From a virus (Duplodnaviria; Caudoviricetes), in IMG/VR virus record IMGVR_UViG_3300048576_000598, positions 1 through 42,140 of that record: DNA of 42,140 nt; one strand, 5' to 3'. Shown piece after piece: positions 1 to 42,140 of the stretch; within the stretch, counting starts at the first letter, position 1; every line of letters begins with the position of its first letter. Below the pieces are notes generated by a model. It saw only the letters and a program-made list of their open reading frames with translations. It did no database searches and was not told the origin of the DNA. A program made the translations under genes and the position numbers.

Positions 1-462
1 CTATAGCCCGACGAGGATGACGGTCTCGGCCTGACGTCTTGCCACGAGACCCGGCAGCATCCGCCCTCCTCCATGAACCCACCGTCCAAGTTCCGTCGCT
101 GCCGATGGCCAGTTCCGCTGGTTAATTCGCCGCCGCAGTGTCGACGTCTGCAGTCGTCCGGCACCGAGGTTTAAGGTGAAATCGACTATGGCCGCGAGAC
201 GCCCATCAGACTCAGTCGCCAACACCGGACAGTAACGCAAGGTGGCCCGGAGCGCAGTTTGCAGATCTTGCGCCAGATATGCTTCGGCTTCATTCTTCGT
301 GATGGGTGGATGATTCTGGTCGCACAGATGACCAAAGCCGATTGTCCAGTAGCCAGCCGGGCAGATGTAGGGATAGGCCCGGTGGGGGTCGTGCTTCGGC
401 ACCCGGTGGAAGCCCTCGAAGCGCTTGGCCAGATCGATGGCCGGTTTCGGAACCTCAATCAC
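1..462 (-). CDS. Endolysin, phage lysozyme (GH24)
   Basis: FEG...Y.CPAGYWTIGFGH catalytic region and C-terminal LPGLVARRQAE typical of GH24 endolysins. Confidence 0.93.
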   Translation of the reverse strand: MIEVPKPAIDLAKRFEGFHRVPKHDPHRAYPYICPAGYWTIGFGHLCDQNHPPITKNEAEAYLAQDLQTALRATLRYCPVLATESDGRLAAIVDFTLNLGAGRLQTSTLRRRINQRNWPSAATELGRWVHGGGRMLPGLVARRQAETVILVGL

Positions 463-935
463 GGTCGCACCCGATCAAACACGCGCCCGAGGAACCAGAA
501 GTTCAGCACCCCGGCCCACAGCGCCTGATCGGCATCCGTCCAGGCGTGCAGGATTGCCGTGCCCCACCCCGCACCTGCAGTGACGGCAGCAGCAAACGCC
601 GCCGTCTTGGCAGCGCAGTAGAGCGCCATGAACCAGTAGGTGAGCACCGGTCGCACGCTGATCGACAAAGCATCGGCCCATCGGACACCGGAACGTTGCC
701 CCTGCGCCGCCACCGCTTCGCGTAAGGCATCGATGGCTCCGGTATTCCAAGCCGCATCGGCAGCAGCACCAATCTCGCCCATCCGCTGCGCGCCACGTAG
801 TTTCTCGAACTCCAGCGCCTTATCCTGCATCGCCAGTTCGTGGCCGCGCTCACCCTTGCGGTCGAGCCATTTCAGGATTTCCGGGGCGAGCCGGAAGGCC
901 CCGCCGAGGAGGCCACCGAGCAGAGTCTCGATCAT
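459..935 (-). CDS. Membrane protein, putative holin
   Basis: Hydrophobic segments (N-terminus, VRPVLTYWFMALY, ALWAGVLNFWFLGR); stop overlaps endolysin start. Confidence 0.6.
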   Translation of the reverse strand: MIETLLGGLLGGAFRLAPEILKWLDRKGERGHELAMQDKALEFEKLRGAQRMGEIGAAADAAWNTGAIDALREAVAAQGQRSGVRWADALSISVRPVLTYWFMALYCAAKTAAFAAAVTAGAGWGTAILHAWTDADQALWAGVLNFWFLGRVFDRVRP

Positions 936-1225
936 TGCCCACCTCCGAACAGCTTGAGTTTCAGGAATGCGCCGGCCAGCAGCGCCATCACCAGGCCAGT
1001 GACCAACATCTTCACGACGGTCAGGCCAGCGGTTTTCTTGGCCTCGTTGAAGGCATCAAGCAGACCGCGCAGTTCGCGGATGTCGTGCGCAGCCTCCGGC
1101 CCGTCGAGGCCGACGTCGGCCAGCGCATGCCGGGCACCGCGTTCGGCAGCGAGTTCCAGCATCGCCTCGAACTCCTCCTGCGGGATGGTCACCATCTTCC
1201 GGCGCTCCATTGGTGTGGAATCCAT
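932..1225 (-). CDS. DUF6127-like small membrane protein of the lysis cassette (97 aa)
   Basis: Start moved to ATG 1225 (GGAGG RBS upstream); AAERGARHALADVGL motif and single C-terminal TM helix. Confidence 0.65.
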   Translation of the reverse strand: MDSTPMERRKMVTIPQEEFEAMLELAAERGARHALADVGLDGPEAAHDIRELRGLLDAFNEAKKTAGLTVVKMLVTGLVMALLAGAFLKLKLFGGGQ

Positions 1226-1245
1226 GTTTTCGTCCTCCAGAAATG

Positions 1246-1269
1246 CAAAACCCGCCTCGTGGGCGGGTT
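1246..1269 (-). terminator. Intrinsic terminator between tail genes and lysis cassette
   Basis: Minus strand AACCCGCC-CACGA-GGCGGGTT-TTGCATTT, about 20 nt after the stop at 1291. Confidence 0.7.
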
Positions 1270-1290
1270 CGCGTGGTTGGTGAAACAGTG

Positions 1291-1641
1291 TCAGATGGCG
1301 ATGCCGGCACTCCAGCCTGTCGCTTTGTAGGCTGAGAGCACGGCCTCGTCCTCGACGTAGCAAAGCCAACCAATCTTGGGCACGTAATACTCCCAGGCGC
1401 TCGCCACGCGGACAGCGATCTGATTCGTCTTGCCGGCCCAGACGCCAGTTGCAGCGGCTGGAATGATGTAGCGATCACCATCGATGGGACTTGCCGGCGG
1501 CGCGGTCAGATCCCGATCCTTGACCGAGAGTCCGACCACCGCGCCAAGCCGTTTCAGATTGGTGTCCATGCTGGTATGCCAGCCCGACTCACCGAGTGTC
1601 CAGCCGTAGGTGAGTCCGAGATTGGGATCCGTGCTTGCCAT
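1291..1641 (-). CDS. DUF2793-domain tail-associated protein
   Basis: PPASPIDGDRYIIPAAATGVWAGKTNQIA...W...P..GW signature; last gene of the tail module. Confidence 0.8.
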   Translation of the reverse strand: MASTDPNLGLTYGWTLGESGWHTSMDTNLKRLGAVVGLSVKDRDLTAPPASPIDGDRYIIPAAATGVWAGKTNQIAVRVASAWEYYVPKIGWLCYVEDEAVLSAYKATGWSAGIAI

Positions 1642-3851
1642 TAAATGCCTCCGTAGTATTTGCCATAGTTCAGGCCGTACCCTGCGCGGTCGACGCTGCG
1701 GGTCTGTTTCTGCCAGCTGGTGTAGCCAGCGCGCACGGCTTCAATCTCAACATTGAACTTGCCGTTGATGCGACCCAGTCCGCTATCGGTCGCCTCGTCA
1801 GCCGTGAGATACGTCCAGGCGGTCGTGGTGAGCCCCGTCAGGGTTTTCTGGAGCGAGTTGTTCTCGTTGTAGAAGCGCACCGTGTAGGTCACGCCCGCCT
1901 CCGGGCCGATGTTGCCCTCCGACTGCGTCACCAGATAGACCGTCTGCTGCATGCGGTCACGGTGGGCCCAGGTGAGTGCAATCTGACCGAGAATCGTCGT
2001 CGGCCACATCACGTTATTCACCTTCACGTTCCCCGGTGGATAGGGACGGATCATGCGGCCTGCAAACGTGTAGCTGTCTGCTGGTGCTGCGGATTCCGCC
2101 AGTCGTCCAAGGCCAGTCGCCGGCAGCATCTTGACCTGCAGCGACTCGCCAGAGAGGTATTGCTCGGTGACGAGCGCCTCGAACGCATCGGCGAACCAGA
2201 TGCGCGCGGATGCCAGATGCGGCGCCGGCACTGTATCGAGCACGCCGCGATCCACCGTGACGGTGCCCGCCACCAGATTGATCGCCTTGACCGCCACGAT
2301 CTCGTTGTCGAGGTAGGCGTAGGTGTTGAGCTTCACAATGTCCAGGTCTTGGCCATTGCCGATGCTGACCACCGTGGCCTGCTCATCACAGGCATTGATG
2401 AGCGTCGCATTCGGCGTGAAGCCCATCGTATCCACCTCAACGTAGGTGGCGCTGCCCTGGCGCGTCAGCAGCTTGACGTTGAGCGAATCACCGGATGGAC
2501 GACTCGCACAGACCACCAGTAGCCCGCCTTGGGGGTCGAGTTCGTTTTGTGCAGTCGCCGATTCGCCGACTACCCGTTTGACCACGGTCCACCACGGCGC
2601 TTCGTTCAACCGGCGATACGGCACCGGGGCTGGCGATGTCAGCGGCGACACCCATGAAGTCGGGGTCGGGGACACGTAGGAGGCGGACGGCAGGCCGAAG
2701 ATGTCTTCCACGCACTCGATTCGCACCCGACCGTCGGTCAGCGTGCCATAGGACACGCGCACGACTCGCATCACCAGTTGCGCAATACCCAGTTCCGGCC
2801 AGGTGAACTTGAATACATCGCCGATATTGAGATTCGATGCCTGCCGATTGGCGATCAGCGTGGCCTTGGCCAGCGGTACCGAGAGTTGCTTGAGGTCGCC
2901 CAGCGCCACGCGGGAGGCCAGGCTGCCATTGCTGATTCCTGGATAGTCGACCGTCGCCGACGAAACCACACCACCCGCCAGTTCCAGTGCCGCCAAGTCA
3001 TGCACCGTGATGGCGGCGTCCTTGTCGGTGGAACGATCCCGGTAACGGACGGTGATCTGATTGACGAGTTCCGATTCCGAGGGCCGGGAGAAACTCTCCA
3101 GTTCAAGAATGTTCGAGGCATCAAGCACCAGCAGGCTGGCAACGTTGTAGTCAGCCCGAGCCAGTTTCAGAACGAACTTGCCGGTACGCGGATGGACATA
3201 GAGCGTGCCATCAATGTGCCGGAGTATCTCGGCGATGAATTCCTCCAGCGGCTGCTCGCGATCCCAAAGCAAGGACAGTCCGTACTGCTCCGAGGCCAGC
3301 GTGTTGGCTGCCGTCTGGAAACTGCTCGCATCGATTTCGCTGGCGGCATAGCCCAGGCCCCAGGTGGCATTGTTCAGGCACTCGTAAATGATGTGTGCCG
3401 GGTTGGCATCACCATTGATGTAGCCACTCCCCAGGGCGGCCGGAGCCGGGATGCGTCGTGCCTCGATGCTCCACGGCTTGATGTAGGGGTTCATCGCCGA
3501 CAGTTGGCACTGCTGAACGATGATCGAGACCACCCCTCGGAAGGCCGGAATGACGCTACCGAGTTTCTGCTGCAGATAGCCCGAGATTGTTTCCGCCGGC
3601 CCGCCCAGCTTGACCTCGACGTAACCCTGAACGCCACCCTCACGAGAATCCCCGCCGAAGAGCTCCGGGGCATTGACGTAGAGCGTCTGCGAGGACGTGA
3701 CGCTGCCACTCCACGCCGTGCGTTCGCCGACGATGATTCGCGTCACCGCATCCACCGGGCCGTGGCAGATCGCCAGGTGCAATCCGGCGTAATAGCGATG
3801 GCCGACGACATACGATGACGAACCGCCACCGCCTTTACCTCCGCCACCCAT
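1641..3851 (-). CDS. Tail tip / central tail (host-specificity) protein, GTA-type phage tail family
   Basis: 736 aa; GLHLAICHGPVD, PAFRGV, NPAHIIYE, RGVLDT motifs typical of siphophage hub/central-fibre proteins; follows BR0599 gene. Confidence 0.8.
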   Translation of the reverse strand: MGGGGKGGGGSSSYVVGHRYYAGLHLAICHGPVDAVTRIIVGERTAWSGSVTSSQTLYVNAPELFGGDSREGGVQGYVEVKLGGPAETISGYLQQKLGSVIPAFRGVVSIIVQQCQLSAMNPYIKPWSIEARRIPAPAALGSGYINGDANPAHIIYECLNNATWGLGYAASEIDASSFQTAANTLASEQYGLSLLWDREQPLEEFIAEILRHIDGTLYVHPRTGKFVLKLARADYNVASLLVLDASNILELESFSRPSESELVNQITVRYRDRSTDKDAAITVHDLAALELAGGVVSSATVDYPGISNGSLASRVALGDLKQLSVPLAKATLIANRQASNLNIGDVFKFTWPELGIAQLVMRVVRVSYGTLTDGRVRIECVEDIFGLPSASYVSPTPTSWVSPLTSPAPVPYRRLNEAPWWTVVKRVVGESATAQNELDPQGGLLVVCASRPSGDSLNVKLLTRQGSATYVEVDTMGFTPNATLINACDEQATVVSIGNGQDLDIVKLNTYAYLDNEIVAVKAINLVAGTVTVDRGVLDTVPAPHLASARIWFADAFEALVTEQYLSGESLQVKMLPATGLGRLAESAAPADSYTFAGRMIRPYPPGNVKVNNVMWPTTILGQIALTWAHRDRMQQTVYLVTQSEGNIGPEAGVTYTVRFYNENNSLQKTLTGLTTTAWTYLTADEATDSGLGRINGKFNVEIEAVRAGYTSWQKQTRSVDRAGYGLNYGKYYGGI

Positions 3852-4058
3852 TTACGTCATCTCCTGATGTTGCTCGCGCTGCTGTTCGACGGCATCGGCC
3901 AGCCGGCACGCCATGGCATCGCCTGTGGCGCGCAGCCAGTCGGCGGTCACGCCGTGTTGCCGGAAATCGTCGAAGGTCACGCCATCGCGCGGGAACCACT
4001 TGCGCAGGCCGGCGTTGCAGTAGCCGAAGGCCTTGGCGTCGTCGTGCGTCACATTCAT
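3852..4058 (-). CDS. Small tail assembly protein (68 aa)
   Basis: Coupled to neighbours; YCNAGLRKWF...F..F...G...L.ATGDA pattern seen in this tail-tip type. Confidence 0.65.
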   Translation of the reverse strand: MNVTHDDAKAFGYCNAGLRKWFPRDGVTFDDFRQHGVTADWLRATGDAMACRLADAVEQQREQHQEMT

Positions 4059-4294
4059 TTCTTGCCTCCGCTACCAGACGATTGGCGAATCTCGGTAGTC
4101 TTGACGTCGCCGTACCAAACGACGTTAGCCTGACGGATGACGCGCGTGCCGAACAACACAGGAATGGGTTTCCCGGATTCCGCCACTGGCACATCGAGGT
4201 TACCCGGCGTGGCGGAAGCAGGCTTGGGCGGCTTCGGCGCAAGCAGCATGCCGATGACCGTGGTGATCACCCAGATTGCAATCTGTACCCACAT
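4055..4294 (-). CDS. Small tail assembly protein (79 aa)
   Basis: Start moved to ATG 4294 (GAGG RBS); hydrophobic N-terminus, P.AESGKPIPVLFGT...NVVWYGD motif. Confidence 0.7.
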   Translation of the reverse strand: MWVQIAIWVITTVIGMLLAPKPPKPASATPGNLDVPVAESGKPIPVLFGTRVIRQANVVWYGDVKTTEIRQSSGSGGKK

Positions 4295-4304
4295 GGATCT
4301 GTCC

Positions 4305-5102
4305 TCAGACGATGGAATCCCCGGCAAAGGGGTTCTTGGCGGGAATCCAGGGGAAACCGCCGAAATTGAGACTGTTGCCAAACTTGGACTGGCAGGTGGC
4401 AAACGTCCGGTCGCAGCCGGCAAAGGCCTCGAACGCCACCCCTGCGGCCAGTCCCGGCAGCACCGCCGAGAGCGTGATGGTGTCGCCGGAGTGATTGGTA
4501 ATCATGCGCGGCACGCCGCCCACGCGCAGATAGCCCCCGGTCAGCCAACCTGATGCTTGCGACAGGAAGGTACTGGAGATGACATTCAGTCCGGAGAAAG
4601 ACGCCACCGTGCCGGCCAACTTGTAGGCCTGGTTGTTCACGCCGCATCCCGGATCGAACAGCGCATGGCGGCAACCGGTCTGGTAATAGGCACGCAAGCC
4701 AGGGCGTTTCAGGGCCGTGAAGATCGACTCGCAACGAATCTTCGCGGTACTACCCATGAAGGCGACAGAGGCCACGCGCCCCTTCCACCAGGTGATGTAC
4801 TCGGAGTCACCGAGGTGATTGCGGAACACCGTGAGCGACACGACGCCGTTGGGACGCGCGGCCGCGAAGAGCTGCGCCACGGCGAAATCACGTGCGCATT
4901 CGAGGTCGATGCCATTCCGAGCAAACTCCGGTGACTGCTCGACCGCCGAGCGGCGGATCACGGCGGGTTGGTAGCTCTCGACCTGATAGGTGATCGCCTC
5001 GCGACCGCTCGTCACCGTCCACACCAACTGGCCGAGGACGAAGCGATAAAGTTCCACCGGCTGGCCGGCGGCCGCCGAGATTTCCTGCGTGTTGTAGCTC
5101 AT
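4305..5102 (-). CDS. Phage BR0599/DUF2163 family tail tip protein
   Basis: C...LFD.GC and C-terminal AGCDRTFATC..KFGN..NFGGFPWIP..NPF. Confidence 0.88.
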   Translation of the reverse strand: MSYNTQEISAAAGQPVELYRFVLGQLVWTVTSGREAITYQVESYQPAVIRRSAVEQSPEFARNGIDLECARDFAVAQLFAAARPNGVVSLTVFRNHLGDSEYITWWKGRVASVAFMGSTAKIRCESIFTALKRPGLRAYYQTGCRHALFDPGCGVNNQAYKLAGTVASFSGLNVISSTFLSQASGWLTGGYLRVGGVPRMITNHSGDTITLSAVLPGLAAGVAFEAFAGCDRTFATCQSKFGNSLNFGGFPWIPAKNPFAGDSIV

Positions 5103-5115
5103 TCGTGGATCCTGG

Positions 5116-6804
5116 TTACGACTTCACGCTGCGCATCGGTAGCGAGACTTCCGCCACACTGTCCGTCTGCCAGTTGATTTCGATCTGGTCGGCGTCGAGT
5201 CGGGTCTTCTCCAGAAAGTAGATGGCGACCCAATCCTCGGGATTGGCATCGAAGCCGAAGGATTGGTTGATTGCCATTACTTCTTCGTCGCCGGTAGTGC
5301 CCGCCCCGAAACTCGTGATGGTGCGGAAGTACCAGGTGCCGTTCTTGTGCAGGAAGGCCGCTTCCGTTCGACCTGGCATCGGGTTGAAGTACAAGGCGTA
5401 GCCGCGCGAGGCCACGGTCATCACCGTCTGGTTGGAGAGGATTTTCTTGGTCGGGACGATGGAGGCTTCCCATGTGGGGTGCCAGAACGCCGTCAGACGG
5501 CCCAGCCGGGCAGCCAGCCAGCCCCGGAAAGCCGCAATCTCCGCACGGTTCTTGAAGAGGTAGTCGAAGGAGCGCCGCACGAAGGGACGCGCGGCATGGT
5601 CATCCACTGCCGTGATGCCGGTCTCGAAATCCAGCACCTCGGCCAGTCGCAGGTAGTCGGCATCGACATCACGCACTCGATTCGGACGCGCCGTCCACAC
5701 TGGCGTTGAATTGAAGGTCGTCGTCGACTCCTGTTTCGCGATGGCCGTGGTTCCGGCGATGTCGAACACCAGACGAGCCCGGGCGATGGCGTCGGTCACA
5801 CGCGACACTGCCTGCGTTACTCGCAGACGGGCCGTGCGCGCCGGCGTCACGAACGCACCTGCAGGCCAGGTCTGCAGCAACGGTTGCTTCAGGGTCACGG
5901 CATTGCTCGCCACCGACAGCACTTCCGCCGCCTCGGTATTGCGGCTGTCGGTACCGATTACCAGCAGACCGTCGGCCTCGTATTCGAGATTGGTAGTGGT
6001 CAACGGAATCACCGTACTGCCGGCCGTGACCGTGGCTGCCAGGACTGCCTTGTCCGGCCAGATGGGCAACGCATAAACCCGGGACTGCCAGCTTGAGAGC
6101 AGCACATCGAGCAGCGCTGCATCGTCGCGGCCGACCAGGATCGAGAATTCCAGCGAACGGCGCGGCTTGGTGCGCAGACTGACCCGCTGCTCGGTACCGT
6201 CGCGGGCGGCCAGCACGTCGGTCGCCCACATCAGGCGCTCCAACCAGCCATCCGCCCAGTTGGGTTTCAGACCGAAGACCACGACGCGCCGACCAGAGAT
6301 CGACAAGGTCGGTGCCTCGTCGGGAAACTGGAAAGTGAAACTCGCTTCGATCACAGGAGGCCCGTCGAGGCTGACCGAGACGTTGTGCAGGCGCGACTCC
6401 AGCATTCCGTAAGTGGTCGGCGGATTCGCCGGGGCAGCGAGCGTGATGCCGCCATCGTTCTGGCCCACGACCGCCGACAGGGTCTTGGGGGCGAAATGGG
6501 CGTTCCAGACCTCGACCTGGCGCATCTGCGTCGACAGCAGGTTGCCCAGTGCGATCTTGGCCGGCAGCAGGTGGACGTGGTGATACCAGTCCTGCTCGAA
6601 CTGACGAACGATATTTCCCGTAAAGCCCACCACGATCTCGGCGACCGGCAGGTTGTTGGTCATCGCCCCCGCACCGGGCGGGTTGCTGGCCACGGTCCCC
6701 GGGTAAGGCAACGTCAAGGGGGCTGGCAGGAACTTGTAGGCCGCACCGTAGGCGGGATCAGACGGCAATCCGGACGGCAGAATGGCTCCAGCGTAAGTCG
6801 TCAT
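5116..6804 (-). CDS. Virion structural protein (distal tail region, 562 aa)
   Basis: Position between tape measure and BR0599 gene; W.TDVL.A.DGTEQR.SLR..PRR motif. Confidence 0.7.
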   Translation of the reverse strand: MTTYAGAILPSGLPSDPAYGAAYKFLPAPLTLPYPGTVASNPPGAGAMTNNLPVAEIVVGFTGNIVRQFEQDWYHHVHLLPAKIALGNLLSTQMRQVEVWNAHFAPKTLSAVVGQNDGGITLAAPANPPTTYGMLESRLHNVSVSLDGPPVIEASFTFQFPDEAPTLSISGRRVVVFGLKPNWADGWLERLMWATDVLAARDGTEQRVSLRTKPRRSLEFSILVGRDDAALLDVLLSSWQSRVYALPIWPDKAVLAATVTAGSTVIPLTTTNLEYEADGLLVIGTDSRNTEAAEVLSVASNAVTLKQPLLQTWPAGAFVTPARTARLRVTQAVSRVTDAIARARLVFDIAGTTAIAKQESTTTFNSTPVWTARPNRVRDVDADYLRLAEVLDFETGITAVDDHAARPFVRRSFDYLFKNRAEIAAFRGWLAARLGRLTAFWHPTWEASIVPTKKILSNQTVMTVASRGYALYFNPMPGRTEAAFLHKNGTWYFRTITSFGAGTTGDEEVMAINQSFGFDANPEDWVAIYFLEKTRLDADQIEINWQTDSVAEVSLPMRSVKS

Positions 6805-7559
6805 TTCAGAAATCCGTAGCCGCCGTAGCTCATACTGAAGACCATCCAGTCGCTACCACCCAGCGTGACGATGTCCTTGTTCACGTACTGTCCGTTCATG
6901 CGCAACAAGCGCACACCGGGCGCGAAACCCATCATCGAGTAGAAGTAGCTTGGCGTCGGACGACCAACTTCAATCGTGCAGGGATACAGGGGTGTCACGC
7001 CGTTGAAGGCGATGGGCGAATAGCTGTCGAGTTGGCGCGTGGTAGCGTTGTAGAAGGCCCGCACTGCATCCGTGCCGGAGGTGCCGACCTTCCACTTGTT
7101 CGTATTGCCGTCGATGTCGGCTCGCACATAGGTGCTGTAGGTGTCCGACAGGAAAGCACCGCCAGTGAACGTGCAGGCCTTGGTGATCGCCCCGAAGATG
7201 AGGGGCCCGTAAGTGGTGCTGGCCGTCTGCACGATGCAGTAACACCAGCCGTCGCCACCGAAGAGGAAATACTCGGCGCTGCCCGACATCTGCGACACGG
7301 AGAACGAACCCGAAGCGACGGTTTGCGAACTGTAGGCCAATCCACTACTGAAACTCGTCGATCCATACCAGGCGACGTAGCTCGCATAGGAATGCAGGTT
7401 AACGAACTGACCACTGGCGGCGTGCTGCAAATGCAGACGGTAGTAGCCGGCATCCGCCTGATACATCAACTGCGTGTAACCGCAGGAGCCGATGGCAAAG
7501 AGCCGAATCTTGTCGAGGAGATCGTTCGGCGAGGTGGTGATGCCGGATTGAAATGCCAT
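6801..7559 (-). CDS. Virion structural protein (252 aa)
   Basis: Tail-module position; N-terminus MAFQSG.T....DLL similar to adjacent gene. Confidence 0.65.
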   Translation of the reverse strand: MAFQSGITTSPNDLLDKIRLFAIGSCGYTQLMYQADAGYYRLHLQHAASGQFVNLHSYASYVAWYGSTSFSSGLAYSSQTVASGSFSVSQMSGSAEYFLFGGDGWCYCIVQTASTTYGPLIFGAITKACTFTGGAFLSDTYSTYVRADIDGNTNKWKVGTSGTDAVRAFYNATTRQLDSYSPIAFNGVTPLYPCTIEVGRPTPSYFYSMMGFAPGVRLLRMNGQYVNKDIVTLGGSDWMVFSMSYGGYGFLK

Positions 7560-7581
7560 TGATTACCTCACACGGGCCGCA

Positions 7582-8388
7582 TTACGCTAGTTTTAGGGCC
7601 CAGTAGTCGCTGTAGCCGGTGCGGAACACGTCCTGCACCACCAGATGATCGACGCCGCCGACGTTGATGATGTTCTCGACGGCATTGGCGTAGCCCGGTA
7701 CGCAGTAGCAGCCTTCCATCTCACCCAAGCCGGCCAGGATGAAGGGCAGCAGCGGGTAAGAGCCATCGGGACATTCGCGGGTGTTGCTGCCCCAACTGTT
7801 CGGCCACATTGCCGACACCCCGGTCCAGACGCCGGTCGGCGCGTAGTACGCGCCTGAGTAGCCCTGCGACTTTGGCAGGTGGTTGCGGTAGGTGTAGGAA
7901 TTGCTCCAGCGCGTCGAACTGTTGTACGTGCCGCCGACCAGCAGCGGATACGGGTACTGACCCGGCGTCGCATAAGGCAGGAACAACCCGAGGTGCAGCA
8001 TTTCGTAATACGTACCGGTCTTGGCGATCATCACGATCCGCCGACCGTTGGCCACAATCCAGTACGGCATCGCCGATGCCATGAGCAGCGCGTAAAACGT
8101 CCCGCTCGGGTTGTACTGGCCATCGAAGGTCTGCGCCGGATTCCAGCCGACGAAGCCGCGCAGTTTCCAGTTGCCATAGTCCGCGCCAGCCTCGGACAGG
8201 ATGCCGACGTTAATTTGCTCCGTACCGGCAAGCCCGGGGCCCTGGAGTACCAGTTCGGCCGGCGGTCCGGGTACCCAGCGCAGCACTGACCAGCGCTCGT
8301 TGGCCGGCAGCATGTCCTGGGTGACGAACTGCTTGAGCCGGTTCAGCAGATCGAGATAATCGGTGGCGGTGCCACTGGTAAAAGCCAT
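7582..8388 (-). CDS. Virion structural protein (268 aa)
   Basis: Directly follows tape measure; YLPYATP.QYPYPL-like and GEMEGCY.V.G motifs. Confidence 0.68.
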   Translation of the reverse strand: MAFTSGTATDYLDLLNRLKQFVTQDMLPANERWSVLRWVPGPPAELVLQGPGLAGTEQINVGILSEAGADYGNWKLRGFVGWNPAQTFDGQYNPSGTFYALLMASAMPYWIVANGRRIVMIAKTGTYYEMLHLGLFLPYATPGQYPYPLLVGGTYNSSTRWSNSYTYRNHLPKSQGYSGAYYAPTGVWTGVSAMWPNSWGSNTRECPDGSYPLLPFILAGLGEMEGCYCVPGYANAVENIINVGGVDHLVVQDVFRTGYSDYWALKLA

Positions 8389-8391
8389 GGC

Positions 8392-10980
8392 TTACCTCAG
8401 TAACTCCCGCACGGCGGAACCGTTGCGGGAGAGCACGTTGAGAATGGTTTTTTCACCGGCGGCGGAATTCAGATAGTCGGCCGCCATGCCGGGATCGATG
8501 ACATTGACGATACGTACCGATTGCGAGGGGGATGCGGCCGGGGCTTGAGCCACATCCGGTACCAGACCACCCTCGGCAAAGGCCAGACGCGGCCCCAACC
8601 AGCGGGGTGCGGCCAGACCGCCGTTCAGGGCATGCAGAAACTCGACGCCGACCCGGCGCACAGCCTCCGCACGCAGGACGTATTCCCCGGCGGACAGCCT
8701 TGCCGGAATGGAATCGCTGGTGGTCGTGCCTGGCCCGGTGACGTAACCACCGGACGCAAAGCCGGCCCACTGGAATAGCCCCGAGATCAGGCCACCCAAG
8801 CCGCCACCGCCGCCCTTGCTCATCCCGCCGAACAATTCTTCGGCGATTTTCTGCGCAGCGATGCGGTTGATCGCCGAAATCACCGAACGGGCAAAATCGG
8901 CAAAGGCATCCTTGGCGGATTTCGCCCCCGAGCCGATCTGCTCGAACATCGTGGCAAAGGCATTCTCCACGTCGCCGTTGATGCGGGTGGCGACATCGTC
9001 GGCCTCGGTCTTCAGCCTGGCGATCTCCACCTTGAGTCGCGCCACGCGGTTAATGGCTTCCTCCGACCCGGTGGATGCAGCCAGTTCCTGCATCTTCGGA
9101 ATCAAGCCATCTACTTCGGCGGCGGTCTGCTGGTGCAACTCGAGTACGCCGCGCCGCATCTGCGACTCGGTGAGCATCCCGGCGTCCTTCTGCACCTGTA
9201 GTTCGCGCTCGCGAATGGCCATGCGCTCCGTGACGACGCCATACTGGCGTTCGAGCCTGGCGAGTTCCGCCAAGTCCGCCTCGACGTTGATCAGGCGTCC
9301 GACATCGGCCGCGCCGGTGCTGTCTCCCGTGCGATTGAGTTTCTCGATGAGCGGCTGGTATTCACGTTCGAGTCGGGCGCGGGTCACGTCGCCACCCGTA
9401 CCGCCCCGGATCTCGGCCAGGCGGTCACGCACGCGCGCCAGTTCGTCGGCCAGTTCCTTTTCTGCCTTGGCGGCGGCGTGGGCATTGGCGACCTCGATTT
9501 CGCCGCGCTTCATGTTGAGCACGGTGATCTCGCCTTCGAGTTTCTTGACCTCGGACTTGGCCCGCAGGCGCTGCACTTCGTCCTTGCCGCCGACCGCAAT
9601 GGCCGATTGCGCACTCAGTTCCTGTTGTTTGGCCGCCAACTCCTGATCGATGGCCTGTTGCTCGATCTGCGTTTTGCGGCCGTAGTAGCCACGGATCGAC
9701 ACCAGACGGTCATCGAGTGCGCGATCCAGTGCCGTCTTCTGCAGATCTAGGCCTTCCTTGAGGACTTTGAATTCCGATTCGGCCTGCGCCTTGACCACCG
9801 CCAGCTGTGCGCCGGTCGTGTCCTTCTCCGCACCACCGGCGGATTTCTTCTCGCACTTGCCATTGACCCATTGCCCACCGGACACCACGCAAGCGATACG
9901 CTGCATGTCCTCGGTCGGTTTGCCGGTCGGCGTCTTCTCTTCGGGGCGCTTGGGACTGGTCAGCGCGTCTAGGCGTTGCTTCGCCCCCGCCAATTCCTGC
10001 TCCCATTGGGCGAGGTTCTTCCGCAGCGTCGCCATCGCGCCATCGTTAAACTTGACGTCGAAGGGCATGAACGGCACGGGCGCCTTGCCGGTGTCAACCT
10101 TCTTGCGCGTCGAATCGACCAGTTCCTGAATCCGGGCGACCTCGTCGCGGGCACGTTTGATCTCGGTGCCGTTGAAGATCAGATTGCCAACCCCGCCCAG
10201 ACCGACCCACAACGCCTTCAGCGTTCCGGCCTCGTTGGCCGCCTCGCGCATGGCGTTGGTGATGTTCGTCAGTTCCGGCAGAAAATCACGGGCCAGTGCG
10301 ATGCCGAGCGAGGAGCTCGATGCCTTGAGTGCCGTGAGGTTGTCGTTGAAGGCTTCCGCCGAGCGCGCCGTCTCGGTGGTGAGCTTGAGGCCCAGTCGTT
10401 CAGCCTCGGCAGTCAGTTGAGTGATGCCAGCCGCCCCCTGATTCAGGAACGGGATCATGTCCATGCCGCTCTTGCCGAACAGCTTCACCGCGAGCGCCGT
10501 CTTGACCGCGCCATCCTCCAGGTTGGCGAAGACATCGGCCACCTGTAGCAGCACAGCTTCGGTGGACTTCATGCTCCCATCGGCATTTCTGACCGAGATA
10601 CCAAGGGCATCGAAGACCTGCGCCCCGTCGCCGATACCGGTATTGGCCTCGGCGATGTTCTGGGACAGCCCCTTGATGCCCTTCTGCAAGGTCTCCAGAC
10701 TCACATCTGACAGTTGCGCGGCAAAGCGCAGCGTCGACAAGGCTTCGACCGAGATGCCGATCTTTTGCGAGAGCTTGTTCAGTTGATCGGCTGCATCGAT
10801 GGCGCTCTTGATCATGGCGGCAAAACCGGCCACGGAAAGCGATACGCCAAGTCCGGCCAGCATTCCCTTGACCCGGTTCGATTCATCACCGAGCTTGGCC
10901 AGGTTGCCGCGAATCGAGTCGAAGGCCGAGCGTGTCTGGTCAACGGCAGTAATCAGCAGTTGGGCGCGATCCTGAGTCAC
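8392..10980 (-). CDS. Tail tape measure protein (862 aa)
   Basis: Long Ala/Leu-rich helical protein, ITAVDQT N-terminus, C-terminal FASGGYVTGPGTTTSDSIPARLSAGEYV. Confidence 0.92.
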   Translation of the reverse strand: MTQDRAQLLITAVDQTRSAFDSIRGNLAKLGDESNRVKGMLAGLGVSLSVAGFAAMIKSAIDAADQLNKLSQKIGISVEALSTLRFAAQLSDVSLETLQKGIKGLSQNIAEANTGIGDGAQVFDALGISVRNADGSMKSTEAVLLQVADVFANLEDGAVKTALAVKLFGKSGMDMIPFLNQGAAGITQLTAEAERLGLKLTTETARSAEAFNDNLTALKASSSSLGIALARDFLPELTNITNAMREAANEAGTLKALWVGLGGVGNLIFNGTEIKRARDEVARIQELVDSTRKKVDTGKAPVPFMPFDVKFNDGAMATLRKNLAQWEQELAGAKQRLDALTSPKRPEEKTPTGKPTEDMQRIACVVSGGQWVNGKCEKKSAGGAEKDTTGAQLAVVKAQAESEFKVLKEGLDLQKTALDRALDDRLVSIRGYYGRKTQIEQQAIDQELAAKQQELSAQSAIAVGGKDEVQRLRAKSEVKKLEGEITVLNMKRGEIEVANAHAAAKAEKELADELARVRDRLAEIRGGTGGDVTRARLEREYQPLIEKLNRTGDSTGAADVGRLINVEADLAELARLERQYGVVTERMAIRERELQVQKDAGMLTESQMRRGVLELHQQTAAEVDGLIPKMQELAASTGSEEAINRVARLKVEIARLKTEADDVATRINGDVENAFATMFEQIGSGAKSAKDAFADFARSVISAINRIAAQKIAEELFGGMSKGGGGGLGGLISGLFQWAGFASGGYVTGPGTTTSDSIPARLSAGEYVLRAEAVRRVGVEFLHALNGGLAAPRWLGPRLAFAEGGLVPDVAQAPAASPSQSVRIVNVIDPGMAADYLNSAAGEKTILNVLSRNGSAVRELLR

Positions 10981-10996
10981 GACAAATTCATCTCTC

Positions 10997-11647
10997 TCAA
11001 ATCTTGGTCAATTGCTTCTCGATGGCTCTGGCCAGGACGGGCATCTGGCCGCGTACCGTCCCTTCCAGATCGAAGCGGCGTTTCATGGACACCGCCGGTA
11101 CCAGCACGGCAATGGGAATCTCTGTGCCGCGCTTGATCGACTTCGCGCCGGTGCGGCTCCGTTCCGCGCGCTTGAACCGGGTCAGTACCGAGGCGTTTTC
11201 CTTGATGTTCTCGGCCATCAGGATGGCCTGGCCGTTTTTACGGATGAAATACGCGTTGCCCGAACGAATCAGCGTATCGATGACCCGTTTGAACGCTCGA
11301 CGACCGATGCGGCGGCCTTCCTCGGTCAATGGAATTAGCATCCGGCCGGAGATGGTTCCACCCCGCATATGGATGCCGAGCCAGGGAATCTTCGAGCCGA
11401 TGAGCACCGCAGGTAATTTGTCCGGGTTGCGGTCATAGACCTTCGCCCGCAGCGAATTCACGAAGGCCGGCTTCCTGACCGTGAAATCCGCATTCATCCT
11501 GCTGCGCACAGCATCAGCAACGGTCTTGCCGCCTGATTGCATCCCGGTCGAGACCGCCTTGTGGATGGCGGTCTGCTTCTGCCGGCTCCAGGCATCGAGC
11601 TTCGATTTATCCAGCAACCCCGATGCGGTCAGGGAGAGTTTCAGCAT
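10997..11647 (-). CDS. DUF6441-like basic protein, possible tail completion/neck protein
   Basis: 216 aa, Arg/Lys-rich, WLGIHMRGGTI motif; between chaperones and tape measure. Confidence 0.6.
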   Translation of the reverse strand: MLKLSLTASGLLDKSKLDAWSRQKQTAIHKAVSTGMQSGGKTVADAVRSRMNADFTVRKPAFVNSLRAKVYDRNPDKLPAVLIGSKIPWLGIHMRGGTISGRMLIPLTEEGRRIGRRAFKRVIDTLIRSGNAYFIRKNGQAILMAENIKENASVLTRFKRAERSRTGAKSIKRGTEIPIAVLVPAVSMKRRFDLEGTVRGQMPVLARAIEKQLTKI

Positions 11648-11919
11648 GACAGCACCTTCATCATCCGGCGCAATGCGTCACTGCTGCCCTGGCTGCCGGT
11701 CGCCGTTACCGACAGGAGATTCGCCAGTTGTCGGGACTCCTGCTGGTCGATGGCGGCCAGAAAGGCATCGGTTTGCGCCAACGTGTAGTTGAGAATGTCG
11801 GCGTAGGCATGCCCTGCGCCGATCAAGCGTTGGAGGGCATGACTCCAGGCGTCGGGTTTTCCAGTGCCAGGCCGATTCGCGCCGCTGCCTGCGTCACGCT
11901 CGGCAACAGGCGCCGGATA
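11641..11919 (-). CDS. Tail assembly chaperone frameshift extension (gpT-like), reached by -1 frameshift
   Basis: The -1 frame is open from the T7 run (11919-11925) through WSHALQRLIGAGHAYADILNYTLAQ to the stop at 11641; its own start is only a weak TTG. Confidence 0.75.
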   Translation of the reverse strand, partial: YPAPVAERDAGSGANRPGTGKPDAWSHALQRLIGAGHAYADILNYTLAQTDAFLAAIDQQESRQLANLLSVTATGSQGSSDALRRMMKVLSC

Positions 11920-12227
11920 AAAAAATCGGCATTCACCCCGAACACCACTTCGGCCAGGCGAACAGCCTCATCGAGATCGAGCCCGGCCACCCAGTCGACC
12001 GGGCGGCGCGTGGCAATGGCGAGAGCTGCGATCACCGCTTCGCCGTGCTCGGCCAGAATTGCCAGCCAATCAGGCGATGCTGAAAGACTCGTCGCGATGG
12101 GTTGTACCGCCCGAGCGAATGCTGGCACTTCGCCCACCTTGAGCGGCGTGAGTTCGATGTGCTCGCCAGCGATCTCTACGGACGCCGGCACCGGCGGCAG
12201 TGCCGCGAACATCTCCTTGCCCATCAC
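11823..12227 (-). CDS. Tail assembly chaperone (gpG-like)
   Basis: Directly after tail tube gene; VNADFF encoded by slippery GAT TTT TTT ATC. Confidence 0.8.
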   Translation of the reverse strand: MMGKEMFAALPPVPASVEIAGEHIELTPLKVGEVPAFARAVQPIATSLSASPDWLAILAEHGEAVIAALAIATRRPVDWVAGLDLDEAVRLAEVVFGVNADFFIRRLLPSVTQAAARIGLALENPTPGVMPSNA

Positions 12228-12958
12228 AGCAACACGATCCGACCGAATTGGCCAAGCGCACCAGCAGCCGGCTTGGTGAGATCGGCCAGCACTTGTCCGG
12301 ACAACTCGAACTTCATGAGTTCAGTGCCGATCACCGACAAGTCTTTCGCTGGATTGATGGCCACCCGGTAGAGGTCGATCACGACTTCCTTGTTGGCGTC
12401 GGCCGTGTTCAGACCCTCGAAGCGAACCCAGCGTTCGGGCAAAGGCTGGGTGAACATGGCCGTGACGTTGGCCGCACCGTAGCTGTAGCTGGCAGCAATC
12501 GCACCGGTCACACCGGTGATGTCGGTGAACTGAATGGAGCCATGCTTGGCATTGACCGTGTATTTCGTATTGGCGACGGTGGTAGCGCCTGCCTTGATGA
12601 CCACGGCAGAGACGTTCTGCTTGCCGAGCAAATAGAGTTTGCCGAGTTCCGCCGTCGCGATGATAGGCTCGTCGGTTACGGTGCCGGTGGTGACCGCCGT
12701 GGTGGATCCGTAGAGGGAGAGCTCCAGATTCGTCTGGATCAGTTCCTCCAGGGTGCAGGCGAACTCACCTTTCTTGGTCTTGATGAGTTGCAAATCGGTC
12801 AGGCGCTGGCCGGATTGCGATTCCTGATGCTCCAGGGTCTCGACGGACAGCGAAACCTTCAGATCAGGCACGTTGCCGACGAAGGTGAGTCCCAGCGGGT
12901 TGCCATTGGTGTCACGCGCGCCGATGAAGACGCGACCTTGTCCGGAAAAATAGGCCAT
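12224..12958 (-). CDS. Major tail (tube) protein
   Basis: YFSGQGRVFIG...FVGNV..L N-terminus, beta-rich 244 aa, canonical position. Confidence 0.85.
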   Translation of the reverse strand: MAYFSGQGRVFIGARDTNGNPLGLTFVGNVPDLKVSLSVETLEHQESQSGQRLTDLQLIKTKKGEFACTLEELIQTNLELSLYGSTTAVTTGTVTDEPIIATAELGKLYLLGKQNVSAVVIKAGATTVANTKYTVNAKHGSIQFTDITGVTGAIAASYSYGAANVTAMFTQPLPERWVRFEGLNTADANKEVVIDLYRVAINPAKDLSVIGTELMKFELSGQVLADLTKPAAGALGQFGRIVLL

Positions 12959-12961
12959 TGC

Positions 12962-13132
12962 TTACTCCTGAGTGATGTTGGGTTGCTTGCTGGCTTTGGC
13001 GGCTTGGAGCACAGGTTGAGCACTGCCGATTTCGCAAAGCCATTGCGCGAGGTCGTCTGCCAGTTCGATGACATCGCCGGGGTTGCACGCCATGCCGGCA
13101 TGTTCGTGAGGTTTGCTGAGTGTTACTTCCAT
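12962..13132 (-). CDS. Small hypothetical protein (56 aa)
   Basis: ATG 13132 fills the gap between tail terminator and tube genes; L.KPH.HAG....GD.IEL...A.WL motif common in phage morphogenesis operons. Confidence 0.65.
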   Translation of the reverse strand: MEVTLSKPHEHAGMACNPGDVIELADDLAQWLCEIGSAQPVLQAAKASKQPNITQE

Positions 13133-13136
13133 GGTC

Positions 13137-13580
13137 TTAGCCCTGCGCCGTGAGGTCATGTACCAGGGTGCGGTACGTGACCTGATAGCGTGTCGGAATG
13201 GCAGCCGCCGTGGCATCGGCATCCTCGATGTCCCACTCGCAATCAAGTTGCTGAAGTCCGATGCACAGGCCGCCAAAGTTGACGTCGGCAAACAGGGCTG
13301 CGTGAGCGGCAACCTGCAGACGATCGGCAATGACCTCGGCGGCTTCGCCGCTGGTTTCACGGGCCATGGCGACCAGGCGGACGATCAGATGGCGCTCGAT
13401 ACGATCATTGGCCCGCTGGGCAATTGACTCGGCTTCAGGAAAGAGCAGCAATGCCGGGCTCGCGTCGCGGCTGATGGCAGTAGTCGGCGATCGCTTGATC
13501 TGTGCGCCTTCTGCATGCGCCAGTGGGCTGAGTCGGCTGACGATCTCCTGCAACAGTCGTTCTCGAATAGATATGGGCAT
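13137..13580 (-). CDS. Putative tail terminator/completion protein
   Basis: 147 aa, SIRERLL N-terminus and Y.VTYRT C-terminus; upstream of tail tube; GGAG RBS. Confidence 0.65.
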   Translation of the reverse strand: MPISIRERLLQEIVSRLSPLAHAEGAQIKRSPTTAISRDASPALLLFPEAESIAQRANDRIERHLIVRLVAMARETSGEAAEVIADRLQVAAHAALFADVNFGGLCIGLQQLDCEWDIEDADATAAAIPTRYQVTYRTLVHDLTAQG

Positions 13581-13610
13581 TTATTTCTCCAAAATGGTCG
13601 GAACCCAGGT

Positions 13611-13892
13611 TTAAAGCATGGTCAGCGTTGCCCGACATTCAGAGCCGTCGCCGACAGCCCGGACTTCCCGAACGCGGTAGGTCACGCCACCGATCAGCAG
13701 TTCGTGGCCGGCATCCAGTGCCATCACGTCAGCTGGATAGCGAATCGCGTAGTCGGACGAGAGTCCAAGGCCATCGAGCACCTCGACATCGGGGGCACGA
13801 AAATCGACCAGGACTTCCGCGCCCCCAATGACGGCCGGTGTGAGCAAGCCAGCTCGCCCGGCTGCCGCATACAAATCAGTCAGGACGGTCAT
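13611..13892 (-). CDS. Head-tail joining (head closure, gpFII-like) protein
   Basis: ATG 13892 overlaps capsid stop; G..L.IGG..YRVREV...GDG.E...L pattern. Confidence 0.72.
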   Translation of the reverse strand: MTVLTDLYAAAGRAGLLTPAVIGGAEVLVDFRAPDVEVLDGLGLSSDYAIRYPADVMALDAGHELLIGGVTYRVREVRAVGDGSECRATLTML

Positions 13893-14896
13893 CAGGACAT
13901 CGTCAGCTTGACCAGCACGCCGGGGCGATGGCACATCGGCAGCGGATTCGACTGCGTATGCAGATCGGTACCGCGCTCGAACTTTCGCGAGTCCTGCTTG
14001 GCGTACAGCGGCTGCCCCAGCGTATTGACGGTCTCGTTGAAATCCGCCGGTGCCACGTAGGTGCCGAAGGTATCGATGGTGCCTACCGGGAAGGCATGCG
14101 CTTCGCCAGCTGCGATGAAGCGGCGGGTGGCCCCATTGCCATCGGTCGCCTGGCCGCGATACTCCTCGAAGACGATACCGCCGAAGGTGAAGCCGGCCCT
14201 GACATCGTCACGGAGGATCGCGCCCTGCTGGAAGTTTTCGTAAGCCTTCTCGACCTTCGGGTGTGCAATCAGCTTTTCAAAGAACTCTGGCGAGCACAGG
14301 CAGCGCACGTTAGTCATGAACTCGCCGCGCAGGTTCTCCTCGATGTGCGCCAACGTATCTACGCATTTCTGGCGGACGTTGGTGCTGTCCGTGGCCAGCG
14401 CGAAGTTGATGGACTTCGGCGCGATACCGAACTCGTCGTAGAGGTTGTAGAGCGTCGAGCCGTCAGCATCAAGGATGATGCCTTTCAAGGCACCCATGCG
14501 CAGATGTTCCAGCGTGATGGCGTGCTTGTTGCGCATGGTCTCCAGATGGCGGGCCATGACGCCGGCCACGGTCTCCAGTTCGGTTTCCGATCCGAAGGCG
14601 CGCAGCCCCTGGACTTCCTCGGGCAACACCACGTCGTCGTGCGGGATGTGGGGCACGACGAAGGAGCGCATCTTGCGCTTGTCACGCTGACCCACCGTGC
14701 CGGGACTGCCCACCGGCAAGGTCGGCAGCAGATTCAGCACGCCGTTTTTCTCCTCGATGAGGATCTGGCGGAAACGCACCGGCTTGACCGGGAACAGGTT
14801 GAGCGACTCCAGTCGGCCGTAGCGGTTCGGCAGGAGGTTGATGGCGGCCGTGAGATTGGCCATCGAGAAGGCGGGATTCGAGAACGGGTTCTGCAT
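13892..14896 (-). CDS. Major capsid protein, lambda gpE family
   Basis: 334 aa; FS...LTAAIN..P, TLEHLRMGALKG, C-terminal QSNPLPMC.RP..LVK; AAAGGAG RBS. Confidence 0.93.
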   Translation of the reverse strand: MQNPFSNPAFSMANLTAAINLLPNRYGRLESLNLFPVKPVRFRQILIEEKNGVLNLLPTLPVGSPGTVGQRDKRKMRSFVVPHIPHDDVVLPEEVQGLRAFGSETELETVAGVMARHLETMRNKHAITLEHLRMGALKGIILDADGSTLYNLYDEFGIAPKSINFALATDSTNVRQKCVDTLAHIEENLRGEFMTNVRCLCSPEFFEKLIAHPKVEKAYENFQQGAILRDDVRAGFTFGGIVFEEYRGQATDGNGATRRFIAAGEAHAFPVGTIDTFGTYVAPADFNETVNTLGQPLYAKQDSRKFERGTDLHTQSNPLPMCHRPGVLVKLTMS

Positions 14897-14908
14897 GAGA
14901 GGACTCCT

Positions 14909-15286
14909 TTAAACAGCGTGGCGAACGAGCACGCCGGCCGCCTTGAGTTGGGCGATGGCAGCGGCTTTGTCCAGGGGGGCTATACCGGCCGGCCAGGTCA
15001 GGGCGTGATCGGCGACGACGGCATGACGGGCAATCAGAATCCCGTCCTCGCGATCGATCAGGGTGGCGTCGACCGAGGTGGCGAGAACGCCGACGGCGAC
15101 CTCGGTACCATCGGTGGCGGCCGGATCGATCTGCTTGACCTTGGCCGTGGTGGCGTCAATGCCGACCACGGTGCCGAGCACGAGGTTCTGGCCAGCGGCG
15201 ACCGTGACCTGGTCACGTGAATAGAGGTTGGGCGCTTCGTACTTGAGCAGATCGCCCAGATTGAGACCTTCGGTAATGACGGGCAT
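14909..15286 (-). CDS. Head decoration protein (gpD-like)
   Basis: 125 aa between protease and capsid; SRDQVTV..GQ.L..GTVVG, DG.EVAVGVL. Confidence 0.88.
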   Translation of the reverse strand: MPVITEGLNLGDLLKYEAPNLYSRDQVTVAAGQNLVLGTVVGIDATTAKVKQIDPAATDGTEVAVGVLATSVDATLIDREDGILIARHAVVADHALTWPAGIAPLDKAAAIAQLKAAGVLVRHAV

Positions 15287-15289
15287 GGC

Positions 15290-15658
15290 TTACTCCTTTC
15301 CGGTGAGTTTCTTGACGGCTGCCATCAGGGGATTGGCGGCAGATTGGGATTGCTGAGGTGCCGAGGCATCCGGCGCGATCGTCGAGCGGATTTCCCGACT
15401 GTCAGCACGGCTGGCCAGCAGCGCTTTACGGACCTGGCCTTCGGAAAACCCTTCAGCGAGGAAACGGGCCGTCAATTCCGGATGACCGGCGAGTTGGCAC
15501 AGTTCGGCGATGGCGAGTGCGTTGGTTCCGTTCTCCGCAGGGCGGGCTTGGGCGTCAGTGGCCGGCACTTCATCAGTGACAGAGGTCTCCGAATCGGGAT
15601 CGGGAGCTTTTGCCGGTTCATCGGTCAGTGGCTTTTCAGTTGTGTCGGGGTGAGACAT
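15290..15658 (-). CDS. Putative nested scaffolding protein (Nu3-like, internal start)
   Basis: In-frame ATG 15658 preceded by GGAG (ATGGAGATCTCAACCATG) after a Ser-rich linker; lambda C/Nu3 precedent. Confidence 0.5.
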   Translation of the reverse strand: MSHPDTTEKPLTDEPAKAPDPDSETSVTDEVPATDAQARPAENGTNALAIAELCQLAGHPELTARFLAEGFSEGQVRKALLASRADSREIRSTIAPDASAPQQSQSAANPLMAAVKKLTGKE

Positions 15659-16573
15659 GGTTGAGATCTCCATGGAAGTTGAAGGATTTGATGCGATGGG
15701 TGTTGCCAGTGAGCGCGAGGAACTCGATACCGCGTGGCCGCGCGCCCGACGAGCCACCAGAAAACTGCCGAATTCGGCGATGACCGAATCGAGGCTGCCG
15801 ACGGCATCGACCAGCCCGGCACTCACCGCCTCCTCGCCGAAATAGATGCCGGCCTCGGTGGCACGCACCGCGTCGGCATCGAGCCGACGCATCGCAGCGA
15901 CGTGAGTCACGAACAGGCCGTAGAGACGATCGACTTCGGCCTGGAGTCGGGCATGGGCATCAGGGCCGAGCTTTTCGTGGGGAGAGAAATCGTTCTTCTG
16001 CTCTCCCGCAGTAATCGGGGTGTAGCGATAACCTTGTTGGGCATCGCGGGCGGTCTGGTCGACGTGCATGGCAATCACGCCGATAGAGCCCACGCCGCCG
16101 GTACGTGTGACCACCAGACGAGATGCCGCGCAGCCAATGGCATAGGCAGCGGAGTACGCCGCGTCCGACGCCACAGCCCAGATGGGCTTCACGGCATCGC
16201 CAGCACGGATCCGCTCGCCAAGTTCAAACACGCCGCCTGCTTCGCCACCCGGAGAATCGATGTCGAGCAAGATGCCCTCGACACTCGGATCGCTGATCGC
16301 CGCATCGACCATGCCGGCGATCTCAGCGTAGGACGTGAAGCCCGAGGCCGGTTCCAACCCCATGGTGCGACGAACGAGCGACCCAACCACGGGGATCACG
16401 GCAACACCTGCAGGTGCATCGATGCGTGCCCGTGCCTGTGGGAGAGATGCCGCCAGTTCGGATTCAGGCCAATTCACCCGCTCGCCGAGCACCGACAGAA
16501 TCACGTCGAGCTTGGCACGGGCGAGCAGAAGCGGCGTCCCGTAGAGACGGGCCGCAAGATGAGGTAAATGCAT
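15290..16573 (-). CDS. Prohead protease, S49 peptidase (gpC-like) with C-terminal scaffold region
   Basis: LDIDSPGGE, AYSAAYAI, GSIGV motifs; start moved to ATG 16573, just after the portal stop. Confidence 0.9.
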   Translation of the reverse strand: MHLPHLAARLYGTPLLLARAKLDVILSVLGERVNWPESELAASLPQARARIDAPAGVAVIPVVGSLVRRTMGLEPASGFTSYAEIAGMVDAAISDPSVEGILLDIDSPGGEAGGVFELGERIRAGDAVKPIWAVASDAAYSAAYAIGCAASRLVVTRTGGVGSIGVIAMHVDQTARDAQQGYRYTPITAGEQKNDFSPHEKLGPDAHARLQAEVDRLYGLFVTHVAAMRRLDADAVRATEAGIYFGEEAVSAGLVDAVGSLDSVIAEFGSFLVARRARGHAVSSSSRSLATPIASNPSTSMEISTMSHPDTTEKPLTDEPAKAPDPDSETSVTDEVPATDAQARPAENGTNALAIAELCQLAGHPELTARFLAEGFSEGQVRKALLASRADSREIRSTIAPDASAPQQSQSAANPLMAAVKKLTGKE

Positions 16574-16574
16574 G

Positions 16575-18065
16575 TCAGGGGTTCTCCGGGGTTTCGGGGG
16601 GAACAACGGCTGGCGGCGCAGCTGCCAAGTCATGACGGGGGTCGGACTCAAACACCAACCCGAGCGCATCGGCCCTTGCGTTGTCAGCGGCAATCTCCCG
16701 ATCAACATCTTCGGCGTCGTAGCCGAAGGATGAGATAGCCTCCGAACGGGAGAGCAGACCCGACCGGATGGCGGTGAGCATGGCGTCAAACTCTTTCTTG
16801 GGATCCACCCATTGCCAGCCCTGGGGAATCCACTTCACAGCCAGATACTCGCGTCGCTTGGCCTGACCGCCTCGGGCATACCCCGGCAAGGACAACGCCC
16901 CCTCAAGTGCTGCCTGCTCGATGAAGGCCTGCCAGATCGGTCGGCACAATTGGTGGACGAGCACGCCGTGCTGCAAGGCTTCGCAGCGACGGCGAAACTC
17001 CAGCAGGCCGGCACGGATCGACGAGTAATTGACCTGGGTGAGATCCCCGGTCAGTTGTTCGTAGGTGACACCCATGGCGGCAGCGACGGCACGGAACTGC
17101 ATGCGCAGAAAATCGGCATAGCTCGCGCCGACATCAGCCGGTTGCGAGAATTTGACGTCTTCGCCGGGCTCCAGGATCTGCAAGGTGCCGGGCTCCAGAC
17201 CGGCCAGAGCCACCCCGTTGGCGTCCGAGACGCCTTCGCCCATCAGGTTGTCCTCGGGTGCCAGGCGCGTAATGAAACCAGCGAACATAGCGGCAGTTTT
17301 TTTGCGCACCAGTTCGGCATCATCGTACTGGTCGAGTTCATTGAGCTTGACCAAGGCCCGGGCCAACCAGGGTTCGCCACGAATCTGCCCTGGCCGCAGG
17401 GGGCGGAAGAGATGCAGGATTTCCGATGCATCGACACGGACCGTTTCAATGCCGCCATTGCCGGACATCGGTGCCAGTGCGCCATCCTCGGGATGTGCCC
17501 GATACAGGTGATAGGCCACACGCCGTCCGAGGCGGTCGAATTCGATGCCGGCACGGATCACATTACCGTTCTCTGCCGTGGCATTCATGGTCACCGGCAA
17601 GTGCTCGGGTTCAAGCACTTGCAGTTGCAGCGCCACGGCAAGACCATCATCTGGCCGCCGATAGCGGATCCGAACCAGTGCCTCGCCGCCCTCCAGCATG
17701 GCCCGGCAGGCCAAGGCTTGCAGGCCATAGAAATCAGTGAGCCCCGAAGCGTCGGCATCCAGCGTCCAGTCGCGCCAGAGCATCTGGATCCGTTCGCGCA
17801 ATGCGGCATCCGTCACCAGGGACTGCGGCTTGATGCCGGTACCGATCGCATTGGCCACGTAGGATTCCAGCGCTGCATTGGCCCAGGCATTGCGCCGCAC
17901 GAGATCACGACTCTTGGTGCGCAGTTCGGTCTGAGTCGCCATCAGCGCCGCTACAGCACCCGGGTTGGCTGGTAGCCAGGCAAAAGATCGCCGTCCACCA
18001 CCAGCCGCCTCGTGCAGCGGACTGCCACCGAACATCCGGCGTGAGAATCGTTTCAGCCAGCGCAT
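16575..18065 (-). CDS. Portal protein, lambda family
   Basis: LR..SRDLVRRN, RPGQIRGEPW, GDL..VNYSSIRAG, W.WVDP.KE; start moved to ATG 18065. Confidence 0.93.
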   Translation of the reverse strand: MRWLKRFSRRMFGGSPLHEAAGGGRRSFAWLPANPGAVAALMATQTELRTKSRDLVRRNAWANAALESYVANAIGTGIKPQSLVTDAALRERIQMLWRDWTLDADASGLTDFYGLQALACRAMLEGGEALVRIRYRRPDDGLAVALQLQVLEPEHLPVTMNATAENGNVIRAGIEFDRLGRRVAYHLYRAHPEDGALAPMSGNGGIETVRVDASEILHLFRPLRPGQIRGEPWLARALVKLNELDQYDDAELVRKKTAAMFAGFITRLAPEDNLMGEGVSDANGVALAGLEPGTLQILEPGEDVKFSQPADVGASYADFLRMQFRAVAAAMGVTYEQLTGDLTQVNYSSIRAGLLEFRRRCEALQHGVLVHQLCRPIWQAFIEQAALEGALSLPGYARGGQAKRREYLAVKWIPQGWQWVDPKKEFDAMLTAIRSGLLSRSEAISSFGYDAEDVDREIAADNARADALGLVFESDPRHDLAAAPPAVVPPETPENP

Positions 18066-18066
18066 C

Positions 18067-18288
18067 TCAGAATCCCTTGCTCGTGGTGACCCGGATCTGG
18101 CGCGGTGCCTTCGGCCAGAGACCTCGGGCGACTGCCTGATCGTGGAGATCGCGCTTGACCGCGTCGATTGCCGCCTGGAGTTCCTCGACCGTGCGGTACT
18201 CCACGGTCTTGTCACCAAAGGTGACGCGCCGCTCTCCCTTGGCCAGCGCCGCCTCAAGGGCGGTCAGTTGATCTTCGGTATGTGCCAT
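18067..18288 (-). CDS. Head completion protein (gpW-like)
   Basis: 73 aa, L.ALE.ALAKGERRVTFGDKTVEYR; just upstream of portal. Confidence 0.85.
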   Translation of the reverse strand: MAHTEDQLTALEAALAKGERRVTFGDKTVEYRTVEELQAAIDAVKRDLHDQAVARGLWPKAPRQIRVTTSKGF

Positions 18289-18680
18289 CAGCGATAGACC
18301 ACCAGGTTCATCTCCGTGGTATCCGCCAGGGACGTATTGCCGGTGGCGCACACCACGTCGACGTAATCCGCCGTCTTGGCATCCGATGTCGAACGTGCCA
18401 AGGCCGTCCTGGCGCTGCCCGAATTTCCGGTGCTGCGGGCAAACGCCAGCCAGCAGTAGTTCGCATCCACGAAGGGTTGGGAAAACGTGATCCGATAACG
18501 TCCCGCTGCCAGCCGGGTGACCGTCGCGACGTTATGGGAAGAACTGATCTGGATGGCAGCACCGATATAGCCAAAGGTCACCCAGGCACGAGCGATCCCA
18601 GGGTGCTCGGGACGCACCAGCGTCTTGATCTCGGTGGCGACCCGACTGGCCAGCGCAGCCATCTGTGACGTCAGGCTCAT
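18288..18680 (-). CDS. Hypothetical protein, fibre-tip-like (130 aa)
   Basis: Coupled in head operon; ARAWVTF...SHNV..VTR...GRY.ITF..PF.DANY resembles beta-rich C-terminal domains of fibre proteins. Confidence 0.6.
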   Translation of the reverse strand: MSLTSQMAALASRVATEIKTLVRPEHPGIARAWVTFGYIGAAIQISSSHNVATVTRLAAGRYRITFSQPFVDANYCWLAFARSTGNSGSARTALARSTSDAKTADYVDVVCATGNTSLADTTEMNLVVYR

Positions 18681-18682
18681 GA

Positions 18683-19180
18683 TCAGGCGATCAACTGGGC
18701 TTCGAAGATGGCGACGAAGTCGGTGCTGGTGTCACCGATATCGGTACTGGCCACAGCACCGATATTGGTCCGGGCCTGTGATTGCTCCGGCGCAGTCAAG
18801 GTTTGCGCGGCATCGAAGCGCACGCGCTTGTCGATGGCGGCCGTCAGCGCGGCGATGCCGGTCTGATCGTTCTGCAGGGCCTGCTGCAGTTCCAGCAAGG
18901 TGTCGTAGGCCGCATCGGCACCGCCGAGAATCTGGGCACGCAAGTCATCGAGCAGCGTGACAATCTTGGAGGCCGAGAACGTAGTGGTCGTACTGCCGGG
19001 GGCCAGATCATCGATGACGGCAACCGCCGCAATCGCCGCCTTGAGTTCGTTGATGGCGGCGACCAGCGTGGATTTGTCGGTCGTCGAGAGCGACGAGAGG
19101 TTGCCAATCTTGGCATAGACCGTCTTGAACTCGTCGGCGACACGGATGACCAGGCTGTGGATTTGGGTTTGCAGACTCAT
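18683..19180 (-). CDS. Hypothetical protein, fibre-shaft-like (165 aa)
   Basis: AAAGGA RBS; L.TTDKSTLVAAINEL, GADAAYDTLLELQQAL and Q.LT..EQ.QAR.NIGA repeats typical of fibre proteins. Confidence 0.65.
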   Translation of the reverse strand: MSLQTQIHSLVIRVADEFKTVYAKIGNLSSLSTTDKSTLVAAINELKAAIAAVAVIDDLAPGSTTTTFSASKIVTLLDDLRAQILGGADAAYDTLLELQQALQNDQTGIAALTAAIDKRVRFDAAQTLTAPEQSQARTNIGAVASTDIGDTSTDFVAIFEAQLIA

Positions 19181-19205
19181 GATGCGATTTCCTTTGTGGT
19201 GGGTT

Positions 19206-21182
19206 TCAGGTCAGCCAGCGGCTGCGGATCAAACGACGTCCGCCATTGCGAACGCCAGAAACAGCGAGGCCACCTCTGTGGGTGGCCTCGGCATCGGGTA
19301 CAGCGGATAAATCGGGGGGATCAGTGCTGGCGATCCCGAGTTGCTTTTCCAGTTCTCGCCAGTGCCGATCCTCAAAGCGATCGAGGCCGGAGGCTGCGGC
19401 AGCGGCCCGGGCATAGACGTAACAGTCGAGTGCTTCGTTACGCTCGCGCATCTTCTGCCACTCGCGGATGGCGAAGCCATTCCGGTCGCGCCGTGTAATC
19501 AACTGCTCGGCGCACAGTTGCTGCAGGAACTCGGCATCCACCTTGGGCAGATGCACGAAGCCGGCGGGGTAACGGATCGTCACGCCGTCCTCGGCCACCT
19601 CCGGTGACTTTCGGAGGTTGTTGTAGAACTCCAGCTTGGCGATGCCGCCGGCCACCGAGAACACCTTGATGCCTCGGCGCAGTTTCTTGCCACCGGACGT
19701 GGCATCGACGGCAGTTGGCGTGCCGACCAGGGCTGCACCACGTGCCACACCTTTGACGCCCATCAGACGCGGATCGCGCACACTTCGGACAAACGCATAG
19801 GCTTCCTGCGTCGCAAAGCCGGTATCCAATGCAAGACGACCCAATCCAAGCTGGCAGCCGGTTTCATGCGTCCAGGTTTCCCTCAGTACGCCGGCCAGGG
19901 ATTTCCACACCTCGTCGCGGGCGGTATCACCCATCAGCACGCGATGCTCGACGAGCCAGGATTCCTTGCCTCGGCCGAAGGCCCACACCGAGATCTCGAT
20001 GCGATCCTTCTGCACGTCGGCACCGGCGGTAAGCAGCAGGCCACCAACCGGGATGGTCCCGATCCGGTAGTCCTCGCGGCGTTCCAGCAAGCGCTGCCAG
20101 TCGGGTGCTTCGCCTTCCTCGACCCAGGTCTCCCCGAGTTCGGTGTTCTTGAAGGTCTTGATCGCGGCGGCAGATCCGGCTTCCTTACTGATGGCACTCT
20201 CCCAGGCGGCCGCGACATCTTTCCAACTGCGCCAGCCGATTGGGCTGTACAGACTCGACAAGTGAAACCCAGCAGTGCGACTAGCACCGTCAGCCATGGA
20301 CCGCCATTCGCCGTGCTCCAGCATCCAGGTCTTGTGGTGCTCCGGGATCGGCACCTCGCAGGACTCGCAGACGTAGGCAGCGGTATCCGGGAAGTTGCCA
20401 TCCTCACCACGCTCCCAGCGCAGTTGCTCGAAGCGCAGCCATTGCCGGTGCCCACAGTGTGGGCACGGAACAAAGTAGCGCCGCTGATCACTGGCCTCGT
20501 ATTCCCGCTCGATGGTGCTGACACCGGCAATCGTCGGCGTCGACACAATGAATATTTTGCGCCTAGAAAACGTCCGGGTACGGGCCTCAGCCAGTGCCAC
20601 GGCACTGCCTTCGCCATCGACGTCAATCGGATAACCATCGACCTCGTCGAGAAACAAGTAACGCACTGGCATCGAGCGCAGGCCGACCGCACTGTTCGCG
20701 CCGGTCATCACTAGGACGCCACCGCGAAACTCCTTGGCCAGAATCGTGTTGCCCGAGTCGCGGCTCCGGGCCGGCGCGATCAACTCACGCAGGATCGACG
20801 ATTCATCGATCAGCGGATCAATCCGTTGCTTCGAGTTGCGCTTCGCCATTTCCACGGTCGGCCAGACCGCCATCATTGGACCCGGTGCATGATGAATCAC
20901 GTAGCCGATCCAGTTGCTGCCCATCTCGGTCGCACCCAGTTGGGCCGCTTTCATGAACACCACCCGCTCGACCGGCGAGGTCGGCGACAGGCAATCCATG
21001 ATGGCCTTCAGATACGGCGTGCGACTGGTGCGCCAACGACCCGGTTCTGACGAAGCCTTGGAGGACAACATCCGGTGCCGATCCGACCATTCCGATACCG
21101 ACAACAGTGGATCCGGGACAAGCCCCTCCCGCCAGGCACGCTCGATATCGAGGGCGCCCTCATACTCTTCCTGTTCCATCAA
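19206..21182 (-). CDS. terL: Terminase large subunit, lambda GpA family
   Basis: RTPYL, KAAQLGATE (Walker A variant), LFLDEVD, STPT, CPHC, GADVQ, RNEALDC. Confidence 0.95.
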   Translation of the reverse strand: MMEQEEYEGALDIERAWREGLVPDPLLSVSEWSDRHRMLSSKASSEPGRWRTSRTPYLKAIMDCLSPTSPVERVVFMKAAQLGATEMGSNWIGYVIHHAPGPMMAVWPTVEMAKRNSKQRIDPLIDESSILRELIAPARSRDSGNTILAKEFRGGVLVMTGANSAVGLRSMPVRYLFLDEVDGYPIDVDGEGSAVALAEARTRTFSRRKIFIVSTPTIAGVSTIEREYEASDQRRYFVPCPHCGHRQWLRFEQLRWERGEDGNFPDTAAYVCESCEVPIPEHHKTWMLEHGEWRSMADGASRTAGFHLSSLYSPIGWRSWKDVAAAWESAISKEAGSAAAIKTFKNTELGETWVEEGEAPDWQRLLERREDYRIGTIPVGGLLLTAGADVQKDRIEISVWAFGRGKESWLVEHRVLMGDTARDEVWKSLAGVLRETWTHETGCQLGLGRLALDTGFATQEAYAFVRSVRDPRLMGVKGVARGAALVGTPTAVDATSGGKKLRRGIKVFSVAGGIAKLEFYNNLRKSPEVAEDGVTIRYPAGFVHLPKVDAEFLQQLCAEQLITRRDRNGFAIREWQKMRERNEALDCYVYARAAAAASGLDRFEDRHWRELEKQLGIASTDPPDLSAVPDAEATHRGGLAVSGVRNGGRRLIRSRWLT

Positions 21183-21724
21183 TCCACCCGAGGCCGCATG
21201 TCACCGAGTTCGATCAGGTGATCGCGCACGGCAGATTCGAGGGCGACGTGCAGTTCATGGGCGTCGACTTCCAATTTGGCAGCCATCTCGGCCGAAATCC
21301 GGGCTGGCCAGTTGAGCCATGCATCGCGCTCGGTGCGCGCTAACCGGAACACATGCGCGATGGCCTGCGAACGATCGACCAGATCGCCCTTGAGCTGGGC
21401 CAAGCGCACCTTATTGGTCTGCGCCTTGACGACTTCGTTGACAGTCCTGGCCTGCAACAGCGAGGTACCGCCTGCTGACAGCGTCGGGGCGACAGGTTCG
21501 ACCGGAGCACTTGCCGGGCGAATCGGCTCCGCTGCCGGCGAAGGTGTTTTTGCAGCGACTGGCTTGCGGGCCGCCACCGTGTTCTGTGCCCATTCGAGAT
21601 CGGCGCGATTTGGTTCAATCGTGCCGTCTGCCTCCGGCGTGATGCGGCCGGTATCGATCGCCTTCTTGACTGCTACATGAGAGACGCCGCGATGGCGGGC
21701 GTAGGCGCGTATCGACAGACCCAT
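21179..21724 (-). CDS. terS: Terminase small subunit
   Basis: N-terminal HTH (SIRAYARHRGVSHVAVKKAI), coiled coil with L..LKGDLVDR as in Nu1-like proteins; overlaps terL start. Confidence 0.8.
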   Translation of the reverse strand: MGLSIRAYARHRGVSHVAVKKAIDTGRITPEADGTIEPNRADLEWAQNTVAARKPVAAKTPSPAAEPIRPASAPVEPVAPTLSAGGTSLLQARTVNEVVKAQTNKVRLAQLKGDLVDRSQAIAHVFRLARTERDAWLNWPARISAEMAAKLEVDAHELHVALESAVRDHLIELGDMRPRVD

Positions 21725-21773
21725 GATTTACATCAAGCCGATCGCAGAAGTTTTTAGACGTCGCGATTCAGTG

Positions 21774-21803
21774 CTTGGCTTTCCTCCAGAACAGCGCGTT
21801 CAT
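21774..21803 (+). promoter_or_regulatory. Conserved 30-bp element, copy 1
   Basis: CTTGGCTT-TCCTCCAGAA-CAGCGCGTTCAT, 34 nt before ATG 21838. Confidence 0.8.
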
Positions 21804-21837
21804 GCAATCACCATCAACCATCCTGAAGGAGATTGAC

Positions 21838-22017
21838 ATGAGTTACCCAATCAAAGCCCAGGTCGGCGATTACATCCGCATCGACGGGCGCGTACTGCGC
21901 GTCGTGTTTGTGAATGATCGAGACGAGCAACCCGAGTACGAACTAGAAAACGGCAGTTGCATCGGCAACCGCGATTTCAGCTACGACGACGTCCTCCTCG
22001 AATCCGAGGTGCGCTGA
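21838..22017 (+). CDS. Hypothetical protein (59 aa), cassette 1
   Basis: AAGGAG RBS + ATG 21838; MSYPIKAQVGDYIRIDG. Confidence 0.75.
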   Translation: MSYPIKAQVGDYIRIDGRVLRVVFVNDRDEQPEYELENGSCIGNRDFSYDDVLLESEVR

Positions 22018-22042
22018 AAGACCTGAAGCCAAGCAGGAATAG

Positions 22043-22072
22043 CTTGGCTTCACTCTTGAACAGCGCGTTCAT
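22043..22072 (+). promoter_or_regulatory. Conserved 30-bp element, copy 2
   Basis: CTTGGCTT-CACTCTTGAA-CAGCGCGTTCAT, 34 nt before ATG 22107. Confidence 0.8.
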
Positions 22073-22106
22073 GTCATCACCATCAACGACGCCCAAGGAG
22101 ACACAC

Positions 22107-22304
22107 ATGAGCAAGCAAACCCCTCAAGTCAACCAAGCCCTCGAAACCCTGCTCCAGCAGATCGCACTGGACCACCTGTTCATCGAAACCCTGGAAACCC
22201 GCAACAGCGACCGGATGGACTTCCACGAGGTCAGTGTCTGGGGCGTCAAGAGCGCCCTGATGGCGGCCTACGAGGCGGGCCGACAGGCCGCGAAGCAGGC
22301 CTGA
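22107..22304 (+). CDS. DUF6900-like protein (65 aa), cassette 2
   Basis: AAGGAG RBS; IETLETRNSDRMDFHEVSVWGVKSALMAAYEAG signature. Confidence 0.78.
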   Translation: MSKQTPQVNQALETLLQQIALDHLFIETLETRNSDRMDFHEVSVWGVKSALMAAYEAGRQAAKQA

Positions 22305-22321
22305 AATAGAAGCGGAAAGCG

Positions 22322-22351
22322 CTTGGCTTCACTCTCGAACAGCGCGTTTAT
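22322..22351 (+). promoter_or_regulatory. Conserved 30-bp element, copy 3
   Basis: CTTGGCTT-CACTCTCGAA-CAGCGCGTTTAT, 34 nt before ATG 22386. Confidence 0.8.
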
Positions 22352-22385
22352 GGCCACACCATCAACCACCCAGAAGGAGCATCAA

Positions 22386-22934
22386 ATGACCACCATCCAA
22401 CTGAGCCATGCCCAGCACGCCATCCTCGCCTACGCCATCGAACACACCGGCGGCAAGATCGAATGGTTCCCTGACAACATTAAGGGCGGTGCCCGCACCA
22501 AGGTGCTGGAGGGCCTGTTCAACAAGGCCCTGGTCACCCGAGACAGCACCGACTGGTTCGTCGCCGCCGAGGGTTACGACGCCCTGGGGCGCGCACGACC
22601 GACGCCGGCCACCTTCCATCCTGACCCCGAGATCGAGGCCGCCGTGTCGGCCGCTGAGGCCAACTGGGCGCAAGAAAAACAGGTCGCGGCCCAGCGACAG
22701 CTCAAAGTCGGCGTCGAGGGCAAGCCCCGCATGCGCGACAACAGCAAGCAGGCCACCGTGATCCAGATGTTGCAGCGTCCCGAGGGTGCCACCATCAGCC
22801 AGATCTGCGCGGCCACCGGCTGGCAGGCACACACGGTACGCGGCACCTTTGCCGGTGCCTTCAAGAAAAAACTCGGGCTCAACCTTGCCTCCGAGAAGCC
22901 CGAAGGCAGCGAGCGCATCTACCGGATCGTTTGA
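22386..22934 (+). CDS. DUF3489 domain protein (winged-helix-like, 182 aa), cassette 3
   Basis: AAGGAG RBS; SKQATVIQMLQRPEGATI.QI..ATGWQAHTVRG...KKKLGL signature. Confidence 0.85.
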   Translation: MTTIQLSHAQHAILAYAIEHTGGKIEWFPDNIKGGARTKVLEGLFNKALVTRDSTDWFVAAEGYDALGRARPTPATFHPDPEIEAAVSAAEANWAQEKQVAAQRQLKVGVEGKPRMRDNSKQATVIQMLQRPEGATISQICAATGWQAHTVRGTFAGAFKKKLGLNLASEKPEGSERIYRIV

Positions 22935-22988
22935 TCCAGACGGGGTGGCGATACTCGCCGTCGCCCCGAAAAAATGATTCAGAAAGCA

Positions 22989-23018
22989 CTTGGCTTCTCA
23001 ATCTAACAGCGCGTTCAT
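22989..23018 (+). promoter_or_regulatory. Conserved 30-bp element, copy 4
   Basis: CTTGGCTT-CTCAATCTAA-CAGCGCGTTCAT, 36 nt before ATG 23055. Confidence 0.8.
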
Positions 23019-23054
23019 GCGGATGTCACAACAATCAACCAACCGGAGACCATC

Positions 23055-23519
23055 ATGACCACCACCGTCCGCGCCCGTTTTACCCGCAAGCCCTGCAGCC
23101 TCGATGAGGTACTTCGCAACACAGACCCGAGCGCACAGCCTGAGCCTATCGCGATCGAGTTCCGAAAGGAACTGACTGCCGCCGAGTACGACGCCTTCGC
23201 CAGCTCCCTGCTGGAGGATCGCGAATGGCTTACCGGACGCGGTGGCCACGCAAATGGTCAACGACAAGTCGTGGAGGTCAGCGCCCCTGGCCGCACCACC
23301 CTCTACGTCGATCCCTCCGGCAGCAGCTACGGGCGTTACGTCGGGGTGGCGATCGAGTCGCCGACACCCAGCAACGACCAGGCCAGCGCGATTCGCTGGC
23401 TGCTCGACAATCGCCGGCCCGAAGTCAGCATCGATCAGGCGCTGCGCACCCTGCGCATCGCATTGTGCTGCGACGCCGGTGCCATGGAATTGCTCGACCA
23501 AATCGCCTCGGAAAAATGA
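23055..23519 (+). CDS. Hypothetical protein (154 aa; N-terminal part possibly DUF6329-like), cassette 4
   Basis: GGAG RBS; F.RKP, EYDAF...LL.D..WL, LYVDPSGSSYGRYVG. Confidence 0.72.
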   Translation: MTTTVRARFTRKPCSLDEVLRNTDPSAQPEPIAIEFRKELTAAEYDAFASSLLEDREWLTGRGGHANGQRQVVEVSAPGRTTLYVDPSGSSYGRYVGVAIESPTPSNDQASAIRWLLDNRRPEVSIDQALRTLRIALCCDAGAMELLDQIASEK

Positions 23520-23541
23520 TTCAGATTTCTGCGATGAAGAG

Positions 23542-23571
23542 CTTGGCTTCTCAATCAAACAGCGCGTTCAT
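23542..23571 (+). promoter_or_regulatory. Conserved 30-bp element, copy 5
   Basis: CTTGGCTT-CTCAATCAAA-CAGCGCGTTCAT, 36 nt before ATG 23608. Confidence 0.8.
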
Positions 23572-23607
23572 ACGGGTGTCGCAACGATCAACCCGAAGGA
23601 GAGAACA

Positions 23608-23985
23608 ATGACTACCAAGCAAACCATCCCCGCATCCCAGAACGAAGCCTGGGGCTTTTTTGGCACGATGAACGACAACGCCGCAGCCGCCTGGCCGATC
23701 GCGATGACCGCGATCTCGGACGCCACCCACCAGCCCCTCGAGTCGGTCAGACTATTCCTAGACAGCCGCCACGGACGCCACTTTGCGGATGACGTCCTCA
23801 ACGAGATGCTGCGGGGCCACGCGATCCAGCAGGCCATCGACGCCGCCGTGACGCGGTGGATGGGCTGGACGATTGGCCGCCAGACCAGCAAGGACTACGG
23901 CATCCCCAAGGGCCTGCCTTACCTGACTGGCTTCGTGATCCACTGCGAAGTGACCGACGAGTCCTTCGAAACCGAAGCAGCGTAA
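23608..23985 (+). CDS. Hypothetical protein (125 aa), cassette 5
   Basis: AAGGAG RBS + ATG 23608; NEAWGFFGTM, FLDSRHGRHFADDV, GIP.GLPYLTGFV. Confidence 0.78.
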   Translation: MTTKQTIPASQNEAWGFFGTMNDNAAAAWPIAMTAISDATHQPLESVRLFLDSRHGRHFADDVLNEMLRGHAIQQAIDAAVTRWMGWTIGRQTSKDYGIPKGLPYLTGFVIHCEVTDESFETEAA

Positions 23986-23995
23986 GGAGATCCCC

Positions 23996-24202
23996 ATGGC
24001 CGCCGTCGTTACCACCCCGCAACTCGAAGCCAACTACGACAAGTTCATCACCGAACTGACCAAACTCACCCGCAAGTACGGTGTGGCAATCCAGTCAGTC
24101 GGCGGAGTCCACCTCGCTGACAACCCCGGCGAGTTCCGCAATGTTCACTACGTCGCTGATATCACCAGCGGCGATCTCCTGCCGGAGTTCCCCACCGACT
24201 GA
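23996..24202 (+). CDS. Hypothetical protein (68 aa), last gene of the inverted array
   Basis: TAAGGAG RBS right after the previous stop; no 30-bp element of its own; overlaps the 3' end of the methyltransferase convergently. Confidence 0.65.
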   Translation: MAAVVTTPQLEANYDKFITELTKLTRKYGVAIQSVGGVHLADNPGEFRNVHYVADITSGDLLPEFPTD

Positions 24203-25441
24203 CAGCGCGTCGAATGCCACGCCATCGGACAGCCTGATGGCCTTCGCCCCGGCATAGTCCTGCCAGCGGCGAACGATCACATCGACGTACTTCGGATCCA
24301 GTTCGATCAGCCGCGCCTTGCGGCCCGACTTATGCGCCGCGATCATCGTGGTGCCCGACCCACCGAATGGATCCAGCACCACGTCGCCCGGCCGGCTCGA
24401 ATTCCGGATCGCCCGTTCCACCAATTCCACCGGCTTCATGGTCGGGTGCAGATCGTTCTTCTGCGGCTTCTTGATCTGCCAGACATCGCCCTGGTCACGG
24501 TCGCCGCACCAGTGACGCTCGGCGCCCTCGGGCCAGCCGTAGAGAATCGGTTCGTACTGACGCTGATAGTCGGCACGCCCCAGGGTGAAGGTATTCTTGG
24601 CCCAAATCACGAAGGTGGACCAGTGGCCGCCCGCCGCACGGAACGCCGCCTGCAAGCGGTCCAGTTCGCTCGACGACATGGCCACATAGATGCCACCCTG
24701 GCAATGCGCCACGGTGGGCGTCAGTGCGGCCAGCAAGAAATCGTAGAACCCGTCACCGAGGTTGTCGTTGAGGATCGCGCGATCCTTGCCGCGCATTTTG
24801 TCCTTGGCCGAGTTGGCGTAATTGACGTTGTACGGCGGATCCGTAAATACCATGTCGGCGATCTCGTCGCCCAGTAAAGCTGCGTAGGCATCGGCATCAG
24901 TCGAGTCCCCGCAGAGCACGCGGTGCTCCCCGCAGATCCAGACATCACCAGCCCTGGATACAACGGGGCCAGTGTCTTCCGGAACGGCATCCTCGTCGGT
25001 ATCGCCTTCGGTGGTAGTTTCCTCACCGGCGAGCAGGTCGGCCAGGGCATCGGCATCGAAGCCGGTCAGGGTCAGGTCGAAGTTGTCATCCTGCAATGCG
25101 GCCAGTTCGACCTGGAGCATGGCATCGTCCCAGCCGGCGTTTTCGGCGATCCGGTTATCCGCGATCACCAGGGCGCGACGCTGCGTCGGCGTCAGGTGAT
25201 CGAGGATCACGACCGGCACTGTCGGGATGCCGAGTTTCTGGGCCGCCGCCAGACGGCCATGCCCCGCCACGATGACGCCATCGCCACCAGCCAGGATCGG
25301 ATTGGTGAAACCGAACTCGGCAATCGACGCAGCGATCTGCGCCACTTGAGCATCCGAATGCGTCCGGGCATTGCGGGCATAGGGCACCAGCTTGGCAGTC
25401 GGCCACTGTTCGATCTTGTCGGCCAGCCACGAAATCGTCAT
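24095..25441 (-). CDS. ParB-domain / N6-N4 DNA methyltransferase (DPPY)
   Basis: ParB-like N-terminus (AGHGRL.AA, IADNR); FTDPPY, HPTMKPVEL, LDPFGGSGTT (beta-class motif order). Confidence 0.92.
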   Translation of the reverse strand: MTISWLADKIEQWPTAKLVPYARNARTHSDAQVAQIAASIAEFGFTNPILAGGDGVIVAGHGRLAAAQKLGIPTVPVVILDHLTPTQRRALVIADNRIAENAGWDDAMLQVELAALQDDNFDLTLTGFDADALADLLAGEETTTEGDTDEDAVPEDTGPVVSRAGDVWICGEHRVLCGDSTDADAYAALLGDEIADMVFTDPPYNVNYANSAKDKMRGKDRAILNDNLGDGFYDFLLAALTPTVAHCQGGIYVAMSSSELDRLQAAFRAAGGHWSTFVIWAKNTFTLGRADYQRQYEPILYGWPEGAERHWCGDRDQGDVWQIKKPQKNDLHPTMKPVELVERAIRNSSRPGDVVLDPFGGSGTTMIAAHKSGRKARLIELDPKYVDVIVRRWQDYAGAKAIRLSDGVAFDALSVGGELRQEIAAGDISDVVNIAELAGVVSEVDSAD

Positions 25442-26832
25442 GCGGGTGCTCCCAAGCGTTCTGCGGCAACCGCATCAAAGGACTGGCCAGTGTTTACCAG
25501 CGTGACCGGCACCTCCGGGAAGTTCTGCTGGAAACGTTTGATGGTCACATCAACATACTCGGGCGCAATCTCGGTGGCCCGCACTACGCGGCCAGTGCGT
25601 TGCGCAGCAAGCAGCGTGGTGCCTGATCCGCAGAATGGTTCGAACACGATGTCGCCATCGTCGGTGTAGGTTTCCAGAATGTGCTCTGGCAGTGCCACCG
25701 GGAATACCGCCGGGTGATCGATGTCCTGTCCGATCTTTCCCTTGTGCCGCATGATGCGGATCACGGAATCCGGAATCTTGGTGTCCTGCGTTGGTGTGCC
25801 GGCAGCTGTCCAGCCACCAATCGTTCCATCTTTTTTGCGCATGGCCGTGGAACTGCCGTCCTTGCGTAGATGCGTTTCCTGACCCGCAAACTTGCAGGGC
25901 ATGATCTTGTTGGCCTGGCGTGCCTGGCGGTTGAAGTGGAAGACAAACTCGAACGAAGGTGCCAGCCGACCATTCCAGTCACCGGGCAATCCTGGCCCCT
26001 GGTCCCAGACGTACCAGGCAAAACGCCGCCAGCCCTGCGTGCGCATCCAGTCGAGCCAACCATCCCAGTAGGGTATGACCTCGTTGTCGCGATGGATCAG
26101 CCCAAGATTGACCAGCACCTGGCCGTTCGGAGCCATCGGCAATTGATTGAATACGCCGCGCATCAGGGCATCCCAATCAATGATGGTGTTCGTGTAGTCC
26201 CGCTGGTTGCCGTAGGGCGGCGAGGTGAAGCACAGCTCCGCCTGCTCGCCGGCCATCAAAGCAGCGACCACGGTGGCATCGGCGGCATCACCACAGATCA
26301 CGCGATGCGCACCCAGTTGCCAGACATCGCCCGGGCGTGTAACCGGATTGGCTGGCGTATCGGGTACCTCGTCGGCAGCATCGTCGGAATCAGCCGAGGA
26401 CTCCTCGGCCGTTCCTTCCCCACCATCCACCAGTAAGTCTTCAATTTCCTCGTTGGAAAATCCGGTCAGCGCCAGGTCGTAACCTGACTCCGTGAGTTCC
26501 GCCAGTTCGGTGGCGAGCATCTCTTCATCCCATCCCGCATCGAGTGCCAGGCGGTTGTCCGCGATTACATAGGCGCGCTTCTGTGACGGCGAGAGGTGGC
26601 CGAGTTCGATGACCGGCACCTCGGACAGGCCGAGCTTGCGCGCAGCGGCCAGGCGACCGTGTCCGGCAATGATGCCGTGGCTACCATCGACCAGGACCGG
26701 GTTGGTCCAGCCAAACTCGACGATGCTGGCCGCGAGCTTGGCGATCTGCGCCTCGGAATGCGTTCGCGGATTGCGGGCGAACGGGATCAGCGTCTCGACC
26801 TTCCGGTATTCGACGTTCAAGGTTTGGGTCAT
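25438..26832 (-). CDS. ParB-domain / N6-N4 DNA methyltransferase (SPPY)
   Basis: ParB-like N-terminus; FTSPPY, HPAVFP, EPFCGSGTT; start placed at ATG 26832. Confidence 0.92.
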   Translation of the reverse strand: MTQTLNVEYRKVETLIPFARNPRTHSEAQIAKLAASIVEFGWTNPVLVDGSHGIIAGHGRLAAARKLGLSEVPVIELGHLSPSQKRAYVIADNRLALDAGWDEEMLATELAELTESGYDLALTGFSNEEIEDLLVDGGEGTAEESSADSDDAADEVPDTPANPVTRPGDVWQLGAHRVICGDAADATVVAALMAGEQAELCFTSPPYGNQRDYTNTIIDWDALMRGVFNQLPMAPNGQVLVNLGLIHRDNEVIPYWDGWLDWMRTQGWRRFAWYVWDQGPGLPGDWNGRLAPSFEFVFHFNRQARQANKIMPCKFAGQETHLRKDGSSTAMRKKDGTIGGWTAAGTPTQDTKIPDSVIRIMRHKGKIGQDIDHPAVFPVALPEHILETYTDDGDIVFEPFCGSGTTLLAAQRTGRVVRATEIAPEYVDVTIKRFQQNFPEVPVTLVNTGQSFDAVAAERLGAPA

Positions 26833-26839
26833 GGAATGC

Positions 26840-26863
26840 AAAAACCCGCCACAGTGGGCGGGT
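26840..26863 (-). terminator. Terminator-like hairpin just before the first late gene
   Basis: Minus strand ACCCGCC-CACTGT-GGCGGGT-TTTTGCATT. Confidence 0.65.
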
Positions 26864-26874
26864 CATAGATTGGG

Positions 26875-26927
26875 TGGTAACTCGGTTCAGGTGGTAACCG
26901 GGGTGGTAACTGGTAACCCCTGGTAAC
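26875..26927. repeat. Five direct TGGTAAC repeats, candidate cosB terminase-binding sites
   Basis: Copies start at 26875, 26892, 26904, 26911, 26921. Confidence 0.7.
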
Positions 26928-26957
26928 CTCGTTTCGCGGTCTGACGCTATCGAAATG

Positions 26958-27001
26958 CCGGGCTGTCGCCCCCCGCATTGGATTTTGGCGAGGAAGGACC
27001 C
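26958..27001 (-). other. Putative cos site (cosQ + cosN)
   Basis: Minus strand GGGTCCT (identical to lambda cosQ)-TCCTCGCCAAAATCCAA-TGCGGGGGGCGACAGCCCG, similar to lambda TACGGGGCGGCGACCTCG; matches the GpA-type terminase. Confidence 0.7.
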
Positions 27002-27157
27002 CTTTTGCCTGGGCCCTCCCTCTCGGTCACGCAGCTTTCGCAACCATAGCCGTCACTGTAGGGCATTTCGCTTCGAAATGAGACACCCCCTCAGACCCCC
27101 TCTTTTGTCGTTCTCCCGAACCTCCCCTTTCCGGTTAGAAGGCTTCCGAAATTTCTA

Positions 27158-27553
27158 TCAACTCCCTTGCGCCTTGGCATGACCGTTAAGATGATCCGCC
27201 AGGGTCTGCAGTGCCTTCTGCCAATGTCGTTGCGCCGTCTTGGTACAACAGGCAAAGCGAATGCCGATCTCTCGCCATCCATAGCGCTTGGCCCGCATCC
27301 AGACCAGATGGCGCTGCTCGACCTCCAACCACTGCACCCAACGCATGACCTCGAGCATGCGGTCGATGTCCTTGGGACTTGGTGGAAAGGGTCGGTAGAC
27401 CTTCTCGTCGGCAGCCAGTGTCTCCCACTCCTGACGAACGAAGACTGGCCAAACCGTGTAGTAGCCTTGCACCCGCACTGGAGGCAGTCGGCGTCCCGTG
27501 TTGGCAGCCTCTTCCAACCTGGCCGCCACGGTATCTGTGCACCACTCAGTCAT
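27158..27553 (-). CDS. DUF6362-like protein, putative late-gene regulator (Q/sigma region 4-like HTH)
   Basis: V.ARLEEAA.T.RRLP, PSP..IDRM.E...W, C-terminal HTH (WREIGIRFACCTKTAQRHW); last early gene before cos. Confidence 0.72.
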   Translation of the reverse strand: MTEWCTDTVAARLEEAANTGRRLPPVRVQGYYTVWPVFVRQEWETLAADEKVYRPFPPSPKDIDRMLEVMRWVQWLEVEQRHLVWMRAKRYGWREIGIRFACCTKTAQRHWQKALQTLADHLNGHAKAQGS

Positions 27554-27764
27554 GACGACCTCCCTGCTTGTGGCTGGCACCGTACAGACGCTGACCAATC
27601 CGCTTCACGAACTCACGTTCAACAAAGTCCAAACGCTCATCGGACTCTGACACCACAAGGATGTGCTGGTCGCGCCAGCCACGCTCCTTGATCGCGTCCA
27701 GATCTGTGGTCTGGGGTTGCAGACGTCCCAAAGGACAGCGGTATTGGTAGTTTGGGATCTTCAT
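27546..27764 (-). CDS. Hypothetical protein (72 aa)
   Basis: ATG 27764 with AGGAG RBS, coupled to both neighbours. Confidence 0.7.
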   Translation of the reverse strand: MKIPNYQYRCPLGRLQPQTTDLDAIKERGWRDQHILVVSESDERLDFVEREFVKRIGQRLYGASHKQGGRHD

Positions 27765-27765
27765 G

Positions 27766-28542
27766 TCAAAACTCCTGTGTCTCAATGGCCCAGTGCAGAA
27801 TCGCCAGTGCGTCTGCTTCGTTGTCATCCGCAGGGGCATGGCCACGCTGTCGTGCGGCCGCCACCATCTGCTCCTTGTTCGCGTTGCCCTTGCCGGTCGC
27901 GTGCTTCTTGATCGTGCCAACCGGAACCCCTTGGTAAGGGATCTGGTGGTGCTCGCACCATGCCGTCAGATGGGCCATGAAGCCGCCGTAAGCGTGAGCC
28001 GCATCGACGCCGGCATGGCGGCGGACCTCTTCGAAAAAGACCGCATCGATCCCGTCGACCGATTGCTTGATCTCAATGAGCCAGCGCTTGAAACGCAGGT
28101 AGCGCATGCCGCCCCCTTCGAATCGTTGGGGCTTGAACGTCTCACTCCCACTGGTGATGTCGCCATCGCGCCCATGCAACGCCCAACCGGTCTGGGTGCC
28201 AAGATCAAGGGCCAGGATTGATGACGCAGGAGAAGGCAGGCCACCACCATTCCCACCCGCAGCCAACCCTCCACGTAGGGAAGAGGGAACCTTTGTTCCC
28301 TCTCCTACGTAGTAGGAGGGGGAGTTTTCGCCAACTGAAAAACCCGGAGAAACCCAGCAACGACGCGGGTTTGCGCCAGTTGGCAAGTTGGCAACACTGC
28401 CAACTGCCAACTGAACCGAATCGGAGCGAAATGCCCGTCCTGTCTGGGTTTTCAGTTGGCAGGGCCTTGCCAACTGCGGGAAGTTGGCAAAGTGGTGGGT
28501 GCAGTTGGCAGCGGTTTTTCCAACAAATGAATGGGCAATCAT
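27766..28542 (-). CDS. RuvC-like Holliday junction resolvase with N-terminal extension
   Basis: ILALDLGTQTGWA, FEEV, IKKHATGKGNANK, DNEADALAI; the most plausible start is ATG 28542, overlapping the primase stop (ATGA). Confidence 0.8.
   Translation of the reverse strand: MIAHSFVGKTAANCTHHFANFPQLARPCQLKTQTGRAFRSDSVQLAVGSVANLPTGANPRRCWVSPGFSVGENSPSYYVGEGTKVPSSLRGGLAAGGNGGGLPSPASSILALDLGTQTGWALHGRDGDITSGSETFKPQRFEGGGMRYLRFKRWLIEIKQSVDGIDAVFFEEVRRHAGVDAAHAYGGFMAHLTAWCEHHQIPYQGVPVGTIKKHATGKGNANKEQMVAAARQRGHAPADDNEADALAILHWAIETQEF
28273..28524. other. Putative replication origin: GCCAACT iterons in both orientations plus palindrome
   Basis: About nine (T)GCCAACT(G)/(C)AGTTGGCA copies in 28330-28510 and a long inverted repeat at 28273-28310, directly downstream of the primase-helicase gene. 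Confidence 0.62.
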
Positions 28543-30725
28543 GGGGCCTCCGTATCGGTCAAATCGTCGTGGTACACCCACACCTCCGGGTCTTCGACCG
28601 GCATGGCCGCGCCAGAGAGAGGGCACTTGTAATGGGTGGGGAGCACACGCTGCTCGCGCATGGGCACCTCCCCGGTTTCGTGATCAGGCTCGCCATCTGG
28701 TGTGCGCAGCAGCATGTCTTCGACGCAGAGGTAGCCGAACTTTGTGCGTCCGCAGGATGGCAAGCCGTAGTCCGCCGCATTGCGGAAATACTTGATGTAG
28801 CCTTGGGTCGACAGGGCTGAAATCCTCTCGCGGATCGTGCGCTCGCCCCCCAGGCCCGCCTTGCCCTCGAAGGTCTCGGCAAATTGGTTGGCGGTGTAGC
28901 AATTCCCCTTGGCAGCTTCCTGGAACAAGATCTCCAAGATGGCATCGCGCTTGCGCCGACGTTCGGCATCCAGGCGCTCGCCGTATTCCTTCATGACCAG
29001 GCGATCACCAGGATCGACTTCGCGCCATTCGCCTTTGAGTTTGTCGACGTGTTTGATCGGAATGCCTGCGCCATTGCGCAGCTCAAAGATCAACTGGCGG
29101 GTCGTGCGACTCTCATCGGGCCGGAACAGCAACATCCCGGTCGAGTAGTAGCCGCGCAGACTGCCAGCGCCGGCCAGCGCTTGGAACGGGTCCTCCTCGA
29201 ACTGCTTCTTGCCCAATTTCCGGGTGTGGTGGGCCAGAATCACCCCGGCATCCGGATTCACCGCCTGACGAATTCGATCCACGCGCTGCGACAGGAAATA
29301 CAGCATGGCACCGTTGTCGTTCTCGCCACCAGCATCCCCGCCATCGAACACATTGCGGATCGGGTCGATGGCAATGATGTCGGGCGGCAGGCCGCCAAAC
29401 GCATTCGCAATGGCGGGAATCACCTGCTCCAGACCGGCATCGTCGAGCACCATGCGCAACTGCGGCGTGGCGACGAAATTGACTCGGGCGTCGAGCAGGC
29501 GATGGGGCGGCAACTGAATTTCCTTCACCCGTTCGCGCAGGTAGTGGTACTGCACCTCGGCCTGCAGGTAAAAGACCCGCAAGGGGCGCGGCGGCCGCAT
29601 TCCCAGGAACGTCGCTCCGGCAGCCATGTGCGTCAGCCACGACAGCAAGAAATCACTTTTGCCCACCTTGGGCGCTCCACCAAACACGAGCAAACCACCA
29701 GGAGTCAGCACGCGTGGTGAAATCAAGTCGGGCGGCAAAGGCGACAGGTCATCCAGCAAGGCACCGAGCGTGAACGTGGGTAACAGCGCAGGCGCCGCCT
29801 TAACGATCCGCCGCTCGGCCTGCCGGATGAACTCGACGCAGTCAAATCCTTCATCGACCGCATCGGCTGCATCCCACTTTTCAGGCATGTCGGCCGGAGG
29901 CACCAAGATCGCCACGGAGACACAGCCTGCGGTAACACAGGCTTTGGCAGCGTTCTCGGCATAGTCCCAACCGGGGGCATCCCGGTCTGGCCAGATCAAT
30001 ACGGACTTACCGGCCAGGGGCGCCCAATTCGTTTTATCGATCGGCGCTTTGGCCCCATTCATCGCCGTCGTCGCCACGACGCCCAACTGAATCAGGGCTT
30101 CCGCACACTTCTCACCCTCAACCAGGATGACCTGGTTGGCATGAGCAACAGCAGGCTGGTTGTAAAGCGGTCGCGGATCGGGGGCACGCCACATCCGGGC
30201 GCGCACATCCCATGGCCGGTATTCCTTGCCAGTGGGGGGGTCGTACCGATAGACGCAAGCGATCAGCTCGCCATCTGCCGTCAGGTAGTCCCACTTGGCG
30301 GAATACGGCCCCAACTCATCGATTGGCACCGAACGTCCTTCTCGACGGGCGACGGTTTGAGCCGGTGCAGCCACGCCCAGCCATTGCCGGATCTCACTGG
30401 CCAGCCGTGGAAAGTCATGTCGGGCCGACAGTCCCTGGGATCGCGCCCACAGATCGATGATGTCGCCGCCTTCGTCGCTGGCAAAGTCCTTCCAGAGCCC
30501 CCGGCGATCGCCTTCGAGCTCCACCACAAGACTTTTGCCAGCATTGCCATCAACATCGCCGACGTAGAACTTGCCACCACGGATGCGTCCTTGTGGAAAC
30601 AGGTAGAGCAATACCGACTCAAGCCGGTCGAGCAGGCCGGCACGAAGTGCTTCGGTGTCGTTGAGTTGCGCCTCACGCGGATCGATCGCGTCATTGAAAT
30701 CGAGCCACACGATGTTTTCCGTCAT
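28539..30725 (-). CDS. Primase-helicase (Toprim + AAA_25/RepA-type ATPase)
   Basis: Toprim LVEGEK and IWPDRD; Walker A GAPKVGKS, IAIDP, AHHTRK, GAGSL; start moved to ATG 30725. Confidence 0.87.
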   Translation of the reverse strand: MTENIVWLDFNDAIDPREAQLNDTEALRAGLLDRLESVLLYLFPQGRIRGGKFYVGDVDGNAGKSLVVELEGDRRGLWKDFASDEGGDIIDLWARSQGLSARHDFPRLASEIRQWLGVAAPAQTVARREGRSVPIDELGPYSAKWDYLTADGELIACVYRYDPPTGKEYRPWDVRARMWRAPDPRPLYNQPAVAHANQVILVEGEKCAEALIQLGVVATTAMNGAKAPIDKTNWAPLAGKSVLIWPDRDAPGWDYAENAAKACVTAGCVSVAILVPPADMPEKWDAADAVDEGFDCVEFIRQAERRIVKAAPALLPTFTLGALLDDLSPLPPDLISPRVLTPGGLLVFGGAPKVGKSDFLLSWLTHMAAGATFLGMRPPRPLRVFYLQAEVQYHYLRERVKEIQLPPHRLLDARVNFVATPQLRMVLDDAGLEQVIPAIANAFGGLPPDIIAIDPIRNVFDGGDAGGENDNGAMLYFLSQRVDRIRQAVNPDAGVILAHHTRKLGKKQFEEDPFQALAGAGSLRGYYSTGMLLFRPDESRTTRQLIFELRNGAGIPIKHVDKLKGEWREVDPGDRLVMKEYGERLDAERRRKRDAILEILFQEAAKGNCYTANQFAETFEGKAGLGGERTIRERISALSTQGYIKYFRNAADYGLPSCGRTKFGYLCVEDMLLRTPDGEPDHETGEVPMREQRVLPTHYKCPLSGAAMPVEDPEVWVYHDDLTDTEAP

Positions 30726-31480
30726 CCGGCCACTCCCCAACACCGATCCTGCCATGCGCACCATTTGCACTCGAAGTGCGTCGGCGTTGTCGTGTGGCGG
30801 GGGAGTTGCTCGCCAGCTTCGGTCGCTGCGATGACATTCACGGCCCGATCCGACATCCGTTGCGCCAGACCACCATCAAAGGGCACCAACTCGAACCAGA
30901 TCTCCTGGCTGTCCTTGTTGATGGCCGTGAACAACGCTGGGTTGCGCGAGATGCCGGGAATAGCCGACTCCATGTAGGCTTGGTAGATGGCCATCTGAGC
31001 CGCGTAGACCGGCTTTGACTTGGCGACGCCCTGCTTGACGGTGTCCCGCCAAGACTTGTCGTTCATCGTCTTGCACTCCCAGAGTGCGGGGAAGTTCATC
31101 CCCAGTGACGCCGGTGCGCCATTGATCACGCCATCGACGTGGCCCTGGATGCGCCCACCGGCCACGGAAAATCCAAACTGCCCGCCTGTGGCTTTCTGGG
31201 TGTAAAGCTCAAATCCAGCCCGGCGCAACCAGCGAATGGCCAGGTCCTCCAGGGCGTGACCGACTTCAAACACGCGCAGTACGCGGCCCGAAAAATCCCG
31301 TCCAGGATCGGGGGCAATGTGCAAATACTCGTACTGCAAGGCTCGTTCGCAGGCCACGCCCAGGCGAGATGCACCGAGATAATTGCGCGGGGTCTGCTGC
31401 TGGCGTTCTGCCAGCAGTGCAGCATCGATCAGCTCACTGATCTGTTCGTGAATCTTGGGGCGGTGATTGAAATCAAGCAT
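30722..31480 (-). CDS. Cas4-like PD-(D/E)XK exonuclease
   Basis: YLGASRLG..C, GHVDG, WECKT, Y.AQ...Y and CKWC.W...C (four-Cys cluster pattern). Confidence 0.8.
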   Translation of the reverse strand: MLDFNHRPKIHEQISELIDAALLAERQQQTPRNYLGASRLGVACERALQYEYLHIAPDPGRDFSGRVLRVFEVGHALEDLAIRWLRRAGFELYTQKATGGQFGFSVAGGRIQGHVDGVINGAPASLGMNFPALWECKTMNDKSWRDTVKQGVAKSKPVYAAQMAIYQAYMESAIPGISRNPALFTAINKDSQEIWFELVPFDGGLAQRMSDRAVNVIAATEAGEQLPRHTTTPTHFECKWCAWQDRCWGVAG

Positions 31481-31902
31481 CAGAACGGCACTCCTTTCCC
31501 AGTCGCTAGCCCCTGACGCGCCAGACGTTCCTCAAAGAATGCGCGTTCCTTGGCGGCCATGCGTTCGTGCTCGGCCACCATGCAGTCCTGGTAGGCCGTG
31601 ACCACGACATCGATCAGCATCAACACCTCATCGCGGCTGTAATCCGCCAAGGGACGCTGCATGCCGATCTCACCGACGTACTCACCCAGCGGCGCCAGGC
31701 AAGCACGCATGGCGGCAATTTCCATGTCACTGGGGTCGATCATTTGCCCCTCCGTCTTGTTCATCAGTTTGGAAAACGACTCCTGACAACGACGTGAGCA
31801 GAACACCCACTGGTCGGAGTAGCGTTGGGGATCGCCCCGTTTGCGGCGGGTGTTGAACCAGCCATACCCTTTGGCTTGTCGGTGGCACACGATGCATTTC
31901 AC
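31480..31902 (-). CDS. DUF6511-like protein with N-terminal Cys motif
   Basis: C.VC...FCSRRCQ, D....E..AM; GTG start overlaps helicase stop. Confidence 0.7.
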   Translation of the reverse strand: MKCIVCHRQAKGYGWFNTRRKRGDPQRYSDQWVFCSRRCQESFSKLMNKTEGQMIDPSDMEIAAMRACLAPLGEYVGEIGMQRPLADYSRDEVLMLIDVVVTAYQDCMVAEHERMAAKERAFFEERLARQGLATGKGVPF

Positions 31903-33572
31903 GCCGCCTCCCGATAGCTGTCGTTGGCGGCCATGACCAGGCGCTGAATCGACGTTTTGTTGAACTGAAACGAAAGCAAGGCTGAGGCTTGGTAGCGGGT
32001 CATCCCGAAATCAGCACGCAGCGCTTGGGGCAGGTACTGGAGTTGCTTCGGGGTTGGCGGCTCGTTGAGCCAGCGACGCGTCTTGTGGGCCGAGTCAGCA
32101 CTTTCGTGGTCATTGAGCCAGTCATCGGCCTTGGCCATGCAGACTGTGCGCTCGCCGACCGCCAGCAGATGTGTCTGCATGCCTTGGCCACCGCCCACGG
32201 CATGCCAACGACCATTGAGGAAGAAAATGCCACCCCAGGCGTTGAAACCGGTCGCCATCAAGGCGTCATCGCTGCCAAACAGATCGCACCAGCGGAAGTT
32301 GGAACGTTTGAGCAGATCGATCTCGCTCATGACGAAATCAGCCAGCACGCCCAGATCCTGCGGTTGCCTCTCCCAAACGTAGCCACACAACGGACATTCC
32401 ATGCAGGCCAGCGGCACCACGGCACCGCAGTCGGGACAATCCTTGGTTGGCGCCGGGCCATCGTGCAGATGGCCATCGAGGTTCACCTCTTGCTCCAGCG
32501 AACCGTGCATGAGGCTCGCGGTTCCGAAATCGAGCACCAAGCAATCCGACTTGATGACGCCGGGGAACTCCTCCGGATCGACGGTACGCAGACCGCGTCC
32601 GACCATCTGGATGAAGGTGGATTTGTAAGAGCTGGGACGCAGCAGGACAACGCAACTGGTCGGCGTGTAGTCGTAGCCCTCGGTGAGCACGGCCACGTTG
32701 ACCACGATTTGCGCACGACCGTGCTCGTATTCAGCCAGGCGTGATTTGCGATCGCCATCGGACAGCTCACCGTGAATCAGGACGGAATTGATCCCGGCAT
32801 CGATGAAGGCATCACAAACGTTCTGAGCATGGGCGACGGTCGAGCAAAAGATGATCGTTTTGCGCGACGAAGCCTTTTCTTTCCAGTGCTTGATGACCGC
32901 TTCCGTGATCAAGCGCTTGTCGAGAATGGAGGCGACTTCATCCATATCGAAGTCCATCGCCGTCTTGCGGACGTTTTTCAGGGCATCCTGGACACCCACA
33001 TCGATGACGAAAGTACGCGGTGAGACCAGATGACCGGCAGCGATCATCTCCCCCAGAGTGATCTGGTCGGCCACGTTGGAGAAGACATCGCGCAGGCCCT
33101 TGCCATCGCCACGATTGGGCGTGGCGGTCAGGCCGCAGATGCCGGCCTTTGGGTTGCGTGCCAACACCGCATCGATCACCGCCCGATAGCTGGGGGACGA
33201 CGAGTGGTGGGCTTCGTCGATCACGAGCAGATCCAGTGTCGGCATCTGTTCAAGGTGAGACAGCCGTGACAAGGTCTGCACCATGGCAAACGTGGCCTGG
33301 CCAGACCAGGACTTTTCGTTGGCATCGAACACGGACGTGCTCATGCCCGGATTCACGCGTTCGAATTTGGCGCAGTTTTGGCCGGTCAACTCGGTTCGGT
33401 GCGCCAGGATGCACGCTTTGGCATCGGGCTCGACCAACACCCTGCCGGCCACCGCCGACAGCATGATGGTTTTGCCCGACCCCGTTGGCGCGACGGCCAG
33501 CGTGTTCCCGTAGGCATCGAGCGCCGACAAGGTGCGATCGACCAGCAAGGATTGACGGGGACGGAGCATCAT
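31899..33572 (-). CDS. SF2 DEAD/DEAH-box helicase with zinc finger
   Basis: LRPRQ, APTGSGKT, DEAHH, TATP, QMVGRGLR, CPDC...CPLC. Confidence 0.93.
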   Translation of the reverse strand: MMLRPRQSLLVDRTLSALDAYGNTLAVAPTGSGKTIMLSAVAGRVLVEPDAKACILAHRTELTGQNCAKFERVNPGMSTSVFDANEKSWSGQATFAMVQTLSRLSHLEQMPTLDLLVIDEAHHSSSPSYRAVIDAVLARNPKAGICGLTATPNRGDGKGLRDVFSNVADQITLGEMIAAGHLVSPRTFVIDVGVQDALKNVRKTAMDFDMDEVASILDKRLITEAVIKHWKEKASSRKTIIFCSTVAHAQNVCDAFIDAGINSVLIHGELSDGDRKSRLAEYEHGRAQIVVNVAVLTEGYDYTPTSCVVLLRPSSYKSTFIQMVGRGLRTVDPEEFPGVIKSDCLVLDFGTASLMHGSLEQEVNLDGHLHDGPAPTKDCPDCGAVVPLACMECPLCGYVWERQPQDLGVLADFVMSEIDLLKRSNFRWCDLFGSDDALMATGFNAWGGIFFLNGRWHAVGGGQGMQTHLLAVGERTVCMAKADDWLNDHESADSAHKTRRWLNEPPTPKQLQYLPQALRADFGMTRYQASALLSFQFNKTSIQRLVMAANDSYREAA

Positions 33573-33587
33573 GACGCTGGCCCTCCC

Positions 33588-34184
33588 TTACTGCGCCCAG
33601 CTCGGACGACCCGGAACCGGCGAGCGTCCGGTGGCCTGAGCATAGGAATTGGGAGCACTGGCTGCCGGGGCCGGTTGGCTGGCCCCGCCCATCAAGGCGG
33701 CATAGTCCTTGTGGTCCGGCGTCACTGCTGACTTGATGACGCACTTGTCTTGGCCGTTCTGGTCCTTTTCCCAATCGACCTTGCCCAGGAACTCGATGCC
33801 GTCGAGATCGGCAAAGCCATTGATGCGACGGGCGTTCTGTGCCGCCGGGCCGTTATCGTTGGGATGGATGGCGCGTGCCGAATTGAGAACCGCCTTGATA
33901 AAGGTTCGCCCCATGTTCGACCACTCTGGGCCCTTCGGGCTGTACAGGCCGATGAGCGACCACATCTTGCGGCGGGCATACTGCCCTTCCATCACGACAA
34001 ACTCGCAGTTCAAGTAAACCGAACCAGTGTTGTCATTGCGGGTGGCGTAACCGCCGGTCCAACCCTGTGAGGCATCATCGAAGCCACCGGGTTTGACCGT
34101 CATGCGGACACGGACCAGGGCACCCTTCGGAATCAAATCGAAGGAAGTTTGTTCGGAAGCGGAATTGAAATCGAAGAAGGACAT
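33588..34184 (-). CDS. Putative ssDNA-binding protein
   Basis: FDLIPKG, YLNCEFVV.EG.YA.RK pattern with flexible C-terminus ending PSWAQ; follows the Sak4-like gene. Confidence 0.6.
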   Translation of the reverse strand: MSFFDFNSASEQTSFDLIPKGALVRVRMTVKPGGFDDASQGWTGGYATRNDNTGSVYLNCEFVVMEGQYARRKMWSLIGLYSPKGPEWSNMGRTFIKAVLNSARAIHPNDNGPAAQNARRINGFADLDGIEFLGKVDWEKDQNGQDKCVIKSAVTPDHKDYAALMGGASQPAPAASAPNSYAQATGRSPVPGRPSWAQ

Positions 34185-34186
34185 GA

Positions 34187-35071
34187 TCAGGACTCCTGGG
34201 AAACGTTGGCATTCAGAGAGGGTTCGACGGCGGCGGTCGCCGGACGGGCGAAATCAAGGCGATCGAGTGCAGGCCGCCCCGGCGCGGCGATCTTTTCCAT
34301 CAAGCGACCCAGGTGGGGTTCCTCGATCAGGTCGAGGCGTCCCGAACGATCCTTGGCCGGATAGCCCCAGGTGTTCAGGGTTTGGCAGATGAAGGCGCGA
34401 TAGCTGCTGCCGTCATCACCCTTGATCTCAGCCAGGGTGATGACTTCATCGACAATGCCCGGCAGTTCGAGGCCGGTCTTGGAACCATCGATCTGCAGTG
34501 AGAAGACGCGGCGATTGAAGTCATCGAGGGCTTCGTTCAGGATGCCGACGAACCAGACATTCTTGCGCCGGGTGTGCTGCAGATGGGTCAGCCAGCCGAT
34601 CATTTCCTGGCCCATCAAACCGTAGGCGCCACGGCTGTCGGGTTTGCCGGTTTTCTCGGAATAGGCCTGCGGCTGCCCCTTGCACCATTGCAGGCACAAG
34701 CGACCGGCCACGGTGATGCTGTCCACAAACAAGGTTTCGTACTTATCCAGAACAGCAGGATCACCAAAGCGACCACACACCGCATCGAAGTGCGCTTGGC
34801 TGTAGGGCTGGTCGTCACGCAGCGCCGGATTTGGGCCACCAATGAACACCGCGAAGTCTCGGCAGTCTTGCCATGTGCGAGGACGGATGGTGTCGCACTG
34901 GTAGCCTTCAGCCGCGAGATCGCCGGCTTCCAAATCCATGAACAGCGTGGCGATCGGATTGAGCGTCCACAGCTGGGAAGTCTTGCCAATGCCCGACTTC
35001 CCGACCAGGACACCCTTGATGCCACGACGCTCTGCCAAGCGCTGATCTGCAGTAATGATGGGCAGCATCAT
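34187..35071 (-). CDS. AAA_24 ATPase (Sak4-like recombination protein)
   Basis: GKSGIGKT, DLEAG, FVDSIT, AKDRSG.L...EEPHL. Confidence 0.82.
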   Translation of the reverse strand: MMLPIITADQRLAERRGIKGVLVGKSGIGKTSQLWTLNPIATLFMDLEAGDLAAEGYQCDTIRPRTWQDCRDFAVFIGGPNPALRDDQPYSQAHFDAVCGRFGDPAVLDKYETLFVDSITVAGRLCLQWCKGQPQAYSEKTGKPDSRGAYGLMGQEMIGWLTHLQHTRRKNVWFVGILNEALDDFNRRVFSLQIDGSKTGLELPGIVDEVITLAEIKGDDGSSYRAFICQTLNTWGYPAKDRSGRLDLIEEPHLGRLMEKIAAPGRPALDRLDFARPATAAVEPSLNANVSQES

Positions 35072-35448
35072 TTGCGCACCTCCCCATCGACTGCAGCGGC
35101 AAATGCTTCGGCAATCGTCGTAGTACCCAAAGCGCCCCGTTTTCGTGCTGCCTCGTACAGCTCCTTCAAGGCACCCGTGCGACGCAGCACCTCACTGCTT
35201 TCCTCTTCACTGGCTTGGATGGCGAAGGCAAGATCGTCGATCGTTGCATCCGGCAGCAAACGGACCACTTCATCGGGGCGCGCCGCCCCCATCGCAGGAA
35301 TGCGGATCGCGTCCGGCAAATGCTTCGAGTACAGAGACAGGTTCTTGCGCAGCCAAGTCATCAGCGGCAGGGGCTTGGCCTGCTCTGCCTCCTGTGCTTT
35401 GCGTTCGGCCACCTGACGGGACACTTTTTTGAACGATGGAAATTTCAT
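35068..35448 (-). CDS. Hypothetical protein (126 aa)
   Basis: ATG 35448 with AGGAG RBS; coupled to the ATPase gene. Confidence 0.7.
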   Translation of the reverse strand: MKFPSFKKVSRQVAERKAQEAEQAKPLPLMTWLRKNLSLYSKHLPDAIRIPAMGAARPDEVVRLLPDATIDDLAFAIQASEEESSEVLRRTGALKELYEAARKRGALGTTTIAEAFAAAVDGEVRK

Positions 35449-35453
35449 GCTGG

Positions 35454-35924
35454 TTACTCCTGAAGCAATGCAAGACGGAACCCGGGCTTGCCGGTTTTGA
35501 GGGTGCGCGCCGGTGCAAACGCGCTTTTCAGCGTTTCTGGCCAGGCGTTGAACTTGGTTTCTGAGACCCGGTAGCTGATCTCGACGTACTCGGCAGGGTT
35601 GTCCCCGTTGGCCGTCATCCGGCACACGAGATCGGCCAGCTTTTTCTGATCCCAATCGACTTTTTTGGGGAGATCGGCAGTGACCTGAACATGGCCGTCA
35701 TCGAAATGCACGACGCCGGTGTCCTTGCCTGCAGCCAGGCGCAGGGCATGTGCTTGTTTCGAGTACTTCAGGTCCAAGGCGCGATCGAGGTGATCGACGA
35801 CAGCTTTGGCCAAGGCCTGTAGATCAGCGGCGTCGTTCTTGAGTTGGAACAACGACTCGCTGGTCTGGAGTGCCAGATCGCCGGCCGGCATGGCCAGAAC
35901 TTGGTGGGGTGTCAGCTGATTCAT
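35454..35924 (-). CDS. Hypothetical protein (156 aa; Gp157/Gam-like position)
   Basis: GGAGG RBS; helical N-terminus, LPKKVDWDQ..L, ARTLKTGKPGF; upstream of the Sak4-like gene. Confidence 0.68.
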   Translation of the reverse strand: MNQLTPHQVLAMPAGDLALQTSESLFQLKNDAADLQALAKAVVDHLDRALDLKYSKQAHALRLAAGKDTGVVHFDDGHVQVTADLPKKVDWDQKKLADLVCRMTANGDNPAEYVEISYRVSETKFNAWPETLKSAFAPARTLKTGKPGFRLALLQE

Positions 35925-36133
35925 GCCGCACCTCCCGCATTGACGGGTTCATAGGTGCTCTTGCGGAGGCTTTCGGCCTCGAAGGCTTCGACGTCCTCCA
36001 AGCGATAGAGAACACGGCCTTGCAGCTTAAGAAAGACCGGTCCGATTCCTTCAGAACGCCAACGCTCCAGAGTGGCTTCGCTGACGTCCCAACGGTCGCC
36101 CAATTGACGCTGGTTGAGGTGTTTTACGCTCAC
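35921..36133 (-). CDS. Xis/AlpA-like HTH DNA-binding protein
   Basis: AAAGGAG RBS + GTG; LNQRQL..RW.VSEATLERWR..G.GP.FLKL.GRVLYR. Confidence 0.85.
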   Translation of the reverse strand: MSVKHLNQRQLGDRWDVSEATLERWRSEGIGPVFLKLQGRVLYRLEDVEAFEAESLRKSTYEPVNAGGAA

Positions 36134-36187
36134 GTTTTTCTCCTTTCAGGTAGTTGCGAAAACGTGAGGAAATGATCGGATTTGGCG

Positions 36188-36230
36188 TGTATGGGGGTCG
36201 ATCCGCCCTATGTATGGGCTGATGTATGGG
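36188..36230. promoter_or_regulatory. Three TGTATGGG direct repeats upstream of the replication operon
   Basis: Copies start at 36188, 36211, 36223. Confidence 0.55.
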
Positions 36231-36267
36231 CAACGGAAAACGGGGGGATTTACTGGCCCCTGAAATG

Positions 36268-36288
36268 AAAAAACCGCCCGAAGGCGGT
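36268..36288 (-). terminator. Intrinsic terminator
   Basis: Minus strand ACCGCC-TTCG-GGCGGT-TTTTT, about 30 nt after the stop at 36317. Confidence 0.8.
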
Positions 36289-36316
36289 GTCTGGTACTGG
36301 TGCTGGCTGGTGCTAA

Positions 36317-37324
36317 TCAAAGCGTCTTGAATGCGTATTTGCCTTTTTCAGAATTGACGATGAACTCGCGCCACATTTCATTGCCGCTGAAGAGGTTCTG
36401 CATTTTTAATCCCTTGCGCGACTCTTCTGTGCGCCGTTCCGGATAAGCAGCAGCCAGGATTTCACTGGCATCCAACTCCCATCGTCCGAGCTGCGCCTGT
36501 TCGTACATATACGACACCGCTTTGTGTTGCTTCTCGCCCTTGATGACCCACGTCTCGGTCTTTGTTCTGATTCGCAGGACGCCGTTTGCAAAGTCGACGG
36601 GCAACGCACTCGGCTTGATGCCATCCTCATCGGAGGTCAGCACCCGCTCCAGGTAATGCACGTCCATGCATGGTGACGGCGAGTAGTCCACCAGTGCATC
36701 GTGCAAGTAGGCAACTCGGTAGTTGCGCGGCGGCCGAATCACGCGGGGCAGCTCGCGCCCGTGACAAAGAACCAACCCTTGCTCGGGAAGCCGTGTATCC
36801 AGCAGGGACTGAAACACCTCGTCTACGTTGACGTCCATCCCACGCGCCAGCCATACCGGAGTCATCACCGGTCCAATACGTGCCTCACCTAGTCGCCACA
36901 ACTTTCGTTCAATCCTTGGCGCTGGAATCCCCGCGCGCTTTACCTGCGGGATGTTCAGAAGGTCAGACAAAAGATTGAGCAGCTTGGCGGCATCCATGTC
37001 GTACACCGCCACATGATCCGCACTGACTCGCTTACGGCGAAATGTCTCCGGGCAACGGTACTCGTAGCTGCCCGGATCATCCGTTTCGCAAAGTTCAACA
37101 TGGGCGCGGCCATCGCCACACGGCACCTCGATCTCGCTCAAGTAACCAACACGGGGCATCCAGGCTTGCACCGTTTTCGGGTCAAGGCTGGATGATGCTT
37201 CGATGCGTCCCCCGGAGACTCCGTGCAGCCGGTTTCCGTCAGCGTCCAGGCTGCAACTGCTCGATTGCTCAAACAGGTCGAGGAGATCAAGCAGCAAGCG
37301 CGTAGATGGGATCGTTCGTGACAT
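36317..37324 (-). CDS. Hypothetical protein (335 aa), possible C-terminal winged helix
   Basis: Long ORF overlapping the upstream gene; C-terminal helix pattern ending ...KGKYAF like wHTH wings. Confidence 0.7.
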   Translation of the reverse strand: MSRTIPSTRLLLDLLDLFEQSSSCSLDADGNRLHGVSGGRIEASSSLDPKTVQAWMPRVGYLSEIEVPCGDGRAHVELCETDDPGSYEYRCPETFRRKRVSADHVAVYDMDAAKLLNLLSDLLNIPQVKRAGIPAPRIERKLWRLGEARIGPVMTPVWLARGMDVNVDEVFQSLLDTRLPEQGLVLCHGRELPRVIRPPRNYRVAYLHDALVDYSPSPCMDVHYLERVLTSDEDGIKPSALPVDFANGVLRIRTKTETWVIKGEKQHKAVSYMYEQAQLGRWELDASEILAAAYPERRTEESRKGLKMQNLFSGNEMWREFIVNSEKGKYAFKTL

Positions 37325-38519
37325 CGCCGATTTCCTTCACCAGTTGCCACTTGGCCAACAAACGGTCGCACAGCACGCGGTCTTTCTCGCGCTTGGTTTT
37401 GATGTTGCACTTGTTCTCGTCGCGCAAGATGACGGTGATGGTCCTGGCGCGATCCTTCCCCACCTTTTTCAGGCGGATCGACAACTTGGCGTAGGTCAGG
37501 CGTCGGCCTTGGAACGTAAATCCGGGGCCAATCAGGGATCGCGCCGCCGTGTGGATGTCGTCGGTGTCCTTGAAGCCGATTTTCACCACCAATGTCCGGA
37601 AGTCCGTCGACGTGTAGCCCAACTCGACCACCTTGACGGAAGCGACCGTGGTTTCCCCGGTCAGATCGAAAGTGCGCGGCGCATTCAGGCTTTGGTAGTC
37701 GTATTGCTTCAGCGGAATCTTTTCGCCCGTGATCGGGGACTGCAGTAGATGGTCAGAGACGATGCGCGCCAATGCCTCCCGTCCATCCGTGAATTTCGAC
37801 AGCACTTCCAGGTGACCATTGGACGGCTCGTAGGTGATGTGTGATGTCACGGCACGCACGACTTCCTGCTGGACCAGTTCGCTCGCCTGAACGCAGTCAA
37901 CAATCTCAGGCGGGCGATTGTGGTGGACGCTCACCTGGTACAGATCAACCTCCTCGCCAGTCTGAGTGTCCGGCCGCAAACGCTTGAAGACCTGGACCGC
38001 TACCTCATCGACTGGGCACCCCAGTTGACCGGCCACAGCGTTATGAAATGCCTGCCGAGCCGCCGAATCCTCGAGGACAGACAGGTCTTTCGGTGCCATG
38101 TAGCCTGAGTAGCAGGATGGGCTCTGACGGAAGATGTCAGCCTGACGTGCGTTGAGCGCTTCCTCGAACAGATCCCCTTCGTTGAGGTAAATCCACAGTG
38201 CACGCTCGTACTGGCTGCGAATCCCCTCAAACTGAGCCCGTGCCTCATCATCAAAGATTTCCTGGCTGAAGCCATCCAGTACGTCCTGTCCAGGTCCATC
38301 GGACAACAGGATGATCTGCTCGGCAACCTCTTCGATCCGTTGTCGCGCGCTCACGTCGAGGGCCGCCACCACCGCCTCCATGCCAGCCCGTTGATCCTTC
38401 TTGGCGGCCTTCTTGTCCAGATCCGGCATTTCCAGACTGAACTTAGCGGCCATGAAAGACCGGAACACCGCCGGGGGCAGGTGGCCCAGCAGCTTGGACA
38501 GGTTTTCTGCATCATTCAT
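37287..38519 (-). CDS. Hypothetical protein (410 aa)
   Basis: ATG 38519 with AAGGAG RBS; divergent from the repressor; no family recognised. Confidence 0.72.
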   Translation of the reverse strand: MNDAENLSKLLGHLPPAVFRSFMAAKFSLEMPDLDKKAAKKDQRAGMEAVVAALDVSARQRIEEVAEQIILLSDGPGQDVLDGFSQEIFDDEARAQFEGIRSQYERALWIYLNEGDLFEEALNARQADIFRQSPSCYSGYMAPKDLSVLEDSAARQAFHNAVAGQLGCPVDEVAVQVFKRLRPDTQTGEEVDLYQVSVHHNRPPEIVDCVQASELVQQEVVRAVTSHITYEPSNGHLEVLSKFTDGREALARIVSDHLLQSPITGEKIPLKQYDYQSLNAPRTFDLTGETTVASVKVVELGYTSTDFRTLVVKIGFKDTDDIHTAARSLIGPGFTFQGRRLTYAKLSIRLKKVGKDRARTITVILRDENKCNIKTKREKDRVLCDRLLAKWQLVKEIGDVTNDPIYALAA

Positions 38520-38600
38520 CGAAATTCTCCTTACGGAAGAGGTCCACCATGTGAGCGCCAGATCGAACACCTCTCCGTACAGCAGGAGCCATCTGACCAA

Positions 38601-38700
38601 TTTCGTTCGGTACGCCGAACTTGTTGTGATTATTTCTGGTAGCTTATGGGTTTGTCAAGCAGTTACGTTTTCGTTCGGTCTGGTGGTAACATTTGCGTTC
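38601..38700. promoter_or_regulatory. Candidate operators in the divergent control region
   Basis: Inverted repeat GTTCGG-TACG-CCGAAC (38605-38620); TTTCGTTCGGT at 38601 and 38669; AT-richer than flanks. Confidence 0.55.
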
Positions 38701-38726
38701 TAAATCGGATCAACGAGGAGAAAACA

Positions 38727-39047
38727 GTGCCGTCCCCTCTAGGCAACAAGATCCGCGAACTGCGGAAGCAAAAGAAGCTCAGCCTTGAGCAACTGGCTGA
38801 ACTCACCGAGTCCAGCAAGAGCTACATCTGGGAACTGGAAAACAAGGACGACCCAAAACCATCTGCCGAAAAAACTGCCAAGATCGCGGCCGTGCTGGAA
38901 GTCACTGCTGAGTTCTTGCTGAGCGACAGCGTGACCACCCCTGACGAGGAAGTCGCCGACGAGGCGTTTTTCCGCAAGTTCAAAAAGCTATCGGAACCGG
39001 ACAAAAAGAAAATCCGCAAGATCCTGGACGCTTGGGAAGATGAATGA
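38727..39047 (+). CDS. XRE-family HTH repressor
   Basis: GAGGAG RBS + GTG 38727; LGNKIRELRKQKKLSLEQLAELTESSKSYIWELEN; no S24 peptidase domain. Confidence 0.9.
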   Translation: MPSPLGNKIRELRKQKKLSLEQLAELTESSKSYIWELENKDDPKPSAEKTAKIAAVLEVTAEFLLSDSVTTPDEEVADEAFFRKFKKLSEPDKKKIRKILDAWEDE

Positions 39048-39952
39048 CTGAGCACAAGAAACCCATGGCCGAGGCCAACCGTATTTCCAGCATGCTCAAC
39101 GCTGTGCTGGGTAAGGAGCGGTTCCCGGTCAAGGTCGACGAACTGGCCGTCGAGTATTCCCGCCAGTGCTTTCCCGACTCGCCCATCGACAAGGTGGAAG
39201 GCGCCGACCTTGAGGACTTCGACGGTCTCCTGAAGGCGAAAAAGGATCGATCAAAGTGGCTGATCCTCTACAACAGCGCTGTCTCGTCGGAAGGACGCAA
39301 ACGCTTCACGATCGCGCATGAGTTCGGCCACTACATCCTGCATCGCCACCAACAAACCGAATTTGCGTGTGGCGACGACGATATTGAATCCGGGGACAGT
39401 CGCGATATCGAGTCGGAAGCCGACCTGTTTGCCTCAACCCTGCTCATGCCCTTGGACGATTTCCGGCGCCAAGTCGACGGGCAGAAAATCAGCTTCGACT
39501 TGCTTGGCCACTGTGCCGACCGCTACGGGGTGTCGCTCACAGCCGCCGCCTTACGATGGACAGAGATCGCCGAAAAACGGGCCATCCTCATCGCCAGCCG
39601 CGATGACCACATGCTGTGGGCAAAGTCGAACCTGGCTGCTGTGAAATCCGGGGCGTACTTCCCGACCCGGAAAAACACGATCGAACTCCCACCAGAGGCT
39701 TTGGCGCATAGCAACAACGCATGGCTGTCAAACCAGGAGCAAACCACCCGTGCGCAGGTTTGGTTTTACCGCGAGCCACAGAGCATGCCCATCACCGAAA
39801 TGACACGGGTGGCCGGGCAGTACGACTACACCTTGACGCTGCTGCTGATGCCCGATGCAGAGTGGCAGCGCCCTTGGCATGGCGATGAAGAATCCGAAGA
39901 AGACACCTTCGATCGGTTCATCCGAAACGGCCAGTTTCCATCGAAAAAATAG
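39044..39952 (+). CDS. ImmA/IrrE-family metallo-endopeptidase
   Basis: RKRFTIAHEFGH (HEXXH), E.EADLFASTLLMP, YGVSLTAA; ATGA-coupled to the repressor. Confidence 0.92.
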   Translation: MTEHKKPMAEANRISSMLNAVLGKERFPVKVDELAVEYSRQCFPDSPIDKVEGADLEDFDGLLKAKKDRSKWLILYNSAVSSEGRKRFTIAHEFGHYILHRHQQTEFACGDDDIESGDSRDIESEADLFASTLLMPLDDFRRQVDGQKISFDLLGHCADRYGVSLTAAALRWTEIAEKRAILIASRDDHMLWAKSNLAAVKSGAYFPTRKNTIELPPEALAHSNNAWLSNQEQTTRAQVWFYREPQSMPITEMTRVAGQYDYTLTLLLMPDAEWQRPWHGDEESEEDTFDRFIRNGQFPSKK

Positions 39953-40084
39953 CCGGATTTTTGCTGCGCTTTTCGCATCAGCCCTAACGGGCAATCAGGA
40001 GCCCTAAATTCCCTCCTGGCACTGTGAATGACCCCCACGGACAATTTTGCCTTGAGCAAGTTGTACAGAAAGGATCGGTAACCA

Positions 40085-40300
40085 GTGCATGAAATCAACC
40101 AACACCCGCCCGAGGTGATGACCGCAGAGCAGCGTCGAACCGAGGCCGCAGCCCTGCTGGCAAGAGGGCTTGTCCGCCTGCGCGCAGCAGGCAGCAGAAA
40201 GTCCACAAATGTGGTCGGAAAGAGCGAGTTTGAGCTTGGCTTCTCCGGTCACCAGCGCGTTCATACAGACCCCGAGAACAACACCACGGAGTCACGATGA
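40085..40300 (+). CDS. Hypothetical protein (71 aa)
   Basis: AAAGGA RBS + GTG; stop overlaps the DUF2924 start; contains copy 6 of the element. Confidence 0.45.
   Translation: MHEINQHPPEVMTAEQRRTEAAALLARGLVRLRAAGSRKSTNVVGKSEFELGFSGHQRVHTDPENNTTESR
40235..40264 (+). promoter_or_regulatory. Conserved 30-bp element, copy 6
   Basis: CTTGGCTT-CTCCGGTCAC-CAGCGCGTTCAT, 32 nt before ATG 40297. Confidence 0.8.
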
Positions 40301-40797
40301 ACACCGCCCCCGCCAGCCACACCACCTCAGTCTCGGTGACGGCTCAAATCACACAACTTCCGGATCTGTCGATGTCCGACATCAAGTCCATCTGGAAGGA
40401 GCTGTTCCACGCCGACACGCCGACCCATAACCGGCAGTTCCTAGAGCGGCGCATTGCTTATCGGCTGCAAGAGATCGAGTTTCGGAAAGTCGACCGAAGT
40501 TTGGTCGACCGCAACAAACGACGCATCCAGCAAATTCTCGACTCTGGCAAGAACAAGAAGCTGGATCGCGATATTCGGATGATGGCTGGCACCGTACTCA
40601 CCAGGGAATACCAAGGCCACGAGTACCGCGTCATGGCCACCACGGATGGCCAATACGAGTTCGAAGGACGGCTGTATCAAAGCCTGTCTCGGATTGCCAA
40701 GGAGATCACGGGAACAGCATGGTCAGGGCCACTGTTCTTTGGCTTGAAGACCTACGCCGGCAAAAAACCAGCCACCAAGAAAGGGGGCAAGAAATGA
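40297..40797 (+). CDS. DUF2924 domain protein
   Basis: W..LF....P...R.FLERRIAYRLQE, GTVLTREYQG, SLSRIAKEITGTAWSGPLFFGL. Confidence 0.88.
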   Translation: MNTAPASHTTSVSVTAQITQLPDLSMSDIKSIWKELFHADTPTHNRQFLERRIAYRLQEIEFRKVDRSLVDRNKRRIQQILDSGKNKKLDRDIRMMAGTVLTREYQGHEYRVMATTDGQYEFEGRLYQSLSRIAKEITGTAWSGPLFFGLKTYAGKKPATKKGGKK

Positions 40798-42140
40798 ACG
40801 AAATTCTCAAGCGGCGCCAGCGCTGCGCGGTCTATTGCCGTGTCTCCACGGACGAACGCCTGGATCAGGAGTTCAACTCGATCGACGCGCAACGTGAAGC
40901 CGGCCATGCGTACATCGCCAGTCAGCGATCAGAGGGGTGGATTCCCGTCGCAGATGATTACGATGACCCAGGTTTTTCGGGTGGCAACACCGAACGCCCT
41001 GCGCTGAAACGTCTGATCACAGACATCGAAGAAGGCAAGATCGACATCGTCGTCGTATACAAGATTGACCGACTGACCCGCAGCCTGGCCGACTTCTCCA
41101 AGATGGTCGAAGTGTTCGAGCGACAGGGCGTGTCATTTGTGTCAGTGACGCAGCAGTTCAATACCACCACGTCGATGGGGCGCTTGATGCTGAATGTCTT
41201 GCTGTCGTTTGCCCAGTTCGAACGGGAGGTCACCGGCGAACGCATCCGCGACAAGATTGCTGCATCCAAGCGCAAAGGGATGTGGATGGGTGGCGTTCCA
41301 CCGATTGGCTACGACGTTGAAAATCGCCGCTTGGTACCCAACGGCCGCGAATCCAAACTCGTCCGGTTCATCTTTGAACGCTTCCTGGAGCTCGGCTCTA
41401 GCACCAAGCTGGTCAAGGAGCTTCAACTGGAGGGAGCCACTACCAAGTCATGGACGACGCAGGACGGCAACCACCGTCCGGGAAAATTGATCGACAAAAC
41501 CAGCGTCTATCAGATCCTCAACAACCGCACCTACCTTGGCGAGCTGCGGCACAAAGAACAGTGGTTCAAAGCCGAACATCCCCCGATCATCGAGCGAAGC
41601 GTTTTTGATGCCGTGCAGGCCATCCTCGAGGTCAATCCGAGAGTGCGTGCCAACAACACGCGCGCCAAGATCCCCTTCCTCCTCAAAGGCGTGGTCGAGG
41701 GTCACGACGGCCGAGCGTTGACACCAGCCTGGACCCGAAAAGGGAATGGCCGACTTTATCGGTACTACATGCACACCCGGGAGAACAAAGAATTCGCCGG
41801 CGCATCCGGACTCCCACGGCTCCCGGCCACCGAACTGGAGGCCACCGTCGTTGAGCAGATGCGTCGCGTCTGGCGGAATCCGGAAATGATTTCACGCGTC
41901 AGCGAACACGCCATGCGAATGGACCCGGACACCAACGAGGCCCACGTTTGGATCGCGATGGCGCAGATCGACAAGATTTGGGAGCAGCTGTTCCCTGCCG
42001 AACAGCATCGCATTGTCCGCCTGCTCATTGAAAAGGTGATCGTGACGCCGCACAACTTGGAGGTTCGCTTCCGCCCGAATGGACTGGATATGTTGGCACG
42101 GGAAGTGAAACCAACGACCACAGAAGAGGTGACAGCATGA
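40794..42140 (+). CDS. Large serine recombinase (integrase)
   Basis: AVYCRVST catalytic Ser, DRLTRS, FAQFERE...ERIRD, G...PIGY, HPPII; ATG 40794 overlaps the DUF2924 stop. Confidence 0.93.
   Translation: MNEILKRRQRCAVYCRVSTDERLDQEFNSIDAQREAGHAYIASQRSEGWIPVADDYDDPGFSGGNTERPALKRLITDIEEGKIDIVVVYKIDRLTRSLADFSKMVEVFERQGVSFVSVTQQFNTTTSMGRLMLNVLLSFAQFEREVTGERIRDKIAASKRKGMWMGGVPPIGYDVENRRLVPNGRESKLVRFIFERFLELGSSTKLVKELQLEGATTKSWTTQDGNHRPGKLIDKTSVYQILNNRTYLGELRHKEQWFKAEHPPIIERSVFDAVQAILEVNPRVRANNTRAKIPFLLKGVVEGHDGRALTPAWTRKGNGRLYRYYMHTRENKEFAGASGLPRLPATELEATVVEQMRRVWRNPEMISRVSEHAMRMDPDTNEAHVWIAMAQIDKIWEQLFPAEQHRIVRLLIEKVIVTPHNLEVRFRPNGLDMLAREVKPTTTEEVTA

Follow-up and report, generated by a model that had tools for sequence, protein, structure and literature searches.

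A promoter-like motif common to a serine integrase operon and an antisense cassette array in prophages and islands

Main finding

A motif repeated along an array of cassette genes and found again in front of a DUF2924-serine integrase operon is likely, judging from its sequence, to be an activator-dependent promoter. One copy lies within the 3' end of a gene predicted to encode the excision partner (RDF) of the integrase, and would therefore give a DUF2924-integrase message without the RDF; we put the probability of this combined reading at roughly 0.55. Prophages and islands of a very widespread family share the motif.

Motif copies in the window

The pattern CTTGGCTT-N10-CAGCGCGTTYAT, with up to three mismatches allowed, matched six times in the window (the whole 42,140-nucleotide stretch of viral DNA that was analysed), all matches being exact and on the plus strand (Table 1), against a mean of 0.01 matches in shuffled sequence. 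This bears out a preliminary description of the same DNA, which had held a chance match to be very unlikely and had reported a sixth, exact copy with the same 10-nucleotide spacer and orientation as the others, 32 nucleotides from the DUF2924 ATG and about 16.6 kb from the array; from the start of copy 5 to that of copy 6 the distance is 16,693 nucleotides. The gaps between motif and ATG are 34, 34, 34, 36, 36 and 32 nucleotides for copies 1 to 6, and the two genes downstream of copy 6 had been correctly named, as PF11149 is followed by PF00239 and PF07508. The cassette array runs antisense to the methylase-terminase late operon, and PADLOC recognised nothing among its six cassette proteins. 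Covariance models from Rfam 15 gave no match at any motif copy at E values up to 1, nor did Rfam identify anything at the distant leaders.

Table 1. Positions of the motif copies and associated features in the window
Feature	Position	Strand	Comment
Motif copy 1	21774..21803	+	Heads 59-aa cassette gene (21838-22017); back to back with terminase small subunit start
Motif copy 2	22043..22072	+	Heads DUF6900 gene (22107-22304)
Motif copy 3	22322..22351	+	Heads DUF3489 gene
DUF3489 protein	22386..22934	+	Tandem winged-helix fold predicted; leading candidate as motif reader
Motif copy 4	22989..23018	+	Heads 154-aa cassette gene (23055-23519)
Motif copy 5	23542..23571	+	Heads 125-aa gene (23608-23985) and 68-aa gene (23996-24202)
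AlpA/excisionase-like HTH_17 gene	35921..36133	-	First gene of early operon; second candidate reader
XRE repressor and IrrE-type peptidase pair (CapH/CapP-like)	38646..39952	+	Directly 5' of integration module; not universal
Second, different promoter-like site	40007..40045	+	Conserved block 40007-40019, -10-like GACAAT 40040-40045; putative function
Conserved ORF of about 70 aa	40085..40300	+	No known family; predicted RDF; alternative ATG at 40118
Conserved amphipathic helix codons	40133..40189	+	Predicted integrase interface; entirely upstream of the motif
Motif copy 6	40235..40264	+	Putative internal promoter; 32 nt ahead of DUF2924
DUF2924 protein (PF11149)	40297..40797	+	Predicted N-terminal HeH/LEM/SAP-like and C-terminal RAMA-like DNA-binding modules
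Large serine recombinase (integrase)	40794..42140	+	PF00239 and PF07508; window ends at its stop codon

Promoter character of the motif and of the upstream site

The preliminary description had also proposed -35- and -10-like boxes 17 nucleotides apart, an arrangement (TTGGCT-17-GTTCAT) that is kept in five of the six copies, while copy 3 has GTTTAT. In copy 6 the slots correspond to a -35 TTGGCT at 40236-40241, a 17-nucleotide spacer, G at -14 and a -10 GTTCAT at 40259-40264 that lacks the A at -11. The motif thus has the TTG of a canonical sigma-70 -35 element and the 17-nucleotide spacing, and keeps the T at -7 of the -10 element, but all six copies have T at position -11, and a consensus sigma-70 scan did not call them. 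The same slot is T rather than A in at least nine-tenths of 202 array copies and 92 DUF2924 copies from other loci. Some distant array heads do carry A there (GAACGT), in agreement with the assigned -10 register. By comparison, the phage's own early promoter is canonical (11 of 12). The consensus sequences for sigma-32, sigma-54, ECF factors and LexA, compared by eye with the motif, match neither its spacing nor its variants.

Upstream of the small ORF that contains copy 6, NANAAT occurs at a fixed distance in 74 of 101 loci, compared with 10 in shuffles. This site does not fall into one class with the early-operon promoter: alignment of the two scored 8.7 within the same phage, 8.4 with another phage and 7.95 with shuffled sequence. 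The leader of the early operon contains a repeat resembling the right box, and only 4 of 60 HTH_17 leaders, all of them in island-type units, reach a full-motif score.

Distribution and co-variation of the motif

Exact matches to the motif are present in about 900 IMG/VR stretches. Its co-occurrence upstream of DUF2924 homologues, named as a check in the preliminary description, is found: among 104 DUF2924 loci identified by protein homology, 86 have the motif with at most two mismatches, a further 16 have it with three to seven, and two are without it. No motif was seen ahead of DUF2924 in a Wolbachia WO record or in loci L155 and L240. Exact matches in 150 viral loci, 210 of them distinct, were assigned to the genes that they head: 32 preceded DUF2924, 116 homologues of array genes and 51 other ORFs, with 11 lacking a called ORF; they sit mostly 29-42 nucleotides before the ATG. 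Of 301 genomes sampled from the host's phylum, 64 had DUF2924 elements, and many of these had several.

The motif appears to belong to these elements and not to their hosts. Of 11 relaxed matches in 20.7 Mb (control 2), nine fell inside family elements and two in the host; a search of 14 Mb gave three apparent host matches among 15 (control 1), and no host regulon was found. Different variants of the motif share one host (G002, G441), and the motif occurs in elements that have little gene content in common. One variant of the motif is CTGGATAA. In Bradyrhizobium and Sphingobium records, DUF3489 and DUF2924 form a single operon with a variant motif upstream; the fixed pattern matched five of 12 DUF3489-DUF2924 operons (shuffles: mean 1.0, maximum 4), and in five more a variant was recognised afterwards by eye, outside the fixed pattern. 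The DUF3489-DUF2924-recombinase operons headed by the motif had no match to the small ORF upstream. At AlpA-like genes in cargo or defence regions the motif was found at 115 of 119 loci, with HTH_17 the next gene in 96.

Array and DUF2924 copies of the motif also vary together. Box identity was 0.79 in 12 same-prophage pairs against 0.62 across phages (permutation p = 5e-5, a value that overstates independence because pairs from one prophage share ancestry); the spacer showed no significant effect, and the test omitted four of 13 distant arrays that fell below the score threshold. With the motif's conservation and fixed position, this two-site co-variation favours the putative regulon linking integrase and cassette genes that the preliminary description had preferred.

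The small ORF containing copy 6

Copy 6 corresponds to codons 51-60, in the last third, of the small ORF, whose stop codon overlaps the DUF2924 ATG. Reading-frame statistics indicate that this ORF is a real gene. Its frame is open for at least 40 codons in 108 of 113 loci, whereas the other frames are open in 17 and 22; the stop overlaps an ATG in 104 of these loci, 97 of them at the distance of the DUF2924 start; third-position entropy is 1.52 against 0.99 and 0.77; and the ORF was recovered in 30 of the 30 top distant loci. Within it, codon usage points to a constraint at the level of DNA at the motif: the Leu codon there is CTT in 67 cases out of 67 and the His codon CAT in 66 out of 66, compared with 17/256 and 5/22, respectively, in the helix block of the same gene.

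Family searches gave this protein no name. No Pfam or PHROG family was found in more than four of 32 members, a profile search of the PDB returned a short helix as its best match (E = 0.011), and the Atlas placed it in unnamed clusters only. A likeness to lambda CIII drew no support from the family searches.

The small protein as predicted partner of the integrase

Modelling predicts that the small protein is the excision partner of the integrase. Its helix is predicted to bind the C-terminal helical region of the integrase, with a complex score of 0.78, the best control reaching 0.40; the mark set for this score is reached by 116 of 157 solved pairs and by two of 215 mismatched pairs, and the score may in part reflect likeness, because integrase-RDF complexes have already been solved. 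The small protein was the single partner folded against the integrase, and runs agreed in at least 87% of contacts with a partner pLDDT of at least 75. The modelled interface comprises integrase residues 359-411 and 427-431; solved structures align with the integrase only as far as residue 356, so the position of its coiled coil is placed by inference. According to PMC12286644, verified RDFs are predicted at the junction of DBD2 and the coiled coil, and false positives were met among the tested predictions of the virtual pulldown. A protein bound as modelled could instead be an inhibitor.

The RDFs of serine integrases treated there (SPbeta SprB, A118 gp44 and the virtual-pulldown ones, PMC12286644) are likewise small and bind the C-terminal helical region, as is predicted here. 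In contrast to these, the small protein has no sequence match to any family and a single short helix, and the gene of this predicted RDF shares an operon with the integrase gene and contains a promoter-like element. If the prediction is true, a very large group of serine integrases that has gone unstudied gains a candidate RDF, and with it the part that is missing for their use as reversible genome-editing tools.

Proposed mechanism and candidate activators

At the motif, RNA polymerase would read TTG/TGG at -35, G at -14 and T at -7, and because the A at -11 is missing, an activator encoded by the element would be needed. The promoter at copy 6 would fire as lysogeny is established and yield integrase and DUF2924, while those of the array would at that time produce DUF3489, the accessory proteins and antisense transcripts of the methylase-terminase late operon. 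The GACAAT promoter further upstream would act on induction and supply RDF together with integrase, and hence excision. The repeated copies would also let cassettes be swapped by ordinary homologous recombination.

As for the activator, DUF3489, acting through its predicted tandem winged helix in a positive loop, may tentatively be given the role. The AlpA-like HTH protein of the early operon, present in 65 of 65 loci spanning the control region, is a possible but less probable choice. DUF2924, which the preliminary description had proposed alongside DUF3489 as an autogenous binder, may also be the reader. Assignments of the DUF2924 modules are weak (Z about 5-6). Neither DUF2924 nor DUF3489 had a Foldseek match with an E value of 0.001 or better, and VIA Z-scores of up to 6.7 and 9.4, respectively, correspond to generic folds only. 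The XRE, DUF6362, 335-aa and 410-aa proteins, which the preliminary description had also listed as possible binders, cannot be the universal reader, because Acidithiobacillus phage AcaML1 has the motif and tblastn matched none of the four in it; in the 65 loci spanning the control region, XRE occurs in 38, the 335-aa protein in 28 and the 410-aa protein in 29. A more ambitious version of the mechanism, which we regard as doubtful, would be a new regulatory system common to a very large family of proteobacterial prophages and islands, in which DUF3489 replaces the -11 A and opens the promoters, a new one-helix RDF family is cut from the integrase message by a promoter within its own coding sequence, and defence islands copied the motif in front of AlpA to sense the lysogeny signal of the phage.

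Alternative readings of the motif

The preliminary description had also suggested, as a weaker option, a recombination site for capturing cassettes. A site at which the serine recombinase takes up or reshuffles them would agree with the variable content of the array, where 306 motif copies from 82 loci were accompanied by 14 cassette protein families. Several observations make this extremely unlikely. In a genome with an identical DUF2924 (G001, 100%), directly repeated copies of the tmRNA 3' end flank the element, unlike the motif in sequence and 14 kb from it; the attachment site is the tmRNA 3' end and not the motif. The AACAGGGA att-arm motif was not found near the element's tmRNA end. Cassette order is kept and not permuted across the 82 loci, the junctions between the window and that genome lie about 12 nucleotides past the motif and within DUF3489, linkage revealed no sharp crossover point (a weak test), and the copy within the coupled ORF retains a spacer class of its own. 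Autogenous repression by DUF3489 or DUF2924, with the motif as operator-promoter and negative feedback on the recombination module as the outcome, would suit two predicted DNA-binding proteins whose genes follow the motif both in phages and in islands; it is nonetheless very unlikely, as a promoter under repression would be expected to keep a functional -10, the motif is mostly without the -11 A, and the site is not palindromic.

Two further readings keep the motif as a promoter. A role in induction and excision, with a phage activator turning on DUF2924, DUF3489 and integrase, motif-AlpA islands listening in and the small ORF acting as a modulator or inhibitor of the integrase, accommodates the 96 of 119 loci with motif and AlpA-like gene outside phage at least as well as lysogeny does. 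It would also explain operons headed by the motif in which the small ORF is unmatched, and has a parallel in the trans-activation of SGI1 xis by AcaCD described in PMC5058578; we nevertheless consider it rather unlikely, since an array antisense to the late operon would harm lytic growth and a transcript from copy 6 would omit the predicted RDF helix. The motif might also be a constitutive lysogen ('moron') promoter that needs only the host holoenzyme and keeps the integrase and the accessory genes expressed in the prophage, in line with its sigma-70 geometry, the -11 A of some distant copies and its presence in elements sharing little gene content. This is unlikely, given the prevalence of T at -11, the conservation of about 20 bases, far beyond the needs of sigma-70, the scarcity of host matches, the canonical early promoter of the same phage and the coexistence of different variants within one host.

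Comparison with known systems

The favoured activator-dependent promoter resembles the lambda integration system. In lambda, pI lies within xis, and the CII site is a TTGC-N6-TTGC repeat around -35; no repeat of this type appears in any of the six copies or in the column counts of the motif. The analogy is closer than first proposed, because copy 6 is inside the predicted RDF gene and a second promoter-like site lies upstream: a putative promoter within a predicted RDF gene, together with an antisense array, would fit the geometry of pI/xis-int and the CII regulon (pRE, pI, paQ). As described in PMC5300877, an activator-dependent lambda promoter yields integrase without the directionality factor, an upstream promoter yields both, and antisense RNA against lytic genes is made in response to the same signal. 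The system here differs in having a serine and not a tyrosine integrase, a predicted RDF of no known family, no identified CII homologue, one to five further copies that each head an accessory cassette, and the additional DUF2924 and DUF3489 proteins. If true, this would be a second origin of lambda's int-without-xis logic, and possibly a signal common to phages and defence islands. A full-text literature search returned scarcely a mention of DUF2924 and DUF3489 and nothing relevant on internal promoters with serine integrases and RDFs.

A single long, element-specific motif at dispersed promoters, including those of recombination genes, is also described for the AcaCD regulon of IncC plasmids and SGI1 (PMC5058578) and for the transfer-competence motif of ICEclc (PMC9286271), and both, like the motif here, occur in unrelated islands as well. 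The AcaCD core given there, GCCCAAAATGGGC (PMC5058578), is unlike the motif, and no FlhDC-type activator was seen here. The PeSL cassettes of the T4-type phages RB49 and phi1, as presented in PMC2839356, similarly have repeated promoter elements before small non-essential genes and swap genes by recombination between repeats, as we infer here; at the motif, too, the repeats accompany the gain, loss and replacement of cassette genes. PeSLs, however, belong to lytic phages and combine a strong sigma-70-like promoter with a terminator stem-loop (PMC2839356), whereas the motif is non-consensus, occurs in temperate phages and is also found in the integrase operon; a constant PeSL-type terminator stem-loop was looked for at the motif copies and none was found.

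An isolated phage with this layout is AcaML1 (JX507079), the record of which annotates no regulatory element. It has contractile-tail genes and is without the XRE/IrrE pair and the DUF6362, 335-aa and 410-aa genes. If the favoured reading is true, the defined motif and the two candidate proteins make the lysogeny decision of the family testable in this phage, which has the same small ORF-DUF2924-recombinase module, the same antisense array and four exact copies of the motif.

Distribution of the motif

The window carries the genome of a temperate phage whose head genes are lambda-like; late and replication genes lie on the minus strand and the integration module on the plus strand at the right end. 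A whole-window pattern scan finds six copies of CTTGGCTT-N10-CAGCGCGTTYAT, all exact and all on the plus strand, and no others at up to three mismatches. The sixth copy, with shared spacer and orientation and 32 nt from the ATG, is as the preliminary description had it, and its view that a chance match is improbable is borne out by shuffled sequences, in which 0.01 matches are expected. The other five precede small genes antisense between methylase and terminase genes.

Features of the window bearing on the motif
Feature	Position	Strand	Remarks
Motif copy 6	40235-40264	+	16,693 nt beyond the array; 32 nt upstream of DUF2924
Small gene	40085-40300	+	predicted RDF
Helix of the small protein	40133-40189	+	packs on the integrase in the predicted complex
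Second promoter-like site, block	40007-40019	+	upstream of small gene; unlike motif; conserved
Second promoter-like site, GACAAT	40040-40045	+	conserved
Early sigma-70 promoter	38658-38629	-	TTGACA-18-AATAAT, near-perfect (11/12 consensus); consensus scan
XRE and peptidase pair	38646-39952		
HTH_17 leader repeats	36188-36230	-	three phased direct repeats (CCCATACA), 12 and 23 nt apart
Two ParB-methylase genes	24095-26841		adjoin array

Approximately 900 IMG/VR stretches contain an exact match (an estimate from 9/64 of the database parts). Among the 150 viral loci listed, the 210 distinct matches head DUF3489 (45), DUF6900 (33), DUF2924 (32), homologues of the other three matched cassette genes (38) or other ORFs (51), with no ORF called for 11; DUF3489 is the commonest array gene. 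The proposed co-occurrence upstream of DUF2924 homologues was found in an unbiased sample of 104 loci collected by protein homology (24 viral and 80 genomic, the latter the best 80 of 339), many of them near-identical: 86 have the motif with at most two mismatches, 16 with three to seven, and two lack it. The isolated Acidithiobacillus phage AcaML1 has three array copies and one ahead of DUF2924. DUF2924 scores above the cut-off in 64 of 301 sampled genomes of the phylum, and a recognisable variant, mostly CTGGATAA-N10-CAATGCCCTTAT, is present at 27 of the 30 best distant DUF2924 loci by an ad hoc score. At L155 and L468 (G238), DUF2924-recombinase lies elsewhere, beside the methylase genes, with motif and small ORF absent directly upstream.

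The motif is real, family-wide and apparently undescribed. Neither it nor the small gene was found described in the largely open-access literature searched; the supplementary RDF tables of PMC12286644 could hold a relative. All literature naming DUF2924 in the search listing concerns Wolbachia.

In 12 prophages, box identity between DUF2924 and array copies is 0.79 within a phage and 0.62 across phages (permutation p 5e-5, inflated by the prophages' shared ancestry; four of 13 distant arrays, with further variants by eye, fell below threshold and were left out); spacer identity is 0.385 and 0.348, respectively (p 0.12). With relaxed patterns, 12 of 15 matches in 14 Mb lie within family elements (control 1; the other three were not inspected), as do 9 of 11 in 20.7 Mb (control 2), several of the scanned genomes being incomplete. 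Judged from sequence, the motif marks a probable regulon of the element rather than of the host.

A gene overlapping the sixth copy

The motif lies 29, 32 or 35 nt before the DUF2924 start in 31 of 32 cases, while array genes show a continuous spread, so a reading frame across the motif was suspected. At 113 distinct DUF2924 loci (three without a 10-nt-spacer motif being left out), the frame CTT GGC TT is open for at least 40 codons upstream in 108, the other frames in 17 and 22; array copies show no frame preference (57, 87 and 47 of 173). The stop of this small gene overlaps an ATG in 104 of the 113, of which 97 are 27-36 nt past the motif, at the DUF2924 start. The gene has an entropy pattern of coding type, its product contains an amphipathic helix that is conserved and keeps R and E invariant, and a custom HMM matches it in 30 of 30 distant loci. 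Codons in its tail are fixed (CTT 67/67, GTT 62/62 of Val codons, CAT 66/66), which in the helix block are not (CTT 17/256, GTT 8/96, CAT 5/22). This fixation, alongside the evidence for a real gene, makes the sixth copy a DNA element within the tail of a gene that the preliminary description overlooked.

Family searches matched the small protein to no family. In a complex prediction, its first 40 aligned residues were folded with integrase residues 165-448, the only partner folded, and scored 0.78, against 0.40 for the best of three controls; among solved complexes 116 of 157 attain the score mark, among mismatched pairs 2 of 215, and these counts are only rough for the alignments used. Contacts agree between runs by at least 87%, with partner pLDDT at least 75. 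In the model the helix lies against integrase residues 359-411 and 427-431 and makes its best contacts at 395-411, in a helical stretch that follows a degenerate zinc-ribbon match (296-357). We infer this stretch to be the coiled coil with its base, since alignment to solved structures ends at residue 356. The model supports, but does not show, binding of the small protein to the integrase C-terminal helical stretch, and likeness to already solved integrase-RDF complexes may contribute to the score. According to Shin et al. (PMC12286644), predictions place the binding of verified RDFs at the DBD2/coiled-coil junction, and some predictions were false.

Directly after the recombinase, past the window end, L177 (the G001 locus) has a gene for a protein of 146 aa that weakly matches a ParB-type HTH (L177:11841-12281; E 1e-4, below the cut-off), and AcaML1 has two genes of this kind. 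Such genes are likely part of the recombination module.

Promoter, induction signal or recombination site

The motif is best explained as an activator-dependent promoter, the sixth copy giving a DUF2924-integrase message without the predicted RDF, at odds we put slightly better than even. If TTGGCT is taken as the -35 with 17 nt spacing, the near-invariant positions are -14 (G), -10 (T), -8 (A) and -7 (T), and -11 is T in at least nine-tenths of the copies (202 from arrays, 92 from DUF2924); the A at -11 in some distant array heads backs the assumed register. The -35/-10 shape proposed previously, with GTTCAT as a non-consensus -10, holds in geometry; the -10 lacks the -11 A. A consensus scan calls the early promoter and none of the motif copies. 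Sigma-70 promoters without this A melt poorly, and the motif promoter would therefore need an activator. The upstream GACAAT recurs as NANAAT, at the matching distance, in 74 of 101 sequences (10 in shuffles). A message from that site would encode the small protein, DUF2924 and integrase, linked by overlapping stops and starts; one from the motif would begin beyond the helix codons and carry DUF2924 and integrase only. Lambda pI is likewise situated within xis. In lambda, xis and int are both expressed from pL, CII-activated pI yields int alone, and antisense RNA comes from paQ (PMC5300877). In its proposed working the motif system resembles lambda's pI and CII regulon, as in the earlier analogy, but it is no member of that regulon.

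Alternatively, the motif could be an induction signal common to phage and islands, since it also precedes AlpA-like genes in cargo and defence regions. A pattern drawn from the leader of three such loci, which shares just the final five bases with the motif, retrieved 121 metagenome stretches. Among the 119 that could be scored, the complete motif is present in 115 and is followed immediately by HTH_17 in 96; DUF2924 or recombinase is rarely near. These units outside the phage are the main evidence for a shared signal, for which AcaCD with SGI1 offers a parallel (PMC5058578). At L532, L543, L561 and L588, such units (motif near position 6975) directly follow a conserved 373-374-aa gene and precede varied restriction- or defence-like genes, possibly a separate island family.

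The suggestion of a recombination site capturing cassettes is not supported. In G001, whose DUF2924 is 100% identical, a direct repeat of the tmRNA 3' end bounds the element (C1:56345-56399 and 130854-130907), unlike the motif and 14 kb from it. Arrays contain 14 families in 82 loci, varying in content with order kept; junctions between window and G001 lie just beyond the motif and within DUF3489, and linkage shows no sharp switch. This variation is consistent with homologous exchange between repeats, in which the arrays resemble PeSLs (PMC2839356). Of the 80 genomic loci (best 80 of 339), 30 showed tmRNA or tRNA genes. In G001, cargo of some 12 kb with SRAP-like, TetR and efflux genes separates the recombinase module from the tmRNA attachment end (C1:56363-68400; L177:12328-20432).

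Candidate regulators

XRE, DUF6362 and the 335/410-aa proteins, earlier proposed as binders, do not qualify as a universal reader: these and IrrE find no match in motif-bearing AcaML1, and among 65 control-region loci HTH_17 is present in 65, IrrE in 45, XRE in 38, p410 in 29 and p335 in 28. DUF3489 ranks first among candidate readers and the AlpA-like HTH second. DUF3489 occurs in all 13 distant arrays reached from DUF2924, and shares one operon with it in Bradyrhizobium and Sphingobium records; a fixed pattern finds a variant motif ahead of 5 of 12 such operons (shuffle mean 1.0, maximum 4), four of them 112-115 nt upstream of the ATG, and of the others five have motifs spotted by eye and one has none. 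Its predicted fold is two winged helices, that of DUF2924 a HeH/LEM-like and RAMA-like pair (Z about 5-6). With the methylase genes by the array, the RAMA-like domain of DUF2924 (40297-40797) raises the possibility that the module could sense DNA methylation. In distant elements, DUF3489 is preceded by leaders of about 110 nt that are rich in GC and hairpins and have no Rfam match (L273:19495-19610, L274:19285-19398, L441, L448, L452).

The early promoter drives the 410/335-aa genes and overlaps the XRE ORF start. The XRE and peptidase pair matches PADLOC capH (E 7e-31) and capP (E 4e-72), presumably a DNA-damage-responsive repressor and anti-repressor for the prophage. HTH_17 leaders of relatives have the same layout as the window's leader, with phage-specific repeats (CCCGTACA, TGCCCAC, GAGGAAT, CTCCCT). 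In the window and relatives alike, these repeats may be where an activator of the early operon binds, for instance the 335-aa protein.
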